DNA of 64,000 nucleotides. It comes from an uncultured bacterium (GTDB lineage: Bacteria; Oederibacteriota; PGYV01; CAWJRG01). Where the stretch lies: contig CAWJRG010000010.1 of assembly GCA_963845185.1 (NCBI GenBank), forward strand, positions 544,001-608,000, in the 5' to 3' direction. The notes beneath the pieces were generated by a model. That model did no database searches, had not been told where the DNA came from, and saw nothing but the letters and a program-made list of their open reading frames with translations. Made by a program: the position numbers and the translations under genes. Positions 1 through 64,000 of this stretch are shown piece after piece (within the stretch, counting starts at the first letter, position 1; each line of letters starts with the position of its first letter).

Positions 1-38
1 ATTATTTGAAGTTTATAAAATTTAACTGTACATTATTG

Positions 39-1187
39 CTATAATTCCATTTTCTCAAAAACCTCGGAATATATCTTATTCCACGAAAGCCCTGACGCGA
101 ATTCAATAGCGTTTTTAAGGCATTTCTTGTAAAACTCATCATCACTTAGAAGCTTAATGCTTGCTTTTGCCACTTCTTCCCTGTTATATTTGCATACAAT
201 CCCCATTGGCCTCGCCTTCACTTCCTCTGCTATCCATGCCACGTCTGTAATGACTATCGGCAGGCCACAGCCCAGATATTCCTTTGGCTTTGTCGGGTCG
301 GCAAAATATGTGTAGTTATTTGCGTCATCAATATAAGGCGCCATGCCTAACCTGTGATGGGGTATGAATTTAAACAGCGAATCATGATCCATTAATCCCA
401 TGAATTTCACATTATCTTCGAGTTTAAGTTTCTTCACCTGGTCCCGCAGGTTTTGCTCATAAGGGCCAGTACCTATTATGAGCAGCTCAGCCTCATTCAC
501 TTCCTTTGTAATATCCTGCATCGCTTCGATTAAAAGCTGCACTCCTTTTGTCTCGTCGAGCATGCTCATGAGTATCATTGTCTTTTTTTTCAGCTTCTCC
601 TCAACCGTAAATTTATCGACTTTGTCAAGCTCAATGCCCACAGGTACGACAAGGTTATTGCTGCCTTTCAGCTTGAATTTTGTGTTTTTGGCGTCTGCTA
701 TCCTTTTTGAGAGCGACCATATATAATCGCTGTGCCTGCAGGCAAATCCGTCTATGGCCTCATATAAAAAATTAAATACCGGGTTTTTAAACCGCCGCGG
801 AGTATGGTCTATAATATAGTAAACAACCTTGCCTACTTTTCCGAATTTTTTCATGATTATGCCCGTAAGCGTGTTCAGGTTGTCAACGCCTAAAAACAGG
901 TCGATTTTTCGTTTTTGTTTGTTGATAAACCCCATATTAAAAAACATGTCTTTTAGCCATTGCAGAAGCTGGTTTTTGCCGCGTTTATGGCCTTTTTCCT
1001 GTTTATCAAGTACGCCATTTTTATAGTAATTAACCTCAGTGCCCTGCATTTTGGTGTAGGAAAACGGATGTGTTATATATATGAATTCTCCGGTGTTAGC
1101 CGTCAGGTAATTGCGTAAAGCCTGTACCGGGCCATAAACTTCAGTCACGTGCCCGACTTCCACGATGAATTTGTTTTTTAAGTCCAT
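39..1187 (-). CDS. Glycosyltransferase family 4 (GT-B) protein
   Basis: 382-aa ORF; C-terminal GT-B motifs KGVQLLIEA, LLIIGTGP, PTKPKEYLGCGLPIVITD. Confidence 0.85.
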   Translation of the reverse strand: MDLKNKFIVEVGHVTEVYGPVQALRNYLTANTGEFIYITHPFSYTKMQGTEVNYYKNGVLDKQEKGHKRGKNQLLQWLKDMFFNMGFINKQKRKIDLFLGVDNLNTLTGIIMKKFGKVGKVVYYIIDHTPRRFKNPVFNFLYEAIDGFACRHSDYIWSLSKRIADAKNTKFKLKGSNNLVVPVGIELDKVDKFTVEEKLKKKTMILMSMLDETKGVQLLIEAMQDITKEVNEAELLIIGTGPYEQNLRDQVKKLKLEDNVKFMGLMDHDSLFKFIPHHRLGMAPYIDDANNYTYFADPTKPKEYLGCGLPIVITDVAWIAEEVKARPMGIVCKYNREEVAKASIKLLSDDEFYKKCLKNAIEFASGLSWNKIYSEVFEKMEL

Positions 1188-1224
1188 TTGTAATCACCCA
1201 TATACTTTTCTAATTTTAAATCCT

Positions 1225-1311
1225 GTGTCTATGTATCGTTTCTCAGTTTCTGTGCCTCTGCGTCTCTTAGTCTTAAAACTAAGAAACAAAGAGACTGTAA
1301 GACTTAGAAAC
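1225..1311. repeat. Degenerate 8-nt periodic inverted repeat
   Basis: GTTTCTCA GTTTCTGT GCCTCTGC GTCTCTTA followed by complementary units AAAGAGAC TGTAAGAC TTAGAAAC. Confidence 0.55.
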
Positions 1312-1328
1312 TTTTTTATCTGCCGTAT

Positions 1329-2981
1329 TCAGTCTTCCATTTTTTCCAGCCGCCTTATGCCCATTTCAAGCGTAGCGGCTATAATTATAATCGAAACAAA
1401 AATAATAAGCAAAAAATTCATTTTATAATTTCCAACAAAAAACTTTTGACCTTTCATGAAACTGTATAAGTAAAAATCCCTGACAGGCCCTGCTTCGAGC
1501 CACAAAACTCCGCCTATAAATATCGACGTCACGAACATGTAAATCAGCCCCGGCGCTCCGGTGATAAATTCCTCGGCGTTTTTTATGTTAAATTTTGCAA
1601 AGTATGCGCCGAAGCCAACGCCGGCGCCCGCTACTACAACTGTAATAAAAAATGCAGAAAATACCGTCATATTCCTTATAAATACGTCTGTTTTTAAAAT
1701 TTTGACCGATATAAAAGCCACTGCCTGTCCTATTATTACAAGCGGCAGCGAGTATAACAGGAATTTATAAAATATATATTTTCTGATTGAAAAAGGTGCT
1801 GCCTTTAATATCCAGAAAGCCTGCCCCTCTATGCTGATGACAGGCAAAACAAGCCTTGAACCTATTGCTGAAAGCACAAATCCCACAAATCCGATATTTA
1901 AAAAATAAATCAGGTTTTTCAGGCTGAATAGGTCACCAGGAAGCTTCAGCATATTGAAAAGGTAAATGCTCACAAGTCCCACTAAAAAGATTATCTGTAT
2001 CCATTGTGATGTGTCCCTTATGAAATATTTCAGGTCCTTTACTATCTGGGCGTAAAAAATGCTTTCCTTTTTATAGTTGTAAGCTGTCATTGGTTTTTCC
2101 TGAGTATATATGTCTTTCTTGCCGTAACCTTCAAAATATAAGAATCTTCCCATTGTTACCACAATGAAAAAAACTATTACGGCCGCCGCGGAAAAACCAG
2201 CGAAAAAAACCAGGGAATTGATGACGCCATAAGATGTGATATTTTGTATTATTTTTATAAGCCAAGTGTGCGGTAAAAAAATGCTGTCGCTCGTTCTTAG
2301 GTTTCTCACAAAATCCATTATTGCAGTATCCGAAAGGTTTGAGCCGGTTATCTTTTCGGGCTGCAATGCCCTGAAATATATTATTATAAATACCATGAAG
2401 AGTCCGCTTAAGACCACGGCAATGTTGCGCACATTTTCAGCCGGGAAAAATTTTACCAGTAGCATGGTGATTATTATACCTGCCGAGGACAGTAATATAA
2501 AAAATGGTATATGGCTCAATAAAATCATGGCAAATTTTGCTGTGCTTACATGGAGCACTTTTCCATAAGCCCCGAAAATAGGTATGCTCATTATAAATAT
2601 CATCCAGCAGGCGTTAAAAATAATTTTTAAATATTGCATTGTAAAAATATCCTCTATTTTCATCGGCATACTGAAAAGGAAATCCATATCCCTGCTTAAA
2701 TAAAGTATGGATATTGATGCCACTATGGAAGACAAAACCGTCATTATTGAAAAGGCCATGAATATGGAAGACAGTATCTTGTTTACCAGGAAACCCCCGA
2801 TTATGGGAGCCGAATAGAAATTTTTAATGATAAAATAAAACAGCTGGTATATGAGCCAGAAAAAAGCCGAGGCAAATATCAAAACCATTACAATGCGGAT
2901 TATATCGCGTGGTGTAGGGCTCTTAAACGTATTTTTAACCTGGGTGAAATAAAACTTCAAAAGCCAGCTCAAACCCTTCAT
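1329..2981 (-). CDS. Putative ABC exporter permease (multi-TM)
   Basis: 550 aa with many hydrophobic segments in two halves; start overlaps the stop of the ABC ATPase. Confidence 0.8.
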   Translation of the reverse strand: MKGLSWLLKFYFTQVKNTFKSPTPRDIIRIVMVLIFASAFFWLIYQLFYFIIKNFYSAPIIGGFLVNKILSSIFMAFSIMTVLSSIVASISILYLSRDMDFLFSMPMKIEDIFTMQYLKIIFNACWMIFIMSIPIFGAYGKVLHVSTAKFAMILLSHIPFFILLSSAGIIITMLLVKFFPAENVRNIAVVLSGLFMVFIIIYFRALQPEKITGSNLSDTAIMDFVRNLRTSDSIFLPHTWLIKIIQNITSYGVINSLVFFAGFSAAAVIVFFIVVTMGRFLYFEGYGKKDIYTQEKPMTAYNYKKESIFYAQIVKDLKYFIRDTSQWIQIIFLVGLVSIYLFNMLKLPGDLFSLKNLIYFLNIGFVGFVLSAIGSRLVLPVISIEGQAFWILKAAPFSIRKYIFYKFLLYSLPLVIIGQAVAFISVKILKTDVFIRNMTVFSAFFITVVVAGAGVGFGAYFAKFNIKNAEEFITGAPGLIYMFVTSIFIGGVLWLEAGPVRDFYLYSFMKGQKFFVGNYKMNFLLIIFVSIIIIAATLEMGIRRLEKMED

Positions 2982-3697
2982 TTTTCATCTGTAAGCTTGA
3001 AAAATATCTCTTCAAACTTTTTTTCCTTGTTCCTTGATTTTATTTCCTTTACGCTTCCTTCTTCTATCAAAACACCCTTGTCTATTATGCCGACTTTTGT
3101 GCATACCTCTTCTGCCGTATCGAGTGAATGCGTGGACATAAATATGGTCATGCCGGATTTCGCGAGTTTTATAAATTCGTCTTTTAGTATGCGCATACTT
3201 TTGGGGTCGAGTCCGACCATTGGCTCATCAAGAATGAAAACATCCGGCGAATGTATCAAAGACGCTACTATTAAAAGTTTCTGGCTCATGCCGTGCGAAT
3301 AACCCTGTATGAAATTGTTCATAAAGCCGGCAATGCCGAAAATTTCCGCGTACTTGTCAAGCAGTCTTTTGAAATCTTCCCTGCCAACTCCGTATAGATT
3401 TCCTATAAATTTTATGAATTCAATGCCCCTTAGTTTCTCAAACATGTAAGGTTTGTCCGGTATCAAGGCTATTTTCTTTTTATACTCAACCGGGGTTTTT
3501 ACTATGCTTAAATCCCCCATTCGGACATCGCCCTTATCTATTGTAATAAGCCCTGACATCATTTTTATTGTTGTCGTTTTGCCGGCGCCATTTGGTCCCA
3601 AAAACCCGAAGATTTCGCCCTTTTCTATTTGCAAATTAAGGCTGTTTACCGCCGTAAAATTGCCGAATTTCTTGGTTAAATTCTCGATTTCTATCAC
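2978..3697 (-). CDS. ABC transporter ATP-binding protein
   Basis: Walker A GPNGAGKT, signature-like YSHGMSQK, Walker B FILDEP, H-loop STH. Confidence 0.95.
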   Translation of the reverse strand: MIEIENLTKKFGNFTAVNSLNLQIEKGEIFGFLGPNGAGKTTTIKMMSGLITIDKGDVRMGDLSIVKTPVEYKKKIALIPDKPYMFEKLRGIEFIKFIGNLYGVGREDFKRLLDKYAEIFGIAGFMNNFIQGYSHGMSQKLLIVASLIHSPDVFILDEPMVGLDPKSMRILKDEFIKLAKSGMTIFMSTHSLDTAEEVCTKVGIIDKGVLIEEGSVKEIKSRNKEKKFEEIFFKLTDEK

Positions 3698-3721
3698 TGG
3701 TTTCCTCCGTTGCTGCCTTAA

Positions 3722-4894
3722 CTATTCCGGCAATTTTACCTGCTCGTCTTTTCCTGTTTCAATCTGCTTTACCGTGGCTTCGACTGCGTCAATTTTTTTG
3801 GATGTGTCGGCATATGCAGTCTTCGCGTTTTCTATATGCTTGCCGAGAATCGAAAACTTCTCTTTGACGTCGGTTATTTTGCCCTCGAGAGTCGAAAGGG
3901 TTCTTAATATTTTTTTTGCCTCTTCCTCTATTTTCATGCCTTTAAAACCCATTGATATGACCGCCAAGTAAGCGTAAAAAGAATTCGGCGAGACCGGCAC
4001 TATCCTTGCTTCCCTCGCCGCGGCCATTACCTCCGAACTTTTCATTATTTCATAATACACGCTTTCCGCAGGCACAAACATAAAGGCAAGGTCAAGGGTT
4101 TTATCCGGTATTATGTATTTTGATTTTATGCTGTTTATGTGCTTTTTTGTCTGGCTGTAAAAATTTTTCATGGCGTCTTCCCGTTCCTTTGGGTCCAGCG
4201 ACTCGTCCGCCCCCTTTTTATAATCTTCAAGCGGGAATTTGCTGTCTATGCACAGTATTCCTTCCTTTAAATATATGACCGCGTCCACAATATTGTTTTT
4301 GTCTATATTTTTCTGCATTTCAAATTTATCAACAGGTATTATCTGCGATATTATTTGCTGCAGGGTGAACTCGCCGAAATTCCCTCGCAATTTCGGCGAC
4401 GCGAGTATATCGGACAAACCCTTGATATCCTTTCCGACTTCTATGACTGTATTTACGCTGTCGTTTACCCTCGTGAATGTCTCGGCTATTTTCTGGAAAT
4501 CCTCGCTTGAACGCTCTATTGACTTTGTGAGCTTTGCCTCAACATTTTCCCTTATTTTTTCAAGATTTTCTTCGCTTGACTTCTGCAGTTTTTCGAATTT
4601 ATCTTCGAGCGTTTTTGAGACGGCATCAAGCGTATCCTTTATTTCCTTCCTGCCGCCGGAAAGGGAGTTATGAATACTTGCCTGAACGTCGTTGAATATC
4701 TTCAGCATGGCTTCTTTATTTTCTTCCCTTACTTTTCCAATCTCGGATGTAAGCACGCTGTTAAGTGAGATTATATTTTTATTTATGTTGTCAAGATGTA
4801 CCCCCGAGGAAGCATCCGGCCTGTTTTTAAAAAGCATAAGTATTATCAGGGCTATCGCCACTATAACCAGCCCCGTCAGCACGTAAATTACCAT
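3722..4894 (-). CDS. rmuC: DNA recombination protein RmuC family
   Basis: N-terminal TM, coiled coil, RGNFGE, IDSKFP, AFMFVPAESVY, VSPNSF motifs. Confidence 0.9.
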   Translation of the reverse strand: MVIYVLTGLVIVAIALIILMLFKNRPDASSGVHLDNINKNIISLNSVLTSEIGKVREENKEAMLKIFNDVQASIHNSLSGGRKEIKDTLDAVSKTLEDKFEKLQKSSEENLEKIRENVEAKLTKSIERSSEDFQKIAETFTRVNDSVNTVIEVGKDIKGLSDILASPKLRGNFGEFTLQQIISQIIPVDKFEMQKNIDKNNIVDAVIYLKEGILCIDSKFPLEDYKKGADESLDPKEREDAMKNFYSQTKKHINSIKSKYIIPDKTLDLAFMFVPAESVYYEIMKSSEVMAAAREARIVPVSPNSFYAYLAVISMGFKGMKIEEEAKKILRTLSTLEGKITDVKEKFSILGKHIENAKTAYADTSKKIDAVEATVKQIETGKDEQVKLPE

Positions 4895-4897
4895 ATT

Positions 4898-5641
4898 CTA
4901 TTCACCCTTTATTTCTTTTTCAATTTCCTGCTCAATGTCGTCTGTAATGAAAAACTTCTGCCTGAATCGTTTTATTATTGCCGGGATAAAAAAGGAAAAA
5001 ATAAAAAGTAAAAAAGGCAGTATTATGTCAGGCCTGAAAAAATCACCAAGCTGCTTATGGTGCAGCAGCAGGTCTTTTATCGCGCCCACAAAAAATGTGA
5101 TTACTACAAGTCCTGGTATTATGCCTACAAAAGTTGACCAGAAAAATGATTTGAACTTTATTTTTGAGAGGCCTGCTGCAAAATTCAGGTAAGTGAAAGG
5201 CACGAACATGAGCCTTAAATAAATCAGTATGCTGAACCCGTGTTCTTCGATTTTATCGTCGAATCTTTTAAAACGCCCGCTTTGCAGGATTTTAGCCGCG
5301 AAATCCCTGAGCAGGTACCTTGCCATTAAAAAAGAAAGAACCCCGCCGATATTTGCGCCTATTATGTTAAGGAGCATGCCGTACCATTGCCCGAATACGA
5401 CGGCGCCGATTGATGTGAACACGCTGGCAGGTACAAAAAAAATAATGCTCAAAGAATAAAGCAGTATGAAAACAAATGGAGCCCAGGGGCCCAGCCTGGT
5501 CATATATGTAGAAAATTTTTCGATAAATATGTCCCTGCCCTGACTTGTCAGTAAATAATAGGAAACCGGTGAAAACTTCAGCAGATAAATGACAAGCGCA
5601 ATAAAAAATGCGACTAAAATTACCCTCAGGCCTTTTTTCAT
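4898..5641 (-). CDS. TVP38/TMEM64 (VTT/DedA superfamily) membrane protein
   Basis: Hydrophobic 247 aa; LRLMFVPFTYLNFAAGLS and TFVGIIPG motifs. Confidence 0.85.
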   Translation of the reverse strand: MKKGLRVILVAFFIALVIYLLKFSPVSYYLLTSQGRDIFIEKFSTYMTRLGPWAPFVFILLYSLSIIFFVPASVFTSIGAVVFGQWYGMLLNIIGANIGGVLSFLMARYLLRDFAAKILQSGRFKRFDDKIEEHGFSILIYLRLMFVPFTYLNFAAGLSKIKFKSFFWSTFVGIIPGLVVITFFVGAIKDLLLHHKQLGDFFRPDIILPFLLFIFSFFIPAIIKRFRQKFFITDDIEQEIEKEIKGE

Positions 5642-5647
5642 TATTTT

Positions 5648-5806
5648 TTAAATCTTTTCAAAATCCGATTTTGCGGCACCGCACTCCGGGCATGACCAGG
5701 AATCTGGTATTTGTTCGAACGCCGTGCCTGGGGCTACGCCGTTGTCCGGGTCTCCCTTGGCAGGGTCATAAACATATCCGCAAACAGTGCATTTGTATTT
5801 GTTCAT
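5648..5806 (-). CDS. Rubredoxin
   Basis: [15 protein letters not shown]...[11 protein letters not shown] at 5806 with GGAG RBS. Confidence 0.95.
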
Positions 5807-5840
5807 CGTATCTCCTTGTTGTTTAGCAATTTGCTGAATT

Positions 5841-5997
5841 GTCATTGCGAGCGACCAGCAGGAGCGAAGCAATCTCGTTTTTGCCTTTAGATGCGGGATT
5901 ATTTCGTCGCTTCGGGGTAGTTTTTATATCCTCTATAACGGACATGATGTAACTACCCGTTAAAAAGTCCACTGGACTTTTTAACTCTCGTAATGAC
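5841..5997. repeat. GTCATTGCGAG...TAATGAC palindromic element with an internal two-hairpin module
   Basis: Left arm GTCATTGCGAGCGACCAGCAGGAGCGAAGCAATCTC; right arm GGGATTATTTCGTCGCTTCG..CTCGTAATGAC split by 5915-5985; relatives at 20421-20453 and 29148-29223. Confidence 0.75.
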
Positions 5998-6075
5998 ACC
6001 TAAAAAAATTTTCCAGAACACTGTTAGATTTTAAAAGAAATTTATATTCGGGATTTTTATCGTACTTTAAATATA

Positions 6076-6411
6076 TTAGATTCCTACCTGTTTTTCCGCA
6101 AAATCCCCGGCATACGGCAGCTTAAATTTATTCCCCTTATATGCCTCGTACATAAGGACTATCCATAAAACCATTGAAAAAACTATCAATAAAAGCGCTA
6201 TGAGTTGTCCAAGTATGGGTAGTATATTCACGATTGTCATTGCGATAAAAATAGGGAGAAAAGTTGCTATTGACTGCATTGCGTGAAACCTGACAAACTT
6301 ATTTTCTTTTTCTACTATGAGAAAAACGATCCCTGTAATCCAGCCCAGGGAATAGCACAACAAAGCTTCCAGATTTTGGGATATTCCCATCTGTGTTTTA
6401 TTTTCTTCCAT
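6076..6411 (-). CDS. Small membrane protein, DUF4870-like
   Basis: LLCYSLGWITGIVFL, KFVRFHAMQSI, FKLPYAGDFAEK. Confidence 0.8.
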   Translation of the reverse strand: MEENKTQMGISQNLEALLCYSLGWITGIVFLIVEKENKFVRFHAMQSIATFLPIFIAMTIVNILPILGQLIALLLIVFSMVLWIVLMYEAYKGNKFKLPYAGDFAEKQVGI

Positions 6412-6426
6412 GTTTTTACCTCCGGA

Positions 6427-6494
6427 TGTTTAAAGTCCGCTGTTTCCTGTTTAATGTTTAAAACATTAAACTTCAACCCTTCAACTTCAAACTG
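6427..6494. repeat. Heptamer (TGTTTAA/TTAAACA-like) inverted tandem repeat
   Basis: TGTTTAA-like units followed by TTAAACT/TTCAACT-like units; same pattern at 31671-31747 and 43496-43549. Confidence 0.7.
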
Positions 6495-6503
6495 GTTTTA
6501 CAG

Positions 6504-6532
6504 AATATAATCTGATTTTTTGCTTTTGTCAA
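6504..6532 (-). promoter_or_regulatory. Sigma70-type promoter
   Basis: TTGACA-17 nt-TATATT on the minus strand upstream of the DUF4870-like gene. Confidence 0.55.
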
Positions 6533-6580
6533 TATGTATTCAGTGATAATGCGTAGCGATAGGGGCTATTTGGAAGTACG

Positions 6581-6608
6581 GTAGAGACGTTTTGCAAAAC
6601 GTCTCTAC
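6581..6608. repeat. 28-bp GTAG-family REP-like palindrome (unoccupied)
   Basis: Perfect palindrome GTAGAGACGTTTTGCAAAACGTCTCTAC. Confidence 0.9.
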
Positions 6609-6713
6609 TTCTAATTATAATCCTTCCTTATGGATTGTTATTGTAAATTTAATTTTTTTTTGTTAGTTTTAAGTGAATTTTAGCCAGAATCTCGAATTCA
6701 AAGGCGGTGCCAG

Positions 6714-7820
6714 ATGAAAAAAATCAAAGTTGCGTTCCTGGGCGCAGGCGAAATATCCGACAGGTTCATAATCCAGTCGCAAAAGTTAAAAGATATTGAA
6801 ACAGCTGCAATTTATTCGAGGCATTTAAAAAACTCAAAGGCAAAAGCGAAAAAATACTGCATACCTGCCTATTATGACGATTATAATAAGATGTTTAAAA
6901 CAGAAACCCCCGATTGTGTTATTGTGACGACGCCGCATCCCCTTCACGCAAAACATGCAATAGCCGCCATGAAAGCCGGTGCGCATGTGCTCGTTGAAAA
7001 GCCAATGTCCGCTGATTTTAATACGGCAAAGCAGATAGTATTGGCTTCAAAAAGATATAAAAAACTGCTAATGGTACTCCCTTTCGACCATTATCCGAAT
7101 TACCTGAGGGCCCTTGATTTTGTGCGGGAAAAATACATAGGCAAGATAACATCCGCCCATTCCGAACTATCCTTTCCCGGTCCGCCGAGGAACAATTGGT
7201 ATTATGACAGAAAGACCGCTGGTGGCGGCGCCATTCTTGATGTAGGCTGCTATGCCCTGTCAAGGCTTGTGTCCATACTCGGCCCTGCCAAAAAAGTCTC
7301 TGCTTTTGTGAATATGATAATTCCGAAAAGAATCCTGCCAAACGGTGATAAAATCAGGCCTGACGTGGATGATAATTCCGTAATGATACTCGAATTCGAA
7401 GGCGGGATTTTCGCCACGGTAAAAGCGTCCTGGTGCCACACTTATGTTGACAACCATACTGCGATATACGGCCGAAAAGGCGCCATATTTATCAATGCAG
7501 ACAATAATCCTCTGGTTATTAAAACAACCGGAAAGGTTCAGGGCAAAAAAATTGCCTTCAGGAACCTTGACAATTGTTATGTACCGTCAAAATTTCCCGG
7601 CTTTACGCCGGATGACGACATAATGGGCAAGTTTATCGGCTGGATAAGGCAGAAAAAGCAGCCTGTGTATAACGGAGAGCAGGGGCTTCACATAATGGAA
7701 ATAATGCACAAGGCTTATGTTTCCTCAAAGACCGGTAAAGTCCAGAAAATAAATACTCCATTTAAAATGTGGTGGCCAAAAGAAAAAAGAATTCAGAATT
7801 TAAAGGAAAAATTTATATAA
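6714..7820 (+). CDS. Gfo/Idh/MocA family oxidoreductase
   Basis: Rossmann LGAGEIS, HVLVEKPM, GGGAILDVGCY. Confidence 0.9.
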   Translation: MKKIKVAFLGAGEISDRFIIQSQKLKDIETAAIYSRHLKNSKAKAKKYCIPAYYDDYNKMFKTETPDCVIVTTPHPLHAKHAIAAMKAGAHVLVEKPMSADFNTAKQIVLASKRYKKLLMVLPFDHYPNYLRALDFVREKYIGKITSAHSELSFPGPPRNNWYYDRKTAGGGAILDVGCYALSRLVSILGPAKKVSAFVNMIIPKRILPNGDKIRPDVDDNSVMILEFEGGIFATVKASWCHTYVDNHTAIYGRKGAIFINADNNPLVIKTTGKVQGKKIAFRNLDNCYVPSKFPGFTPDDDIMGKFIGWIRQKKQPVYNGEQGLHIMEIMHKAYVSSKTGKVQKINTPFKMWWPKEKRIQNLKEKFI

Positions 7821-7885
7821 TCATTGTTTTTTATATATTTGGCATTTAGTATTTCATTCTAAAACCAACAATTTAAACTCTAAAA

Positions 7886-10057
7886 TTACTTTACGTCCGC
7901 CTCATACCACAGCGTCTGGTATTTTTCGTTTATTTCAAATTTCGCCGCTGATTTGCTGCCGGTGACTGCCACTGCTTCCTTTGTGTTGCCGGTATTATCA
8001 AGCGCAAAAACACTCACTTTACCCGCGTCATATGGCAGGGTAATTTCCGCGTTTATTCCCTCGCACACGGATGGCGCCAATCCCCATTGGCTTCCAATAG
8101 TTATGTTTGAGTTTAAGGGCGGCGGAAAATCGAGCGGTTTGTCCGGGTAAATCTGCCAGACCATCTTTGTGTTTGCCACCGCGCCGGAGGCTGTAATAAG
8201 TATTTTGCCCGGGCCTTTTTTAAAATTATCCCCGTTTACAAGCGACATTGTAATCAGTGCCCAGTTCTGCATTGCCTTGCCTATCTTGAATTTAACCCCG
8301 GACAAATTAAAATCCTTGTTGCATATAAACCCGAGCAATGCCTTTTCTTTAGCCGAATTTATTTTAAAAACGCCGTCGCCGGGAGCCCATTCTATTTCCC
8401 TGGTGTCTGAAAAATAATCATCACCGGGAACTATGCTTTCCATGCTTATCGAGTTCACTGTCCCTGTAAACCCATCCGGTATTATTGCTGTCCTGTGTAT
8501 TAGCGCAGAGTCTTTTGCCACATCCTTGCTCTTCGCGTCAACCAGCACCCACTGCTGCGCAAACGGGAGCAATTCAAGCTCGTCCTGCTTTGTCAGCTTT
8601 ACTGTCGCAAGGGTTTTTGCGGTAGAGATGTCGCCGCGCCTGAAAATATATGCGGCAGGTATGAAGCTCACCATTTTCCCGGGGTGCGTGTCAAGGTCAA
8701 AAAAACCGTTTATTCTTTTTGAGCCAAATGCAGTGCTGAAGTCCGCATAAGTGTACCCGAATATCGCGTCCCAGTCCTGAAGGGCCGCGTATGCCGACAG
8801 GAATATATATGCCTCGTTTGAATAAGTGTTCGGCGCAGGATGGTTGTACTCTGAAACGCAAAACGGCTTTCCATACACCCGCCTCATAGCCAGGTCTCCT
8901 ATTGTGCCGCCGCCGAACTCGGTCACCATTGTCGCGTTCTTCTCGGACCAGTCAGTGTTGCTCCAGTCGGAATGCGGGAAAGAAGGGTGCTGCCAGTAAG
9001 CGTGCGCGTCCACCATGTCAAAGCCCGCCATCATATTCGGCGTGGAGCACCCGACTATCGTGCCCATTACAATGGATTTCATTTTCAGGTCGTCCTTGAT
9101 ATATGACCTCATTGTCTCCCAGTATTTTTCCTCTGTCGCGTACAAAAAACCAATCCAGTCGTTTAACTCTGCTTCGGGCACAGACGCCTTGTATGCAAGC
9201 ATGACTGTTTTCATGGTTTTTTCGTCAAGGCTTTGACCGCCTTTTGTAAAATCAACCCCGCCCCATGCGTCTTTTAACGCGGCGTTATTTTTGTATTTAG
9301 CTGTTAAATAATCGTTCCATTTTTTCCGGAGGTTGTCCAGTATGTCGCCCGTCACCTTGTCAAGGGTGCCTGTCAGCCATCCCTGCAAAAGCCCGTTTTC
9401 ATTTATTATTTCCACTATTGCCACTGCGGGGTCCTCGGTATAGTTTGTGCCTGTATAAGGATTTTTCCTGTTATAAAGTTTTTGCGCGTATTCCTTTTGA
9501 AGTTCTATGAGAGGCTCGTAATAAAAGCACGGTACCTGTTTTTGCTTCCATGAAAGACCGCTGATTTCGGCAGGCAGGCCGTCGCTTGTGGCAAAATCCC
9601 TGCCGCAGAGCAGGTTAAGGTCTGCGTATATTCCGTTTTCCTTTAACTGCGCGAAAAAATAATCAAGCCTGTCGAGTGAGTCAGGGTCAAGGTCCCTTGT
9701 GCTGCCTGGCTTGAATATGTAATTCTGTGACTGCATGTCCATGAGGTGGAACCTTACTATGTTTATCCCGAATTTTGCCATGCGCTTTGCTATTGCCCTT
9801 GCCTGGAACTGCTCGGGGAAGCATGATGCGCCTGTAATATCAACTCCGAAGAATTTTATGCGCTTATCTGCGGCATAAAGGTGCCCGTCCTGGCCAGCGT
9901 GTATAAACCCGGCGCTGCCTGCAGGCTTGTCATTCATCCAGCTTAGGTCAATAAAATTTTTCTCGCAGTCGTCCCACGGCAGATAAAAATCAAACGTACC
10001 AGCATTGATAACCGTGCAGAGTATTGCTGCTAATAAAACCATAAGTGTTTTTTTCAT
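7886..10057 (-). CDS. Secreted clan GH-A glycoside hydrolase (GH5-like)
   Basis: Signal peptide MKKTLMVLLAAILCTVINA; GINIVRFH, EIINEN (acid/base), DAHAYW, CVSEYN (nucleophile); GGAG RBS before 10057. Confidence 0.75.
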   Translation of the reverse strand: MKKTLMVLLAAILCTVINAGTFDFYLPWDDCEKNFIDLSWMNDKPAGSAGFIHAGQDGHLYAADKRIKFFGVDITGASCFPEQFQARAIAKRMAKFGINIVRFHLMDMQSQNYIFKPGSTRDLDPDSLDRLDYFFAQLKENGIYADLNLLCGRDFATSDGLPAEISGLSWKQKQVPCFYYEPLIELQKEYAQKLYNRKNPYTGTNYTEDPAVAIVEIINENGLLQGWLTGTLDKVTGDILDNLRKKWNDYLTAKYKNNAALKDAWGGVDFTKGGQSLDEKTMKTVMLAYKASVPEAELNDWIGFLYATEEKYWETMRSYIKDDLKMKSIVMGTIVGCSTPNMMAGFDMVDAHAYWQHPSFPHSDWSNTDWSEKNATMVTEFGGGTIGDLAMRRVYGKPFCVSEYNHPAPNTYSNEAYIFLSAYAALQDWDAIFGYTYADFSTAFGSKRINGFFDLDTHPGKMVSFIPAAYIFRRGDISTAKTLATVKLTKQDELELLPFAQQWVLVDAKSKDVAKDSALIHRTAIIPDGFTGTVNSISMESIVPGDDYFSDTREIEWAPGDGVFKINSAKEKALLGFICNKDFNLSGVKFKIGKAMQNWALITMSLVNGDNFKKGPGKILITASGAVANTKMVWQIYPDKPLDFPPPLNSNITIGSQWGLAPSVCEGINAEITLPYDAGKVSVFALDNTGNTKEAVAVTGSKSAAKFEINEKYQTLWYEADVK

Positions 10058-10619
10058 TTTAATTTTCTCCATTTATCTGCTTGCTAATTATTGAAATCCA
10101 CATTTTCTTATTTTCTTTTATCCAATTTGCCACTTTTTCGCTACAATGCGGACACTCCGATACGTCAATAGGTAATTTTAACAATTTTTCATAATAGTAT
10201 TCTTCTTTTTTATTGTTTTTCAATAAATAGCATAAATTGGCGCAATCGACCGAAATAGCAAAACTATCAGGATGCTTTTGTAGGTAACTTTCAAATTGAT
10301 CTAAGGAATTTTCATATGATCTCTCTGCTTTTTCTGAATTTTCCTCAGATTTTCCATAAATTTTATAAAAAGCATTTATAAGTTCTTTAATTTCATCTTT
10401 ATCCGCAACAAATTGTTGACCATTCCACCTATATTTTTGTTCATGATATATTTGCCAACTTTCAGGTGATTCAATAACACTATCTGCCCGCGTTTTTCAG
10501 CGATAGTGTCCTCAAACTCAAAAAGAATTGACTACTTGTATCAGTTAATTAATTGTACCAAACGTAAGGGTTTGCATAAAGCAAATTTTTATGTATACTT
10601 TCATCGAGGAGAGTGACAA

Positions 10620-10952
10620 ATGACTGACAACCAACAGAATAACGGATTGAAGAAACCAAAGTTAACCCCAGAACAACTTTTTGATATTTATCAGGAATGT
10701 TCCTTACCCAACGCGCCAGTAAAAGCCATCCTGGAACGGTGCGGGCTTAAACCGTGGCATCTTATTGCCTTGCGTAAGAGAATCAAGCAAGCTGCCCTGT
10801 CAGAACTATCGAATCCGGCAAAATCCGGCAGAAAGAAGTCCATGGTTCCCGTAGAAAGCCTTGCTCAAGTGGATAAGGAACTTTCTCAAACAAAGGACGC
10901 GCTGGCTGCTGTCGGGCATGAGCTTGCGTTGTTAAAAAAAAAGATGAGTTGA
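10620..10952 (+). CDS. IS3-family OrfA (HTH)
   Basis: 110 aa; ends just after an A9G tract at 10934-10943; orfB lies in the -1 frame. Confidence 0.7.
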   Translation: MTDNQQNNGLKKPKLTPEQLFDIYQECSLPNAPVKAILERCGLKPWHLIALRKRIKQAALSELSNPAKSGRKKSMVPVESLAQVDKELSQTKDALAAVGHELALLKKKMS

Positions 10953-11950
10953 GTCTCAAGGGTCCTTTGAAGGGGCACTATCCGGCCCAAGTTAGGCAGA
11001 TAGTTGTTATCACTATAAACGAAGCCGTACTATCCGGTTTCACGCAGAAAAGAGCTTGTTTGATCTTTGACATAGACGCCAGAAAATTCAGACGCTGGGC
11101 TAAACTAAAAAAGAGAACGCCAAGAACGGCATGTAACAAACTGTTGCCGTTTGAAAAGACATCGATTATTGACTCTGCCTTTAGACCTGAAAATATAGGC
11201 AAGCCATTGAGCCATATTTACGTATATGGCCATAATTCAGGCGCTTTTCATGCTTCTCTATCGACTGTATACAGGTATCTAAAAGCCGAAGATCTCGTAA
11301 AACCATTCGAACCCAAAAAACGGAAATCTAATCATGTTTCGGCTCACGATCTTTTGGATGCTGGATTTTCCCTTTTGACCTATGACGGTTCATGCTTCAA
11401 AACCGAGTCCGGCGTAACTGTTTGGTCCATACCGGTTCTGCTTCTGCCTTACAGGTATCTGCTGCATATCGGACACAGTTTACGCGGCGTCAGTTCAGCG
11501 GATTTACGGGATGCCGTTGCTCAAGCCATACTTGAACTGCCGGATGACTTTCCTGACAACATAGTGGCTTTTTCAGACCGCGGATCTGCTATGAAAGCCA
11601 AAAAGACTGTTGCCTTCCTGGAAGATGTGCTAAAAATTCCTGTACGCTACGGACGCCCAAACACGCCGGATGACGAACCATGGATTGAGGCCCTGAATAA
11701 AAACTCGAAGTATCACAGGGATGTGCCGGCTGTCTTTCCAACGGTTTCAGATGTACTGGACTGGTTAGAAAAATTTAAACCACTGCATAACAACGATCCT
11801 CATAGCTCGCTACATTATGTTACACCGGCTGAGGCGTTCGCGGGAAAAATGGAGGTGATTTTAAGCCAGAGAAAGAACAACCTGATCACTGCAAACATTA
11901 TAAGGTTGGAGGCTTTCAGGGCTTCCAAGCTTCAAGTAGTGATTGGGTGA
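10949..11950 (+). CDS. IS3-family OrfB, DDE transposase
   Basis: TYDGS / FSDRGSAM / DDEPWIEALNK triad; HSSLHYVTPAE C-terminal motif. Confidence 0.85.
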   Translation: MSLKGPLKGHYPAQVRQIVVITINEAVLSGFTQKRACLIFDIDARKFRRWAKLKKRTPRTACNKLLPFEKTSIIDSAFRPENIGKPLSHIYVYGHNSGAFHASLSTVYRYLKAEDLVKPFEPKKRKSNHVSAHDLLDAGFSLLTYDGSCFKTESGVTVWSIPVLLLPYRYLLHIGHSLRGVSSADLRDAVAQAILELPDDFPDNIVAFSDRGSAMKAKKTVAFLEDVLKIPVRYGRPNTPDDEPWIEALNKNSKYHRDVPAVFPTVSDVLDWLEKFKPLHNNDPHSSLHYVTPAEAFAGKMEVILSQRKNNLITANIIRLEAFRASKLQVVIG

Positions 11951-12586
11951 CGGTTTGAGGTCAATTAAGCTGAAAAACTCCGCTGCAAAGTTAATAACCT
12001 TATATGTGTTTTTCTCTTTGATTATATTTATATGGTCATTTCCAGACCTATCCAATAATATTTGCTTATATTTGCCATTTTTGAATTTGTAAATAGCAAT
12101 AGCATGCCCAGAACCGCCACAGGCAGATTCAACAATCATATCGTTTGAAAGTGATGATGTTAGGTTCCATAAATTTGACATCAAATATGCTATCACAAAG
12201 AGAATCAGTTTGAATTAATTTCCACGAATCATTATCCTTAGAAAATATCGCAATTCCATCTGACGCTCGATCATTTCCGTCTTTTATACATTGTAAAATA
12301 ACAATAAGATTATCGTTTATACCATCAAGTTTTCTTTTGATAATTTTTTGCACAATTAGCGAATCAATTTTATCATTCTCATCTACAGAGATTGACGGAT
12401 GAAATCTTGGTATAAGAGACTTTATACTGATATGTTCATTTTTCTCCAAATCTGCATTCAAGTTGCTTTCTTTGGAGTATAACAAATTCCAATTTAACAA
12501 AAATAAAATAAGATAAAAAATATAGGATTGCTTTTTCATTCTTTTCCCATTAATTTTTCGATTCCATGCAGCATTTTTTCACCACT

Positions 12587-13060
12587 TTATTTATTTAATA
12601 CACAAACCCCAATATTCAGATATGTCGCGAAACTGACCCATAAAATATACGGCATCATCATTATCGAGGCCGGCTTTGATATGCCCCAGAACAGGATTAT
12701 GCATGCAAGTATCGCAACCCAAAGCGCCAATATAATGAATATAGGAGCAAACGTGGTCCTCGCTCCGAAAAACACAACAGACCATAAAGTGTTCAGCACG
12801 AGCTGGGTCACAAATATGCCTGCTGCCATTTTTATTATATCTCCTTCGAAACCTTTTTTAATTATCATAAAAATCGCTATTGCCATCAGCGTGTAAAGCA
12901 GGGTCCAAACCGGGCCGAATACCCAGTTTGGCGGGTTTAACGGCGGCTTGTGCAGGCCCGCATACCATGTAGGTATCGAGGAAGTTGTAAATACTGTCCC
13001 TATGCCGCCTGCCGCGTAACATGCAATAATACAGCCTATAAAAATTAATACATTTTTCAT
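12587..13060 (-). CDS. tspO: TspO/MBR tryptophan-rich sensory protein
   Basis: WYAGLHKPPLNPPNWVFGPVWTLLY, LNTLWSVVFFG, PYILWVSFATYLN. Confidence 0.95.
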   Translation of the reverse strand: MKNVLIFIGCIIACYAAGGIGTVFTTSSIPTWYAGLHKPPLNPPNWVFGPVWTLLYTLMAIAIFMIIKKGFEGDIIKMAAGIFVTQLVLNTLWSVVFFGARTTFAPIFIILALWVAILACIILFWGISKPASIMMMPYILWVSFATYLNIGVCVLNK

Positions 13061-13791
13061 TTTGTCCTCCTTTTTTTCCTTTTGTTTTTTGTTTTCATGC
13101 TCTCAAAAAATTTGCTGTAAACATTATAATGTCCCGTGTCTTTGTATGCAATGCTTTTTATACTCTCAGCATCAAATCCATATATCCGCGCGCCCGGCAT
13201 CGACAAAAGTATCGGCGAGTGCGTGGCAATAATAAATTGCGCGTGCCCTTTCAAATCGTTTTCCTTTAATATATCCAGGAGTTCAAGCTGTGTCTTCGGC
13301 GAGAGCGCGGTTTCAGGCTCATCCAAAAAATAAATGCCTTTCCTGCAGTACCTTGACCTGAAATAAGCCATCAAAGACTGGCCGTGCGACATAGAACGCA
13401 GCGACTTGCCCCCGAAATACCTGAACTGCCCCGGGTCGTCATGCGCCCATTCGTCAAGAAGCCCGGCAAACGTTTCAAATATCTGCGACCCGAAAAAACT
13501 CCCCGGCACTTGCCCGTCTGCCCACTCAAGGCTTATTGCCTGGTCAAGCATTTCTTCGTAAGGGTTCAAGTCGAATTTTACCCTGTTCTTGTCTTCCCAT
13601 ATATGCACCCCGCATGTCCTTGCAAGTGCTTTTAAAAGCGTGGATTTTCCCGTCCCGTTTTCCCCGGCGAAAAGAGTTACATTTGAATCAAAAACAATTT
13701 GTTTTGTTTTATTTAATATTTTTATATTAAACGGATACCTGTCTTTTACCGGAAATTTTTTGTGGTTGATTGTTATTTTTTTCAAATGCAT
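13057..13791 (-). CDS. Stand-alone ABC-like/AAA ATPase
   Basis: GENGTGKST, MSHGQS, FLDEPETALSP, IIATHSPILL. Confidence 0.85.
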   Translation of the reverse strand: MHLKKITINHKKFPVKDRYPFNIKILNKTKQIVFDSNVTLFAGENGTGKSTLLKALARTCGVHIWEDKNRVKFDLNPYEEMLDQAISLEWADGQVPGSFFGSQIFETFAGLLDEWAHDDPGQFRYFGGKSLRSMSHGQSLMAYFRSRYCRKGIYFLDEPETALSPKTQLELLDILKENDLKGHAQFIIATHSPILLSMPGARIYGFDAESIKSIAYKDTGHYNVYSKFFESMKTKNKRKKRRTK

Positions 13792-13874
13792 GCTTTGTTC
13801 CTTTAAAATTTAGTTACATGATTTATTATTTACATTATATGCCTTTCTATGCATATCTGCCTGGCACTTTGGCT

Positions 13875-14736
13875 TCAGACAAGATACTGTGCGAGTTTGT
13901 TGACCCTGTCGTTAAAAAAATCAACACTCCATAATTCCACCGATGGCAGTTCGTGGGGCTTGAGGAAGCGTCTTACGTCGTTCCTTGCTTTTTCCCAGTC
14001 AATTTCAGCCACCTTCTTTCTCAGGTTCTCCACGCACCATGCTTTATCGATTTTTAGATCCTTGTCTTTCCATGGCCCGACCTGGTCGATTGCGGCGGAA
14101 AGCAGCTCAAAATTGATCCCTGCTTTACGGCTCACATACCAGGTGAAATCATACCAGTCCCGGCCTTTCACGTATTCCCTGCATAAAAGAGCGTGGCACT
14201 TACCGGCGAAAAGTGACTCAATATCCTGCACCATGACCTCAAAAACAAAAGGATAATCAAGGTATTTAACCTCGGTTTTTCCTCCCATCGGCGGGTTGGT
14301 ATCAATCTCAGAGCTTGATTTTCACGCTGCGAGTATCCGCTCCGGGCTTAAAATGTTTGAAAGTGATGAGTTTCACGGCTGAATTGTCCTTGATAAACTG
14401 TTTTTGCACTGTCGCATCCGCGTCGCTCCTGTTCCCGAGCGTGAATTTAAAACCATACATTTTCAGTTCCTCGTGCAGGGCGCCTGTGTATTTTTCCAGT
14501 TCAAATTTCTCTCCGGTTTCCGTCAGCACAAAATCGAGGTCCTCTGAAAACCTCTCCATGCCGTAAATGACCCTCAGGCATGTGCCGCCCTGGAATGCGG
14601 CTTTTTTAAAAAACCCGGTGCGGGAAAGTCCGCTCAGCACGATTTCCTGCGCGATTTCCCGGATGGCGTTTTCCTCTTCCTGGGCTGTTTTGCATTCGTA
14701 GGAATCCAGGCGCGACTGGATGATTGAAATATTCAC
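13875..14736 (-). pseudogene. abiEii: AbiEii-type nucleotidyltransferase toxin, split by a 1-nt frameshift
   Basis: FQGGTCLR, RFSEDLDF in the first part; KGRDWYD in the second; removing one base at ~14310 restores KIKLEIDTNPP. Confidence 0.8.
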
Positions 14737-15365
14737 GCGATAAGCTCCTTTTTGCTTTTTTCGATAAACACTTTTACCCGGCTGTTCTGCGCCGAGTTAT
14801 AAAGCTCCTCAAGCTCCTTAAAATCTGTATTTTTAAAATTTTCCGGGTCGATTCTCAGGTCCTCAACCGCTGGTTTCAGGCCTTTCCATGTTTTCCTGTA
14901 TGCGTAAATGTAGTCTGCAAGCGCGCGCCAGGGCGAAGCCATAAGGAACACTCCGCTTTCATTCTCCACCCTGTCCACACCCGCGAAAAAATTTCTGAAT
15001 TTAACCGGGGTGTAACTAAAAACTCCGACAGGTGTTTTAATTTCTTTGCAGCGTTTAGCAACCGCGCTTGTGACTGTATGCACAGCCTCAGAGATCCATC
15101 CGTGATAAGACAGCGCGGATTCAAAGCTGATATAGGAAGGCCCGTAAAGCATTTGTGCTGCCTGGAAAAGATTTAGGCCCTTTTTACGGTTGTTGTCTCC
15201 GAGAGCATACAGCCCTTTTTTAAGCCGGATAATTTCACCCTGTTTCATCCAGCGTTTTACAAGGCTGTAACGGCTGTCCTCTGTGCCGCTGAGATAATTT
15301 TTTAAAAACGTATCGGTAAAAACATCTCCCGGCACTTTTTCTTTTAATTCATCAATACTATGCAT
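14733..15365 (-). CDS. abiEi: AbiEi-type antitoxin / transcriptional regulator
   Basis: IIRLKKGLY, PSYISFESALSYHGWI, ASPWRALADY; stop overlaps the toxin start. Confidence 0.8.
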   Translation of the reverse strand: MHSIDELKEKVPGDVFTDTFLKNYLSGTEDSRYSLVKRWMKQGEIIRLKKGLYALGDNNRKKGLNLFQAAQMLYGPSYISFESALSYHGWISEAVHTVTSAVAKRCKEIKTPVGVFSYTPVKFRNFFAGVDRVENESGVFLMASPWRALADYIYAYRKTWKGLKPAVEDLRIDPENFKNTDFKELEELYNSAQNSRVKVFIEKSKKELIA

Positions 15366-15456
15366 TGATTTTCCACCCATGTTTATTATGTAACATACTG
15401 TCATTTCTACTAATATATAGCATATTAATCAAAATTTTTCAAGTATTTTTTGTAAG

Positions 15457-15479
15457 AAACTGTCAAATAATGACAGTTT
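15457..15479. promoter_or_regulatory. Inverted repeat, candidate AbiEi operator
   Basis: AAACTGTCA-AATAA-TGACAGTTT upstream of abiEi. Confidence 0.55.
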
Positions 15480-15539
15480 TATACATAAAATAATAGATAA
15501 ATTAGTCCATTATCCCCGAATTTGTAGAGAGGCGGCTTG

Positions 15540-17153
15540 GAGTCTGTCTCAAAACTCTTTTAAACGCCTTGCATTGCCTACACTTATCGCGTTTTTTAGC
15601 CCCTATCTTTATTATTTCTCTTCTTTTCGATTTGTGGTTCTTTTCTTGTCAGGTTGCGAACCTTAATTTAACCTTACCTTCCCTCCACAAGGCATACATT
15701 GTCTTTATGTTATGGGCGGCGCATATAAAAGACCATTGTGTTTTTACGCTTTCGATTCCTCTAACACTAAATCTTGTAAAACCAAGTACGTTTTTTATAC
15801 GTCCCAATAATGGCTCAACTATTGTTTTTCTCTTTCGAAGCTGTTCTTTCCAGTTATTGACCCTAGCTTCTTCTCTGTATATTGACACTATCTCCTCATA
15901 CTCATGCTTATTTGCTTCTATTATCCTTCCGGATTTTACCTTGCTGCATTCGTATTTATAAATACAATCCCTATGATCCCCGCATCGGTATATCATTGTC
16001 TCTTTTCCGTTTTTCTTCTTCCTTATACTGGTATATTCAAGCCTGCCATTTTTAGGACATACATATTCGTTTTTTTCTTTGTCGTATTTAAAATGCGCTT
16101 TGCCATACGGCCTATCGCTGTCATCCTCCGGCAAGTTAACAATTATATTCCTTTTTTCTTCTTTGGCTTTTGCCAGTTCTTCCGGTGAATAATACCCTCC
16201 ATCCGCAAGCGTTACTCCTGATTTTTGTCCGGTATTCGACTCTGCTTTTTCTATCATATCATTCAGCATGTGAGCATCCGATTCCTTGTTTGTCACATTC
16301 TCTGCCACAATTATCTGTTTCTTTGCGTCCACAACAACCTGTGAGTTATATGCCTGTTGCAGTCCTTTACCTCTTGTCATCATGAACCGGCTGTCTCTAT
16401 CTGTGGGGTTTTCAGTTGTTTTTCCTTCACTTTTCATACGTTCTATATGTTCTCTTATTACCTGACGCAGTTTCTCCTTTTCCTGCAATTCTTTTGGCAT
16501 TCCGCACTTACTTTTGCCCTCTTCATCGTCTTGTTCGTCATTTTTCTCAATTTCCACCATTATTTTGTCTATTTCTCTGTCTAATTCTTGTATTTTTTTA
16601 TTCATGTCTTTTATTGTTTTGGTCTTTTCCTTATTTACATCTGCCTGTATTTTTGTGCCGTCCACGGCTTGAATTTCAAAACCAACCAAATTGTTGTTTG
16701 TTGCCACACGCACCGTCTCCTTCAGTAAAACCCTTATCTGCTCTTTATTTCCTTTAAAAAATCTCCATAGCGTATTATGGTCGGGATGATTATTCCCGGT
16801 TATCCATATCATCCCCATTGAATCGTAAGTCATTTTTTCAACTTTTCTGCTGCTCTTTTTTCCTTCCAGTATGCCGTACATCCATGCCCCAAGTAAAAGA
16901 TCTACAAAATATCCCGGTCTTCCGGTTTCTTCTTCCATTTTAAAACCCATCTCTTCAAGCGGTAATTCTTCTACGAATTCTACGACAAATCGAGCTAAAT
17001 GATCTTTTGAAACCCAATCTTCTATTGCCGGTGGCAGTAGATACATTTGATTTCTATCGGCTCTTATCGTTGGCATTTGGTTTCTCCTTCGCTAAATTTT
17101 GAAACCATTATACCATTTATGTCAAAGAATTAAGAGGCTTTTGAGACAGACTC
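15540..17153 (-). mobile_element. IS1182-family IS, copy 1 (1614 bp)
   Basis: TIR GAGTCTGTCTCAAAA / TTTTGAGACAGACTC; TSD CTTG (15536-15539, 17154-17157); flanks rejoin to GTAGAGAGGCGGCTTGCCCCTTCTCTAC. Confidence 0.95.
15649..17076 (-). CDS. IS1182-family DDE transposase
   Basis: LLPPAIEDWV..DHLARFV, PDHNTLWRF, AVDGTKI, LADGGYYS, YVCP, RKTIVEP motifs. Confidence 0.95.
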   Translation of the reverse strand: MPTIRADRNQMYLLPPAIEDWVSKDHLARFVVEFVEELPLEEMGFKMEEETGRPGYFVDLLLGAWMYGILEGKKSSRKVEKMTYDSMGMIWITGNNHPDHNTLWRFFKGNKEQIRVLLKETVRVATNNNLVGFEIQAVDGTKIQADVNKEKTKTIKDMNKKIQELDREIDKIMVEIEKNDEQDDEEGKSKCGMPKELQEKEKLRQVIREHIERMKSEGKTTENPTDRDSRFMMTRGKGLQQAYNSQVVVDAKKQIIVAENVTNKESDAHMLNDMIEKAESNTGQKSGVTLADGGYYSPEELAKAKEEKRNIIVNLPEDDSDRPYGKAHFKYDKEKNEYVCPKNGRLEYTSIRKKKNGKETMIYRCGDHRDCIYKYECSKVKSGRIIEANKHEYEEIVSIYREEARVNNWKEQLRKRKTIVEPLLGRIKNVLGFTRFSVRGIESVKTQWSFICAAHNIKTMYALWREGKVKLRFAT

Positions 17154-17220
17154 CTTGCCCCTTCTCTACAAGAGCGAAATAAAAAAAATCTCCATGCCTT
17201 TCCCTATTCCCTATTCCCGT

Positions 17221-18405
17221 TCATACGCCTTCCCAGGCGTACCTGTATATCTTCATAAGTTTTTCTTTTTCATCCTTATTTCCTTCCATATTTGCCATGC
17301 TCAAATATTTGTCAGCGAATTTTTCGAGCATTTTTTCTTCCACTCCCAAATCCTGCAAATTATCCTTTAAATTAATATCGAGTATAAAATCCTTGAAACC
17401 CACTATGCAGGTTGTTATATACATGCTGTCGTCAACCTTTTCGCATATACCAAAAATCCTTTTTGAAAGCTGTATCACCTTGTCCGGCTTTGTCTCGCCG
17501 AGGTATTTCAGGTAAGCCGGCAGGAGCGCTGCTATACCCGAACCGTGAGCTATATTGTCAAAGTAGCCCGTTATCGCGTGCTCCATCGGGTGCACAACCC
17601 ACGCGCCTGCCCTGCCTGCGTTCGGCAGTCCCATGAGCGCGACCGAGCTTGCGAGCGCAATGTTTGTCCTTGCCTGACTGTCAAACGGGTTCTCAAGTAC
17701 TTTGTACACGTTTTCCATGCAGGTCATTATAATTCCTTCTGTTATCCTGTCCTGCAAATCGCAGTCTGTATCGCCTGTAAAATATTCCTCAAGCACATGC
17801 ATTATTATGTCTATGACGCCTTCTGCCGTAGGTTTCGGCGGTATTGTAAGGGTAAGTTCCGGGTCAAATATGGAAATCTTCGGAAAAAGTTTATCCGGGT
17901 TGTAAATGCCTGCTTTCTCGTTTGTTTTCATGTTTGTAAAAACAGCCGCAGGGTTGCCCTCTGAGCCGCTTGCCGGCAGGGTCGGTATCATAATAATCGG
18001 CAATGCATTACCTATCTGCTTTGCTGTTTTTGAGCCGACAGACATATAATCCCATACCGATCCTCCGCTGCCTGCCACAATGGACGCTCCCTTTGCAGCG
18101 TCCATTGCAGAGCCGCCGCCAAGCCCGATTATGATATCGCAGTTTTCTTTGCTTGCCAGCCCGCCTGCAGCGTCGATCTCCGTGACTTTCGGGTTTGGAG
18201 TAATGTCCGAATAAATCACGAATTTTATACCAGCGGCATCAAGCGATTTTGTCACTTTGTCAAGCGTGCCGGTTTTTTTTACCGAGCTTTTGCCTGTAAT
18301 AATCAGGGCTTTTTTTCCAATGCTTTTAGCTTCTACGCCTGCCCTAGATACTTCTCCAGGCCCGAAAATAAATTTTACCGGGTTATTTAGCGTTATTGTT
18401 CTCAT
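17221..18405 (-). CDS. Iron-containing alcohol dehydrogenase
   Basis: GLGGGSAMDAAK, IPTLPASGSE, HPMEH, IAHG; start trimmed to the ATG with GGAGG RBS. Confidence 0.9.
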   Translation of the reverse strand: MRTITLNNPVKFIFGPGEVSRAGVEAKSIGKKALIITGKSSVKKTGTLDKVTKSLDAAGIKFVIYSDITPNPKVTEIDAAGGLASKENCDIIIGLGGGSAMDAAKGASIVAGSGGSVWDYMSVGSKTAKQIGNALPIIMIPTLPASGSEGNPAAVFTNMKTNEKAGIYNPDKLFPKISIFDPELTLTIPPKPTAEGVIDIIMHVLEEYFTGDTDCDLQDRITEGIIMTCMENVYKVLENPFDSQARTNIALASSVALMGLPNAGRAGAWVVHPMEHAITGYFDNIAHGSGIAALLPAYLKYLGETKPDKVIQLSKRIFGICEKVDDSMYITTCIVGFKDFILDINLKDNLQDLGVEEKMLEKFADKYLSMANMEGNKDEKEKLMKIYRYAWEGV

Positions 18406-18441
18406 TTTTTCCTCCAAGAAAGAGTTTATTTTTTTTCTACA

Positions 18442-18512
18442 GTAGGGGTAATTCACGAATTACCCCGCATTTGTTCTTCATTCGTTTTGGGCGATTCGTG
18501 AATCGCCCCTAC
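18442..18512. repeat. GTAG REP doublet (REPIN-like)
   Basis: GTAGGGGTAATTCACGAATTACCCC plus inverted partner GGGCGATTCGTGAATCGCCCCTAC. Confidence 0.85.
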
Positions 18513-18515
18513 TCT

Positions 18516-18554
18516 TACCCGCTCAAGCCCGAGGCTTTAGCCCGACGAGCGGTA
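18516..18554. repeat. 39-bp TACCCRCTCAAG...AGCGGTA element
   Basis: Similar element of the same length at 29246-29284. Confidence 0.55.
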
Positions 18555-18602
18555 TTAGCATTTTTATTTTACCATAAAAACCGATTTTAAAAACGATATT
18601 AC

Positions 18603-18630
18603 TTGACTTTACCGTTTTATCATATATAAT
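18603..18630 (+). promoter_or_regulatory. Sigma70-type promoter
   Basis: TTGACT-16 nt-TATAAT, followed by AAGGAGG RBS of the lipoprotein gene. Confidence 0.55.
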
Positions 18631-18660
18631 TGTTATATATTTAATTCAAGGAGGAATCCC

Positions 18661-19464
18661 ATGAAAAGAACAGTGATTTTAATTTTTTCAGCCATTCTTG
18701 TTATTTCCCTTATTTTCAGCTGCAGTTCAAACAAAATCAGCCCAACTTCTCCTATCCAGCAGGTTTCAGCGATGAAGAATGGCTGCCAGCAAACGCCGAC
18801 ACTCACTCCAATAGGGCCTGAACCAATAGGGCCTGAGCACCCGTACCCATATGTACCAACAGCAACTGCGACAGCTATACATGTTTGCCCCGGATCAAAT
18901 ACCAATAATGCCTGTAGTTCAAATCAAGGAAATAAATGCGGCTGGGAAAAACACGATAAATTTACCAAAATGTGCCACATACCGTGCTCTGGCGAGCATG
19001 CCGAGGAGTTGAAATGCCTTGATGTGAACATTGTTATGGAAAATCCATATTTCTATACATCCGACAATTATCCGGGGTATTATATAGGCGACCCGATTAA
19101 TTTCGAAGTGCAAATAACAAATAATGGTAAAAAGGACTTTAAAAATCTTGAAGTCATAACAGTTCAGGAATATCATGATTCAGGAATATGCGACAGATGG
19201 TGGGATCCAAATCCTGAGTTTGTTACTATCACTGCAGGCGAGGCTTTGCCGGGTGACCCAACCACAATATGGAAAGATGTTACATTAAAACCAGGCCAGG
19301 AACTTGTGCTTGACGGCACTTATACCCCGCCTATATCCACATGCTCCGGTCTTGACCAGGTAAGCATTGCGATAAAACACGTTAGCGAATGCTCGCACAG
19401 GATGACAACCATATATTATAACCCGGATGCTACGATTTATTGCCCGCCTCCTCCGGCGAAGTGA
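18661..19464 (+). CDS. Cys-rich hypothetical lipoprotein, possible Ig-like C-terminal domain
   Basis: Signal peptide with LIFSC lipobox; P/T-rich linker; FEVQITNNG and TLKPGQELVL beta-sandwich-like motifs. Confidence 0.7.
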   Translation: MKRTVILIFSAILVISLIFSCSSNKISPTSPIQQVSAMKNGCQQTPTLTPIGPEPIGPEHPYPYVPTATATAIHVCPGSNTNNACSSNQGNKCGWEKHDKFTKMCHIPCSGEHAEELKCLDVNIVMENPYFYTSDNYPGYYIGDPINFEVQITNNGKKDFKNLEVITVQEYHDSGICDRWWDPNPEFVTITAGEALPGDPTTIWKDVTLKPGQELVLDGTYTPPISTCSGLDQVSIAIKHVSECSHRMTTIYYNPDATIYCPPPPAK

Positions 19465-19515
19465 TAAGCCGGTATATTTACCAGTCTTTTTAATATTTAA
19501 CCGCCAAAAGAGTTA

Positions 19516-20247
19516 TTATTTATAGATATTCTTATCTATCATCCATATCAAATTTTCTTTTGCCTTAACCATGGCTGCCGGGTATTTCTTTTTTGCCTTT
19601 GCAGACGATGCCAGTATTTCCTTCATTATCCCGCCCTTGCCTTTGCCCGCTATAATATAGAGGACGGTTTTTGAGTTATTGATAAAAGGCAGGGTCATAG
19701 TTATTCTGTCGCGTACAGGGGCATAAGACGGGGCTTTAACCGCTATTATCAGCCTCTTTTTTTCGTTTAATGCTTTTTTATCCTTCGGGAAAAGCGAGGA
19801 TGTGTGGCCGTCCGGCCCCATGCCTGCTATTACAAGGTCAAAACTCGGTTTTGTGTTTATATCCTTGAAAAAATTTTTTATAATGTCCTCATAGCTTAAA
19901 GCCGACTTTTTTGCCGGGCTTATTTCATCCGGCGGCGGTATCATAAATACGTTTTCAGGTGGTATTTTTATTTTTGAAAGCATAGCGTCGTATACAAGCT
20001 TAAAATTACTTTTTTCGTCCTTGAAGCTCACATACCTGTCGTCCTGCCAGAATATAAAAACTCTGCTCCAGTCAATCATACATTTTACCAGGTCCCGGTA
20101 TGTTGGCACAGGGTCGCTGCCTCCTGATACAGCAAGCGTAAAATAACCTTTTTGCCTTATAGTTTTTTTTGCCATATCTGTTATCAAACCCGCTGCCTTT
20201 TTGCTCAATGTTTTTAAATTTTCAAAATGCATTGTTTTTGTTTTCAT
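19516..20247 (-). CDS. pgl: 6-phosphogluconolactonase
   Basis: LAVSGGS, FWQDDRYV, GMGPDGHTSSLFP, RITMT; downstream of zwf. Confidence 0.92.
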   Translation of the reverse strand: MKTKTMHFENLKTLSKKAAGLITDMAKKTIRQKGYFTLAVSGGSDPVPTYRDLVKCMIDWSRVFIFWQDDRYVSFKDEKSNFKLVYDAMLSKIKIPPENVFMIPPPDEISPAKKSALSYEDIIKNFFKDINTKPSFDLVIAGMGPDGHTSSLFPKDKKALNEKKRLIIAVKAPSYAPVRDRITMTLPFINNSKTVLYIIAGKGKGGIMKEILASSAKAKKKYPAAMVKAKENLIWMIDKNIYK

Positions 20248-20274
20248 GTTTTGTCCTTTGTTTTGATTAGGAAC

Positions 20275-20409
20275 ACCCTTCCCCCTCGACGGGGGAAGGT
20301 CTGGATGGGGGTGACGTAGCAGCTGAAAGTATCTATTTTTCAAGCATACCCTTTCTCCATTTTGCCGCTACTTCACCCTCTCCTTTTTCCTCTCCCGTCG
20401 AGGGAGAGG
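20275..20409. repeat. Paired CCCTTCCCCC..GGGGGAAGG / CCTCTCCC..GGGAGAGG palindromic elements
   Basis: Two related hairpin units in inverted orientation; similar pair at 43671-43735. Confidence 0.7.
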
Positions 20410-20420
20410 AGACCTCTAAT

Positions 20421-20453
20421 ATTGCTTCGCTCCATTTGGTCGCTCGCAATGAC
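20421..20453 (-). repeat. GTCATTGCGAG-family half element
   Basis: Reverse complement GTCATTGCGAGCGACCAAATGGAGCGAAGCAAT closely matches 5841-5873. Confidence 0.8.
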
Positions 20454-20466
20454 AAAATTGCACATC

Positions 20467-22017
20467 TTACACCCAGCTCCTGCCGTCTTTTTTTAAAAGT
20501 TCGTCTGCCTCAACCGGGCCCATGTTTCCTGATTCGTATAATTTCAGGAATTTTTTCCTTTTTTCATTGTTGTTTTCAGCGAGTTCATGCAGAACAGGCG
20601 TAAAAACCGCCCACGATGCCTCAAGCCCGTCCTTGCGCCAGAAAAGTGTTTGGTCCCCGAGCATTACGTCAAGCAAAAGCCCCTCATAATCGTCGATCAG
20701 TTCATAGCCCAGCAAATCCGTGTAATTAAAATCCATTCTCACGGTATTGATGCACGTTTTCGGGCCGGGATGTTTTACCTGTACCACGAGCGATACCCTT
20801 TGTTCAGGCTGTATATAAATCTCAAGTATATTCGACGCAAGTTCTGCTTCAGGTATAGGGCAGAACATGCACCGGAAAATCTTTTTGAAGACAACCGAAA
20901 TTTTTGTGCATTTTTCCCCCATCCTTTTCCCTGTTCTTATGTAAAAAGGCACTCCCTTCCACCTTTCATTGTCTATGAAAAGCCTCATTGCCGCGAAAGT
21001 CTCTGTTTTTGAATCTTTTGAAATGCCCGGTTCGTTTATGTACGCAGCCGCGTCCTTGCCCTGTATTTTCCCTGCTGAATATTGTCCAATTATAATTTCA
21101 TCTGTTTTTAACTGCATTATCGGCTTTATTATTTTTGTTCTCTCGTTTCTTGTGGACTCCGGGTCAAAGGCAGCAGGCGGTTCCATCGCAGTCATTGCCA
21201 CAAGCTGCATCATGTGGCTCTGGCACATGTCTCTTATAATTCCTGTTGTGTCAAAATATCCTGCCCTGTGCTCCACGCCTAGTGTCTCTGCCGCGGTTAT
21301 CTGCACATTGTCTATGTACTTGCTGTTCCACACAGGCTCGAATATTAGATTAGCGAACCTCAAGACAAGCATATTTTGTACTGCCTGTTTGCCCAGGTAA
21401 TGGTCTATCCTGTAAATCTGATCCTCAGAAATGAATTTAAGAAGTTTTTCGTTTAATTCCACTGCTGTATTTAAATCCCTGCCGACAGGCTTTTCAACAA
21501 CCACCCTTTTCCATGCTTTTGGATTTTTCTCCACAAGGCAGCATAAGCCAAGGTGTTCTACTATCCCGGGGTATAAATCCGGCGGAGTCGCAAGGTAATA
21601 AACCATGTTGTCCCCTGTATTGTTTCTGGCGCTTAAGTTGTTTATGTCCTGTTTTAGCCCGTCATAGTCTTTCTGGCTGGCGTAATCTCCGCAGTAATAA
21701 TGGCATTTTTTCGCGAATTCAATCCCTGTCGCGTTGTCAGCGCCGTTTGCGTGCTCCCTCAGGCTGGTTTTCACTCTTTCCCTGAAAGATTCGTCGCTCA
21801 TTTTTGTCCTTGCAAATCCTATAACAAAAAAATTTTCGGGAAGTTGTTTCTTTTTATAAAGGTTGTAAAGCGAGGGTATTAGTTTTCTTTGCGTCAGATC
21901 GCCTGACGCTCCGAATATTGCAAACCCGCATGGCCCGGGCAATTGCTGCTCGCAAAAGACAGGTTCTTTCTGCCCGGTTGCAAAGGGAATTTTGATATTT
22001 AAAAATTCTTTATCCAT
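20467..22017 (-). CDS. zwf: Glucose-6-phosphate 1-dehydrogenase
   Basis: GASGDL, RIDHYLGK, VEKP, RWKGVPFYIRTGK. Confidence 0.97.
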   Translation of the reverse strand: MDKEFLNIKIPFATGQKEPVFCEQQLPGPCGFAIFGASGDLTQRKLIPSLYNLYKKKQLPENFFVIGFARTKMSDESFRERVKTSLREHANGADNATGIEFAKKCHYYCGDYASQKDYDGLKQDINNLSARNNTGDNMVYYLATPPDLYPGIVEHLGLCCLVEKNPKAWKRVVVEKPVGRDLNTAVELNEKLLKFISEDQIYRIDHYLGKQAVQNMLVLRFANLIFEPVWNSKYIDNVQITAAETLGVEHRAGYFDTTGIIRDMCQSHMMQLVAMTAMEPPAAFDPESTRNERTKIIKPIMQLKTDEIIIGQYSAGKIQGKDAAAYINEPGISKDSKTETFAAMRLFIDNERWKGVPFYIRTGKRMGEKCTKISVVFKKIFRCMFCPIPEAELASNILEIYIQPEQRVSLVVQVKHPGPKTCINTVRMDFNYTDLLGYELIDDYEGLLLDVMLGDQTLFWRKDGLEASWAVFTPVLHELAENNNEKRKKFLKLYESGNMGPVEADELLKKDGRSWV

Positions 22018-22018
22018 T

Positions 22019-22993
22019 TTATTTTGGTTTTTTATCCGCAGCCGCATGCTTTACTCTGCCCGCGCCTGCATCACTTGTTTTTACGTCTTCGCCTTGTCTT
22101 GCCACTGCATGGCCGCCGAATTCGCGCCTCAGCGCCGCGAGCACCCTGTTGGCGAAAGCATCCTTTTGCCTCGAGTTAAACCTCTTATACAGCGCTGTCG
22201 TTATGACATCCGCGGGTACGCCCGTGTCTATGGCTTCTTTTATGGTCCATCTTGCCTCTCCCGAATCCTCTACAAAACCCTGTATCTCGTCCAGGCCCGA
22301 GTCTTTGTCGAATACATTTTCAAGCAGCTCCAGCAGCCATGAACGCACCACGCTGCCCTGGTTCCATAAATGGGCCACCTGCTGTAAATCGAGCTTGCCT
22401 GCGTAAGGCGATGCCTTTAAAATCTCAAAACCCTCGGCGTACGCTTCCATGAGCCCGTACTCGATGGCATTGTGTATCATCTTTACAAAATGCCCTGCTC
22501 CCGGGCCGCCGCAATACATATACCCGTCTTTCGGCGCCAGGTCTTTTAAAATCGGTTCCATGCGTTTAAAAATTTCTTCCTCGCCGCCCACCATGGTGCA
22601 GTATCCGATTTTAAGCCCCCATATTCCACCGGATACTCCTGCGTCAGCGTAATGTATTCCTGCCTTTTTCAGCTCGTCAAACCTTCTTATGTCTTCCCTG
22701 TATGGCGAGTTGCCGCCTTCAACTATGACGTCACCCTTTGAAAGCAGTTTAACAAGGTCTGCAATATGCTTTTCAGTTACATCCCCTGCCGGCAGCATAA
22801 GCCACACTATCCGCGGGGTTTGCAGTTTCTGTATGAATTCCGCCATAGAATATGCCCCAACAGCACCTTCCTTTTCTATTTCCTTTGTTTTTTCAGCCGT
22901 CCTGTTAAAAGCCACAATATTATGGCCTGCTTTGATGAGCCTTTTTGCCATGTTGCCGCCCATCCTTCCAAGTCCAATCATCCCTAATTGCAT
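22019..22993 (-). CDS. gnd: 6-phosphogluconate dehydrogenase (decarboxylating, short form)
   Basis: IGLGRMGGNM, GVSGG, GAGHFVKMIHN, EDSGEARWT, FGGH. Confidence 0.95.
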   Translation of the reverse strand: MQLGMIGLGRMGGNMAKRLIKAGHNIVAFNRTAEKTKEIEKEGAVGAYSMAEFIQKLQTPRIVWLMLPAGDVTEKHIADLVKLLSKGDVIVEGGNSPYREDIRRFDELKKAGIHYADAGVSGGIWGLKIGYCTMVGGEEEIFKRMEPILKDLAPKDGYMYCGGPGAGHFVKMIHNAIEYGLMEAYAEGFEILKASPYAGKLDLQQVAHLWNQGSVVRSWLLELLENVFDKDSGLDEIQGFVEDSGEARWTIKEAIDTGVPADVITTALYKRFNSRQKDAFANRVLAALRREFGGHAVARQGEDVKTSDAGAGRVKHAAADKKPK

Positions 22994-23021
22994 ATGTGCC
23001 TCCATTTTTTGTCTTTTATTT

Positions 23022-23049
23022 GTAGAGACACGCCATGGCGTGTCTCTAC
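23022..23049. repeat. 28-bp GTAG-family REP-like palindrome (unoccupied)
   Basis: Perfect palindrome GTAGAGACACGCCATGGCGTGTCTCTAC; overlaps the tkt stop codon. Confidence 0.92.
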
Positions 23050-25049
23050 TTTAAATTTAAAATCTTCATTACCTTTTCAACGACATTCTCAACTGTAAAC
23101 CCGTATTTTTCCATTACTATCTCGCCCGGCGCAGACGCGCCGAACTTATCCACGCCTATCACGCAGCCTTCATCGCCTGCCAGGCCTTTCCAGAAATATG
23201 GCGAGCCTGCTTCTATTATAACACGCTTTTTTATTACCGAAGGTATCACGCTTTCCATGTATTGTTCTGATTGTTCCATGAATATTTCGTATGAAGGCAT
23301 TGATACGACCCTTGCTTTTATTTTTTTTGCTTTTAATTTTTCATACGCGCCAAGAGCCAGATGAACTTCAGAGCCTGTCGCAATCAGGATAACATCCGGC
23401 TTATCGCCCGCATCCAGAAGGATATATGCGCCCTTTTCTAAATTTTCAAATATTTTATATTTTTCAAAATCAAGCACAGGCAGATTTTGCCTGGTAAGGC
23501 AGAGTGCTATGGGCCTTTTATTTGCTATAGCATAATTCCACGCAGCCGAAGTCTCGTTTGCGTCAGCCGGCCTTATCACGGTCATGCCGGGTATCATGCG
23601 CAGCGAAGAAAGCTGCTCCACGGGCTGGTGCGTGGGCCCGTCCTGGCCCAGGCCTATGCTGTCGTGAGTAAAAATAAATATCGAGTGGGTTTTCATCAGA
23701 GCAGCAAGCCTTATGGCAGGCCGCATGTAATCGGAAAAAATCAGGAAAGTCGCGCAGTAAGGTATCAAACCGCCGTGAAGCGCGATGCCGTTTGTAATGG
23801 CTCCCATTGCGTGCTCGCGCACGCCGAAATGCATATTCCTCGCGCATCCGCTTGCCACGCCTATATCTCCGTAGCCGTGAAGCAGTGTTTTTGTAGACGG
23901 GCTCAAGTCAGCCGAGCCTCCCATGAATTCAGTCATGTATTTCTCTATGTTATTCATGACTTTTTCCGAAGCAACCCTTGTAGATACAGGCCCGTCCTTT
24001 GGGAAAAATTCCAGAAAATTTTCCGTCAGTTTCCTGTTCACGCGGCCTTCCATGTATTTGTTTAAAAGCTCAACCTGTTCCGGGTTATTTTTCCTGTATT
24101 TTTCCACAAGCTCGTGCCAGTTCTTTACTTTTTCATCAGTATCTGACTCAAGCCGTTTAAAATGCGCGTAAACTTCTTCCGGCACAAAAAAACTTTTATC
24201 AGCCGGCCAGCCGAATTTTTCCTTTGTTTCTTTCACGCCTTCTTCTCCCAGGGGCTCGCCATGCGCCGCGCCTGTATCCTGTTTTGGTGAACCAAATCCT
24301 ATGTGCGTGCGAACTATTATGAGCGAAGGTTTTTGTTTTTCCCCTCTTGCTTCTTCTAATGCTTTTGCTATGTCCTCAATGTCGTTCCCGTCTGCAATTT
24401 TAATTGTTTGCCAGCCGTATGCGTCAAAACGCTCAGCAACGTTTTCGCCGAAAGTAATCGAAGTATCGCCTTCTATTGATACATGGTTTTCGTCGTAAAG
24501 GTAAATGAGTTTCCCTAGTTTCATTGTGCCTGCAAGCGACGCGGCTTCAGAAGATATCCCTTCCATCAGGTCGCCGTCAGACACAATAGCGTAGGTATAA
24601 TGGTCTATTATTTTTAAATCAGGCGTGTTAAAGCAGTCCCCCAGCACTTTTTCAGCTATTGCCATGCCCACACCCATGCCAAAACCCTGGCCAAGCGGCC
24701 CTGTCGTGGCTTCGATTCCGGGCGTAAGCCCGTATTCGGGATGGCCCGGTGTTATGCTGCCATACTGCCTGAACTTTTTCAGGTCGTCCATTGTAATGCC
24801 ATAACCGTATAAGTGTAAAAGTGAATATAACAGCGCACAGCCGTGTCCTGCTGAAAGTATGAACCTGTCCCTGTCCACCCATTTCGGGTTTTCAGGTGAG
24901 TGTTTTAAAAATTTGGAAAATAAGACATAAGCCATGGGCGCTGCGCCAAGCGGCATGCCAGGATGCCCTGACTTTGCCTTTTCCACCATGTCTATGGAAA
25001 GCATGCGTAAAGTATTTATGCAAAGCTCGTCAATATTGTTTTCAGCCAT
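23046..25049 (-). CDS. tkt: Transketolase
   Basis: SGHPG, RDRFILSAGHG, TPGHPE, TTGPLGQG, DGDLMEG, GVREHAM, DGPTHQP. Confidence 0.97.
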   Translation of the reverse strand: MAENNIDELCINTLRMLSIDMVEKAKSGHPGMPLGAAPMAYVLFSKFLKHSPENPKWVDRDRFILSAGHGCALLYSLLHLYGYGITMDDLKKFRQYGSITPGHPEYGLTPGIEATTGPLGQGFGMGVGMAIAEKVLGDCFNTPDLKIIDHYTYAIVSDGDLMEGISSEAASLAGTMKLGKLIYLYDENHVSIEGDTSITFGENVAERFDAYGWQTIKIADGNDIEDIAKALEEARGEKQKPSLIIVRTHIGFGSPKQDTGAAHGEPLGEEGVKETKEKFGWPADKSFFVPEEVYAHFKRLESDTDEKVKNWHELVEKYRKNNPEQVELLNKYMEGRVNRKLTENFLEFFPKDGPVSTRVASEKVMNNIEKYMTEFMGGSADLSPSTKTLLHGYGDIGVASGCARNMHFGVREHAMGAITNGIALHGGLIPYCATFLIFSDYMRPAIRLAALMKTHSIFIFTHDSIGLGQDGPTHQPVEQLSSLRMIPGMTVIRPADANETSAAWNYAIANKRPIALCLTRQNLPVLDFEKYKIFENLEKGAYILLDAGDKPDVILIATGSEVHLALGAYEKLKAKKIKARVVSMPSYEIFMEQSEQYMESVIPSVIKKRVIIEAGSPYFWKGLAGDEGCVIGVDKFGASAPGEIVMEKYGFTVENVVEKVMKILNLK

Positions 25050-25096
25050 TTTTATACCACCGACTCTATATTTTTTAATTGTAGAGACACGCCATG

Positions 25097-26710
25097 GAGT
25101 CTGTCTCAAAACTCTTTTAAACGCCTTGCATTGCCTACACTTATCGCGTTTTTTAGCCCCTATCTTTATTATTTCTCTTCTTTTCGATTTGTGGTTCTTT
25201 TCTTGTCAGGTTGCGAACCTTAATTTAACCTTACCTTCCCTCCACAAGGCATACATTGTCTTTATGTTATGGGCGGCGCATATAAAAGACCATTGTGTTT
25301 TTACGCTTTCGATTCCTCTAACACTAAATCTTGTAAAACCAAGTACGTTTTTTATACGTCCCAATAATGGCTCAACTATTGTTTTTCTCTTTCGAAGCTG
25401 TTCTTTCCAGTTATTGACCCTAGCTTCTTCTCTGTATATTGACACTATCTCCTCATACTCATGCTTATTTGCTTCTATTATCCTTCCGGATTTTACCTTG
25501 CTGCATTCGTATTTATAAATACAATCCCTATGATCCCCGCATCGGTATATCATTGTCTCTTTTCCGTTTTTCTTCTTCCTTATACTGGTATATTCAAGCC
25601 TGCCATTTTTAGGACATACATATTCGTTTTTTTCTTTGTCGTATTTAAAATGCGCTTTGCCATACGGCCTATCGCTGTCATCCTCCGGCAAGTTAACAAT
25701 TATATTCCTTTTTTCTTCTTTGGCTTTTGCCAGTTCTTCCGGTGAATAATACCCTCCATCCGCAAGCGTTACTCCTGATTTTTGTCCGGTATTCGACTCT
25801 GCTTTTTCTATCATATCATTCAGCATGTGAGCATCCGATTCCTTGTTTGTCACATTCTCTGCCACAATTATCTGTTTCTTTGCGTCCACAACAACCTGTG
25901 AGTTATATGCCTGTTGCAGTCCTTTACCTCTTGTCATCATGAACCGGCTGTCTCTATCTGTGGGGTTTTCAGTTGTTTTTCCTTCACTTTTCATACGTTC
26001 TATATGTTCTCTTATTACCTGACGCAGTTTCTCCTTTTCCTGCAATTCTTTTGGCATTCCGCACTTACTTTTGCCCTCTTCATCGTCTTGTTCGTCATTT
26101 TTCTCAATTTCCACCATTATTTTGTCTATTTCTCTGTCTAATTCTTGTATTTTTTTATTCATGTCTTTTATTGTTTTGGTCTTTTCCTTATTTACATCTG
26201 CCTGTATTTTTGTGCCGTCCACGGCTTGGATTTCAAAACCAACCAAATTGTTGTTTGTTGCCACACGCACCGTCTCCTTCAGTAAAACCCTTATCTGCTC
26301 TTTATTTCCTTTAAAAAATCTCCATAGCGTATTATGGTCGGGATGATTATTCCCGGTTATCCATATCATCCCCATTGAATCGTAAGTCATTTTTTCAACT
26401 TTTCTGCTGCTCTTTTTTCCTTCCAGTATGCCGTACATCCATGCCCCAAGTAAAAGATCTACAAAATATCCCGGTCTTCCGGTTTCTTCTTCCATTTTAA
26501 AACCCATCTCTTCAAGCGGTAATTCTTCTACGAATTCTACGACAAATCGAGCTAAATGATCTTTTGAAACCCAATCTTCTATTGCCGGTGGCAGTAGATA
26601 CATTTGATTTCTATCGGCTCTTATCGTTGGCATTTGGTTTCTCCTTCGCTAAATTTTGAAACCATTATACCATTTATGTCAAAGAATTAAGAGGCTTTTG
26701 AGACAGACTC
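25097..26710 (-). mobile_element. IS1182-family IS, copy 2 (1614 bp)
   Basis: Same TIRs; TSD CATG (25093-25096, 26711-26714); flanks rejoin to GTAGAGACACGCCATGGCGTGTCTCTAC. Confidence 0.95.
25206..26633 (-). CDS. IS1182-family DDE transposase
   Basis: Protein identical to 15649-17076; one synonymous difference noticed (16672 vs 26229). Confidence 0.95.
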   Translation of the reverse strand: MPTIRADRNQMYLLPPAIEDWVSKDHLARFVVEFVEELPLEEMGFKMEEETGRPGYFVDLLLGAWMYGILEGKKSSRKVEKMTYDSMGMIWITGNNHPDHNTLWRFFKGNKEQIRVLLKETVRVATNNNLVGFEIQAVDGTKIQADVNKEKTKTIKDMNKKIQELDREIDKIMVEIEKNDEQDDEEGKSKCGMPKELQEKEKLRQVIREHIERMKSEGKTTENPTDRDSRFMMTRGKGLQQAYNSQVVVDAKKQIIVAENVTNKESDAHMLNDMIEKAESNTGQKSGVTLADGGYYSPEELAKAKEEKRNIIVNLPEDDSDRPYGKAHFKYDKEKNEYVCPKNGRLEYTSIRKKKNGKETMIYRCGDHRDCIYKYECSKVKSGRIIEANKHEYEEIVSIYREEARVNNWKEQLRKRKTIVEPLLGRIKNVLGFTRFSVRGIESVKTQWSFICAAHNIKTMYALWREGKVKLRFAT

Positions 26711-26762
26711 CATGGCGTGTCTCTACTTTAACTGTCCTTATGAAAATATCGTGGGATAATCG

Positions 26763-27338
26763 TCACCCTCCCAGTTCAGCGCTGTATTTGTCTATGGAAT
26801 ATATTTTATTCAGTTCCAGCCTGGGCGGCCTGTTTGCCTCGCCGAGCTTCATATTATCTGAAAGTATCGGGTTTAAGGTGTCGGATTTTTTTCCGACATT
26901 TATTATTGTTATAAGCGTATACTCGTCAGGGATGTAAAGCGCCTGCTTTGCTTTTTCCTGGTCAAATCCAGCTATTGGATGGGCGATAAGCCCCATTTCC
27001 GTAGCCCTGAGCACGATAAAGGCTGTTGCTATCCCTAAGTCAAACAAAAAATATTCCCTGCCGTCCTTATTATTAATGCAGTCTTTTTCCTTTTTGCTGA
27101 AAACCGCGATTATCAGCGAAGCTGATTTTACCCATGCGTTTCCCGGCGGAAGCGCTTCATGAAGCCTGCTAAGCGCGTCTTTTCCTCTTGTAAAAACAAA
27201 CCTCCACGGCTGGTTGTTATTGCATGACATGGCAAGCTGCGCGCATTTCGCGAAATCCTCAATCATTGCGTCCGTGATTTCAATTGGCGCAAAAGACCTG
27301 TATGCCCTTCTTTTTTCTATAGCTTCCTTTACATCCAT
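26763..27338 (-). CDS. Nitroreductase family protein
   Basis: AIEKRRAYRSF, SCNNNQPWRF, LRATEMGL. Confidence 0.9.
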   Translation of the reverse strand: MDVKEAIEKRRAYRSFAPIEITDAMIEDFAKCAQLAMSCNNNQPWRFVFTRGKDALSRLHEALPPGNAWVKSASLIIAVFSKKEKDCINNKDGREYFLFDLGIATAFIVLRATEMGLIAHPIAGFDQEKAKQALYIPDEYTLITIINVGKKSDTLNPILSDNMKLGEANRPPRLELNKIYSIDKYSAELGG

Positions 27339-27348
27339 TTTTAGCCTC

Positions 27349-27753
27349 CTATTTTTTTGTTTTATCCGTTGCCTTTTTCTTTTCCTTGGCCTTTACAGGC
27401 GCTTGAGACACAACTGTTTCCTTCGTGAGATCCCCATACTTGTTACAATCCGCGTCTATTGATACTTTATCACCGGGTTTCAAGCCGGGAATGATATACA
27501 TGACTTCCTGCTTATCCGCATTTAGCTGTTCGGTAGCTTCCTGTTTAATAAGCTTTTTCCCGTTCACCGATACCTGTATCAAATAAATAAAATGTTCCTT
27601 TGGGTTCTCAGTGGGATGCTCAATATCCGCCTTTACAATGGACTTCGCCATGTCAAAAGTAATAATAATATCGGTCGGCGGGGTAGCCAGAGCCGAAAAG
27701 CAAAAGACAAATAAAAAAATAACTGCCAGGGCTATCCCTTTTTCCATTTTCAT
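27349..27753 (-). CDS. Secreted hypothetical protein, distant superoxide-reductase-like motif pattern
   Basis: Signal peptide; EHP..EHFI...DCNKYG resembles the HP..HWI...CNKHG pattern of dfx. Confidence 0.55.
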   Translation of the reverse strand: MKMEKGIALAVIFLFVFCFSALATPPTDIIITFDMAKSIVKADIEHPTENPKEHFIYLIQVSVNGKKLIKQEATEQLNADKQEVMYIIPGLKPGDKVSIDADCNKYGDLTKETVVSQAPVKAKEKKKATDKTKK

Positions 27754-27770
27754 TTTCTCCTTTTGGGTTT

Positions 27771-28244
27771 TTATTTATCTCTTTTTTTCAGGAATAAAAG
27801 CAGTTCATTAAAATCCGGTACCTGTGACATCGGATATATCTTGATAAAAATTACTTTTCTTTGCTCATCAAGCATTATATTTACCCTTCCTGATATCCCT
27901 GATTTATTTATGAATATGCCCAGTTTTTCCGCAAGCCCGCCATGCGGCCAGAAATCAGCCATCAAATTAAGCTTTGTTATTTTCAATGATTTTGCCCATG
28001 CTGCTTTTGAAGGCGCGCTGTCCACGCTGAATCCAAGCGGTATTGTGTTTAACTTTACAAATTTATTATAATTTTGGTCAAGCGCCTTCATCTGCTTTGC
28101 GCATACTGATGTCCACGCGAGCGGGTGAAAAGAAAGCAGGATTTTTTTGCCTTTGAACTCCGCAGTATTTATCTTGATGCTTTTGTGGCTCTCAAGTATA
28201 AAATCCTTTACTTTATCTCCCGGTCTAACAGGTCTGTTTGCCAT
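27771..28244 (-). CDS. Peroxiredoxin (AhpC/TSA family)
   Basis: FHPLAWTSVC (PxxxTxxC), SVDS, ADFWPHG. Confidence 0.9.
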   Translation of the reverse strand: MANRPVRPGDKVKDFILESHKSIKINTAEFKGKKILLSFHPLAWTSVCAKQMKALDQNYNKFVKLNTIPLGFSVDSAPSKAAWAKSLKITKLNLMADFWPHGGLAEKLGIFINKSGISGRVNIMLDEQRKVIFIKIYPMSQVPDFNELLLFLKKRDK

Positions 28245-28253
28245 AATACCCTC

Positions 28254-29111
28254 CTATGCTTTTTGTTTTATCAGTTCCTTTATTTTATCCATGCTTATTT
28301 GCTTTTCATACAACGGTTCCTTATATTGTTTGTATAAGCGCAGGTTGTCTTCAAAGGTTGTTTTATTTTCATTTATATAAAATATTCCAAACGGCAATTT
28401 TTCATTTTCCAGCGCGCGCTTGAATGCAGCGGCCCTGTCAGTTGGCTTGTATGTGTTTTCTATATAATAAGTATGCTCTTTAAACCATTTGAAGGTGTTT
28501 ATTTTATTGAAAGAAACGCACGGCTGGAAAACATCCACAAGCGCAAATCCTTTATGCCTGACTGCTTCCTTAAATATCTCTTTTGTCTTTTCGATGTCGC
28601 CTGAAAAGGCCCTTGCCACAAATGATGCGTCCATTGCTATTGCAAGCGCGATCGGGTTGAGAGCCGACTCAAAAACCCCGTCAACCTGTATTGGAGTCTG
28701 CATGCCCAGTTGCGAAGTAGGCGATGCCTGGCCTTTTGTCAGGCCGTACACCATGTTGTCGTGCACTATGACGGTTATGTCCGGGTTCCTCCTTATAGCG
28801 TGCAAAAAATGGTTTCCCCCCTCGCCGTACATGTCGCCGTCGCCGCTTTCTACAATTACCGTCAATGCCGGGTTGGCTGCCTTTATGCCTGTGGCTGGAG
28901 GCAAAGACCTGCCGTGAAGCCCGTTAAAAAAACTTACGTCCATATAATGCGGCGCTTTAGCAGCCTGGCCTATGCCTGAAACAAAAACAATATCCTGCTT
29001 TTTTATATTAAGCCCGTTTAAAGTTTCTATCATTGCCTTTCTTATGCCGAAATTTCCGCATCCCGGGCACCAGGTAATTTCCACGTCATCTTTGTTGAAA
29101 TCTTCAGCCAT
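28254..29111 (-). CDS. korB: 2-oxoacid:ferredoxin oxidoreductase beta subunit
   Basis: WCPGCG, LHGR, GDGD TPP motif, [11 protein letters not shown]; substrate specificity unknown. Confidence 0.9.
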
Positions 29112-29147
29112 ATATCGCTCCTTAAATTTCGTTTACTTCGCCAAGCC

Positions 29148-29223
29148 GTCATTATGGCAGTCAAATAGTCCTGTGGACTATTTGACGGGTAGTCTCCATA
29201 AGTTATCATAATAAAAGCTACCC
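29148..29223 (-). repeat. Second copy of the two-hairpin module ending in TAATGAC
   Basis: Minus strand GGGTAG..CTACCC GTCAAATAGTCC-ACA-GGACTATTTGAC TGCCATAATGAC. Confidence 0.7.
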
Positions 29224-29245
29224 AACAAAGTATTATGAAATCTTG

Positions 29246-29284
29246 TACCCACTCAAGTCCCGAGCTTGCGAGGGACAAGCGGTA
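29246..29284. repeat. 39-bp TACCCRCTCAAG...AGCGGTA element
   Basis: Related to 18516-18554; internal GTCCC..GGGAC stem. Confidence 0.55.
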
Positions 29285-29315
29285 CTGTTATTATGTATTT
29301 TATCTTTTTTCAATC

Positions 29316-31022
29316 CTAAAATCCAAATTCCAAAATTTTCTTTGTTATTTCTTCCACTGAGAACGGCATGCCGTTGTATTTCAATATCCTGTTCTTTATT
29401 TCAATGCCTGTGCTGAGTTTGATAAGCTGACCGAACTGGCAGGTGGCATTATTCTCGATGATAATGGTATTTTTTGCCTTACTGATATACGCTGCCGTAC
29501 TTTCATGCAAAGGATAAACCTGGGAAAAATGTAAAAAAGTAATTTGTTTGTTGCCAATTTTTTCAAGAGCTTCCTTTATTATATTATATGTGGATCCCCA
29601 ACCTACCACCAGGGTTTCATAATCACGACTGCCTATAAGCTCGGGTTCGATTATTTCCTTTTTTATTTCACCAAGCTTCTTTAACCTTTTCTCAACCATT
29701 TTGACCCTTACATTATCCATGTCTTCGGTTATATAGCCGTCCTCGGTATGCTCGTCGCTGTCCGCATGTACCCTGCCTGTTCCGAAGCCCGGAATCCCGC
29801 GCGGTGATATGCCGTTTTCCGTAAATTTATACCTCTGGTAATCTTCCTTTGTTTCCACTATAAACCTTTCTATTTTTAAGCCGTCAACTTTGAATTCAGG
29901 GGTATTATAATACGTGTCAGCCAGATATTGATCGCTTAAAATAATCACAGGGCTCTGGAATTTATCAGCCATATTAAAAGCTTTTTGTGACATGTAAAAC
30001 GCCTGTTCTGTATTTCCCGGAGCCAAAATAATCCTGGGGAATTCGCCATGCCCGGAATAAAGCGCGAAATTCAAATCCCCCTGTTCAGTCCTGGTGGGCA
30101 GCCCTGTCGCCGGCCCCGGCCTCTGCGCCAGGTAAACCACAATTGGCAGCTCAAGCATGCCTGCCAGGCTCAAGCCCTCGACCATTAAGGCAAACCCGCC
30201 GCCTGATGTCGTAACAAGCGCCCTTGCGCCGGCGTACCATGCTCCAAGCGCCATGTTTATCACGCCTATTTCATCCTCGACCTGCTCTACAACTATATCA
30301 AGATTTTTTGAGTACGCCGCCATAGCTGTAAAAACGCCTGTCGAAGGCGTCATGGGGTAAGCGCACGTGAAATCGCATCCGCCCGCGATTGCCCCGAGCG
30401 CAGCGGCGTCCGAGCCGCTCATCATTATTTCATTTTTAGCAACCGGATCCTTATCTATTATTATGCTGATTATTTTATTCTTAATTAATTCCCCGCCTAT
30501 GTTATAACCTATGCCTGCGGCTTCAATATTTTTATCAGAAATTTCCTGCCCCTTTTTGTGAAAATAACCTAAAATAAAATCAGCCATTGCTTTTTTATCA
30601 ACCTGCAGCAAGCCGCATATTGCGCCTGTAGCTATGGTACTAGAATAAATGGCATTGCCTATGTCTGAGGCAAGTTTCTGGAAAGGTATATTTAGAACAC
30701 GGCTGTCTTTCAGCAGGTCTTTTTCACCCAGTATGACCGTATCTTTTGTTATCCTGTTTTGAAGGTGAGGTATCGAGTCTTTGTCGAGCGGCACCAGTAT
30801 ATTTATCCTGTCCACATAAGCAGAGGCTTTTTTTGACGAAACCCTGATTTCCGTAGAGTTAGTGCCACCCCTTATGCGCGACATGTATTCCTTTGTAGCA
30901 AAAACATTATAGCCGTCTTTTTTCAGGATATTTACAAGCAGGTTTTCTATGGACTGTATCCCCTGCCCTGCTTCGCCAGCCAGCACTATGGATACTTCAT
31001 TTTTAAATTCAATAGTTGACAT
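29316..31022 (-). CDS. korA: 2-oxoacid:ferredoxin oxidoreductase alpha subunit (gamma-alpha fusion)
   Basis: [45 protein letters not shown]. Confidence 0.9.
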
Positions 31023-31046
31023 TTAAACCCCTGATTGTTTATAAAT

Positions 31047-31074
31047 GTAGAGACACGCCATGGCGTGTCTCTAC
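31047..31074. repeat. 28-bp GTAG-family REP-like palindrome (unoccupied)
   Basis: Identical to 23022-23049. Confidence 0.92.
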
Positions 31075-31084
31075 ATTAGTGCAA

Positions 31085-31660
31085 TTAATAATTTTCCTCT
31101 TTTATCTCGTAATAAGCAGTCGGGTGCAGGCATGCAGGACACTTTTCCGGCGCCTCTTTTCCCTCGTGAACGTAACCGCAATTCCTGCATTTCCACCTGA
31201 CCACTTTATCCTTTTTAAAAGCAAGGCCTTTTTCAATATTTTCCAGAAGTTTCCTGTAACGCATTTCATGCTGTATTTCAACTTTTGCAATATACCTGTA
31301 ACAGGCCGCGATTTCCTTGAAACCTTCTTTTTCAGCTATATCAGCTGCGTCCGGATAAAGCTTTGTGTGCTCCATCCTTTCGCCGTCAGCGGCTTCCTTC
31401 AAATTTTGTGCCGTAGTCCCGATTATACCGGCAGGAAAACTTGCGGTTATTTCCACTTCCCCGCCTTCCAAAAATTTAAAAAACCTCTTGCCGTGCTCTT
31501 TTTCATTCTCTGCGGTTTCAAGGAAAAACCCTGCTATTTGTTCATACCCTTCCTTTTTTGCAGCTGATGCGAAAAACGTGTACCTGTTCCTTGCCTGAGA
31601 CTCGCCTGCAAAAGCCGCGAGCAGATTTTTTTCTGTCTGTGTGCCTTTAATGCTTGCCAT
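31085..31660 (-). CDS. rbr: Rubrerythrin
   Basis: AFAGESQARNRY, ENEKEH, EIQHE, C-terminal CRNCG...CPAC. Confidence 0.95.
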   Translation of the reverse strand: MASIKGTQTEKNLLAAFAGESQARNRYTFFASAAKKEGYEQIAGFFLETAENEKEHGKRFFKFLEGGEVEITASFPAGIIGTTAQNLKEAADGERMEHTKLYPDAADIAEKEGFKEIAACYRYIAKVEIQHEMRYRKLLENIEKGLAFKKDKVVRWKCRNCGYVHEGKEAPEKCPACLHPTAYYEIKEENY

Positions 31661-31670
31661 CATTACCTCC

Positions 31671-31747
31671 GGTTTAATGTTTTGTGTTTAAAGTTTAATG
31701 TAGCGTCTTGTGTTCAACCTTGAACATTAAACTTTCAACTTTAAACA
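31671..31747. repeat. Heptamer inverted tandem repeat
   Basis: GGTTTAA TGTTTTG TGTTTAA AGTTTAA ... TTGAACA TTAAACT TTCAACT TTAAACA. Confidence 0.7.
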
Positions 31748-31751
31748 GTTT

Positions 31752-32132
31752 TTATTTCGTCCACAGTCCGTGCTTATTGCATAACTCCCTTGCCTGCGCA
31801 ACATTCCCGATGGCAACGTTAAAAATTGCCTCTGGTTTATTACCTGGGCTAAGGTCTTTTCTCAAAACATATCCGTCTTTTGTTATAACCTCGATAAATT
31901 GAATCCAGTGGTCAGTTTCCATAGGATGCGGCACTGCCCCTATTTTTACAATCACGCCGCTGCCTGATGCTTCAACAACAGGCAAATGCTTTTCTCCCGC
32001 GCCTTCCTTTGTTTTCTCATCCATAAGCTTCATTTCTTCCCCGCAGCAGATAATCGGGGATCCGCCTTCAATTAAAACCTCGACAACATTTCCGCATTTC
32101 AAGCACTTGTAAATTCCCATTTTCATTGCCAT
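31752..32132 (-). CDS. dfx: Desulfoferrodoxin (2Fe superoxide reductase)
   Basis: CLKCGN, CCGEEM, EKHLP, HPMETDHWI, CNKHGLW. Confidence 0.95.
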   Translation of the reverse strand: MAMKMGIYKCLKCGNVVEVLIEGGSPIICCGEEMKLMDEKTKEGAGEKHLPVVEASGSGVIVKIGAVPHPMETDHWIQFIEVITKDGYVLRKDLSPGNKPEAIFNVAIGNVAQARELCNKHGLWTK

Positions 32133-32654
32133 CTTTACACCTCCATTTGATTTTTTTGCTTGATTACTTATTTTAACAAGCCTATTTCCTTGTGTTTTCT
32201 TGCAATATCACTGGCCAGCCTTTCAAGCTCCTTAAAATCATTTTCTTTTGGAAGTCCTTTTGAAATCACGGGAGTCAAAAGCTCAGCCTTAAAATTTGTC
32301 AGCATGCCTTTCACAACTTCGCCGGCTTTTTCTCCCCAGCCGTAAGAACTTATCAATGAAATAAATTTTGTTTTCGGTCTTAAGGCATTAGCGAGGTATA
32401 CAGCGTAAGCACCCATGGGGTGTATACCGGCAAGCACGGTCGGCGCGCCCAGCACCAGTGTCGCGGCGTCTACAAGTTTCATGGCAAGCTGGCCTATATC
32501 AGCCACGGTCAGGTTGAAAAAGGCAACGTTTATTTTTTTTTCAACAAGCAAATCCCTTAAATATACAGCCATCTTCTTCACGCTGTCGTGCATGGAGACA
32601 TAGGCAAGGATAACCTCGTTTTTCACGTCGTCCGATGCCCATTCCTTATAATAA

Positions 32655-34331
32655 CTGGTATCCGTCATATCAAAATCAACCAGCCTATTTTCATCATTAA
32701 TTTTACTCCAAATGATGTCAAAATCAAGAGAAATGTTTTTATTCTGTTGGTTCAATGAAATATTTTCCTCCAAACTATACCGATTACCCGATTTTTCGGT
32801 CTAATCTTTCCCAATTCCATATTTTTAGACAAGCCTGTCCAATCATTTTTGTTTGCTCCTCTATAAATATGTTACATGTTACCAAGCCAATTCTATCAGC
32901 CGCTTGCCGGGCGTAATTTCCGAATATTATGCATTAAACCGGAAAATATCTTTGCTGTAATAGAAACCTCGGCCAATAACAACCAGTAATACCTGGCATG
33001 TTTTATTAATCTGCCACCTATTTTTATCAACTTTAACTGTATCGTTTTTAACGACCAGTGTTTTATCTTCTTTGGTAAAACCAGGTCCGTAAGAAATTTC
33101 CTGAATTATATGCCAAAATAAATAATTTCAATCTCGCTTCATTCTCCTTAAATCTCTTGCAGGATAGCTTCGTCCAATTCAGCGTGTGTTTTCCCTCCTT
33201 GATCCATTGTTCGCAAGTACCACGTTTGTTATAAAATTTTACTGCTTTTTTATCGAGCCAGTTTAAACTTGTTATAATAAATCCCACCCGCGGAAACAAT
33301 TCGCCATGGTGATATTCTATTTTTGCAATCACTCTTCTTTTTTTATTCCACGACTTGGCTCGATACATAAAATCTTTATACAGCGTGATGAACTTTTTGT
33401 CGGTTTTTTTGACGGGCTTTTTCAGTAAGCCGGATATCTCTTCTGCAAGGCAATTATTCTCTCTTAGCCTAATGACGTATTCTACGCCAAGTTCTTCGCA
33501 GAGTTCATATAATTCCGGTATCCCAAAAGCCGCGTCTGCACGGAAGGTGACTTTAAACCCTTTGCTGATATAATTTCTTAAAACGGGTTCGATAAACTCC
33601 AACCACGCATCGGCGCTATGGACATTACCCGGTCTTAATTTTGCCTTAAGACAATCTCCAAATTGATTGAAACAGAAAAGGGGGTGATAACATTTTGATC
33701 CGAAATAACCGTTATAAGCGCTTCCTTCCTGTTCACCATATACCGGGCTTTCGGACGAATCCAAATCAAGCACTATTTTTTTAACGCCCCTAATCTTATC
33801 CGCTTTGCCTATCCAATTCATTAACATCTCATCGAGTTTTTCCAGGTTATTTCCTTCGGTGAGTATTTCTGTTTCGAATTTTCCAACAGTGGCCTCACTG
33901 CTGCCATTTCTCTGTAATGCCCGGTCACCAAGTACTGCCCTTAAAGAAGGGTCGTTCCTTAGTTGCTTGGCATCATTTACATCTTCGTAGCCCGCCAAAC
34001 GGCTATATATGGATTGTCGTAAAAGTTCGGTTAAGTCATGTTGAATATTTCTTCCGTTTCTTTTATCAGTCAGGTGTTTTTCAGCCAAAATAGTCAGACC
34101 CATTTTTTCATCAAGTTCTCGAATAGCAATTAATCCACCGTCCGACGTAATTTCAGAACCCTTAAAATATGCTTTTACTTTGTCAGTAAAACTGAATTTA
34201 AAACAGTGTTTTTTCGCTTCACCCATTAGGTGTCCTCCTTTTTACAGCTCAAAAACTTTTATTTACCTTATTATATAATACTTTTAGCCCTTTTTCATTC
34301 TCTTTTATGAATTTGATATAACGGATGCGGG
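32655..34331 (-). mobile_element. IS1380-family IS (1677 bp)
   Basis: IRs CTGGTATCCGTCATATCAAAATC vs CCCGCATCCGTTATATCAAATTC; TSD AATAA (32650-32654, 34332-34336). Confidence 0.92.
32896..34226 (-). pseudogene. IS1380 transposase with a frameshift near the C-terminus
   Basis: ITSDGGL, LDLDSS, RADAAF, YNKRGTCEQWIKEGK; ORF stops at 33063 while the tail HWSLKTIQLKLIKIGGRLIKHAR continues in another frame to 32896. Confidence 0.8.
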
Positions 34332-35045
34332 AATAATTGATTATCCTTTCAGGTTTCGTGTAGACAATGCCGTGCGACGGCGCTATTATTTCAATCTGTA
34401 AATCCTTTATTTTCTCAATGTTTGCCCTCACGTTGCTCCTGAAAGGCGACATTATTTCCGCGTAGTATCTTTTTGCCTTTTCATAAACCCCGTCGTCGTT
34501 GAACAAATCCGAAGTGGCAAAATGCGACCCGAAAAAATCACACGAAAAAAGTATTTTATCCTCGGCCACGTAAGTGCCCATTGTCTCTGGCCAGTGCACC
34601 CACGGCGTAAGGATAAATTCAAGCGTTTTGTTGCCGAGTGAAATTTTTTCCCTGTCAGCCACTGTTATAAATTTTTCCTCCGGTATCAGGAGTAGGTCTT
34701 TGAGCATGCTTTTGCATTTCTCGTTTGTAACTACTTTTGCTTCGGGATATTCCTTCAGCACCCTCGGTATGCCTCCGGAATGGTCCTGTTCTGCGTGATG
34801 TGAAACTATATAGTCAATCTTTTTTACGCCTGCTTTTTTCAGGTTGCCAATAAGCTCTTCTTCTTTTGCCGGATCAGCCGTATCTATAAGAGCTGTTTTT
34901 TCACTCCCCTTGATAATATATGCATTATAGCTTGTCCCGTCAGGCAGGGGTATAAGTTCGTCAAATAATCTCCTGTCCCAGTGTATTGTACCGACATAAT
35001 ATATGTCTTTTTTTATTTCTTTTGCCATTCCTTTTCACCTTCCTG

Positions 35046-35504
35046 TTATTTGCATTTGCACGGGCCTTTTTTTATATGGCCTTTTTTCATGCTGTACTTT
35101 TCTATAAGCCTTGCCAGCTTTATGTCTTTTAAATACTTGTTCATGCATTCGGCAAGCCCTATCCATATTTTACGCATTTCACAATTTTTAGACCTGCTGC
35201 AAATTTTTGAGTCAAGAACGCAATCAACCGGGCCGATTTTATTTTCAACCGCCAGAATTACGTCATACAGGCTTATTTTTGCCGGACTTTCCGCAAACTT
35301 AAACCCGCCTTTTTCCCCTTTTACGCTTTTAAGATAGCCTTTTTCCCCAAGCAGTAAAAAAATGGTTTCAAGGTACCTTCCTGATAAACCCTGCTCCCGC
35401 GCTATCTCCTTGATTGTTACAGGCTCGCCTTTTTTGCATTTTGCAAATTTTCCTAGGTTTACAAGGGCCCTTATTGCGTATCTGCTTCTGGTAGAAATTG
35501 CCAT
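35046..35504 (-). CDS. Rrf2-family transcriptional regulator (3-Cys, Fe-S type)
   Basis: STRSRYAIRAL, RYLETIF, KSVKGEKGGF, C-x6-C-x5-C; GGAGG RBS. Confidence 0.9.
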   Translation of the reverse strand: MAISTRSRYAIRALVNLGKFAKCKKGEPVTIKEIAREQGLSGRYLETIFLLLGEKGYLKSVKGEKGGFKFAESPAKISLYDVILAVENKIGPVDCVLDSKICSRSKNCEMRKIWIGLAECMNKYLKDIKLARLIEKYSMKKGHIKKGPCKCK

Positions 35505-35641
35505 TTTCCACTCCTCCGGATAAAACAAGTCGCTATGCCTTCTATTCGGGAATAGGCTGAAGACAGGTAATATTTACCTGACTTTTAAGAATAACGTAAA
35601 GTAAACTACATCGGTCAATTTTTCATGCCTTATCACGGATA

Positions 35642-35670
35642 ATTATACTATTTAGCCGCTTTATGGTCAA
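35642..35670 (-). promoter_or_regulatory. Sigma70-type promoter of the Rrf2-fprA run
   Basis: TTGACC-17 nt-TATAAT. Confidence 0.65.
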
Positions 35671-35905
35671 ATGGGTTTTAAACTGCTTTGCCCATCTAGC
35701 CTTTCAAAGACCTTTTAAATATGTAAAACCCCGGGATCCGGGTTTCCATTTTATGTTTACTTTTAATTTATTTTATTTTCACATTCTTCCCTGTATAACA
35801 ATTAATTATATTTACTTTTTATCGACTTTTTTCTACGAAGGGCACACGCCTAATTATCGTGCTGGCTGTATAAATCTGGAATTGAAAAATTATATGATTT
35901 ATTTA

Positions 35906-36556
35906 TTAGTGTTTTATATAAAACCTTGCGGAACTCAGTACATTTTCAGACCCGCCTGCCGGACTGCCGTAAGTCGACATTTTTAAAATTTCTCCGAAAT
36001 TTCCGTCGCCGTCCATCCATTCTTCATCCACTATGTCCGACACATTGTCGTTCGGCATTTCGACTGTGTTGGATGTTGCAAGCAGGATAAAATGCCCGTC
36101 TTCGGTTTTTAATCCTATTTGAACCATGTAGCACTTTCCCGGTTCGTTTATCTTGATGTACCAGTTATCCGCACCGCCGCTGATAATAATATCTCCACAC
36201 GTTTGCTTTTTATTACCGGCCTGTATTTCGTTTATTCTTAAGGCAAGGCCGTAATTCCCCCACTCTTTCCTTATTTCCTTTATTTTTTGTTCCATGAGTT
36301 CGTTTGAAATATCCCAAAAAGCAAAACACCAGTATGGATCCCTTACAAGCAGCACTATCTTATTGTCATAATACCTGTCCGGTATATTATCTTCTTTTGA
36401 AGATTGCATTATATTATTATAAATTATTCCCTGTTCCTGCCACGCAGGTTCAGCCTTAGGAACCTGGCCGATATCCCTGTTTTTTAATTTCCCGGTCTTT
36501 GGCAATTTTATTTTTCCTGTTTTATTATCATGCTTTTTTTTGCCTGTGTTTTTCAT
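35906..36556 (-). CDS. DUF4912-like domain protein
   Basis: PDRYYDNKIVLLVRDPYWCFAFWDI, NWYI, LATSNTVEMP; start uncertain. Confidence 0.75.
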   Translation of the reverse strand: MKNTGKKKHDNKTGKIKLPKTGKLKNRDIGQVPKAEPAWQEQGIIYNNIMQSSKEDNIPDRYYDNKIVLLVRDPYWCFAFWDISNELMEQKIKEIRKEWGNYGLALRINEIQAGNKKQTCGDIIISGGADNWYIKINEPGKCYMVQIGLKTEDGHFILLATSNTVEMPNDNVSDIVDEEWMDGDGNFGEILKMSTYGSPAGGSENVLSSARFYIKH

Positions 36557-36578
36557 GCTAGCCACATCCTTTTTAAGT

Positions 36579-36962
36579 TTATTCGCGTTCAAAAAAATCG
36601 TGCCTTCTTATAGCCTTATCTTCTATAAATTCTTCCAGGAAAATAATATCCTCGGCTTTCAGCGCCACAAAATTTATGCCTGATTCGTAAGTATTAGGAC
36701 TGCCGTTTTGCCTGGACCATATGACTTCACCAAAGGATTTTATTACTCTTTTATTCAGGTATAATTCTATTTTTACCATGCTTTCTTTCTCGAGCTTATT
36801 GGGCGTTACAATACAGACCCCTCTTTTACCTAAGTTCTTTATTTTTACCATTTCATAATCAAAATTCGGCCTTTCTGCACTCGAATCAAGCTTTTTAAAC
36901 TTGGCTTTGGCTTCTATATCAATCCTCGTGTGGTCTCTCCTTTCCCCAAAATTTATTTCCAT
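36579..36962 (-). CDS. Stand-alone PilZ domain protein
   Basis: ERRDHTR (RxxxR), NLGKRG (degenerate D/NxSxxG), GEVIW, GINF. Confidence 0.8.
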   Translation of the reverse strand: MEINFGERRDHTRIDIEAKAKFKKLDSSAERPNFDYEMVKIKNLGKRGVCIVTPNKLEKESMVKIELYLNKRVIKSFGEVIWSRQNGSPNTYESGINFVALKAEDIIFLEEFIEDKAIRRHDFFERE

Positions 36963-37132
36963 ATCGTATCACCTCCTTATTTATGCAATATGCATTCCGG
37001 ATTCGCTTTCATTAAAAACTATCCGGACTTTCATTTTCAGCCTTACTTTCTAAGCATATGTAACCCCGCCTTTACAGGTGGACGCCTTTAAAAAATTTTC
37101 TATTATACTACCTTTGCGTAGCGTGATTAAAC

Positions 37133-37333
37133 TCAGGTTGCCACTTCTTCGCTTATTGAAATCGCGCCTACCGGACACATTATCTCGGCTTTTAAACACG
37201 CCTTTTTCATTTCAGCGTTCATTAATATCTGCTCTATCACCGTATTGCCGCCTACTTTTTTGAATACCTCCGGGCATATCTTCATGCAGTCACCGAAGCC
37301 TATGCACAAATAGGAATTTATTTTTATTATCAT
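37133..37333 (-). CDS. Small monocluster ferredoxin
   Basis: CIGFGDCMKICPEVF...CPVGAI; start uncertain (37333/37339/37342). Confidence 0.75.
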   Translation of the reverse strand: MIIKINSYLCIGFGDCMKICPEVFKKVGGNTVIEQILMNAEMKKACLKAEIMCPVGAISISEEVAT

Positions 37334-37352
37334 CTTCATCATCTCCTCGCAA

Positions 37353-37724
37353 TTACTGGCCGTTTTCAATAACGGCCTCTATTTTCGAAATAACATCCAG
37401 GGGTTTAAACGGCTTCAATAAGCTTGTGTCTATGCCGCATATGCGTAAAGTTTCTTTTTCAATGTAAAACGCGCTCACAGCTACAATAGGTATTTTCGCC
37501 GTTTCCCTGTCTCTTTTCAGCTTCCAGGCCACCTCAAGCCCGCTTATACCCGGCATCCTGATGTCGAGCAGAATTACCTCCGGGCTTGTTTTCTTCGCTT
37601 TTTTCAAAGCCGTTTCTCCGTCGTTGCATATTTCTGTTTCGTACCCGCTTAAAACAAGGGTTTCTTTTACTTCATCGGCAAATTTCATATCGTCTTCCAC
37701 TATCATTACTTTTGTTTTTTTCAT
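37353..37724 (-). CDS. Single-domain response regulator
   Basis: IVEDD, LLDIRMPG, VSA, LKPF. Confidence 0.9.
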   Translation of the reverse strand: MKKTKVMIVEDDMKFADEVKETLVLSGYETEICNDGETALKKAKKTSPEVILLDIRMPGISGLEVAWKLKRDRETAKIPIVAVSAFYIEKETLRICGIDTSLLKPFKPLDVISKIEAVIENGQ

Positions 37725-37888
37725 TTCGCGCTCTTTTGAATTTCTTTCTTCAGGCTTTTGGTCCTTTCCATATTTTGCGCCTCTTTTTTAAAATTCATTT
37801 AGCTTTAATTCGGGCAAATGCTGTAAAACTGCAGGCATTTGTTTTAGCAAAAAGGACTAAATTACCCCTGCGCTCCGGCCTGGGCATT

Positions 37889-38929
37889 TCACTCTTTCAG
37901 CTTTTTTGCCGCGTCGCTGCGGCCGACTTTTTCATAATATGCCTTAAGCATTGCATACAGGCCTGTTTCTTCGTTTGCAAATTCAAGTTTTGCTTTTTTC
38001 AGTGCCGCATCTTTCATGCCCGCCACTTTCATGCTCATTATTGCGTCATAATCATTGACTGCTTTTACGGCTTCCGGCATGGCCGAGTCAGTAAGCATTC
38101 CCCTTGCGATTGACGATAATTCAGCGTCATCGCTGTATAATGCCCTCACAATTCCGTGAAAGGCTATATCCCATGCTTTTGTCTTGACGCGGCTTTGTTT
38201 AAAAATATCATTAAGTTTTCTCAGCGCGCTTTCCCTTATCCTGTCCGACTTGTTCTTAATGTCCAGGGCTACAGACGCCATTGTCGCATCCTTATTTATG
38301 CTTTCCGCGAAATCATAGCATTCCGCGTAAATACCGTAACTCGGCCCTGTCTGGCACATGCCTTCTGTAATATCCGGGAATGCAGGGCCTGCCTTAGCCT
38401 TCATCATAGAAATGACCTCCATGGCCATTAACTTTGTCTCCCACTTATTTTCATTAAGCAGGTCCTTGAGCGCATCAAGGTCAAATTTTGACGGGTTATA
38501 TTCCATTATAAAACGCTTTATTTCACGCCTGGCAATATCGGAATTATTGTTTCCATAAGCAAGTATAAGAGGTACTACAATATATTCCCCGGCTTTTAAA
38601 TCCCTAATAACGTTGAATGTCATACGCCTTATCTCAGGATCCTGTTCATCGCCGAGCGTGTACGCAAGGTATGTGAGTACCCTTTGTTTAGACGGCGGAT
38701 CCATAATTTTAAAATCGTTAAATGCCTTTTGCCTGACTTCAGGTGTCGACGAAAGAAGGTTGTCCGGGAAAAAACTAAAAAATTTTGTAAATGTCCAGTA
38801 TTCCCTTGCCATCTGTTTTTGCGCAGGAGGCGGCGACGCGCATCCGTATAAAAAAAGGCATGCCAAAGCAAAGCCGGTGATAGTTTTTTTAATCAAATCT
38901 GCCTTACGGTTGACGGTTTCCTGTTCCAT
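37889..38929 (-). CDS. Hypothetical lipoprotein with HEAT-like helical repeats
   Basis: LYGC lipobox; PEVRQKA, DPEIRR, DRIRESAL motifs; AGGAGG RBS. Confidence 0.65.
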   Translation of the reverse strand: MEQETVNRKADLIKKTITGFALACLFLYGCASPPPAQKQMAREYWTFTKFFSFFPDNLLSSTPEVRQKAFNDFKIMDPPSKQRVLTYLAYTLGDEQDPEIRRMTFNVIRDLKAGEYIVVPLILAYGNNNSDIARREIKRFIMEYNPSKFDLDALKDLLNENKWETKLMAMEVISMMKAKAGPAFPDITEGMCQTGPSYGIYAECYDFAESINKDATMASVALDIKNKSDRIRESALRKLNDIFKQSRVKTKAWDIAFHGIVRALYSDDAELSSIARGMLTDSAMPEAVKAVNDYDAIMSMKVAGMKDAALKKAKLEFANEETGLYAMLKAYYEKVGRSDAAKKLKE

Positions 38930-39230
38930 AAAGTTCCTCCTTTTCAAAAGTTTATATTTCAAAACTTAAGTGTGCGACACCCTATACTTCACATAGACTT
39001 GTCAGAGTAATTATTTTGATTTACTTTTGATTCTTACAAAATCAAACTCTGTCAAGCCGCTCAAATCCGGGTTCTATTCCGAAAAGCGGTATTGACTTTT
39101 CAAAGTTAAGTAAATGGTAGTATTTTCTTTTAAAATATGGTATTGCCTGCTTCGCTATTTGTTTGACTTTTTTCAGATGGGTTGCGTTGATTTTTATTGG
39201 ATAGTGTTTAAAAAATTTTTAAAAAATACA

Positions 39231-39635
39231 TTAAAGATTGCTTTTTTTGCCTGTTAGCTTTTTTGTGATAAAAATAAGAGTTTTAATGTCAAACGGCTTC
39301 TTCAGTACATAATCCGCTGTTTTCAAAGTTTTTTTGTTTTCCCTTACATCTCCCAGTTTCTCGTCCGGCATGTCTTCGTCCAGCAGGCTACCTGTTATTA
39401 TGATCACTTTTGTTTTTAAATTTTTCTTCCTTATGAATTTTAGGACATCAAATCCGGTCATCCCTGGCAGTTTCAGGTCGAGTATGACCAGATCGAAATT
39501 TCCGTTTTCAACCTTTTTTTCTGCGGCTGGCCCGTCGCCTGCCGTATCCGTGGCAAAGCCCTCGTCGTGCATCACAGCCGAGATTTCTTCCCTCATTTCA
39601 TTGTCATCGTCGACCACAAGTATGCGTTTTCCCAT
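39231..39635 (-). CDS. Single-domain response regulator
   Basis: VVDDD, ILDLKLPG, IITG, KKPF. Confidence 0.9.
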   Translation of the reverse strand: MGKRILVVDDDNEMREEISAVMHDEGFATDTAGDGPAAEKKVENGNFDLVILDLKLPGMTGFDVLKFIRKKNLKTKVIIITGSLLDEDMPDEKLGDVRENKKTLKTADYVLKKPFDIKTLIFITKKLTGKKSNL

Positions 39636-42600
39636 TATACTTTCCCCTTTATTGGTATGGTTATCGTAAAAGTGCTCCCTTTGCCGGCAGCGCTGTCCAC
39701 GTCTATCTTCCCGTTATGCAGGCCCACCAGCTCCCTGCAAATTGCAAGGCCCAGGCCAGTGCCTTTTGACCTGCTCGTGTAAAACGGCTGGAAAATCTTT
39801 CCGAGGTTTTCTTTTTCTATGCCGGTGCCGTTGTCCTTTATGCTTACACTCAAAAATCCGTGCGGCCTTATCACTGCCTCAATTTCCACCCTGCCCTTTT
39901 CCTTTTTGCTTTCCACAGCCTGGAACGCGTTGTTCAGGATATTCGAGAAAACTTCTTTCATCTGGAACGGGTCTATATAAATAAACCTGTCCTTTATTGG
40001 CTTGTATTTTTTCACTACCCTCGTGCGCTGGCTGCCGAACCTTTTGCTTGCATTGTCCACGCACTCCTCTATGATTGAGTAAATGCCTATTTTTTTGTAA
40101 ACCGGCATTTTCATTTTCGAGTATGTAAGCAGGTTGGTTATTATCTGGTTGCTTTCGAGGACCTTTTTTTCTATGTTTTCCAGGTGCCTGTGCATGGACG
40201 GGTCCGGCAGTTTTTTCTTCATGTTGTAAGCGGCTATGTTTATGACCCCAAGCGGGTTTCGCAGCTCGTGCGCCACAGTGGACGCCAGTGTGCCGATTTC
40301 TGCCAGGTGTTTCGCGTCAGCTAGCTCCTTCTGGGTTTTTTCAAGCTCTTCCTCGGCATTTTTCCACCTGCTCACGTCCACCAGCACCAGCACGAGGCTC
40401 TCTGTTTCGCCCGACAGGCCTTTCACCGGCTGCAGGCTCCAGTTCCAGAAAGTCTGGTTATGAAAATAGTTTTTCGCGTACTCAAAAGGCTTCGCGTAGG
40501 CAAAATACGATTCGCCTGTCTTAACGACTTTCCTGAATATTGCCTTGTTTTCTTCGCCCGGGGAAATGCTGAAATAATTCTTTCCCGGGAAAAAATCCGG
40601 CGTATGGTTTACTCCTTTTGCAAAAACATCGTTTACCTTTATGTAATTGAAATTTGTGTCCAGTTGGGCAATCAAAAAATCTCCGCTTGAAAAAATCCTG
40701 TCAAGCAGTTCGTTGCTTGAAAATATTTCCTTGAGCAGCTCGTTTGTCTGCGTCATGTCGTCGGTTATATCAAACTTTTTTATCCCTTCTCCCATTAGCG
40801 GCGCAAGTGTTTCCATGAATTCTACAAATTCCTTTGTTATTTTGTCTTTTCTTTTATCAGCCAGGTGTATGTCGCCTATTATTTTATTGTTGTATTTTAT
40901 CGGTATTACTGCCAGGGACTTGAATCCGCATCCGACGCACGCTTCCCTGTATCTTGATGCCTGCTTTCTTGTTAATTCTTTTACAAATTTTCCCATGTCC
41001 CCGCAGCAAAACGACCCTGTTTTTGTTGCAAGCGACCTGTCCTGCGATTCAAGTTTGCCCCTCATCACCCTTGTACATACGCAATGGTCGGTATTTATTG
41101 AAAGCCAGTTTTCCGATTCCCAGAATTCCCTTGTAAAACCCGTATATGCTTCATATGGAATATTACCCTTCTTATCAATAATCCTAATCCCATGGTTCTC
41201 GCAACCTGACAGCCTGCCGATAAGCTTGTCCAGGTCTTCCAAATATTCTTTCCTGCTCAATGCCTTTCCCAGCAGAGCAAGCACTGCATTTCCCGCGCGG
41301 TTTTTCTTTTCTACTTCCCTTCGTGTCTTTATTTCCCTTGCAAGTTTTTTGTTCACCCGCATAAGGTCCGCAGTGCGCTCGTACACCTTGGTTTCAAGTT
41401 CATCATATAATTCCTTGAACTGGTCCTCTGCTTTTCTGCGGCTGGTTATATCCATGCCGTAAAAACGCAGGCCCCAGCTGTCCGGCACGTGCACTACTGT
41501 CTGGGCGTAATAGCATTGATTGACTTTTATTTCCCTGTTTATAAATCTGGTTTTCTTTTCCTTGAATAACTTGATAAGCCGGACAAGTCCAGTGAAAAAT
41601 GGGTGGCTGAAATTTTTTTGCTCTGCGTCAAGGAATAATTCCTTAAAAGCCTTGTTGCTGTAAGTTATATTACCGTCAAAATCTATCTCGCATATCGGAT
41701 TAGGATTAAGTTCCGGAAAAGACGCTACCTTTTTTATTTTCTCTTCATCTTCTTTGTTCTTTTCGCGCATTCTGATAAAAGTAATTCCATAGGCCAGATC
41801 ATTGGCCAGCTCTTCGAGCAGTGTAACCTCGTCTTTTGAAAACGGATCTGGCTCTGCCGAATATATGGTTAGCGCCCCGAATGTTTTATCGCCCGAGGAA
41901 AGAGGCAGGGCAATGGAAGACGCATAGCCGCGTTCCAGCGCCTCTTTCCGCCAGGGCTTAAAACAAGGGTCGGTCAGCATATTCCTGCACATTGCTGTTT
42001 CTTCTGTTCGTATGGCTGTGCCTGTGGGGCCGCGGCCTCGTTCATTGTCTGCCCAGGTAATGTTCAATGTTTTTAAATACCCTTTGTCAAAACCTGCCTG
42101 CGCGGCGGGCTTCACGCTTTTCGCCTCGTCCTCTTCGCAAAAACCTATCCATGCCATTTTATAACCGCAATCATTTATTATAATACGACAGACGTCGTTC
42201 AGGTATACAGCTTCATGGTCTGCATGCATCATTGCATGGGCTGAATCGCCAAGTGCTTTGAGTATCCTGTTGAGTTTATCGAGTTCCTCCCGCTTTTTCA
42301 TGCGTTCTGTAATATCCATGTAAACGCCAAGATAAGCCTTTTCCCCTGCGTATGTTATGGTACGTATGGTTGCGCTTATCCAGAAAGGTGTCCCGTCCTT
42401 GTGCTTCACCTTTACCTCGCGGTCCTTTATAAAACCGCGGTTGTTTATAATACCTACGATGTCGTCTCTTTCATCAGGGTAACAATAAAAATCAACAGTT
42501 TTCCTGCCAACAAGCTCGCTGTCATTATAACCGAACATCATTCTGTAAGAGTCGTTGACAAAAAGCACAATTCCATCCGAAACTCTTGACACGTTCAAGG

Positions 42601-42688
42601 GGACAGGCATGGCTTCGGCTAAAATTCTAAGCTTATCCTCGCTGTCTTTTAATTCATCTTCTGCTTTTATCGTCTCGTCTTTTCCCAT
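39635..42688 (-). CDS. Cytoplasmic PAS/GAF sensor histidine kinase
   Basis: PAS-GAF-PAS-GAF-PAS input; AHELRNPL, NILNNA, DNGTGI, GTGLGL; no TM segment. Confidence 0.92.
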   Translation of the reverse strand: MGKDETIKAEDELKDSEDKLRILAEAMPVPLNVSRVSDGIVLFVNDSYRMMFGYNDSELVGRKTVDFYCYPDERDDIVGIINNRGFIKDREVKVKHKDGTPFWISATIRTITYAGEKAYLGVYMDITERMKKREELDKLNRILKALGDSAHAMMHADHEAVYLNDVCRIIINDCGYKMAWIGFCEEDEAKSVKPAAQAGFDKGYLKTLNITWADNERGRGPTGTAIRTEETAMCRNMLTDPCFKPWRKEALERGYASSIALPLSSGDKTFGALTIYSAEPDPFSKDEVTLLEELANDLAYGITFIRMREKNKEDEEKIKKVASFPELNPNPICEIDFDGNITYSNKAFKELFLDAEQKNFSHPFFTGLVRLIKLFKEKKTRFINREIKVNQCYYAQTVVHVPDSWGLRFYGMDITSRRKAEDQFKELYDELETKVYERTADLMRVNKKLAREIKTRREVEKKNRAGNAVLALLGKALSRKEYLEDLDKLIGRLSGCENHGIRIIDKKGNIPYEAYTGFTREFWESENWLSINTDHCVCTRVMRGKLESQDRSLATKTGSFCCGDMGKFVKELTRKQASRYREACVGCGFKSLAVIPIKYNNKIIGDIHLADKRKDKITKEFVEFMETLAPLMGEGIKKFDITDDMTQTNELLKEIFSSNELLDRIFSSGDFLIAQLDTNFNYIKVNDVFAKGVNHTPDFFPGKNYFSISPGEENKAIFRKVVKTGESYFAYAKPFEYAKNYFHNQTFWNWSLQPVKGLSGETESLVLVLVDVSRWKNAEEELEKTQKELADAKHLAEIGTLASTVAHELRNPLGVINIAAYNMKKKLPDPSMHRHLENIEKKVLESNQIITNLLTYSKMKMPVYKKIGIYSIIEECVDNASKRFGSQRTRVVKKYKPIKDRFIYIDPFQMKEVFSNILNNAFQAVESKKEKGRVEIEAVIRPHGFLSVSIKDNGTGIEKENLGKIFQPFYTSRSKGTGLGLAICRELVGLHNGKIDVDSAAGKGSTFTITIPIKGKV

Positions 42689-42708
42689 TTATGCTCCGGA
42701 TGTTTTAT

Positions 42709-43476
42709 TTATTTACGTTTTTTGCCGCGTTTTTTATTTGTTTTACCCGGCTCTTTTTTGGCAACCTTGGGCTTGCCTGCGTTCCTGAATTCAGTAGGCG
42801 TCATTTTGGTGAGTTTTTTAAAGGCCCTTATAAAGGATTCCGTGTTCTGGTATCCCAGTTTGTCCGAAATCTGATTTATGTTATAGCCTTTTTTTAGGAA
42901 TTCCTTTGACCTGTCTATTTTGACTTTTGTCTTGTAATCTGAAAATCCCATGCCAGTAATCTCTTCAAAAACCCTGCTTAAATATTTCGGGCTTAAGCCC
43001 ACGACCGTTGCCGCGTCATCCAGGCTCACTTTTTTATGGAAATTCCTCTCAGCAAACCGTTTTACCCTGTCAATCTTTGACTTTATATCTCCGATTTCTG
43101 TTTTCTCGTCCCTGTCTGTACTGTCGAGCAGTTTTTCTATGATTTCCTTTGCCTCGTTTATGTTAAGGGGCTTTTCGAGAAAATCGTCTGCCCTGCCCTT
43201 TAATGCCTCGATAGCCACGTCTTTTGAGCTGTGGCCGGTCAGCATGACTATTTTCATGGCCGGCTCAATTCTTTTGATTTCGGTGAGGACTTCGGTCCCG
43301 CTTGCGCCGGGCATCATGACGTCTAGCAGCACCAGGTCTATTTCGTTCGGCTTTTTTATTATCTCGAGAGCCCTTTCCCCGCTTGGCGCGTGCACAAATT
43401 CATAATCGTCGAACGATTCAGCCAGTTCTTCCCTGAAATCCGCGTCGTCGTCCACCAGCAAAATTTGATAAGGCAT
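42709..43476 (-). CDS. Response regulator with AraC-type HTH
   Basis: Receiver LLDVMMPG; LSPKYLSRVF, LGYQNTESFIRAFKK..TPTEFR. Confidence 0.92.
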   Translation of the reverse strand: MPYQILLVDDDADFREELAESFDDYEFVHAPSGERALEIIKKPNEIDLVLLDVMMPGASGTEVLTEIKRIEPAMKIVMLTGHSSKDVAIEALKGRADDFLEKPLNINEAKEIIEKLLDSTDRDEKTEIGDIKSKIDRVKRFAERNFHKKVSLDDAATVVGLSPKYLSRVFEEITGMGFSDYKTKVKIDRSKEFLKKGYNINQISDKLGYQNTESFIRAFKKLTKMTPTEFRNAGKPKVAKKEPGKTNKKRGKKRK

Positions 43477-43495
43477 GTCTGCACCTCCAAAAATA

Positions 43496-43549
43496 AGTTT
43501 CAAGTTGAAAGTTTTAAAACATTAAACATTTAACTTCAAACATTAAACT
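43496..43549. repeat. Heptamer inverted tandem repeat
   Basis: AGTTTCA AGTTGAA AGTTTTA ... TTAAACA TTTAACT TCAAACA TTAAACT. Confidence 0.7.
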
Positions 43550-43670
43550 TTTTCTATAGTTTATACCAATTTTTATAGCTTTTAACAACTTTTTTCTTGT
43601 TTAGACTGACTTTTTTCTACCTTTGTAACGCCAAAATTATTGCCGGCGCCTATAATCAGGTAAGTCAAAA

Positions 43671-43735
43671 CCCCCTATCCCCCTTTGTTAAAAGGGGATG
43701 TTCCCCTCCTTAACAAGGAGGGGTTAGGGGAGGTT
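43671..43735. repeat. Paired CCCCT..AGGGG palindromic element
   Basis: CCCCCTATCCCCCTTTGTTAAAAGGGGA plus inverted CCCCTCCTTAACAAGGAGGGGTTAGGGGAGG. Confidence 0.7.
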
Positions 43736-43814
43736 TGTTACAGCTGATTAATCATTCTTGACTTTTATATTCTATAAATATATGCTTAAACCATAAAATA
43801 AAAGGCGGTGATTT

Positions 43815-44021
43815 ATGAAAACTGTAAAGATAAACACCTCAGGCATGCATTGCGAATCCTGCGAGCAGCTTGTGCAGGAGTCTGTCTTAGAGCTTCCCGG
43901 AATTAAAAAGGTGAAAGCCAGCCATAAAAAGGCTGTGGTTGAAGTTTCTTTTGACAAAACCAAAACAACCCTTGATGATATCAAGAAAGCTATAAAAGAA
44001 GCCGGGTATACGCCGGAATAA
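43815..44021 (+). CDS. copZ: Copper chaperone (HMA domain)
   Basis: GMHCESC...IKEAGY. Confidence 0.9.
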   Translation: MKTVKINTSGMHCESCEQLVQESVLELPGIKKVKASHKKAVVEVSFDKTKTTLDDIKKAIKEAGYTPE

Positions 44022-46171
44022 TGGACAACCAAATGGTCCGCAGAGATTTCAAAATAAAGGGCATGCACTGCGCGAGCTGCGTGCTTTTGATAGAAAAAAC
44101 CGTTAAAAAACAGCCCGGTGTAAGTGACGTTGTCGTAAACCTCACCACTGAAAACGCCACTGTCCATTACGACCCTGAACTGGCGGATGACAAAAAAATA
44201 ATCAGAGCCATCCAGAGCAAAGGCTATAAAGTTGTAAAAGACGAGCCAAACCTGAAGCAAAAAGAAATCCTGGAACTAAAAATAAAGCTCATTGCATGTA
44301 TAATATTGTCTACTCCTGTCTTTATATTAAGCATGTTTGTAAAGGAAACCTCCCTCCCTTTCCAGCCTTATATAATATGGATACTGGCTACGCCGGTACA
44401 GTTTATAATCGGTTGGCAGTTTTACAGGAACTTTTTTGGGGCGCTTAAAAGCTTTTCCGCGGACATGGACACCCTGATAGCTCTCGGCACAAGCGCTGCT
44501 TATTTTTACAGCGTGTACCTTGTCCTCGCCGGCCATCCCGGCCATCTTTATTTTGAAACTTCCTCGGTTTTGATAACCATAATAATCCTGGGCAGGTTCC
44601 TCGAGGAAAACGCCAAAGCAAGGACTTCAAGCGCCATAAAAAAACTTATGGAACTCGCGCCAAAGCAGGCGAATGTGATAAGGGATGGCAGAGAAATTAT
44701 ACTGCCGATAAATGAAATTATTAAAGGCGATATAGTATCCATTAAACCCGGCGAAAAAATTCCTGTTGATGGAGCAATAACCGAAGGTTTTTCGTCAATT
44801 GACGAAAGCATGCTGACAGGAGAGTCCATGCCTGTCGAAAAAAAACCTGACAGTAAAGTCATTGCCGGCTCCATAAACAAACTCGGCTCTTTCAGGTTCC
44901 AAGCCGAAAAGGTCGGGAACGAAACCGTGCTTGCCCAGATTATAAAGTTAATAGAAGATGCCCAGGGCTCAAAAGCTCCTATACAGAGGTTTGCCGACGT
45001 GGTAGCTTCGTATTTCGTGCCGGTTGTAATAATAATATCGCTCGTTGTTTTCCTGTCGTGGTTTTATTTTGCGCATGCAGGGTTCGCGAAATCCCTGATT
45101 GCCTGCGTGTCAGTGCTGGTCATTGCCTGCCCGTGCGCGCTCGGCCTTGCGACTCCTACGGCAATAATGGTTGCCTCGGGCAAGGGCGCTGAAAACGGGA
45201 TATTGATTAAAGAAGGCTCGGCACTTGAACTTGCACAGAAAATCAAATATATTGTTTTTGACAAAACAGGGACGATAACAAGCGGAAGAATGGAAATTAC
45301 TGACGAGACCGCGGCTCACGGTATCAGCGTAGACAGCGTTTTTCAGATAGCAGCGTCCCTGGAAAAAAAATCAGAGCATTCACTTGCCGAGGCTGTCTTA
45401 AAAAAAGCAAAACAAAAAAATATCAGTTTGATTGATGTTTCCGATTTTGAGGCAATGCCAGGCCATGGCATAAAGGGAAAAATTTCCGGCAAAAACTACA
45501 CTCTTACAAGCGTAAAATTCGCGTCAGCCATGGCCGGGATAAACTCTTTCGTATACGATATTGAAAAATTCGCTTTACAGGGCAAGACAGTGCTTGTGCT
45601 GTCTGAAGAAAATAATGCAATAGGTATACTTGCCGCCCTTGACAGGCCCAGGGAAAACTCAAAAAATGCGGTGCAGTTCCTTAAGAATCTCGGCATGGAA
45701 ATATACATGATAACGGGCGACAACGAAACAACAGCAAAGGCAATCGCGGCCTATGCGGGCATCGGAAACATAATGGCAGGCGTCCTGCCGCAGGATAAGG
45801 CTGCAAAAATAAAAGAGCTTCAGCAAAAAGGAATAACCGCAATGGTGGGTGACGGCATAAATGACGCACCAGCCCTGGCGCAGGCAGATGTAGGTTTTGC
45901 TTTTTCATCAGGGACAGACGTGGCAATGGAAGCAGGCAATATAGTACTAATGAAAAATGATGTCATGGATGTTTACCGGGCTGTAAAATTAAGCAGGCTA
46001 ACTATGGCAAAAATAAAGCAGAACATGTTCTGGGCTTTGTTTTATAACGCAGCTGCAATCCCGTTTGCCGCTCTTGGCTTTTTAAACCCAATTATAGCCG
46101 GCAGCGCCATGGCTCTGAGCTCGGTGTCCGTAGTGTTCAATTCTTTATTGCTAAAAAGAGAAAAATTATAA
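44021..46171 (+). CDS. copA: Cu(I)-translocating P1B-type ATPase
   Basis: GMHCASC, TGES, CPCALG, DKTGT, GDGINDAP, FYN, MALSS. Confidence 0.95.
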   Translation: MDNQMVRRDFKIKGMHCASCVLLIEKTVKKQPGVSDVVVNLTTENATVHYDPELADDKKIIRAIQSKGYKVVKDEPNLKQKEILELKIKLIACIILSTPVFILSMFVKETSLPFQPYIIWILATPVQFIIGWQFYRNFFGALKSFSADMDTLIALGTSAAYFYSVYLVLAGHPGHLYFETSSVLITIIILGRFLEENAKARTSSAIKKLMELAPKQANVIRDGREIILPINEIIKGDIVSIKPGEKIPVDGAITEGFSSIDESMLTGESMPVEKKPDSKVIAGSINKLGSFRFQAEKVGNETVLAQIIKLIEDAQGSKAPIQRFADVVASYFVPVVIIISLVVFLSWFYFAHAGFAKSLIACVSVLVIACPCALGLATPTAIMVASGKGAENGILIKEGSALELAQKIKYIVFDKTGTITSGRMEITDETAAHGISVDSVFQIAASLEKKSEHSLAEAVLKKAKQKNISLIDVSDFEAMPGHGIKGKISGKNYTLTSVKFASAMAGINSFVYDIEKFALQGKTVLVLSEENNAIGILAALDRPRENSKNAVQFLKNLGMEIYMITGDNETTAKAIAAYAGIGNIMAGVLPQDKAAKIKELQQKGITAMVGDGINDAPALAQADVGFAFSSGTDVAMEAGNIVLMKNDVMDVYRAVKLSRLTMAKIKQNMFWALFYNAAAIPFAALGFLNPIIAGSAMALSSVSVVFNSLLLKREKL

Positions 46172-46291
46172 AAGTTGACTTTGGAAAGCCGTAAAGCGTA
46201 TAATTCAGAACTACAATTGCATATATATCCGGAAAACTCCGGGATAAACAGCGGGTTTTCATGGGAAATAAAAAAACGGCGGTACAATGAT

Positions 46292-47011
46292 ATGCCAATG
46301 GAATTTGCCAACAATAAAGTATATAAAAACTGGCTTTTAAACTCATCAGACGTTTTTTACCTGAAATATGTCGTTGATGTGAAAAAATTGCTTAAAAAAG
46401 GCAACAAATTCCTTGACATGGGTTGCGGTACCGGCAATGTAATCAAGCTGCTGGCAAAAGAGTGCCCGGCGGAAAGCCTTTACGGGGTCGATATCAGCGA
46501 ATTTTTCATCAACGAGCTTAAGCCTTTTTTTAACGTAAGCCGTTATGACGGAGAAAAACTTCCGTTTGGCGACGGGTATTTCGATATAACCGGCTCATTT
46601 ACTGTCCTCGAGCACGTGGAAAAGCCATACCTTTTCCTCGAGGAAAAAATCAGGGTCACAAAAAAAGGCGGCTATATAATAATTGCCTGCCCGAATTTTT
46701 TAAGCCCGTTTAACAGCGTGAGGGGATATACAGCAAAAGAAAAATTTGCCAGGCAGGTTAAGTACCTGGCGGGCGGGAAACTGGAAATGAACGCGCCTAT
46801 TATCCGTGAAGTCTTCAAGTCCGACGATGACGCGATAGTTGTTTCCAACCTGGCTCCGGTAATGTCCTTCCTGAAGCAGAAAAAATTAAGAATAATTCAT
46901 GTTTCAGGCATAATGTCCGGGCAGAACCGGATTATTTCGTTTATTGCCAGGATTTCGGGAATCAGGCTTTTGCTCCCGTCCGTTTACATAATCGCGGAAA
47001 AAACTTTTTAA
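46292..47011 (+). CDS. Class I SAM-dependent methyltransferase
   Basis: LDMGCGTG, GVDIS, LPFGDGYFD, VLEHV; start uncertain. Confidence 0.85.
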   Translation: MPMEFANNKVYKNWLLNSSDVFYLKYVVDVKKLLKKGNKFLDMGCGTGNVIKLLAKECPAESLYGVDISEFFINELKPFFNVSRYDGEKLPFGDGYFDITGSFTVLEHVEKPYLFLEEKIRVTKKGGYIIIACPNFLSPFNSVRGYTAKEKFARQVKYLAGGKLEMNAPIIREVFKSDDDAIVVSNLAPVMSFLKQKKLRIIHVSGIMSGQNRIISFIARISGIRLLLPSVYIIAEKTF

Positions 47012-47016
47012 CCCTT

Positions 47017-47169
47017 CTACTTCCTCGAACTCCCCGAAGAACAGCTTTTGCATGAAGTATGCCTGCTCCCGCACTGGCGGCAGAACCGTGCCCCGCAGTT
47101 TTTACAGATATAAGCTTTTTCATGTTTATTGATTTTTTTACCGCAATTTTCGCATGTATCATGTTTCAT
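47017..47169 (-). CDS. 50-aa protein with four CxxC motifs
   Basis: CENC, CKNC, CRQC, CKSC; AAGGAG RBS upstream of ATG 47169. Confidence 0.65.
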   Translation of the reverse strand: MKHDTCENCGKKINKHEKAYICKNCGARFCRQCGSRHTSCKSCSSGSSRK

Positions 47170-47227
47170 AAGAGATGTCTCCTTAGAATCCGTTGATTTT
47201 ATCCTTTGCGTACTTTGTTTTGATAAA

Positions 47228-47530
47228 TTATTCGGTCCCGAGGTACTTTTCAAAATCTTCCTTGTCCCAGTTCAGCTGCGTGCCTGCTGCCTGGAGTGCC
47301 GAAATAAGCAGCGCTTCAGATATTTCCTGTTTGGTCGCTCCGGCTTCCAGCGCTTTTTCGATATGGTCTACTGTGCAGTGCCTGCACCTGAAAACTGAAG
47401 CCAGCGCCAGCCTGAGAAGCTCCCTCGTCTTGGTGTCTAATACACTTTTTTGACCCACTGTCAAAGAAAAATGCTGGTACGCGGCTCCTATGGTTGTGTG
47501 TTTCATATACCATGGTTTTTCATCTTCCAT
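47228..47530 (-). CDS. Carboxymuconolactone decarboxylase/AhpD-like protein
   Basis: LDTKTRELL..CRHC..H..AL.AGAT..EI.E. Confidence 0.85.
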   Translation of the reverse strand: MEDEKPWYMKHTTIGAAYQHFSLTVGQKSVLDTKTRELLRLALASVFRCRHCTVDHIEKALEAGATKQEISEALLISALQAAGTQLNWDKEDFEKYLGTE

Positions 47531-47636
47531 TTTTTATCACTCCTTTTCAATTTTCAGATAATTTAATATTTGCCCTTATTGTTTTCTGCTGATTTTGAAC
47601 CATAAAACTGCTGCGGCAGCTATAGCAAGTAATTTT

Positions 47637-48065
47637 TTAAATATTGCTAGCATGTAACTGTGACTTCCCATCTATGTACGACGCCAATTTTAAATCGTTC
47701 ATTCTTATATGGCGTATAAACCAGTCCCCAATATTTTCCTTGAATTCAACAGCGCATTCAGTCCCGGCCTCCCCTTTTAAAACTTTATTTGCAAGGGTCT
47801 GGAATTCCTTCATAAAGCTCTCATGAAGCCTTTTATGGCCGTCAGTGTCAGGGTAGTCGGAATTGTCCATATATTTTTCCTCGGTTGAAAAATGACGGAT
47901 GGCTTCGTTTTTAAACCTTTTCAGCAGGTCAATTGTGTAATCTTTTTTTTCATTTAAACCCATTGATTCGATAATATCCGAAACACGCGTTATGAGCTCT
48001 TTATGCTGTTCGTCAAGAATCTTTATCCCGAGTTTCAGGTCTTTTGTCCATATTATTTTCTCCAT
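47637..48065 (-). CDS. Bacteriohemerythrin
   Basis: DEQH, HFSTEE, HKRLH, WFIRHIRMND ligand set intact. Confidence 0.9.
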   Translation of the reverse strand: MEKIIWTKDLKLGIKILDEQHKELITRVSDIIESMGLNEKKDYTIDLLKRFKNEAIRHFSTEEKYMDNSDYPDTDGHKRLHESFMKEFQTLANKVLKGEAGTECAVEFKENIGDWFIRHIRMNDLKLASYIDGKSQLHASNI

Positions 48066-48200
48066 AATATTTGCCTCCTAAAAAAATCAATATTCGTTAT
48101 TTCTTCATATTGAAATTTTATATCCTGGCATGGAAATTTGGAATTACCGGTTTCCGCTTTTCTTTGATTTATATCTGTAAACGGTTTTAAACGCGGCAGA

Positions 48201-49232
48201 TTAAAGGCAGTCCGTTATTATATTTTTATATTCTTCATTCCCCATTATTTCATTGCATAATTCGCATATAAATGAATATTTCTTGTAAGGATCCAAAATA
48301 ATTCTTTTTTTATTTAAATTTTCGCGCAAGCCTCTGGGCCCGGAATTCGCCAGTATGGTAAAAAGCTTGTTTTTCTTTGCCCTGTCTACAACATCACTGA
48401 CGCTTTCCCTGCTTAAATCCCCTATTATGTAATCATTCAGGAACCCGTTTCCGTTTCCGCAGCAAACCCTCACTTTAAAATCCGGTTCAACCCACAGATA
48501 GCCAACGCCTTTTGGCCCGAGGCATGCTTTATCCGGCACGTCCTGCATGAGAACCTCATAATCGTACAGTTCTTCCCGCGCCGGCCTTGTCGGGTGCCAT
48601 GTGCCGAATTTTATCTTATGCCCATCTATGTAAATTTTTTTATTTTTGGCATCAAGCCACGCATCTTTAATGCCGTAATTTTTTAATTTCTCAAAATAAT
48701 TGTCATATAATTCAAATATCTTCTTTAAATCATAAAAACTCGAACCTATTGTGAGGGTTTCCAAAGGGAAATATTTTGAATAAATAGCCGTAAAAACAGC
48801 AGGCCATTCTATTGGTATATTGCCGTTATGGTACGGGTCAATGCTTATCCTGAACCCTGCTGTATAATTTATTTTCTTAAGCTCGCTGAAAAGCCATTCT
48901 GTTTTTCTATCATCTTTTCCTATATAGGCGTTTGTGGGCGGTTTATTTACCCTGATGGCTAGCTTTTGCGCGTGTGGTATTATGGTTAGCATAAACTCAG
49001 GGTACATTGTGGGTTCCCCGCCTGTTATTTGCATGGAATGCATTCCCATTTTTTTTGCTTCACGCAGGATTTCTATTGCGCGGCTTATATCCATGTTTTT
49101 CCCCATGTCATGGATTGTAAAATCTATATTGCAGTGCCTGCACATGCCCGTGCAGTTGTAGGTAGGTATGAATACAATGCCTTTGGGGGTGTAGGTATTG
49201 TTGGTTTTGGCTGGATTTTTCTGCGGGTTCAT
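48201..49232 (-). CDS. Radical SAM protein with a C-terminal Cys-containing extension
   Basis: CTGMCRHC, ITGGEP, C-terminal C..CC..CELC. Confidence 0.88.
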   Translation of the reverse strand: MNPQKNPAKTNNTYTPKGIVFIPTYNCTGMCRHCNIDFTIHDMGKNMDISRAIEILREAKKMGMHSMQITGGEPTMYPEFMLTIIPHAQKLAIRVNKPPTNAYIGKDDRKTEWLFSELKKINYTAGFRISIDPYHNGNIPIEWPAVFTAIYSKYFPLETLTIGSSFYDLKKIFELYDNYFEKLKNYGIKDAWLDAKNKKIYIDGHKIKFGTWHPTRPAREELYDYEVLMQDVPDKACLGPKGVGYLWVEPDFKVRVCCGNGNGFLNDYIIGDLSRESVSDVVDRAKKNKLFTILANSGPRGLRENLNKKRIILDPYKKYSFICELCNEIMGNEEYKNIITDCL

Positions 49233-49275
49233 AAAATTAAGGTTTGATTTTTTTATTTCTGGATTTCAAAACCAA

Positions 49276-50484
49276 TTATACTTTCTCATAAGGGTCAAAA
49301 AGCCTTTTATATTCCTCAAGTATTGCCCTGTCAGTCATGCCGGCTATGTAGTCGCATATTACCCTTTTTAGGGAATCCTTTTCCAGGCGTTTCCTGATAT
49401 TTTCAGGCAATATTGACGAAGATGCGCCGTGTTTGTCTTTTATTATTGCCCTGCTTTCATATATTTTAAACAGTTCTTTTATTACCCTGTATGCCTTATC
49501 CTCCATCCTGATGACTTTATAATGCTTGTAAAGGTTTTTATAAAGAAAATCCTTGATGTCTTTGTGCATTTCTTCGGTTTTTTTGTCAAAAACAGCAAGG
49601 TTTTTTTTGTGCTTTCTCACTTTTTCCACAGAATCTATTTTATGCTGCTCGATATTTTTAAATGTATTGTTTGTCAGGTTTGTAACCTGTATGTTAATAA
49701 GTGCCCTTGTAATATTATATTTTTTCATATCAAGCGACAGTGTCACAAATTTTTTCATATCGATTGTTTTTTCAATTTCTCCCCATATCAGTGTCTTTTT
49801 CAGGTCCTCAACTTCCAAAATACCGGATGTTATGCCGTCATCCACGTCGTGTGAATTATAGGCGATTTCATCGGCGATGTTTACGACTTGGCCCTCGAGC
49901 GTAGCCTTCAACTCAAGCTCATACTCCTTATAATCTTTATAAACCGGCGAGTCGTAGGATGTCTTATGCTTTACCATTCCCTCCCGCAGCTCCCATGAAA
50001 GGTTTAATCCCGGGAAATCCGGATATTTTTCCTCCAGTTCCTCAAGCACGCGTAAACCCTGTATGTTATGCTCAAACCCGCCCTCGTCTTTTGTAAGCTC
50101 ATTCAAAGTTGCTTCGCCGGAATGCCCGAAAGGCGTGTGGCCTATATCGTGAGCCAGGGCTATTGACTCTGTAAGTTCTTCGTTCAGACGTAGTGTTTTT
50201 GCTATGCTTCGCGCTATCTGCGCAACTTCGTTGGTATGTGTAAGCCTTGTCCTGTAATAATCACCTTCATGGTTAACGAATACCTGGGTTTTGTATTCCA
50301 GTTTCCTGAAAGCGGTCGAATGTATTATCCTGTCCCTGTCGCGGCCGTAAACCGAGCGGAAAGGATGCTCCTTTTCCGGGTATTTCCGGCCTTTTGTGTA
50401 TTTGCTCTTCATGGCATAAGGCGCAAGCATTTTTTCCTCAAATTCCTCAAGCTTTTGCCTTGTCAATAAAAATACGTTCTCCAT
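49276..50484 (-). CDS. dgt: dGTP/dNTP triphosphohydrolase
   Basis: RDRDRIIHS, KTQVF, RTRLTH, LAHDIGHTPFGHSGE, ADEIAYNSHD, DYIAGMTD. Confidence 0.95.
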   Translation of the reverse strand: MENVFLLTRQKLEEFEEKMLAPYAMKSKYTKGRKYPEKEHPFRSVYGRDRDRIIHSTAFRKLEYKTQVFVNHEGDYYRTRLTHTNEVAQIARSIAKTLRLNEELTESIALAHDIGHTPFGHSGEATLNELTKDEGGFEHNIQGLRVLEELEEKYPDFPGLNLSWELREGMVKHKTSYDSPVYKDYKEYELELKATLEGQVVNIADEIAYNSHDVDDGITSGILEVEDLKKTLIWGEIEKTIDMKKFVTLSLDMKKYNITRALINIQVTNLTNNTFKNIEQHKIDSVEKVRKHKKNLAVFDKKTEEMHKDIKDFLYKNLYKHYKVIRMEDKAYRVIKELFKIYESRAIIKDKHGASSSILPENIRKRLEKDSLKRVICDYIAGMTDRAILEEYKRLFDPYEKV

Positions 50485-51810
50485 TTAATCCCCTGATTTT
50501 AACGTGGTATTCGGTATAATGTATTCCATAAATAAATCCTTAAGGCGTTTTGAATAATCGCCTTTTGCCGCAAGTTTTTCAATTCTTTTCAGCAAATCGG
50601 AAAATACCGCGTCTTTTATTTCCATGTTTGTGGCGACTTCCACCGCCACCAGCCTCTCTTCGAAAATTTCCCTTAGTGCCTTGAAGAATCTTTTTGCCTT
50701 GTCGCCCTCGGCGCCGGTCATGGCATTGAAGTTGGATATTACCCTGGGTATTTCAAACATCGCGTCCTGACGCGTATTGCCGTCCTTATCCTGAAAAGCC
50801 TTCTTCAGAACATCCTTGTTTTTTGTTGCAGCAGCATCAGCGGCTTTTAAAAAAAGTGCCTCTGCTTTCTTCCTGTCCGTCCTGGCGGCAAAAAGTTCAA
50901 AAAAAACTTTCTGGGTTTCCTCAAAAAGACCTATCAGGCTGGTTTTCTCTTCGTTGGCTAATTTAAGTTCCGTAAGCTCACTTTGCAGTATTTCGCTTTC
51001 CTTTTTAACCTCATCTAGTTTGCTTAATATAGCCTGCCTTTTGCGTTTTCTTTCCTCTTCGATTTCCGTCAGGAGCTGTTCCTTCATTTTTTCTCTTAAC
51101 TCGGATTCCTGTTGCGTCCTTTTTTCGTCCTCGGCCTTTTTAAGTTCAAAGAGCTGTTTGAGTATCGCTTCTTTTTTTTGCTTTTCCTGCTCTTCCATTT
51201 CTTTTTTTAGCTCATCTTTTATAATATCTTTAAGCTCGCTTTCTTCCTTTGCCCTTTTATCATCTTCCAATTGTTTTAAGACCTGCAGTTGTTTAAGTAT
51301 TCCTTCTTTTTTCCGTTTTTCTTCTTCCTCAAGCTCTTTTCTTATTTTTAACTCGATTTCTTTACGGCTTTCCTCGGCCTTTTTCCTTGCTTCTGCCTCT
51401 ATCTTTTCCTTCATTTCCTTTTCCAGTTTAGCCCTGATTTCAGCTTCTATCCTTGCTCTCATTTCCTCCTCGGTTGTTGTTTCTACTGTATCTCTTTTTT
51501 GCATGGCGTTTTCTTTTTCTATCATTTCATCGGTCTTCTCCTGTATTTCGATATTAATAAGCTTTTCTTTTTCTTCCTGCGTTTCTATTTCCATTGCTTT
51601 TTCCAGTTCTTTCATTACTTCTTTTTCCATGCCGCCCTGCATTTCTTTCTCCATTACTTCCTTAATTTCTTCAGCAAGCTGCTGCTCAACTTCTTCTTTA
51701 ACTTCTTTTTCCATGGCCTTATTAAGTCTTTGGCGTTCTTCCTCAAACTCTCGCAGGAGCTGTTCTTCTTCTTCTGTCAATTTTCCTGTTTGTCCAAATT
51801 CATTGGCCAT
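50485..51810 (-). CDS. Hypothetical E/K/R-rich helical rod protein, paralogue 3
   Basis: 441 aa; shares N motif and C-terminal domain with its two neighbours; GAGG RBS. Confidence 0.8.
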   Translation of the reverse strand: MANEFGQTGKLTEEEEQLLREFEEERQRLNKAMEKEVKEEVEQQLAEEIKEVMEKEMQGGMEKEVMKELEKAMEIETQEEKEKLINIEIQEKTDEMIEKENAMQKRDTVETTTEEEMRARIEAEIRAKLEKEMKEKIEAEARKKAEESRKEIELKIRKELEEEEKRKKEGILKQLQVLKQLEDDKRAKEESELKDIIKDELKKEMEEQEKQKKEAILKQLFELKKAEDEKRTQQESELREKMKEQLLTEIEEERKRKRQAILSKLDEVKKESEILQSELTELKLANEEKTSLIGLFEETQKVFFELFAARTDRKKAEALFLKAADAAATKNKDVLKKAFQDKDGNTRQDAMFEIPRVISNFNAMTGAEGDKAKRFFKALREIFEERLVAVEVATNMEIKDAVFSDLLKRIEKLAAKGDYSKRLKDLFMEYIIPNTTLKSGD

Positions 51811-51829
51811 ATTTATCCCTCAATTTTGT

Positions 51830-53671
51830 TCATATTTTCGGTGCTATATTCTGCATGAATAAATCTTTGAATTTTTTATCATAATTTGCTTTTGTCAAAA
51901 GCCTGTCTATCTGTGTAAGTACGGAGGCTATGATTTCGTTTTTTGCTTCTTTGCCAAGTGTTTTCTCGGTTTCCCTTAATCTTTCTTCAAAAATTTCGCG
52001 TAACGTTTCAAAAAAGCTTTTTGACGCTTCTTCTTCCGGCATCTTTAACGCGCCTACATTTGACGCCACCTGTGCAACATCCAAGGAACCGTCAGATTTT
52101 AATTTTCCTTCTTTGTTATATCTTGCCTTTTGCAATACATCATAGTGCTTGCTAGTTGCGTTTGTTGCAACTTTAAAAAACATATTTTCTGCGTCATTAC
52201 GGTTTATCCTCTTGCCGTATATATCAAGGAAGATTTTCTGCGATATCTCAAAAATCTGCATTAGGGCTATCCTTCCGTCCTTGCTAACAGCAACATTCTC
52301 CATTGCCTTTTTTAGTGCCAGTTCTTTCTTTTTTTCCTCTTTTTCTTTTTTCGCAGCTTCAAGCTTGGCAATTATTTCTTTTTTCTTACTTTCCTTTTCT
52401 TCTTCTATTTCTTTTCGGAGCTCTATTTTCATCTTTTCCCTTAGCTCCGGCTCCACTTTTGCCTTTATGCGTGCTTCATCTTCTTTATTAGCTTCCTCTG
52501 ATTTTTTCATTTCCTGGGCTTTTCTTAACTGCTGTTCTTTCTTTATTCTTTCCTGCTCTGCCTGTATTTTCTTAAACTCTTCCGAGTCTCTTATATCCTG
52601 CAGTTGCTTGCGCAAATCTTCCATTTTCCTTTTTTCGCGTTCCTCAAACTCTTTCTGCAGTTCCTGTTTCATTTTTTCCTTTAATTCTCGTTCTAATTTC
52701 TCTTTTTCCCGTTCTTCCTCCATCTTGCTTATTTCAACTGATTTCTTTAATTCCAGCATTTGTTTGCTTAATTCTTTTTCTCTTCGCTTATCGTGCTCTT
52801 CAAATTCCCTTAGAAGCTCTTTCCTCATTCTCTCTTTCAAATCCTGTTCAATAATTGCTTTCCTGTTCTCTTCTTCTGCTTTTGTAATTTCATTGCCTTT
52901 TTTAAGTTCGTTAAGCTCTTTTTGTATTTCTTCACTCCTTATCTTTTCCCTTTCGTCAAATTCACGCTTTAATTCCTCGCGTACTTTATCTTTTAATTCA
53001 TCCTCGTATTTTTCCTTTTTTAAATCGTCCATTCTCCTGATTTCTTGTATCTGTTTTAATAATTCTTCTCTTTTTTTCTGTTCCTCTTGTGCAAACTGGC
53101 GTAAAAGCTCATCCTTTAACTTATCTGCCAGTTCCAGCTCATGCTGTTTCCGTCTTTCCTCCTCCATTTGCTTGAAAAGATCAAGCCTTTGCTGTAATTC
53201 TTCCCTTCGGATTTTCTCCTTTTCAATTACTTCCTCCCTTATTCTCTCCTCAAGCTCGTTTCTTGTCGCCTCTATCCTGTCCCTTGCTTCTGCTTCAATT
53301 TCTCCTTTTAGTTCATTTTCTATTTTAACCCTTAGTTCTTCTTCAAGGTGCCTTTTAAGTTCCTCCACATCAATGGCGGGCTCGACAACGGCCGCAGCTT
53401 TTTTTTCGGCTTCTTTAATGGCCTCACGCTCAATTTCACGCTCAACTTCTTCGCGTACCTCACGTTCAATCTCCACGTCAAGTTCTTTTTTCACTTCGAG
53501 CTCAATTTCATCAAGCGTTCCCTGTTTCATAGCCTGTTTGATTTCTTCTTCTATTTCATGCTCGATATCATCTTCAAGCTCGTGTTCCATTTGCCTTTTT
53601 AAACTTTCGCGCTCGGCTTCAAATTCGCGTAAAAGCGCCTCTTCCTCTTCTGATAATCTTCTTTTTGCCAT
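51830..53671 (-). CDS. Hypothetical E/K/R-rich helical rod protein, paralogue 2
   Basis: 613 aa; 45/52-aa internal repeats; shared head and tail. Confidence 0.8.
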   Translation of the reverse strand: MAKRRLSEEEEALLREFEAERESLKRQMEHELEDDIEHEIEEEIKQAMKQGTLDEIELEVKKELDVEIEREVREEVEREIEREAIKEAEKKAAAVVEPAIDVEELKRHLEEELRVKIENELKGEIEAEARDRIEATRNELEERIREEVIEKEKIRREELQQRLDLFKQMEEERRKQHELELADKLKDELLRQFAQEEQKKREELLKQIQEIRRMDDLKKEKYEDELKDKVREELKREFDEREKIRSEEIQKELNELKKGNEITKAEEENRKAIIEQDLKERMRKELLREFEEHDKRREKELSKQMLELKKSVEISKMEEEREKEKLERELKEKMKQELQKEFEEREKRKMEDLRKQLQDIRDSEEFKKIQAEQERIKKEQQLRKAQEMKKSEEANKEDEARIKAKVEPELREKMKIELRKEIEEEKESKKKEIIAKLEAAKKEKEEKKKELALKKAMENVAVSKDGRIALMQIFEISQKIFLDIYGKRINRNDAENMFFKVATNATSKHYDVLQKARYNKEGKLKSDGSLDVAQVASNVGALKMPEEEASKSFFETLREIFEERLRETEKTLGKEAKNEIIASVLTQIDRLLTKANYDKKFKDLFMQNIAPKI

Positions 53672-53792
53672 TTTATTTCCTTTTTCTTATAAGTAATATT
53701 TACTGGCTTAACATACAAAACATACGATTTTGAAATAACTTCAATAAATTAATAATTTTAATTTAATGATTACTCACTACCTGCCCTTAACA

Positions 53793-54674
53793 TCATTCCC
53801 CTGGTTTTATAGCGGTACTTGGAACTACAAAATCCATAAATATACTCTTGACTTTTTGTGTAAACAAAACATTCTCAGTTATTTTTCCAAACTGCCGGAA
53901 CAGCTTTGACATAATTTCATTTTTAACCTGGCTCCCAAGCGCAATTTCAATTGCTATGAGCCTTTCTTCAAATATATCTTCAAGCGCTTCAATAACTTTT
54001 TTAGTTTTAATATCCTCTCCGCCCTGAAGTGCGTTAATATTGGCTATTAGCCTGCCTGCTTCTATTATACCGTCATTCTTTAATTTTCCGTTTTGATTAT
54101 AATCAACCTTCTTTAAAACTTCATTATGTTTTTCAATTGCTTGTTCAAGGGTTTTTAAAAACATTGTATTGACCGGTTTCTTCTTTATAAGTTTGCCGAG
54201 CAATTCGGCCAAAATCTTTTGTGCACGGTCAAAAAGCTGTATCAGGGCAATCCTTTCGCCATATGTCATTGTAAAATTTATACTATCCTGCATATTTTGA
54301 ACTTCACGTTTATCTGGGTTCTGCTGGTCTGTTTTTTGTTCAACCACGGAATTTTCTTTTTTTGACCCGGATAAAGCTTCTGCCAGTTTCTCCCTGTCGA
54401 TTACGAGATAACCTGCAAACCCGCCCTTTGTTTCTTCCTCTTTTTTTATTAATTCTCTTTCCACTTCAAATTGTTTTAACAATTCTTCTTCATCGACAGA
54501 TAGCTCTTTTTTAGCTGTATCATCAGTGTGCTTATGTATGGATTCTTTTTCTTCACCGTTTAATATCTTTTTTGCCTTGTCGGCATCTACTTTTTCAATT
54601 TGTTCACCGAACAAAATAGAAACAATGTCGGTAAAATCTATTTTGTAATCGTCGTTTTCCGGCATAAAATTCAT
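53793..54674 (-). CDS. Hypothetical protein, paralogue 1 (head and tail, no rod)
   Basis: 293 aa; LSVDEEELLKQFEVERE and ALEDIFEERL motifs shared with neighbours. Confidence 0.8.
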   Translation of the reverse strand: MNFMPENDDYKIDFTDIVSILFGEQIEKVDADKAKKILNGEEKESIHKHTDDTAKKELSVDEEELLKQFEVERELIKKEEETKGGFAGYLVIDREKLAEALSGSKKENSVVEQKTDQQNPDKREVQNMQDSINFTMTYGERIALIQLFDRAQKILAELLGKLIKKKPVNTMFLKTLEQAIEKHNEVLKKVDYNQNGKLKNDGIIEAGRLIANINALQGGEDIKTKKVIEALEDIFEERLIAIEIALGSQVKNEIMSKLFRQFGKITENVLFTQKVKSIFMDFVVPSTAIKPGE

Positions 54675-54708
54675 CCCTTTTTGCGTTAAAATTCAAGCAT
54701 TTGAAGTT

Positions 54709-54737
54709 AATTTATCATAATAACTGTACCATGTCAA
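54709..54737 (-). promoter_or_regulatory. Sigma70-type promoter for the paralogue cluster
   Basis: TTGACA-17 nt-TAAATT. Confidence 0.55.
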
Positions 54738-54803
54738 TCAGTGGTTATATTTTGTTTTTGTACTTTACTGCAATGAACCCGGAGTAGCATCTTATCACTG
54801 TTC

Positions 54804-57014
54804 TTAATTGTCTGTTTTTTCAAGACCGCCATATTTTGCCGATATCAATTTTTTGCCGTATTTATTAAAATTTATGGTAAGTTTTAGGTCGTCACCGTAT
54901 GACTCGACTTTCATGATTGTACCCGTACCCATTTTCTTATGCTTAACTGTTTCCCCTGGTTTATAAGGTATATCTATATCCGACGGCATATCAAGGTATT
55001 CTGTATCAATATCCCGGATTGTATCAATTATATCGCCGTTTTCAAGATATTTTTCCTTTACCGCATTAATCGGCATCCTGCCCTTATAGTCAATCAACTC
55101 GGCTGGTATTTCATTCAAAAATCTTGAAACTGTGCCCATTTTTTTTGTACCAAACTGTCTTCTTGCCACTGCACTTAATAAATATAATTTTTTCTTTGCC
55201 CTTGTTATACCCACATAACACAGCCGTCTTTCCTCTTCAATACCACCCGGCTCTTCCATACAATTCCTGTGAGGGAAAAGATTTTCATCCATGCCTGTCA
55301 TAAAGACAACGCTGAATTCAAGTCCCTTTGCGCTGTGCAGAGTCATCAGTGTCACTGCGTTAGCATCTTTATCCCATTTATCAAAATCAGTCATTAAGGC
55401 TACCTGCCCGAGAAAATCCTGAAGATTCGTTTCTTCGCCTCTTTCCTCGTATTCCGCAAGCGCGGATACAAGCTCTTTTATATTTTCAACTCTGTCTTTG
55501 GCCTTTATTGACGTATCGTTTTGCCAGTAGTCAAGATAACCCGTTGAAACCAGTATGGCGTTGAGTATTTCGGTTGGTTTCATTTTATCTTTTCGCGCGT
55601 TAAGTTCTTTTATTAAGGCATGTAATTGTTTTATTGCTGTTTTTGCTGAATCCTTAACGTCGATAATTTCATCCACAACGTTTAAGCCTTCAAACAGCGA
55701 CATATTGTTTTTAAAGATATGCTCCTCAATTTTTGATACAGTAGTATCCCCTATGCCTCTAGGCGGTACGTTTATTATCCTTTTAAAACTGATAACATCA
55801 AAAGGGTTTGCAATTATCCTTAGATATGCCACCAGATCCTTTATTTCCATTCTTGCGTAAAATTGAGTGCCCCCAATCAGCTTGTACGGAACTCCTGCAC
55901 GCCTGAATTTATCTTCAAATATCCTTGACTGCGCGTTTGTCCTGTAAAAAATAGCCATATCTTTAAGCTCTACATCAGAGTGCGAGAGCAAACTTGCTAC
56001 TTCATTTATAATAAAATCGGCTTCGTCGCCTTCGTCATCTGCGTAATAAAAAACAATTTTATCGCCATCTTCGTTCTTGCTCCACAATTCTTTGTCTTTT
56101 CTTTCCTTATTATTTGTTATCACTGCATGTGCAGCTTTCAAAATGTTTTTTGTCGATCTGTAATTCTGTTCAAGCCTGATAACTTTTGTTTCCTTGTAAT
56201 CTTCCTCAAATTCAAGTATGTTTGTAATATCTGCACCACGGAACCTGTATATGCTCTGATCGTCGTCGCCAACCACACAGATATTCTTATATTTTTCAGC
56301 AAGAAGCGAAATCAAGACATATTGGGAATTATTTATATCCTGATATTCATCAATAAGTATATACCTAAACCTTTCCCTGTAAAGTTGCAGTGTGTCCGGA
56401 TCATTTTTAAAAAGTTTTATAGGCTTGATTATGAGATCGTCAAAGTCAAAGGCATTATTGCGTTTAAGCTTATCTTCGTAAATTGAATATATTTTAGAAA
56501 CTGCGTCTCCTTCTATTGTATTTGAATATTCTTTTTCGTATTCATCCGGAGTCACAAGTTGGTTTTTTATATCCTGTATCAGCTTTATAACTTTGTATGG
56601 TTTTATCTCCTTTTCGGAAATTCTCGCCTCGTGCATGCATTCTTTTACAAGTCTTTCCCTATCATCCTCGTCAAAAACAGAAAAGCTGTTTGTAAAACCA
56701 AGTTTGCCTGCTTGCTTCCTCAATATCCTGCTTCCAAAAGAATGAAATGTACTCATCCAGATTTTACCAGCAGGTTGTCCCACGACGTTTTGTATTCTTT
56801 GTTTCATTTCATCAGCAGCCTTGTTCGTGAATGTAACAGCCAGAATATTATCGGGGCTTATTTTATATTCAGATATAAGATAAGCTATTCTGTATGTTAT
56901 TACCCTTGTTTTTCCACTGCCGGCTCCGGCTAAAATCAAAAGCGGGCCGTCCTTATGCTTTACTGCTTCAAGCTGTTGTTCATTAAGCAAAGTTTCTAAT
57001 TTCAAATTTTTCAC
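54804..57014 (-). CDS. pcrA: UvrD/PcrA ATP-dependent DNA helicase
   Basis: AGAGSGKT, TFTNKAA, DEYQD, GDDDQSIY, QNYRS, HSAKGLEF, EERRLCYVGITRA. Confidence 0.97.
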   Translation of the reverse strand: MKNLKLETLLNEQQLEAVKHKDGPLLILAGAGSGKTRVITYRIAYLISEYKISPDNILAVTFTNKAADEMKQRIQNVVGQPAGKIWMSTFHSFGSRILRKQAGKLGFTNSFSVFDEDDRERLVKECMHEARISEKEIKPYKVIKLIQDIKNQLVTPDEYEKEYSNTIEGDAVSKIYSIYEDKLKRNNAFDFDDLIIKPIKLFKNDPDTLQLYRERFRYILIDEYQDINNSQYVLISLLAEKYKNICVVGDDDQSIYRFRGADITNILEFEEDYKETKVIRLEQNYRSTKNILKAAHAVITNNKERKDKELWSKNEDGDKIVFYYADDEGDEADFIINEVASLLSHSDVELKDMAIFYRTNAQSRIFEDKFRRAGVPYKLIGGTQFYARMEIKDLVAYLRIIANPFDVISFKRIINVPPRGIGDTTVSKIEEHIFKNNMSLFEGLNVVDEIIDVKDSAKTAIKQLHALIKELNARKDKMKPTEILNAILVSTGYLDYWQNDTSIKAKDRVENIKELVSALAEYEERGEETNLQDFLGQVALMTDFDKWDKDANAVTLMTLHSAKGLEFSVVFMTGMDENLFPHRNCMEEPGGIEEERRLCYVGITRAKKKLYLLSAVARRQFGTKKMGTVSRFLNEIPAELIDYKGRMPINAVKEKYLENGDIIDTIRDIDTEYLDMPSDIDIPYKPGETVKHKKMGTGTIMKVESYGDDLKLTINFNKYGKKLISAKYGGLEKTDN

Positions 57015-57088
57015 CTTGTTAATAATTTTTAAATGGAATTATTATAATATAAAATTTAAAAATGCATTTTAATGGACAGGTTTGTTTA

Positions 57089-57116
57089 ATTATAATGTTT
57101 AATAAAGGTTTGTCAA
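57089..57116 (-). promoter_or_regulatory. Sigma70-type promoter of pcrA
   Basis: TTGACA-16 nt-TATAAT. Confidence 0.6.
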
Positions 57117-57211
57117 GAAAGTAAGTTCTGTAATTTTACAAAATTTTGTAAGGCTTCTAAAATTACCGCATGCTGCATAATGATATGTTTGTCAATAGCG
57201 TTACATATTGA

Positions 57212-58438
57212 TCAATTCATTTCTTCCTTATATTTTTCCTTTATAGCCCTGATTATGTCGTATACTGAAAAGAAAATATCCACAATTTCAGGATCAAAAT
57301 GTTTGCCTTTATTTTCTTTTATATAATCAAGAACCCTTCCTTCCTCCCAGGCATCCTTATACACTCTTTTCGAAATTAAAGCGTCATAAACGTCGGCCAA
57401 GCCGACAATCCTTGCTGTGACTGGTATCTGATTTTCTTTCTTGCCCATTTTTAATGTTATCGGGCCATTGTTAACATTGTCAATCACTCCGGGATATCCT
57501 GTGCCGTCCCACTTTTCATGATGATTAAGCGCGACCTCGGCGGACATAAAATCAAGTTCTGAATCTGACTGTTCAAAAAACCTCGCCCCATAAATTGTAT
57601 GCAGCTTCATTATATTGTACTCTTCCTCATCAAGTTTCCCCGGCTTTTTAAGGATTTTATCCGAAATCGCAATTTTACCTACATCGTGGAGCATCGAAGC
57701 AATCCTAAGCTTATCCTTAAATCTCCTTACAAGTTCCTGGGGAAAATCCCTCTGCTCAGCCCATTTATTGTAAATTTCAATCGTATATGACGACATCCTG
57801 TTCACATGTTCGCCTGTTTCCTTGGGATCCCTGAATTCAACCATTCTAATCATTCGCAAAACCATGGCCCTTGTTAATTTTGCCTTGTCTATAGCTATTG
57901 AGGCACTGTTGGCCAGGTATGTCACGTACATTACGTCTTCGTTGTTAAAGACCCTAGGTTTGCCTTTTTCATCGCGCGCATTTATTACTTGTAGCACGCC
58001 TATTACCCTGTTCATTGAGGTCTTAAGAGGCATTGTTAAAACCGATCTTGTCCTGTAATCGGATGACTCGTCAAATGATTTATCAAAGCCAAAAGATGAT
58101 TTTGCGCCTATCTTATATGCATCGGATATGTTAAGGGATTCCGACTTCAAAGCGACATAACCCGCTATTGAAGTGTTGTTTATTTCAATAAAATGATCTA
58201 AGTATTTATATTTATTTGCCGGACTTTTTTTAAAAAGCTTGTCATTCTGAATATAACTTATTTTTAATTTATTGTCTTCGCATAAAAATATAGTCCCGCC
58301 TTCTGCGTTTGTGACTTTCCTTACTCTGAATAAAACCATATCAAGAAGTTCGTCAATATCTGCGATATTATTTATCTCTTCAGTTACTTTTAAAACATTT
58401 TTCATCATTTCTTCAAAGCGCGTTGTTTTTATGCTCAT
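57212..58438 (-). CDS. GAF plus HD-GYP cyclic-dinucleotide phosphodiesterase
   Basis: GAF (YRTRSVLTMPL..IGVLQVIN), ETGEH, LHDVGK, HHEKWDGTGYP, ADVYDAL; ATGA overlap with the upstream gene. Confidence 0.9.
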   Translation of the reverse strand: MSIKTTRFEEMMKNVLKVTEEINNIADIDELLDMVLFRVRKVTNAEGGTIFLCEDNKLKISYIQNDKLFKKSPANKYKYLDHFIEINNTSIAGYVALKSESLNISDAYKIGAKSSFGFDKSFDESSDYRTRSVLTMPLKTSMNRVIGVLQVINARDEKGKPRVFNNEDVMYVTYLANSASIAIDKAKLTRAMVLRMIRMVEFRDPKETGEHVNRMSSYTIEIYNKWAEQRDFPQELVRRFKDKLRIASMLHDVGKIAISDKILKKPGKLDEEEYNIMKLHTIYGARFFEQSDSELDFMSAEVALNHHEKWDGTGYPGVIDNVNNGPITLKMGKKENQIPVTARIVGLADVYDALISKRVYKDAWEEGRVLDYIKENKGKHFDPEIVDIFFSVYDIIRAIKEKYKEEMN

Positions 58439-58851
58439 GATTGTAATCCTTTTTTGCTTTGGACGTGCTCTTTCATTATGCACTTGTCCATTACAACATC
58501 TATTTCGTTTTTTCTAGCTATATCGGCTGCTTCCTCGTTTATAATGTTTTCCTGCATCCATATAGCCTTTGGCTTAATTTTAATTGCTTCCTCGACAACA
58601 GGCATAACTTCTTCGGAACGTCTGAAAATAACAACCATATCAACATGCTCCTTTATATCCTTAAGATTCCTGTAAACAGGCTCACCCAGTATTATTTCTT
58701 CTCTAGGGTAAACCGGTATTATTTTATAACCCTGTGACTGCATATATTCTGACACTATATTCGAAGCTCGCTCAGGTTTTGGCGACAAACCAACCACTGC
58801 AATTGTTTTTGTGTATTTTAATAATTTATTTATATTAGCATCCATTTTCAA
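58435..58851 (-). CDS. CoA-binding protein (YccU-like)
   Basis: IAVVGLSPKPER, IIPV, WMQ, VVMDKC. Confidence 0.9.
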   Translation of the reverse strand: MKMDANINKLLKYTKTIAVVGLSPKPERASNIVSEYMQSQGYKIIPVYPREEIILGEPVYRNLKDIKEHVDMVVIFRRSEEVMPVVEEAIKIKPKAIWMQENIINEEAADIARKNEIDVVMDKCIMKEHVQSKKGLQS

Positions 58852-58874
58852 TCCTTACTAAATACTTTACATAT

Positions 58875-58903
58875 ATTATAACAAAATATTTAAATTTTTG
58901 CAA
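58875..58903 (-). promoter_or_regulatory. Sigma70-type promoter
   Basis: TTGCAA-17 nt-TATAAT. Confidence 0.55.
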
Positions 58904-58911
58904 GTTTATTT

Positions 58912-59964
58912 TCATTTCCTAAATATGAATCCAGAACCAATAACACAATCATTTTTATAAAATACACAAAGTTGACCAGGTGTAACTGCAAATTGTGGTT
59001 CATGAAATTCTATTTTCCCAAGGTTTTCGGATAAATCTATTTCTGCCATGCTTGGTTTACTTTTATATCTGATTTTTACTTCAGCCTTAAACTTGCGGTT
59101 TTTATAATTAACGCAAAATAAATTAATATTTGTAATAATAAAATTATTTGAATATACCTTTTCTTTTTCGCCTATTATCACCCTCTTTTTTTTAGCGTCT
59201 ATTTCAACTACATAAAGCGGCCTGCCTGCAGCATACCTAAGCCCTTTACGCTGTCCTATTGTGTATTTAAAATAAGCCTCATCAATGCCCCCAAGTTTAT
59301 CCCCTTCGACAGAATAAAATGCGCCTTTTTCAACTTCTTTTAAATCCCTATTTTTTAAAATAAACTCATATGGTGTTTCCTTATCCTGCAAAAAACAAAC
59401 TTCCTGGCTTTCTTTCTTGCTCGTATCGAAACCCATATCGTTGGCTGTTTTTTTTACTTTTTCTTTGGTAAGCTCGCCCAGTGGAAATTTTATATACTTA
59501 AGATCCTTTGATTTAATCATACTTAAAAAATATTCCTGGGACTTTTTGTCGTCCGCACCTTTTTTTAAACAGTATTTGCCATTTTCCTTCTCAATACGCG
59601 CGTAGTGCCCGGTCGCAACATAATCAAATCCTATTTCCTTCATTTTTTTAATTAAAAACTTGAATTTAATCCTCTCGTTGCATATGACGCAGGGGTTTGG
59701 GGTTTTGCCTTTTAGATAATCGGAGATAAAATAGTTGACTACTTGTTTTTTGAATTCGCGCTTAGCGTTAATAACATAATGTTTAATGCCTAGTTTCCAG
59801 CAAGCTTTTTTCGCATCCATTATATCATCATAATCGCAGCAGCGTGACGCGCCATCCCATAGCTTTAGCGTCATGCCTATTACGTCATTACCCTGGCTTT
59901 TTAATATGGCAGCCGCTGTTGTCGAATCTATTCCGCCGCTCATTCCAATTATTATTTTTGACAT
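58912..59964 (-). CDS. mnmA: tRNA-specific 2-thiouridylase
   Basis: SGGIDS, TPNPCVICN, ATGHYA, ESQEVCF, TIGQRKGL, AVTPGQ. Confidence 0.95.
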   Translation of the reverse strand: MSKIIIGMSGGIDSTTAAAILKSQGNDVIGMTLKLWDGASRCCDYDDIMDAKKACWKLGIKHYVINAKREFKKQVVNYFISDYLKGKTPNPCVICNERIKFKFLIKKMKEIGFDYVATGHYARIEKENGKYCLKKGADDKKSQEYFLSMIKSKDLKYIKFPLGELTKEKVKKTANDMGFDTSKKESQEVCFLQDKETPYEFILKNRDLKEVEKGAFYSVEGDKLGGIDEAYFKYTIGQRKGLRYAAGRPLYVVEIDAKKKRVIIGEKEKVYSNNFIITNINLFCVNYKNRKFKAEVKIRYKSKPSMAEIDLSENLGKIEFHEPQFAVTPGQLCVFYKNDCVIGSGFIFRK

Positions 59965-60006
59965 AATTGGTTAACCTGTTAAAACTCAAAATCCAAATTT
60001 GACATG

Positions 60007-60381
60007 TTATTTGTGTTTGCTTTTATAATCTTCAATCGCAGCTTTTATGCCGTCCTCTGCAAGCAGTGAGCAGTGAAGTTTCTCCTTAGGCAGGCCTCCT
60101 AGAATTTCCACGATGCGCTTGTTTGTAACTTCAAGCGCCTCTTCTATTGTTTTGCCTTTGACAAGGTCTGTGGCAAGCGACGATGTTGCTATTGCAGCAA
60201 CGCATCCGAAAGTCTCAAACTTGCAATCTGTTATTTTGCCGTCATCAATTTTGATATATATCCACATTACATCCCCGCAAATAGGATTTCCGACTTTTCC
60301 TATTCCGTCGGCATTTTCAATTCTTCCCATATTTTTCATGTTTTTAAAATATTCCATTGTCTTCGGCGTGTACTGTAACAT
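60007..60381 (-). CDS. iscU: Fe-S cluster scaffold IscU/NifU-N
   Basis: NPICGD, FGCVAAIA, KLHCS. Confidence 0.93.
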   Translation of the reverse strand: MLQYTPKTMEYFKNMKNMGRIENADGIGKVGNPICGDVMWIYIKIDDGKITDCKFETFGCVAAIATSSLATDLVKGKTIEEALEVTNKRIVEILGGLPKEKLHCSLLAEDGIKAAIEDYKSKHK

Positions 60382-60405
60382 ATCTTTACCTCCTGATATC
60401 TGAAA

Positions 60406-61314
60406 TTACATCTTTACCATTCTTTCTATAGGAATTATTGCTTTCCTTATTATTTCCTCACTGATCTTGATTTCGGTGACTTCGTTCAAAAGTGATTTAT
60501 ATACATGCTCAAGCCTTGTAAGTTTCATATTAAAACATACCTGTGCGTTTCCAAGCGAAAAAAATTCGGCATCAGGTCTTTCCTTTTTAAGCCTGTGAAT
60601 ATGTCCCTCCTCGGTTCCTATTACGAATTTTTTTGCCGTGCTTTCCTTGACATACTTAATCATACCTGCGGTTGAAGCCACAACGTCTACAAGATCCAGT
60701 ACTTCAAGAAGGCATTCTGGATGCGCTAATATCTTTGCGTCCGGATGCGCTTTTCTTGCGTTCAATACATCTTCCTTTGTAAATTTCTGATGAACATAAC
60801 ACCTGCCGTTATGAACTATCAGTTCTTTTTCAGGCACATTTTTTTGTACCCACAGACCAAGGTTTCTGTCGGGCAAAAAAACAATCTTCTTGTTTTCTAT
60901 CTTTCTGACTATATCCACAGCATTCGCTGATGTTACGCAATAATCAAGTTTGGCCTTCACTACGGCGGTTGTGTTTACATACCCGACTAAGGCAGCATCC
61001 GTGTACTTCTTCCTGTATTCTTCCACTTCTTCCGGTGAAATGCATTCAGCCAGCTGGCATCCGGCGTCCTCCCGCGGTATTAAAACTTTTTTCTGCGGCG
61101 TTAGAATTTTTGCTGTCTCAGCCATGAATTTAACGCCACAAAAAACAATTATTTTTTCCTTGGCTACCGCGCATTTACGCGAGAGTTCGAGTGAATCACC
61201 TGTGAAATCAGCTATATCCTGCACGTCTGAAATCTGGTAATTATGCGCCACAATTAACGCATTCTTTTCTATTTTTAACTCTCTTATTTTATCAATGAGT
61301 TGCTCTTTTTCCAT
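60406..61314 (-). CDS. nadA: Quinolinate synthase
   Basis: AHNYQ, GDSLEL, FCGVKFMAE, YVNT, CVTSANA, AHPEC, CFNMK. Confidence 0.96.
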   Translation of the reverse strand: MEKEQLIDKIRELKIEKNALIVAHNYQISDVQDIADFTGDSLELSRKCAVAKEKIIVFCGVKFMAETAKILTPQKKVLIPREDAGCQLAECISPEEVEEYRKKYTDAALVGYVNTTAVVKAKLDYCVTSANAVDIVRKIENKKIVFLPDRNLGLWVQKNVPEKELIVHNGRCYVHQKFTKEDVLNARKAHPDAKILAHPECLLEVLDLVDVVASTAGMIKYVKESTAKKFVIGTEEGHIHRLKKERPDAEFFSLGNAQVCFNMKLTRLEHVYKSLLNEVTEIKISEEIIRKAIIPIERMVKM

Positions 61315-61357
61315 GTTTTACTCCTCCAGTATCATTTGTCTTGTTAAGTGATATTTA

Positions 61358-62590
61358 TTATTCATGTTCATGGTGGTGGTGATGATGCCCTGCATGGGGC
61401 GGATCATCACTCAAAAATTTGTCCTTTTCACGCCAGAAAGGCGATAAATTCCGTAATTTTTCCACAACAGGCGGGAGCACTTCAAGCACTTTGTTTATAT
61501 CCTCTTCTTTGCTGAATTTCCCCAGGCTGAAGCGTATGCTGCCGTGCGCTATTTCATGCGGCAGGCCGAGGGCTAAAAGCACGTGCGATGGATCCAGTGA
61601 CCCTGAAGTGCATGCAGAACCCGACGATGCACATATTCCTTCAAAATCCATATGTATCAGCATTCCCTCGCCTTCTATATATTTTACCGATACGTTCAAA
61701 GTATTATCCACTCTTTTTTCCGGATGACCATTAAGGATAACCTCCGGGATTTTATCCAGTATCTCTTTTTCCAGCCTGTCCCTTAATTGTTTAATTTCTA
61801 AATTATGTCCTTTTTTTAAATCGTTTACCGCAAGTTCGCACGCCTTACCGAGTCCTATGATTCCCGGGACATTCTCCGTGCCAGCCCTGCGATTATTTTC
61901 GTGGTGTCCGCCTATTAAAAGCGGGTTAATCCTGACACCTCTGCGTATGTAAAGAGCGCCCACTCCCTTCGGTCCGTAAATTTTATGGCCGGATATTGAA
62001 AGCATATCTGCGTTTAATTTTTTAACATCTATTTGCAATTTTCCTGCCGCCTGCACGGCGTCAGTATGAAAATATATTTTATTTTCCCTCGCCACTTTGC
62101 CTATTTCTTCTATCGGTTCGATGGTCCCAATCTCGTTATTTACATACATGACTGTTATAAGAATGGTATCCTTCCTTATTGCCTTTTTCAAATCTTCTAT
62201 TGCTATAATGCCGTATTTATCCACAGGCAGATAAGTAAGTTCATATCCCTGTTTTTCAAGATAACCACACATGTTTAAAACAGCGTGATGCTCTATTTTT
62301 GAGGTTATTATATGCCGGCCTTTTTCTTTTAAGGCTGTTGCTGTGCCCATTATCGCTGTATTGTCGGACTCTGTACCGCCCCCTGTAAAAACTATCTCTG
62401 CAGGATCAGCTCCTAAAAAATCAGCTACCTGTTTTCTTGCGTTTTCTATATCGAGCCTTATTTCTTGGGCAAATGTATAAACTCCGGAAGGATTTGCATA
62501 CCTATCTTTAAGGTACGGCTCCATTGCCGCGAAAACTTCCGGGTCTACCTGAGTAGTTGCATTATTATCTAGATAATAAATTTTTCCCAT
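61358..62590 (-). CDS. iscS: Cysteine desulfurase IscS/NifS
   Basis: YLDNNATT, HTDAVQ, SGHKIYGPKG, SSGSACTS; His-rich C-terminal tail. Confidence 0.96.
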   Translation of the reverse strand: MGKIYYLDNNATTQVDPEVFAAMEPYLKDRYANPSGVYTFAQEIRLDIENARKQVADFLGADPAEIVFTGGGTESDNTAIMGTATALKEKGRHIITSKIEHHAVLNMCGYLEKQGYELTYLPVDKYGIIAIEDLKKAIRKDTILITVMYVNNEIGTIEPIEEIGKVARENKIYFHTDAVQAAGKLQIDVKKLNADMLSISGHKIYGPKGVGALYIRRGVRINPLLIGGHHENNRRAGTENVPGIIGLGKACELAVNDLKKGHNLEIKQLRDRLEKEILDKIPEVILNGHPEKRVDNTLNVSVKYIEGEGMLIHMDFEGICASSGSACTSGSLDPSHVLLALGLPHEIAHGSIRFSLGKFSKEEDINKVLEVLPPVVEKLRNLSPFWREKDKFLSDDPPHAGHHHHHHEHE

Positions 62591-62641
62591 ATAAATCACC
62601 TCTATTTATCCGTCCCATAGCGGGACGTGCCTTAAAAATTG

Positions 62642-63079
62642 CTAAGCTTTTGCTTTTCCCTTTAAAGGACCTACTTTCATTATATTTGTTAGCGTTACTT
62701 TGCTTAAATACCTGTTGTTGTTCTCGTGAAGGTTCATCCAGATCTTTCTTATGCTGCAGTGGCTTGAGTTCTTGCACATCTTTATGTCGGTTACGCAACG
62801 CGAAGGCGTCTTTTTTGTTTCAACCGCTGTCAGAATATCAAGGACCTTTATCTTTCCGGGGCTTTTTACAAGCTTAAACCCGCCGTACTCTCCCATGCTG
62901 CTTTTCACAAGGCCTGCTTTCCTCAGGTTAACGAATATATTTTCAAGGTATCTGTGCGAAATTCCTTCTTTCGCACAAATTTCCTTTATTGTAACTGCCT
63001 TTTTTTTGTCCCTTTTTTGCGCCAACGCCATAAAGGCGAGGCCCCTTAAGGCATAATCGCCCTTCGTGGAAATATTCAA
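62642..63079 (-). CDS. Rrf2-family regulator (IscR-like, 3 Cys)
   Basis: STKGDYALR, RYLENIF, GEYGGF, C-x6-C-x5-C; first gene of the isc-type operon; TTG start. Confidence 0.9.
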   Translation of the reverse strand: MNISTKGDYALRGLAFMALAQKRDKKKAVTIKEICAKEGISHRYLENIFVNLRKAGLVKSSMGEYGGFKLVKSPGKIKVLDILTAVETKKTPSRCVTDIKMCKNSSHCSIRKIWMNLHENNNRYLSKVTLTNIMKVGPLKGKAKA

Positions 63080-63107
63080 ACCTACACCTCGTTTAAGAAT
63101 CTTTGTA

Positions 63108-63154
63108 TATCACCTATCTAGTGATAAAGTAAGCGATTTTTCCGCAACTGTCAA
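63108..63154 (-). promoter_or_regulatory. Promoter with adjacent inverted repeat (candidate Rrf2 operator)
   Basis: TTGACA-17 nt-TACTTT, immediately followed by TATCAC-N7-GTGATA. Confidence 0.55.
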
Positions 63155-63226
63155 TAAATATAATTTGTGATTTTATGTCCGTTTTTCCACTTTTATTTTT
63201 GTTTAATTATATGATATTTTTTCAGG

Positions 63227-63904
63227 CTAAACTTTAAATGTTTTCATTTTAAACGGCTTTCCGTGTCCCTGAAACACATTCCGTATATTCAGGCCCTTCA
63301 GCCTTTTAACACTTTCAGCCAATTCTTTTTCATCCGATATTATTATTGCCCAGCCATGATTGTTTATTGTATCGCCTGCAAAAAAATCATTCTCGTTTGT
63401 TAATATTCCTATCGATCCTTTTGTATGTCCCGGTATATGCAGCACCTTTGCGTCAAAACCGAATTTTTTCAGGTTCTGACCTTCTTCCAGGTAAATATCC
63501 GGTTTAAACTTTTCAAAACTATTGAGAGTTTTCTTGAATCTTTTTGAACGGCCCATGAATACGTGCATAAGCCTCATAAAAAAAGACTTCACTTTCCTTT
63601 TCGCAGCCATATCGCCGTTTTCAACCATAAAAGAATCATTTTTATGCATGGCGACTTTTGCTTTATATTTATCCCGAAGATAAACGCAATTTCCCGTATG
63701 GTCTATGTCCCCATGTGTTGCTACTATAAGCTTTAGGCTTCCGGGCAGGCACCCGGCTTGTTCAAGTTCTTTTTCAACGGCTTTGCGCGAAAATGGCATG
63801 CCCGTATCAATAAGAATAAAACCGGAATCAGTTCTTACTAGATAACAATTTACAAAACCCAAATTGATAGTTTTAATTTCACAAGTCATTTTTAGCTCCT
63901 CCAT
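63227..63904 (-). CDS. MBL-fold metallo-hydrolase
   Basis: LIDTG, THGDIDHTG, PGHTKGS, AGD, GHG. Confidence 0.9.
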   Translation of the reverse strand: MEELKMTCEIKTINLGFVNCYLVRTDSGFILIDTGMPFSRKAVEKELEQAGCLPGSLKLIVATHGDIDHTGNCVYLRDKYKAKVAMHKNDSFMVENGDMAAKRKVKSFFMRLMHVFMGRSKRFKKTLNSFEKFKPDIYLEEGQNLKKFGFDAKVLHIPGHTKGSIGILTNENDFFAGDTINNHGWAIIISDEKELAESVKRLKGLNIRNVFQGHGKPFKMKTFKV

Positions 63905-64000
63905 ATAAATTAAAGTTATCTGAGTTATTTAACAATAAAAATGATTTTTATAGTCAATTTTTATTTTCCCTTTGTGCTTGGAGGCTGAAATCTAATTTTC

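Follow-up and report, generated by a model that had tools for sequence, protein, structure and literature searches.

Copies of an IS1182-family insertion sequence occupy the centres of short REP-like palindromes in an uncultured bacterium

Results

An insertion sequence (IS) of the IS1182 family was found whose DDE transposase very probably integrates at the centre of symmetry of short REP-like palindromes headed by GTAG. The host genome contains 14 full copies and one truncated copy, and each of the full copies is exactly centred in a 12 + 4 + 12 palindrome. Two were initially noticed in the window, the whole stretch of 64,000 nucleotides that was analyzed. Copy 1 (15540..17153, minus strand) and copy 2 (25097..26710, minus strand) are each 1614 bp long and differ over this whole length at a single position, 1133. 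Copy 1 is bounded by the perfect 15-bp terminal inverted repeats GAGTCTGTCTCAAAA (15540-15554 and 17139-17153) and carries a transposase gene for 475 aa (15649..17076, minus strand) with matches to NF033551 and to Pfam models; the transposase ORF of copy 2 spans 25206-26633 (minus strand).

The features flanking both copies are given without strand. To the left of copy 1 (15524..15539) stand the target half GTAGAGAGGCGG (15524-15535) and CTTG (15536-15539), and to its right (17154..17169) CTTG (17154-17157) and the target half CCCCTTCTCTAC (17158-17169). Copy 2 interrupts a type-A REP-like palindrome, with the left half GTAGAGACACGC and CATG at 25081..25096 and CATG and the right half GCGTGTCTCTAC at 26711..26726. 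Three empty palindromes, likewise strandless, accompany them: the type-B sequence GTAGAGACGTTTTGCAAAACGTCTCTAC with a TGCA centre at 6581..6608 (C10:550581) and two type-A members, each identical to the target of copy 2, at 23022..23049 (C10:567022) and 31047..31074 (C10:575047). Both copies with their 4-bp repeats, as well as the three empty sites, were thus located exactly where the first-pass annotation of the window had placed them.

The same annotation had named the IS1182 family, and a curated model agreed: the transposase matched NCBIfam NF033551 (IS1182 family) over residues 6-462 with 354 bits against a cut-off of 270, while the IS5 and ISNCY models scored far under theirs. Pfam domains above cut-off comprised PF05598 (DUF772, N-terminal), PF01609 (DDE_Tnp_1) and PF13751 (DDE_Tnp_1_6). 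D139, D292, E421 and K428 are invariant across an alignment of 30 relatives, and the catalytic triad presumably lies among these residues. Homologs carry the NCBI name IS1182 family, and the protein itself is at most 32% identical to named IS1182 members on plasmids. In its architecture, the element consists of 1614 bp with one ORF and perfect 15-bp terminal inverted repeats. The ISfinder ranges for IS1182 members are a single ORF, a length of about 1.3-2 kb and short terminal inverted repeats. ISPse1 is recorded with 1653 bp, 16/16 inverted repeats and a direct repeat of 4 bp, and MITEPye1 likewise with a 4-bp repeat, a length typical of the family.

The arrangement seen at the two window copies held across the genome. 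Around the 4-bp centre, the flanking arms of all 14 full copies are complementary at 7-12 of 12 positions, a range of which the lower end, 7/12, was reached by 3695 of 200000 random genome positions (1.8%). The strict pattern GTAGAGA-N14-TCTCTAC fits ten of the 14 sites, and GAGA occurs at -9..-6 in all 28 half-sites, with N14 spacing throughout. The outcome that the first-pass annotation had named as refuting, with most other copies lying outside such palindromes, was not observed. One copy, at C10:499748, sits in a hairpin that resembles a terminator and lacks the GTAG head, three copies have identical imperfect arms, and C9:604166 and C9:605816 form a tandem pair 36 bp apart. An identical 4-mer stands on either side of the element in 12 of the 14 copies; at the remaining two, C9:5406 (+) and C9:604166 (-), the 4-mers are reverse-complementary (CAAG/CTTG) instead of direct repeats. 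Full copies are at least 99.75% identical and 13 of the 14 have an intact ORF, which fits the proposal that the element is recently active. All 15 sites fall outside crude ORF calls, as expected if the repeats act as the intergenic safe haven that had been suggested. Orientation is biased with respect to replication, 13 of the 15 copies being co-oriented with the leading strand (p=0.007).

The target repeats combine the features by which REPs are recognized: a GTAG head, a palindromic stem and many intergenic copies. We counted 59 empty palindromes in the genome, 21 of them with a CATG centre; 54 of the 59 lie outside crude ORFs, including 44 between co-directional genes. The GTAG REPs and REPINs of Di Nocera 2013 (PMC3733652) are similar in that they have a GTAG head and a 12-14-bp stem and lie between genes; that article contains zero instances of the term IS1182. 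REPs and REPINs are described as mobilized by RAYT (Y1) transposases, whereas the host genome (99.4% complete) gave no match to the Y1 (RAYT) domain PF01797, so that no RAYT gene from which the repeats might stem was found here. Among five REP-bearing relatives tested, PF01797 was found in four (G014, G019, G023 and G040). As no cognate Y1 gene was found in the host, we term the repeats 'REP-like'.

Repeat subfamilies are used very unevenly. Seven of 28 CATG-centred (type A) repeats and six of seven with CTTG/CAAG (CWWG) centres are filled, compared to none of eight TGCA-centred (type B) repeats and none of 18 with 15-nt spacing (N15, 5-nt centre). Fisher tests supported the differences between A and the combined B and 5-nt-centre repeats (p=0.010) and between CWWG and A (p=0.006), while B against A alone (0/8 versus 7/28) was not significant (p=0.31). 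Hairpin stability was rejected as a predictor of subfamily use: the B, C and D repeats, none of which is used, have folding energies of -10.8 to -13.7 kcal/mol, with the 18 copies of C and D, the most stable and abundant hairpins, at -13.5 to -13.7 kcal/mol, whereas the GGCGG-type sites fold at just -3.6 to -7.6 kcal/mol and are all used. Site choice is not simply that of any stable hairpin but needs an even N14 palindrome, GAGA arms and a C..G-bounded centre, of which CATG, CTTG/CAAG and CCAG are in use. With GAGA on both sides at N14 spacing in 14/14 sites and no N15-spaced repeat filled, the data are consistent with the earlier suggestion that the transposase measures from the arms.

In the explanation that we consider very probable, the DDE transposase integrates the element at the dyad axis of a GTAG-headed REP-like palindrome. 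Its 4-bp staggered cut is centred on that axis, and the sites show the outcome, a duplicated centre with a 12-bp arm on either side of the IS. The site requirements would likely arise because a two-fold symmetric transposase complex reads both half-sites or, alternatively, a tight hairpin tip of four bases. Insertions into intergenic repeats would do little damage, which may have allowed the IS to reach 15 copies.

The inverted 4-mers at C9:5406 and C9:604166 are not products of a simple staggered cut. We considered whether the two loci are reciprocal products of one 600-kb inversion, since both would regain direct repeats (CAAG/CAAG and CTTG/CTTG) if their right halves were exchanged. This was rejected as the simple explanation: GC skew and gene strand run continuously over 604-607 kb, and the swapped arms would pair at 7 and 6 of 12 positions versus 9 and 8 now. 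One idea is that two IS copies in an inverted REP doublet may have collapsed, as suggested by the tandem pair 36 bp apart and by the relative G014, where nine of ten listed repeat pairs are REPIN-like inverted doublets. Alternatively, gap repair may have involved a template switch across the palindrome.

Distant relatives of the transposase (31-46% identity) in several phyla also show 4-bp duplications, often within GTAG-headed palindromes. Their 65 loci, many of which stem from a small set of Dehalococcoidia bins and lack independence, include 33 with a direct 4-bp repeat and 25 with neither a direct nor an inverted 4-mer. Arms of at least 8/12 were found at 19 loci versus four for the control offset, and 18/65 had a GTAG/CTAC head versus 2/63. 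Empty GTAGGG palindromes are abundant in four of five distant host genomes and include exact empty copies of the target at locus L033.

These relatives bear on the strongest rival reading, in which the enzyme responds purely to structure: any extruded hairpin or cruciform would be cut at its loop, as for IS1272 and TnSha1, and GTAG repeats would be hit merely as the commonest hairpins of the genome. We regard this as unlikely, although there are observations in its favour. IS1272 and TnSha1 are reported to target hairpins without a sequence consensus, the copy at C10:499748 occupies a hairpin lacking the GTAG head, the IS at G006/L013 lies in a palindrome without GAGA, and the replication orientation bias could reflect hairpins forming on one template strand. 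However, the most stable hairpins (C and D) are ignored while weak ones are all occupied, GAGA is present in every half-site, and about 46 of the 65 relatives' sites have arms below 8/12 yet carry 4-bp repeats, which argues that the enzyme does not need a hairpin.

It was also considered that the arms belong to the IS, which would then be an element of ~1646 bp with 31-bp inverted ends starting with GTAG, the 28-bp palindromes being excision scars or end-to-end relics. Several features would suit such an element: GGCGG/CTTG-type half-sites occur in this genome only beside IS ends, except for one odd locus, three copies share the same imperfect arms, the 75%-identical IS of relative G014 has very similar arms, and the flanks of several relatives are inverted right up to the tips without a direct repeat. 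Against it, copies with no more than four differences in their 1614-bp bodies have arms that differ at 2-5 of 12 positions, and the IS variants 1133G, 978T and 1360A are common to different flank types, with zero-difference copies in three of them. No duplication was detected beyond GTAG...CTAC at the IS sites, and subfamilies B to D possess the same heads yet never hold the IS.

Palindromes are moreover abundant in genomes that lack the element. The strict motif was found in seven of 40 relatives, none of which had a strong match to the IS (eight in G019, four in G023, 31 in G040 and one each in G004, G009, G016 and G017), against zero for a reversed-pattern control. The empty-site pattern GAGAGGSGG-CWWG-CCSCCTCTC gave 98 matches with at most two mismatches in G014, which has a single IS copy, inserted in a GGCGG-type site with direct CTTG. 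As the GGCGG/CTTG-type palindrome is never empty in the host genome, its status as a target rests on these relatives. The possibility raised in the first-pass annotation that arms travel with the element thus ran counter to the empty sites here and in IS-less relatives and to the variants shared across arm types. This reading is already largely refuted and we consider it very improbable; the data establish the palindromes as a pre-existing intergenic repeat family of the host's bacterial order, distinct from the IS.

Random insertion followed by selection for copies in harmless repeats agrees with every site being intergenic, but has a negligible probability and is already refuted by positional precision, as selection cannot yield base-exact centring in 14/14 copies when ~10% of the genome is non-ORF by crude calls and palindrome centres number fewer than 100.

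We also searched for empty and filled alleles. No orthologous empty/filled pair was seen at any site, and the genomes searched, of which only 24 represent the host's order, contained no genus- or family-level relative. Two metagenome runs, with word shares of 0.40 and 0.22, together gave only seven short contig pieces; none of these joined sequence across the IS or represented an empty allele, and loose ends of the read-derived pieces match a type-A flank. Scans of metagenome contigs for the left flank of copy 1 and for the left end of the IS gave zero matches each.

Discussion

The known systems closest to this element fall into two groups, and the prior art named in the first-pass annotation, REP targeting in IS3 and IS110 members and hairpin targeting in IS1182 members, was correct. 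Within the IS1182 family, IS1272 and TnSha1 of staphylococci target inverted repeats or hairpins, often downstream of genes (PMC5678879, PMC4923244). IS1272 is reported to generate no duplication and to delete or replace the stem-loop partly or wholly, and its targets lack a common sequence; here, in contrast, the arms are intact, the 4-bp centre is duplicated, and a single repeat family with fixed spacing is used. A 2015 review by Siguier is said, in papers citing it, to describe what is probably the same behaviour at the level of the IS1182 family. Wan 2017 (PMC5678879) and Furi 2016 (PMC4923244) cite this review without details or mention of REPs, and the hairpin model of Wan 2017 includes duplication of the loop among its outcomes.

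In the second group, every copy of ISPsy8 (IS3), ISRm22 (IS4) and IS1397/ISKpn1 (IS3) is reported to lie in a REP, with insertion at the symmetry axis and short duplications of 3 bp and 6 bp, and imperfect repeats are ascribed to inter-copy recombination (Tobes and Pareja 2006, PMC1525189). These elements, unlike the present one, belong to other transposase families and proteobacterial hosts; the survey lists IS3, IS110, IS4, IS256 and IS5, with zero occurrences of the term IS1182. The element described here resembles this class in having copies at a fixed point of a repeat and empty members of the same repeat family. Published hairpin or palindrome targeting by IS1182 members and REP-centre targeting by IS3, IS4 and IS110 elements lower its novelty. 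A search of a literature collection with few subscription journals found no paper linking IS1182 with REPs.

A broader reading, which we judge quite doubtful, would be a cross-phylum IS1182 lineage specialized on GTAG-headed REPs, with half-sites read by the surface that binds the transposase's own ends and with insertion coupled to replication. Such coupling was proposed because, in spite of the commonest target being perfectly palindromic, 13/15 copies run in the direction of the leading strand. The REP may, on this reading, mimic two abutted IS ends: the type-A repeat has TGTCTC at positions 6-11 from the dyad, the very positions at which the IS end has TGTCTC when counted from its tip. Over 19 loci of the clade, the match between target and IS end at positions 6-11 was 0.425 in the dyad register versus 0.23-0.35 in other registers, a weak signal given without a formal test that may reflect base composition and serves as a lead only. 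If true, this lineage would parallel, with a DDE enzyme, the Y1 transposases that read hairpins with a strand bias, and would exploit the repeats spread by those enzymes.

Use of the element as an integration tool, as raised at the outset, is speculation, since its specificity is for a repeat family and not programmable. For annotation, the data warn against taking the 12-bp arms next to such elements for IS ends, as these arms are halves of the target. With 14 of 14 copies placed to the base, and filled and empty subfamilies in one genome, they provide a clean natural data set suited to studying whether spacing, centre sequence or structure guides a DDE transposase in its recognition of a symmetric target. 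The element also offers a useful contrast to IS1272, which destroys its hairpin target, and with it the IS1182 family very probably joins those IS families for which REPs are known landing pads.

An IS1182-family element in near-identical copies

The window spans C10:544001-608000 of an assembly with 11 contigs and 3.50 Mb, which carries an IS1182-family insertion sequence (IS). Two 1614-bp copies lie in the window at 15540-17153 (copy 1) and 25097-26710 (copy 2), flanked by 4-bp repeats of CTTG and CATG, respectively, as described in the first-pass annotation. The two differ at a single base, end in perfect 15-bp terminal inverted repeats (GAGTCTGTCTCAAAA) and each contain a single open reading frame (ORF) of 475 aa on the minus strand. 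Its product scored 354 bits against NCBIfam model NF033551 (IS1182 family transposase; cut-off 270) and contains the Pfam domains DUF772, DDE_Tnp_1 and DDE_Tnp_1_6. Among 1293 homologs, those bearing a name are annotated as IS1182 family; the nearest ones beyond this genome share 74-75% identity and named plasmid-borne members at most 32%. Across 30 aligned relatives, D139, D292, E421 and K428 do not vary, and neither do four cysteines lying between D292 and E421. Judged from this conservation, D139, D292 and E421 would form the DDE triad and the cysteines a putative zinc-binding insertion.

BLAST identified 14 full copies in the genome and one lacking positions 1-163, all at least 99.75% identical. 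The ORF is intact in 13 of the 14 full copies, with two stop codons in that at C5:41091 (contig C5). The truncated copy (C6:25533-26983, first 163 bases gone) retains a CAAG-CCCCTTCTCTAC half-site on its intact side and adjoins unrelated sequence on the opposite side.

Insertion at the centre of palindromes

Reading left to right, copy 1 lies between GTAGAGAGGCGG-CTTG and CTTG-CCCCTTCTCTAC, and copy 2 between GTAGAGACACGC-CATG and CATG-GCGTGTCTCTAC. The proposed insertion at palindrome centres extended to the whole genome: in all 14 full copies, 7 to 12 positions of the 12-bp arms beyond the flanking 4-mers can pair, a minimum reached by 1.8% of random genome positions. Seven copies occupy GTAGAGACACGC-CATG-GCGTGTCTCTAC (type A), three the GGCGG/CTTG/CCCCT form found within the window, three, all on contig C9, degenerate relatives of that form, and one a terminator-like AAAGAGACGGGA-CCAG-TGCCGTCTCTTT. 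The strict motif GTAGAGA-N14-TCTCTAC is present at 10 of the 14 sites, GAGA at -9 to -6 from the 4-mer in 28 of 28 half-sites and a direct 4-bp repeat at 12 of 14 copies. At C9:604166-607429, two same-orientation copies are separated by 36 bp and each occupies a degenerate palindrome of its own, making this a repeat doublet occupied twice.

Empty palindromes with AGAG arms number 59 (21 CATG-centred, 8 TGCA-centred and 18 with 5-nt centres). They include those noted earlier in the window at 6581 (TGCA centre) and at 23022 and 31047, both identical to the target of copy 2. When ORFs were mapped crudely (90% of the genome covered), 54 of the 59 and all 15 IS copies fell in intergenic DNA; 44 of these 54 palindromes lie between co-directional genes.

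Could the arms instead be ends carried by the element? This was ruled out because the 59 empty palindromes include never-occupied subfamilies with the same GTAGAGAC heads, because same-order relatives commonly carry the GGCGG/CTTG type without an insertion, and because arms vary more than IS bodies: they show 2-5 differences per 12 positions even where the bodies compared have no more than 4 per 1614. IS variants 1133G, 978T and 1360A are each common to several arm types, and bodies without a single difference are found in three types. The strict motif also occurs in four comparison genomes without any IS match (G019, 8; G023, 4; G009, 1; G017, 1), while reversed-pattern controls gave no matches in relatives. 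Relative G014 contains 98 matches to the 22-base core (up to 2 mismatches) versus a single IS copy, 75% identical, which sits inside such a GGCGG/CTTG-type repeat with direct CTTG. The arms thus held up as targets. Relative G006 carries an IS, ~65-73% identical in matched pieces, within GTAGCCGCGAAC-TTCA-GTTCGCG with direct TTCA. In G040, which belongs to another family of the phylum, palindromes of the GTAGAGACGCAAAATTTTGCGTCTCTAC type occur 31 times and the IS has no match, so the GTAGAGAC head extends across families of this phylum.

No empty GGCGG/CTTG-type palindrome was found in the genome under study. The sole one not adjoining an IS (C5:33868-33919) holds an insert of 23 bp, inverted over 5 bp at its ends, with direct CTTG around it at the same central position; neither of its 12-base ends recurs beside an IS, and it looks as if something else had once inserted there.

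Selectivity among repeats and orientation

Occupancy differed among repeat types, with 7 of 28 CATG-centred and 6 of 7 CTTG/CAAG-centred (CWWG) repeats filled versus 0 of 8 TGCA-centred and 0 of 18 5-nt-centred (N15-spaced) ones. Type A differed from the latter two combined (p=0.010) and from 5-nt centres alone (p=0.032); the comparison with TGCA alone was not significant (p=0.31), and CWWG exceeded type A (p=0.006). Hairpin stability does not account for this pattern: unused repeats have predicted DNA folding energies of -10.8 to -13.7 kcal/mol versus -3.6 to -7.6 kcal/mol for the fully occupied GGCGG type. On this correlation, what the enzyme appears to require is therefore an even dyad with N14 spacing and a centre bounded by C..G, and not just a strong hairpin. 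The earlier idea that it measures from the arms is consistent with such selectivity by spacing and centre, at the level of correlation.

GC skew and gene-strand bias are strong in this genome, and 13 of the 15 copies have their transposase gene aligned with the leading strand (binomial p=0.007), among them 6 of 7 at perfectly palindromic type-A sites (p=0.125). An insertion process tied to replication or transcription may account for this bias, as may rapid selection.

A Y1/RAYT transposase (PF01797) had no match in the genome despite its ~60 GTAG-headed palindromes, and Y1 genes are present in four of five REP-bearing relatives tested; the repeats may be orphaned. A second repeat family (15 copies, at least 60 common bases, start TCTCAGGAACAGGTAGAGAAAAAAGACATCGG; for example, C10:61225, C10:72982 and C9:1039) is probably the end of another mobile element. 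A long run of near-identical units starting ACAGCGATAGTAGTAGAGACA and spaced by multiples of 72 bp (C9:480909-485085) looks like a tandem-repeat protein gene.

Integration model and inverted 4-mers

The IS enters its target at the dyad, duplicating 4 bp and leaving the arms intact. A two-fold symmetric transpososome would cut with a 4-bp stagger centred on the axis. Were the site extruded as a cruciform, these cuts would amount to attack on the 5' side of both loops, which is ‘pathway c’ as drawn for IS1182-family elements in Wan 2017 (PMC5678879); the target may be read as duplex or as hairpin.

Two copies with well-paired arms have inverted 4-mers, C9:5406 (CAAG-IS-CTTG) and C9:604166 (CTTG-IS-CAAG). 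Collapse of two IS copies in an inverted REP doublet would be a likelier origin than reciprocal inversion and has some support from the tandem pair 36 bp apart at C9:604166/605816 and by inversion in nine of the ten G014 doublets listed. Template switching over the palindrome in the course of gap repair would also be likelier than reciprocal inversion, which would restore direct repeats but conflicts with continuous GC skew over 604-607 kb and would leave arms that pair less well once the halves were swapped. For ISRm22, Tobes and Pareja 2006 (PMC1525189) put imperfect repeats down to inter-copy recombination.

Distant relatives

A clade sample of 80 loci with relatives 31-46% identical yielded 65 in which both tips could be placed (12 had no recognizable tip and 3 were omitted because of their length or an absent flank). 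Tip sequences are conserved (GAGNCTGTCTCAAAA), and the flanking 4-mers are direct repeats in 33, inverted in 7 and neither in 25. Arms pairing at 8 or more of 12 positions occurred in 19 of the 65 loci versus 4 at a control offset, and 18 of 65 carry a GTAG/CTAC head with the spacing expected versus 2 of 63 controls, counts that are not independent because many loci stem from few related bins. Bins with GTAG-headed arms are labeled WOR-3, Opitutales, Thermodesulfobacteriota, Aminicenantes, Pyrinomonadaceae, UBP15, Dehalococcoidia and one ‘archaeon’. Empty GTAGGG-N-palindromes are abundant in four of five tested hosts (80, 296, 129 and 18 versus 7, 0, 1 and 5 in controls) and not enriched in the fifth (7 versus 5). 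Genome G044 contains exact empty copies of the palindrome split by locus L033 with a GGCC duplication.

In five Dehalococcoidia loci (L050, L064, L066, L068 and L086), relatives interrupt a common non-palindromic sequence at one and the same position, between ...GAAAAGTTCGCAGT and ...CAGTACACGTAGGCCCACC, which suggests a sequence-specific, non-palindromic target in this subgroup. Loci L017, L032, L049 and L069 each have a relative nested in the middle of a long inverted repeat (67, 99, 109 and 227 bases, respectively); at L049, the end of another IS abuts the repeat.

Relation to known systems

GTAG-tagged REPs are described as a super-family (Di Nocera 2013, PMC3733652). Some IS1182 members target palindromes according to the Siguier 2015 review as cited in Wan 2017 (PMC5678879) and Furi 2016 (PMC4923244). 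For IS1272/TnSha1 of the same family, these two papers establish hairpin targeting, in which no duplication arises and the stem-loop is lost. Tobes and Pareja 2006 (PMC1525189) describe ISPsy8 (IS3) and ISRm22 (IS4) as inserting at the REP centre with a short duplication; the five IS families for which that account reports REP targeting do not include IS1182. We found no publication linking IS1182 with REPs in a partial coverage of the literature, with ISfinder outside the comparison. The genomic sequences support an IS1182-family element that targets the centre of GTAG REP-like palindromes; beyond this target choice, the selectivity for subfamily and spacing, the cross-phylum association, the orientation bias and the puzzle of the inverted 4-mers are modest additions.

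Follow-up and report, generated by a model that had tools for sequence, protein, structure and literature searches.

Three adjacent minus-strand open reading frames of 293, 613 and 441 aa (P1, P2 and P3), located in a 64,000-nt window of DNA from an uncultured bacterium, encode paralogues of what sequence comparison indicates to be a real, new protein family, with function unassigned, confined to some lineages of a single candidate phylum (Goldbacteria/FCPU426 and allies). Two conserved ends flank a linker that in P2 and P3 is a highly charged, repetitive helix, and the reading favoured here, tentatively and as something short of probable, is that the three proteins are soluble peptide-spacer-domain tethers of graded length.

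Array layout and gene order

Coordinates of all features are given in Table 1. P1 probably starts at the second ATG, at 54665, giving a protein of 290 aa, which is the length of its database form; the GGG of the ribosome-binding site directly abuts the first ATG. P1 falls in the P1 clade (support 97/94), and P2 is an extra, lineage-specific paralogue that lies outside the 'long' clade of relatives and is without the terminal conserved peptide of the family because its TGA comes early. The promoter-like site reported upstream in the preliminary description was recovered within the 129 nt that separate pcrA from P1, with 10/12 consensus matches and the additional TG.

Table 1. Features of the array and its immediate neighbours (window coordinates)
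Feature	Position	Strand	Description	Basis
dgt (dGTP triphosphohydrolase)	49276..50484	-	start directly abuts P3 stop	
P3 (P3 type)	50485..51810	-	441 aa; head motif, two ~45-residue helices, 166-residue helix (3 units, period 45), tail	
P3 tail domain	50518..50955	-	residues 286-431	AF2 pLDDT >90 and BLASTP
P3 single continuous predicted helix	50971..51468	-	residues 115-280	AF2 pLDDT 55-88
P2	51830..53671	-	613 aa; head, ~350-residue rod, tail	
P2 tail domain	51839..52297	-	residues 459-611	BLASTP
P2 charged helical region	52307..53590	-	residues 28-455; 60% charged, 24% hydrophobic, 1% Gly+Pro	
P1 (P1 type)	53793..54674	-	293 aa as listed ORF; no rod unit in this genome	
P1 tail domain	53814..54284	-	residues 131-287	AF2 pLDDT ~90 and BLASTP
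P1 head motif	54438..54506	-	residues 57-79	sequence comparison
P1 N-terminal acidic motif/domain	54540..54653	-	residues 8-45	alignments and AF2
Promoter-like site	54709..54737	-	TTGACA, 17 nt, TAAATT, TG before second hexamer	consensus scan only
pcrA-like helicase gene	54804..57014	-	upstream of array	

Across the taxonomic order, a pair of P1-type and P3-type genes followed directly by dgt is conserved in this arrangement, with stop and start codons that abut or overlap. In the relatives' loci, dgt lies 3' of the P3-type gene in 8/8 cases, as it does here, the two genes overlapping or standing 0 to 19 nt apart, and identity is 67-75%. A pcrA gene lies upstream at full length in 5/8 of these loci and as a partial match in a sixth; the PcrA-like protein of the window scored 885 bits against TIGR01073, slightly below the cut-off of 911. 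A mobile or foreign origin of the array was rejected, the GC content being like that of the surroundings and the synteny being kept across the order.

Conserved tail and head

The C-terminal tail of ~155 aa is common to P1, P2 and P3 and 33-37% identical among them. BLASTP with compositional adjustment gave, for the three pairs, identities of 37% (153 aa, E 1e-30), 33% (172 aa, E 4e-33) and 34% (302 aa, E 3e-44); the tail similarity therefore survives bias correction, and the earlier claim of three tandem paralogues with a common tail and an acidic head motif is upheld. The head motif itself was matched at E 2e-4 and 0.023 and is kept in orthologues, so that the motif is real as first described, but the head common to P2 and P3 spans ~100 residues and extends beyond it. 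A separate N-terminal acidic motif in P1, modelled by AF2 as helices at residues 14-22 and 31-43 (pLDDT 61-84), is ancestral in the family and missing from both long paralogues, as judged from alignments. Tail and N-terminal motifs can be aligned in every subfamily, whereas the linker varies.

The tail was modelled confidently by AF2 as a helical bundle with a small hairpin (P1). Invariant or nearly invariant positions of the tail across the family amount to only one Arg, two Gly, one Asn, one Met and one Leu, and the alignment contains no nucleophile or metal-binding set among the family-wide conserved residues, a conservation pattern more in keeping with a binding module than with an enzyme.

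Family searches and localisation

The preliminary description had not recognised the family, and curated resources did not place it either. P1-P3 reached at best 15.7 bits in Pfam (cut-off 25) and 14 bits in NCBIfam (cut-off 80), and among the 83 of 94 family representatives that were scanned against Pfam, 82 had no family at E up to 1e-3, the remaining one having a sub-threshold adh_short match that is N-terminal and outside the tail. The P1 sequence had 0 matches to PDB chains at E up to 1, the family profile gave just two chance rows against the PDB (E 1.7 and 7.8), Foldseek returned no match at E up to 0.001 in the PDB and BFVD, and the best PHROGs matches had E 0.011 or weaker; the tail thus matched no characterised family in these searches. 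Comparison by features with the ESM Atlas gave a best score of 0.87, to unnamed clusters. In PADLOC-DB 2.0, no model matched P1-P3 or a fourth paralogue at E up to 0.01, and matches to the generic dGTPase and UvrD-helicase models came only from the neighbours dgt and pcrA.

A profile search of 1.84 billion representatives yielded only 94 relatives, those with names coming from Goldbacteria/FCPU426 or from MAGs. The family is dispensable, since it is missing altogether from one genus of this order, represented by 3 genomes that are 97-98% complete.

The cytoplasmic location claimed earlier agrees with hydropathy analysis, in which the highest 19-residue Kyte-Doolittle mean was 0.79-1.0, inside the tail domain of each protein, and no transmembrane segment, signal peptide or N-terminal membrane anchor was found in P1, P2 or P3.

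Rod structure

A unit HMM detected 0 units in P1, 6 in P2 (5 strong and 1 weak, period 52) and 3 in P3, in line with the earlier account of a rod that is absent, long or medium between conserved ends; unit number ranged from 0 to 6 across paralogues and orthologues, and protein lengths among relatives from 367 to 633 aa. Autocorrelation against 300 shuffles gave z 8.6 at lag 52 and 4.0 at lag 45 for the P2 rod, and z 7.7 at lag 45 for the P3 rod, which reproduces both periods as reported. Their description as 45 plus one heptad holds as arithmetic but fails as structure: heptad power at period 3.5 was z -0.4 (P2) and 0.1 (P3), neither rod gave a heptad or hendecad signal at 3.5 or 3.67, mean best a/d occupancy was 0.43 (P2) and 0.41 (P3) versus shuffle means of 0.46 and 0.48, and no 28-residue window in P2 or P3 had an a/d occupancy of 0.75.

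Charged residues make up 56-60% of both rods, hydrophobic residues 24% and Gly+Pro 1%; each rod has a net charge of -15 to -25, and P2 contains 114 opposite-charge i to i+4 pairs in 428 residues (60 acid-to-base, 54 base-to-acid). The hydrophobic residues show a strong 3.75-4.0 periodicity (z 6-10), to which harmonics of the 45/52-residue repeat contribute in part. P3 residues 115-280 were drawn by AF2 as one uninterrupted helix, although its monomer models render every helical rod in this way; at 0.15 nm per residue, this segment would be ~25 nm long if fully helical. P1 here has lost a unit that 2/5 scanned orthologues retain, so a 0/25/50 nm series of the three proteins may reflect drift and not design.

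These data bear on a cytoskeletal or scaffold system, in which the paralogues would build filaments or a lattice by co-assembly via their tails, heads or rods, like bacterial intermediate-filament-like (IF-like) or coiled-coil-rich proteins. The head-rod-tail layout and the presence in one operon of paralogues with the same ends would suit such a system. The hydrophobic share and its significant 3.75-4.0 periodicity point the same way, exceeding what is found in classical ER/K helices; they could drive self-association, which counts against tethers. A 45-residue unit, equal to three 15-residue turns-of-four, could in principle allow a right-handed bundle, and IF-like proteins are described as variable in sequence and lineage-specific (PMC3296230). 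The absent heptad signal, the a/d occupancy under that of shuffles and the strongly charged, net acidic rods argue against assembly, as does the disordered, non-helical linker of ancestral members described below, and we consider a scaffold unlikely. With no heptad periodicity, 56-60% charge and one modelled helix, a classical coiled-coil filament is unlikely in particular; the filament option of the preliminary description is weakened accordingly, while its idea of a ruler or spacer is compatible with the rod data.

Ancestral paralogue and genomic context

The array does have three members, as first described, but a fourth, ancestral paralogue on another contig of the genome had been overlooked; the family predates the tandem array. 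Members of the ancestral clade have a disordered, non-helical linker, so the rod was acquired late, by a family whose core function lies in the ends. In distant single-copy members the linker is Pro/Ala-rich and non-repetitive, whereas in the rod clade it is Glu/Lys-rich and helical.

The ancestral genes adjoin a truncated sigma-70 gene as well as genes of a two-component system. In this order, they lie directly 3' of a gene for a 120-142-aa protein that consists of sigma-70 region 2 alone (Pfam Sigma70_r2, positions 1-69 of 71, E 1e-9), a pairing found in 13/13 genomes examined, with stop and start codons mostly abutting or overlapping. In both the ancestral and the distant single-copy clades, the genes upstream of the family member include uvrC and encode a histidine kinase and a response regulator that is sigma-54-dependent. 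The distant-clade member is followed by RNase PH and a Ham1/RdgB NTP pyrophosphatase (Pfam, 2 loci), and the downstream ORF-length pattern was the same in 6/6 loci. As a separate observation, no curated family model scanned matches the conserved free-standing sigma-70 region-2 protein over its full length. Orthology of the secreted coiled-coil proteins from the two ancestral contexts is not claimed, as BLASTP showed no similarity between them (E 3.4).

This context raises the alternative that the proteins are transcription-linked regulators, whose tail or N-terminal peptide would bind the sigma-70 region-2 fold or RNA polymerase, the rod paralogues being derived. The invariant position of the ancestral gene behind the sigma fragment and the shared upstream regulators speak for it, as does pcrA upstream of the rod array, since PcrA/UvrD helicases associate with RNA polymerase. 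No sigma-like gene adjoins the rod clade or the distant clades, however, fold searches gave no sigma or anti-sigma match, and gene neighbourhood by itself is weak evidence. Complex prediction for the truncated sigma protein with the adjoining family member returned a score of 0.00, which is no answer and evidence neither way. We judge this alternative distinctly unlikely.

That the proteins are accessory or regulatory subunits of Dgt, or of nucleotide-pool enzymes generally, localising or gating them, is very unlikely: the constant position of dgt behind the P3-type gene and the RNase PH and Ham1/RdgB genes behind the distant-clade member would suit it, but Dgt is of the ordinary housekeeping type (NCBIfam NF002326, 468 bits versus an equivalog cut-off of 390), such enzymes generally work without partners elsewhere, the relatives' 'long' paralogues and the ancestral clade do not adjoin dgt, and PADLOC models match none of P1-P3.

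Proposed function

The demonstrated part of the tether reading comprises the family, its domain layout, the repeat structure, the absence of heptads and the synteny. P1, P2 and P3 are duplicates within a fast-evolving family of soluble, acidic proteins, laid out as N-terminal acidic helical motifs, a freely variable linker and the C-terminal helical bundle; in this order, the linker has turned into an alpha-helix of high charge and without heptads, composed of 45- or 52-residue units. Partners may dock on the two conserved ends, with the helix serving as a semi-rigid, monomeric spacer, so that the paralogues would separate the same ends by ~0, 25 and 50 nm and would be tethers or adaptors that differ stepwise in reach and in which length matters, presumably expressed together with the dNTP hydrolase Dgt. 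In prokaryotic and eukaryotic proteins alike, single alpha-helices have been described as semi-flexible connections between functional domains (PMC5378345, PMC4183817).

A bolder version, which we hold to be very improbable, combines the rods with the ancestral context: the proteins would be previously unseen tethers associated with RNA polymerase or sigma, the ancestral member pairing with the sigma-70 region-2 protein (a sigma mimic or split-sigma half) under sigma-54 two-component control, and the ~25- and 50-nm single-alpha-helix rods of the Goldbacteria duplicates fixing how far the nucleic-acid enzymes encoded nearby, Dgt and PcrA, stand from the machinery of transcription or replication. 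If true, this would provide bacterial molecular rulers of graded length. Should the tether reading in its general form be right, the array would be a bacterial case of one binding module carried on helical spacers of genetically modular length, and the tail is in addition a candidate new domain family, a confidently modelled helical bundle with no clear match among solved structures. Should it be wrong, a well-delimited lineage-specific family of an uncultured phylum would remain, of value for annotation and with limited wider reach.

Comparison with known systems

One parallel in layout is with the ER/K single alpha-helix (SAH) linkers of myosin VI/X, INCENP and CAF-1 KER, in which a long Glu/Lys/Arg-rich helix without a heptad seam likewise stands between two modules, and whose plentiful opposite-charge i to i+4 pairs recur in P2. 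SAHs are characterised as semi-flexible spacers (PMC5378345, PMC4183817, PMC10335832). Unlike them, the P2 and P3 rods are only 56-60% charged, have 24% hydrophobic residues spaced 3.75-4.0 apart, and are built from 45/52-residue repeats; their net acidic charge also makes it unlikely that they bind DNA in the manner of CAF-1.

IF-like and coiled-coil-rich proteins (crescentin, FilP, CcrP, CfpA, RsmP) resemble P1-P3 in being cytoplasmic, lineage-restricted and of head-rod-tail build, and PMC3296230 adds that such sequence-variable proteins often occur as paralogues. The family has this tripartite layout, which alone does not define the IF-like class, and differs in that the P2 and P3 rods are without heptads and the conserved part is the ~155-residue globular tail; Pfam and NCBIfam searches gave no sequence or profile similarity of P1-P3 to IF-like proteins. 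Streptomyces Scy/FilP have rods with a long-period repeat of ~51 residues (a literature search gave no text on it). The long period is shared, but that of P2 and P3 is 45/52, derives from recent unit duplication and comes without a 3.5 or 3.67 signal.

TolA and TonB are built as anchor, spacer and domain, and use a long charged spacer, helical or extended, to set a conserved C-terminal binding domain apart. P1-P3 differ in being cytoplasmic, without a membrane anchor or signal peptide and without homology to either, but the design principle, a C-terminal domain at the end of a long spacer, is the same.

Conserved ends and searches for known families

P1, P2 and P3, the three neighbouring minus-strand paralogues in the window, were compared pairwise by BLASTP with compositional adjustment and, as the preliminary description had claimed, share a C-terminal tail domain (37% identity over 153 aa, E 1e-30; 33% over 172 aa, E 4e-33; 34% over 302 aa, E 3e-44) and a head motif (alignments at E 2e-4 and 0.023). 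P2 and P3 are 39% identical across their first ~270 residues. The head that they have in common therefore spans ~100 residues, and the model folds it into two helices of ~45 residues each. Across the whole family one Arg is the only invariant residue, the near-invariant ones are two Gly, one Asn, one Met and one Leu, and no catalytic-looking invariant residues were found in the family alignment.

The P1 tail (residues 131–287) was modelled by AlphaFold2 (22-sequence alignment) as a long-helix bundle with a small hairpin at pLDDT about 90, with the N-terminal helices at 61–84 and the remainder below 50. The P3 model (27-sequence alignment) contains helices at residues 13–57 and 60–104, a single continuous helix at 115–280 (pLDDT 55–88), and a tail at pLDDT above 90. 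Searches with P1–P3 gave sub-threshold noise only in Pfam and NCBIfam, and nothing useful in PADLOC and PHROGs; among PDB sequences, P1 had no match and the family profile two chance rows only. Structural searches gave a best E of 0.2 (Foldseek against PDB) and a best E of 0.16 (BFVD), and a feature-based search of the ESM Atlas gave unnamed clusters only, at scores below 0.9.

Distribution

Word-indexed searches returned 19 relatives and 1 relative. A 22-member family profile matched 94 of 1,835,955,588 representatives at E up to 1e-3, of which 83 reached E 1e-10 or better and 23 reached 1e-30 or better; nearly all matched on tail positions, with four short fragments matching only N-terminal positions. 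Nine fragments and two members known beforehand were set aside, and the other 83 of the 94 relatives were scanned against Pfam: 82 matched no family, and the remaining one had a sub-threshold match outside the tail. Source names were Candidatus Goldiibacteriota, Goldbacteria and candidate division FCPU426, with a few MAGs labelled Spirochaetia or Methylomirabilis, and 'bacterium' as the only label on the distant branch; a passage of PMC7031533 places the FCPU426 16S cluster within Goldbacteria.

Within the phylum, 52 of 99 genomes have a family match: besides the window's own genome, 18 of 23 in the same order (1–4 matches each), and 33 of 40 in families f18, f19, f20 and f22 of the phylum (one or two each; f22 genomes with any match have exactly one). 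In nine other families none of 35 genomes has a match. One genus of the same order holds no member in three genomes (97–98% complete), although its sister genera within one taxonomic family show 3–4 matches; this genus appears to have lost the protein family. The family is real, without a curated model, and confined to an uncultured lineage.

Subfamilies and history

For 39 members, a maximum-likelihood tree was built from the C-terminal 168 residues, with the root placed on the distant f22 branch. It separates two groups. One, an 'ancestral' clade supported at 94/86, lies within the order and includes a fourth paralogue of the window's genome, encoded on another contig (28% identity, E 1e-9). 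The other is a 'rod' clade (100/99) to which P1, P3, the f18 members and the long forms belong, with the P1-type proteins (97/94) and the 'long' proteins of four other genomes (565–633 aa; 100/100) each forming their own clade inside it. P2 lies outside both of these clades and has no close orthologue among all proteins gathered (best match its neighbour P3, 34%), and on these grounds is an extra, lineage-specific paralogue inserted between a conserved P1–P3 pair.

An acidic motif at the N-terminus is present in ancestral and distant members and has been retained by P1; P2, P3 and the long forms begin directly at the head motif. Linkers of ancestral and distant members are Pro/Ala-rich or mixed, with no repeat units, and thus the charged rod is a later invention between two older ends. 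The fourth paralogue is split between two frames, switching at an A-rich tract, which may reflect an assembly error, a pseudogene or a slippery site; split or truncated copies also occur in two relatives.

Rod repeats and physical character

Rod periodicity was analysed by autocorrelation against 300 shuffles, which recovered the two periods of the preliminary description, with peaks at lag 52 in P2 (z 8.6) and lag 45 in P3 (z 7.7). The units share a core of ~38 residues, to which P2 adds 7 spacer residues, and a unit HMM counted six in P2 (five strong), three in P3 and none in P1. The N-terminal region of P2 and P3 (residues 28–100) has a separate period-4 pattern (z 5–6 by autocorrelation, 9–10 by hydrophobic periodicity). 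It places strictly one aliphatic residue among acidic ones, and is broken by Gly-Gly in P3 and its orthologues and by Gln-Gly in P2.

The rods are 56–60% charged and 24% hydrophobic, with 1% Gly+Pro. Hydrophobic power at period 3.5 was at shuffle level in the P2 and P3 rods (z -0.4 and 0.1), the best heptad a/d occupancy fell below shuffles, and no 28-residue window reached 0.75; relatives' long forms likewise gave no 3.5 signal. Because of the missing signal and low occupancy, the data argue against a canonical left-handed coiled coil, the remaining options being a single alpha-helix or a non-canonical bundle. Strong signals stand instead at periods 3.75 and 4.0 (z 6–10), in part as harmonics of the repeats of 45 and 52 residues (45/12, 52/13). 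A rise of 0.15 nm per residue would make the P3 helix ~25 nm long and the P2 rod ~50 nm. P1–P3 have no Cys or Trp, a net charge of -9 to -23, and no 19-residue window with mean hydropathy above 1.0.

The conservation pattern is one of firm ends and a free middle, which, with no catalytic-looking invariant residues, points to a putative binding module and docking peptides joined by a spacer. The preliminary interpretation is partly supported, namely in a cytoplasmic location, a family without known match, and a modular spacer. Its further proposal, a scaffold or filament in which the paralogues would co-assemble through the shared domains, now seems unlikely, being weakened by the lack of heptads in the rods and by the disordered linkers of older members.

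Gene array and conserved neighbourhoods

P1, P2 and P3 are separated by 121 nt and 19 nt, with no gap between P3 and the next gene; each is preceded by a purine-rich ribosome-binding site, and upstream of P1 a gap of 129 nt separates it from a pcrA-like helicase gene. The promoter-like site noted previously falls in the pcrA–P1 gap (consensus scan, 10/12 matches with TG). The probable start of P1 is its second ATG, for a product of 290 aa: its ribosome-binding site fits this codon, the GGG of that site abuts the first ATG, and both the database form (290 aa) and the nearest orthologue begin at the second. P2 ends at a TGA ~7 codons short of the P1/P3 end and therefore lacks the conserved terminal peptide, faint resemblance to which persists in the in-frame sequence beyond; genome searches marked the P2 match '1 TGA inside the match'.

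Coordinates of the genes and signals discussed (window positions unless a locus is named)
Feature	Position	Strand	Remarks
P1 ORF	53793-54674	-	293 aa as listed
P1 start region (first to second ATG)	54665-54674	-	
P2 ORF	51830-53671	-	613 aa
P2 period-4 region	about 53372-53590	-	residues 28-100
P2 3' end around the early TGA	51800-51862	-	
P3 ORF	50485-51810	-	441 aa
P3 period-4 region	about 51499-51729	-	residues 28-104
Promoter-like site	54737-54709		
Radical-SAM-like ORF	48201-49232	-	343 aa
ORF adjoining it	47637-48065		142 aa
ORF upstream of pcrA	57212-58483	-	423 aa
Fourth paralogue, N-terminal motif part	L004:2090-2347	-	85-aa ORF, window genome (G000) contig C5
Fourth paralogue, remainder	L004:1489-2211	-	240-aa ORF, other frame, G000 contig C5
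A-rich tract	near L004:2100-2125		
Sigma fragment, window genome	L036:7615-8004	-	G000 contig C5, outside window; orthologues L029-L033, L053-L059

Ancestral members are preceded by uvrC and by genes for a histidine kinase, a sigma-54-dependent response regulator, a secreted coiled-coil protein and a sigma fragment, a free-standing protein of 120–142 aa consisting of sigma-70 region 2 alone, without region 3 or 4 (Pfam Sigma70_r2 match over 1–69 of 71 positions; NCBIfam matches confined to region 1.2–2 of RpoD and RpoH). In f22 the genes for the kinase and the regulator again follow uvrC, then come two for secreted or outer-membrane-like proteins, and after these the member, with RNase PH and Ham1 behind it (Pfam-checked in two loci; same ORF-length pattern in 6/6). 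The sigma fragment is directly upstream of the ancestral member in 13/13 genomes examined. A sigma- or RNA-polymerase-linked role inherited from this pair is less probable than the scaffold. Downstream of the sigma fragment and the member, large DUF11/FlgD_ig surface proteins are encoded.

In the order, a P1-type gene precedes a P3-type gene in all six loci holding both, and dgt directly follows the P3-type gene in 8/8 loci (67–75% identity; gap 0–19 nt or overlap), with an AMP-binding enzyme and NAD synthase beyond it (Pfam, two loci) and pcrA upstream in 5/8. The 423-aa ORF upstream of pcrA in the window weakly matches HD-GYP-type c-di-GMP phosphodiesterase response regulators (82 bits to the NosR family, whose cut-off is 400). 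Just downstream of dgt, the radical-SAM-like ORF matches peptide-modifying radical SAM families only weakly and far sub-threshold (best YydG, E 2.6e-10, with 40 bits where the cut-off is 300). The window's dgt scores as a housekeeping equivalog (468 bits, cut-off 390), and an accessory of Dgt or of the nucleotide pool is improbable, the least favoured of the readings. Our best reading, a tentative one, makes the proteins soluble tethers or adaptors whose reach is graded and which are co-expressed with Dgt. Their architecture resembles that of known spacer and rod proteins.
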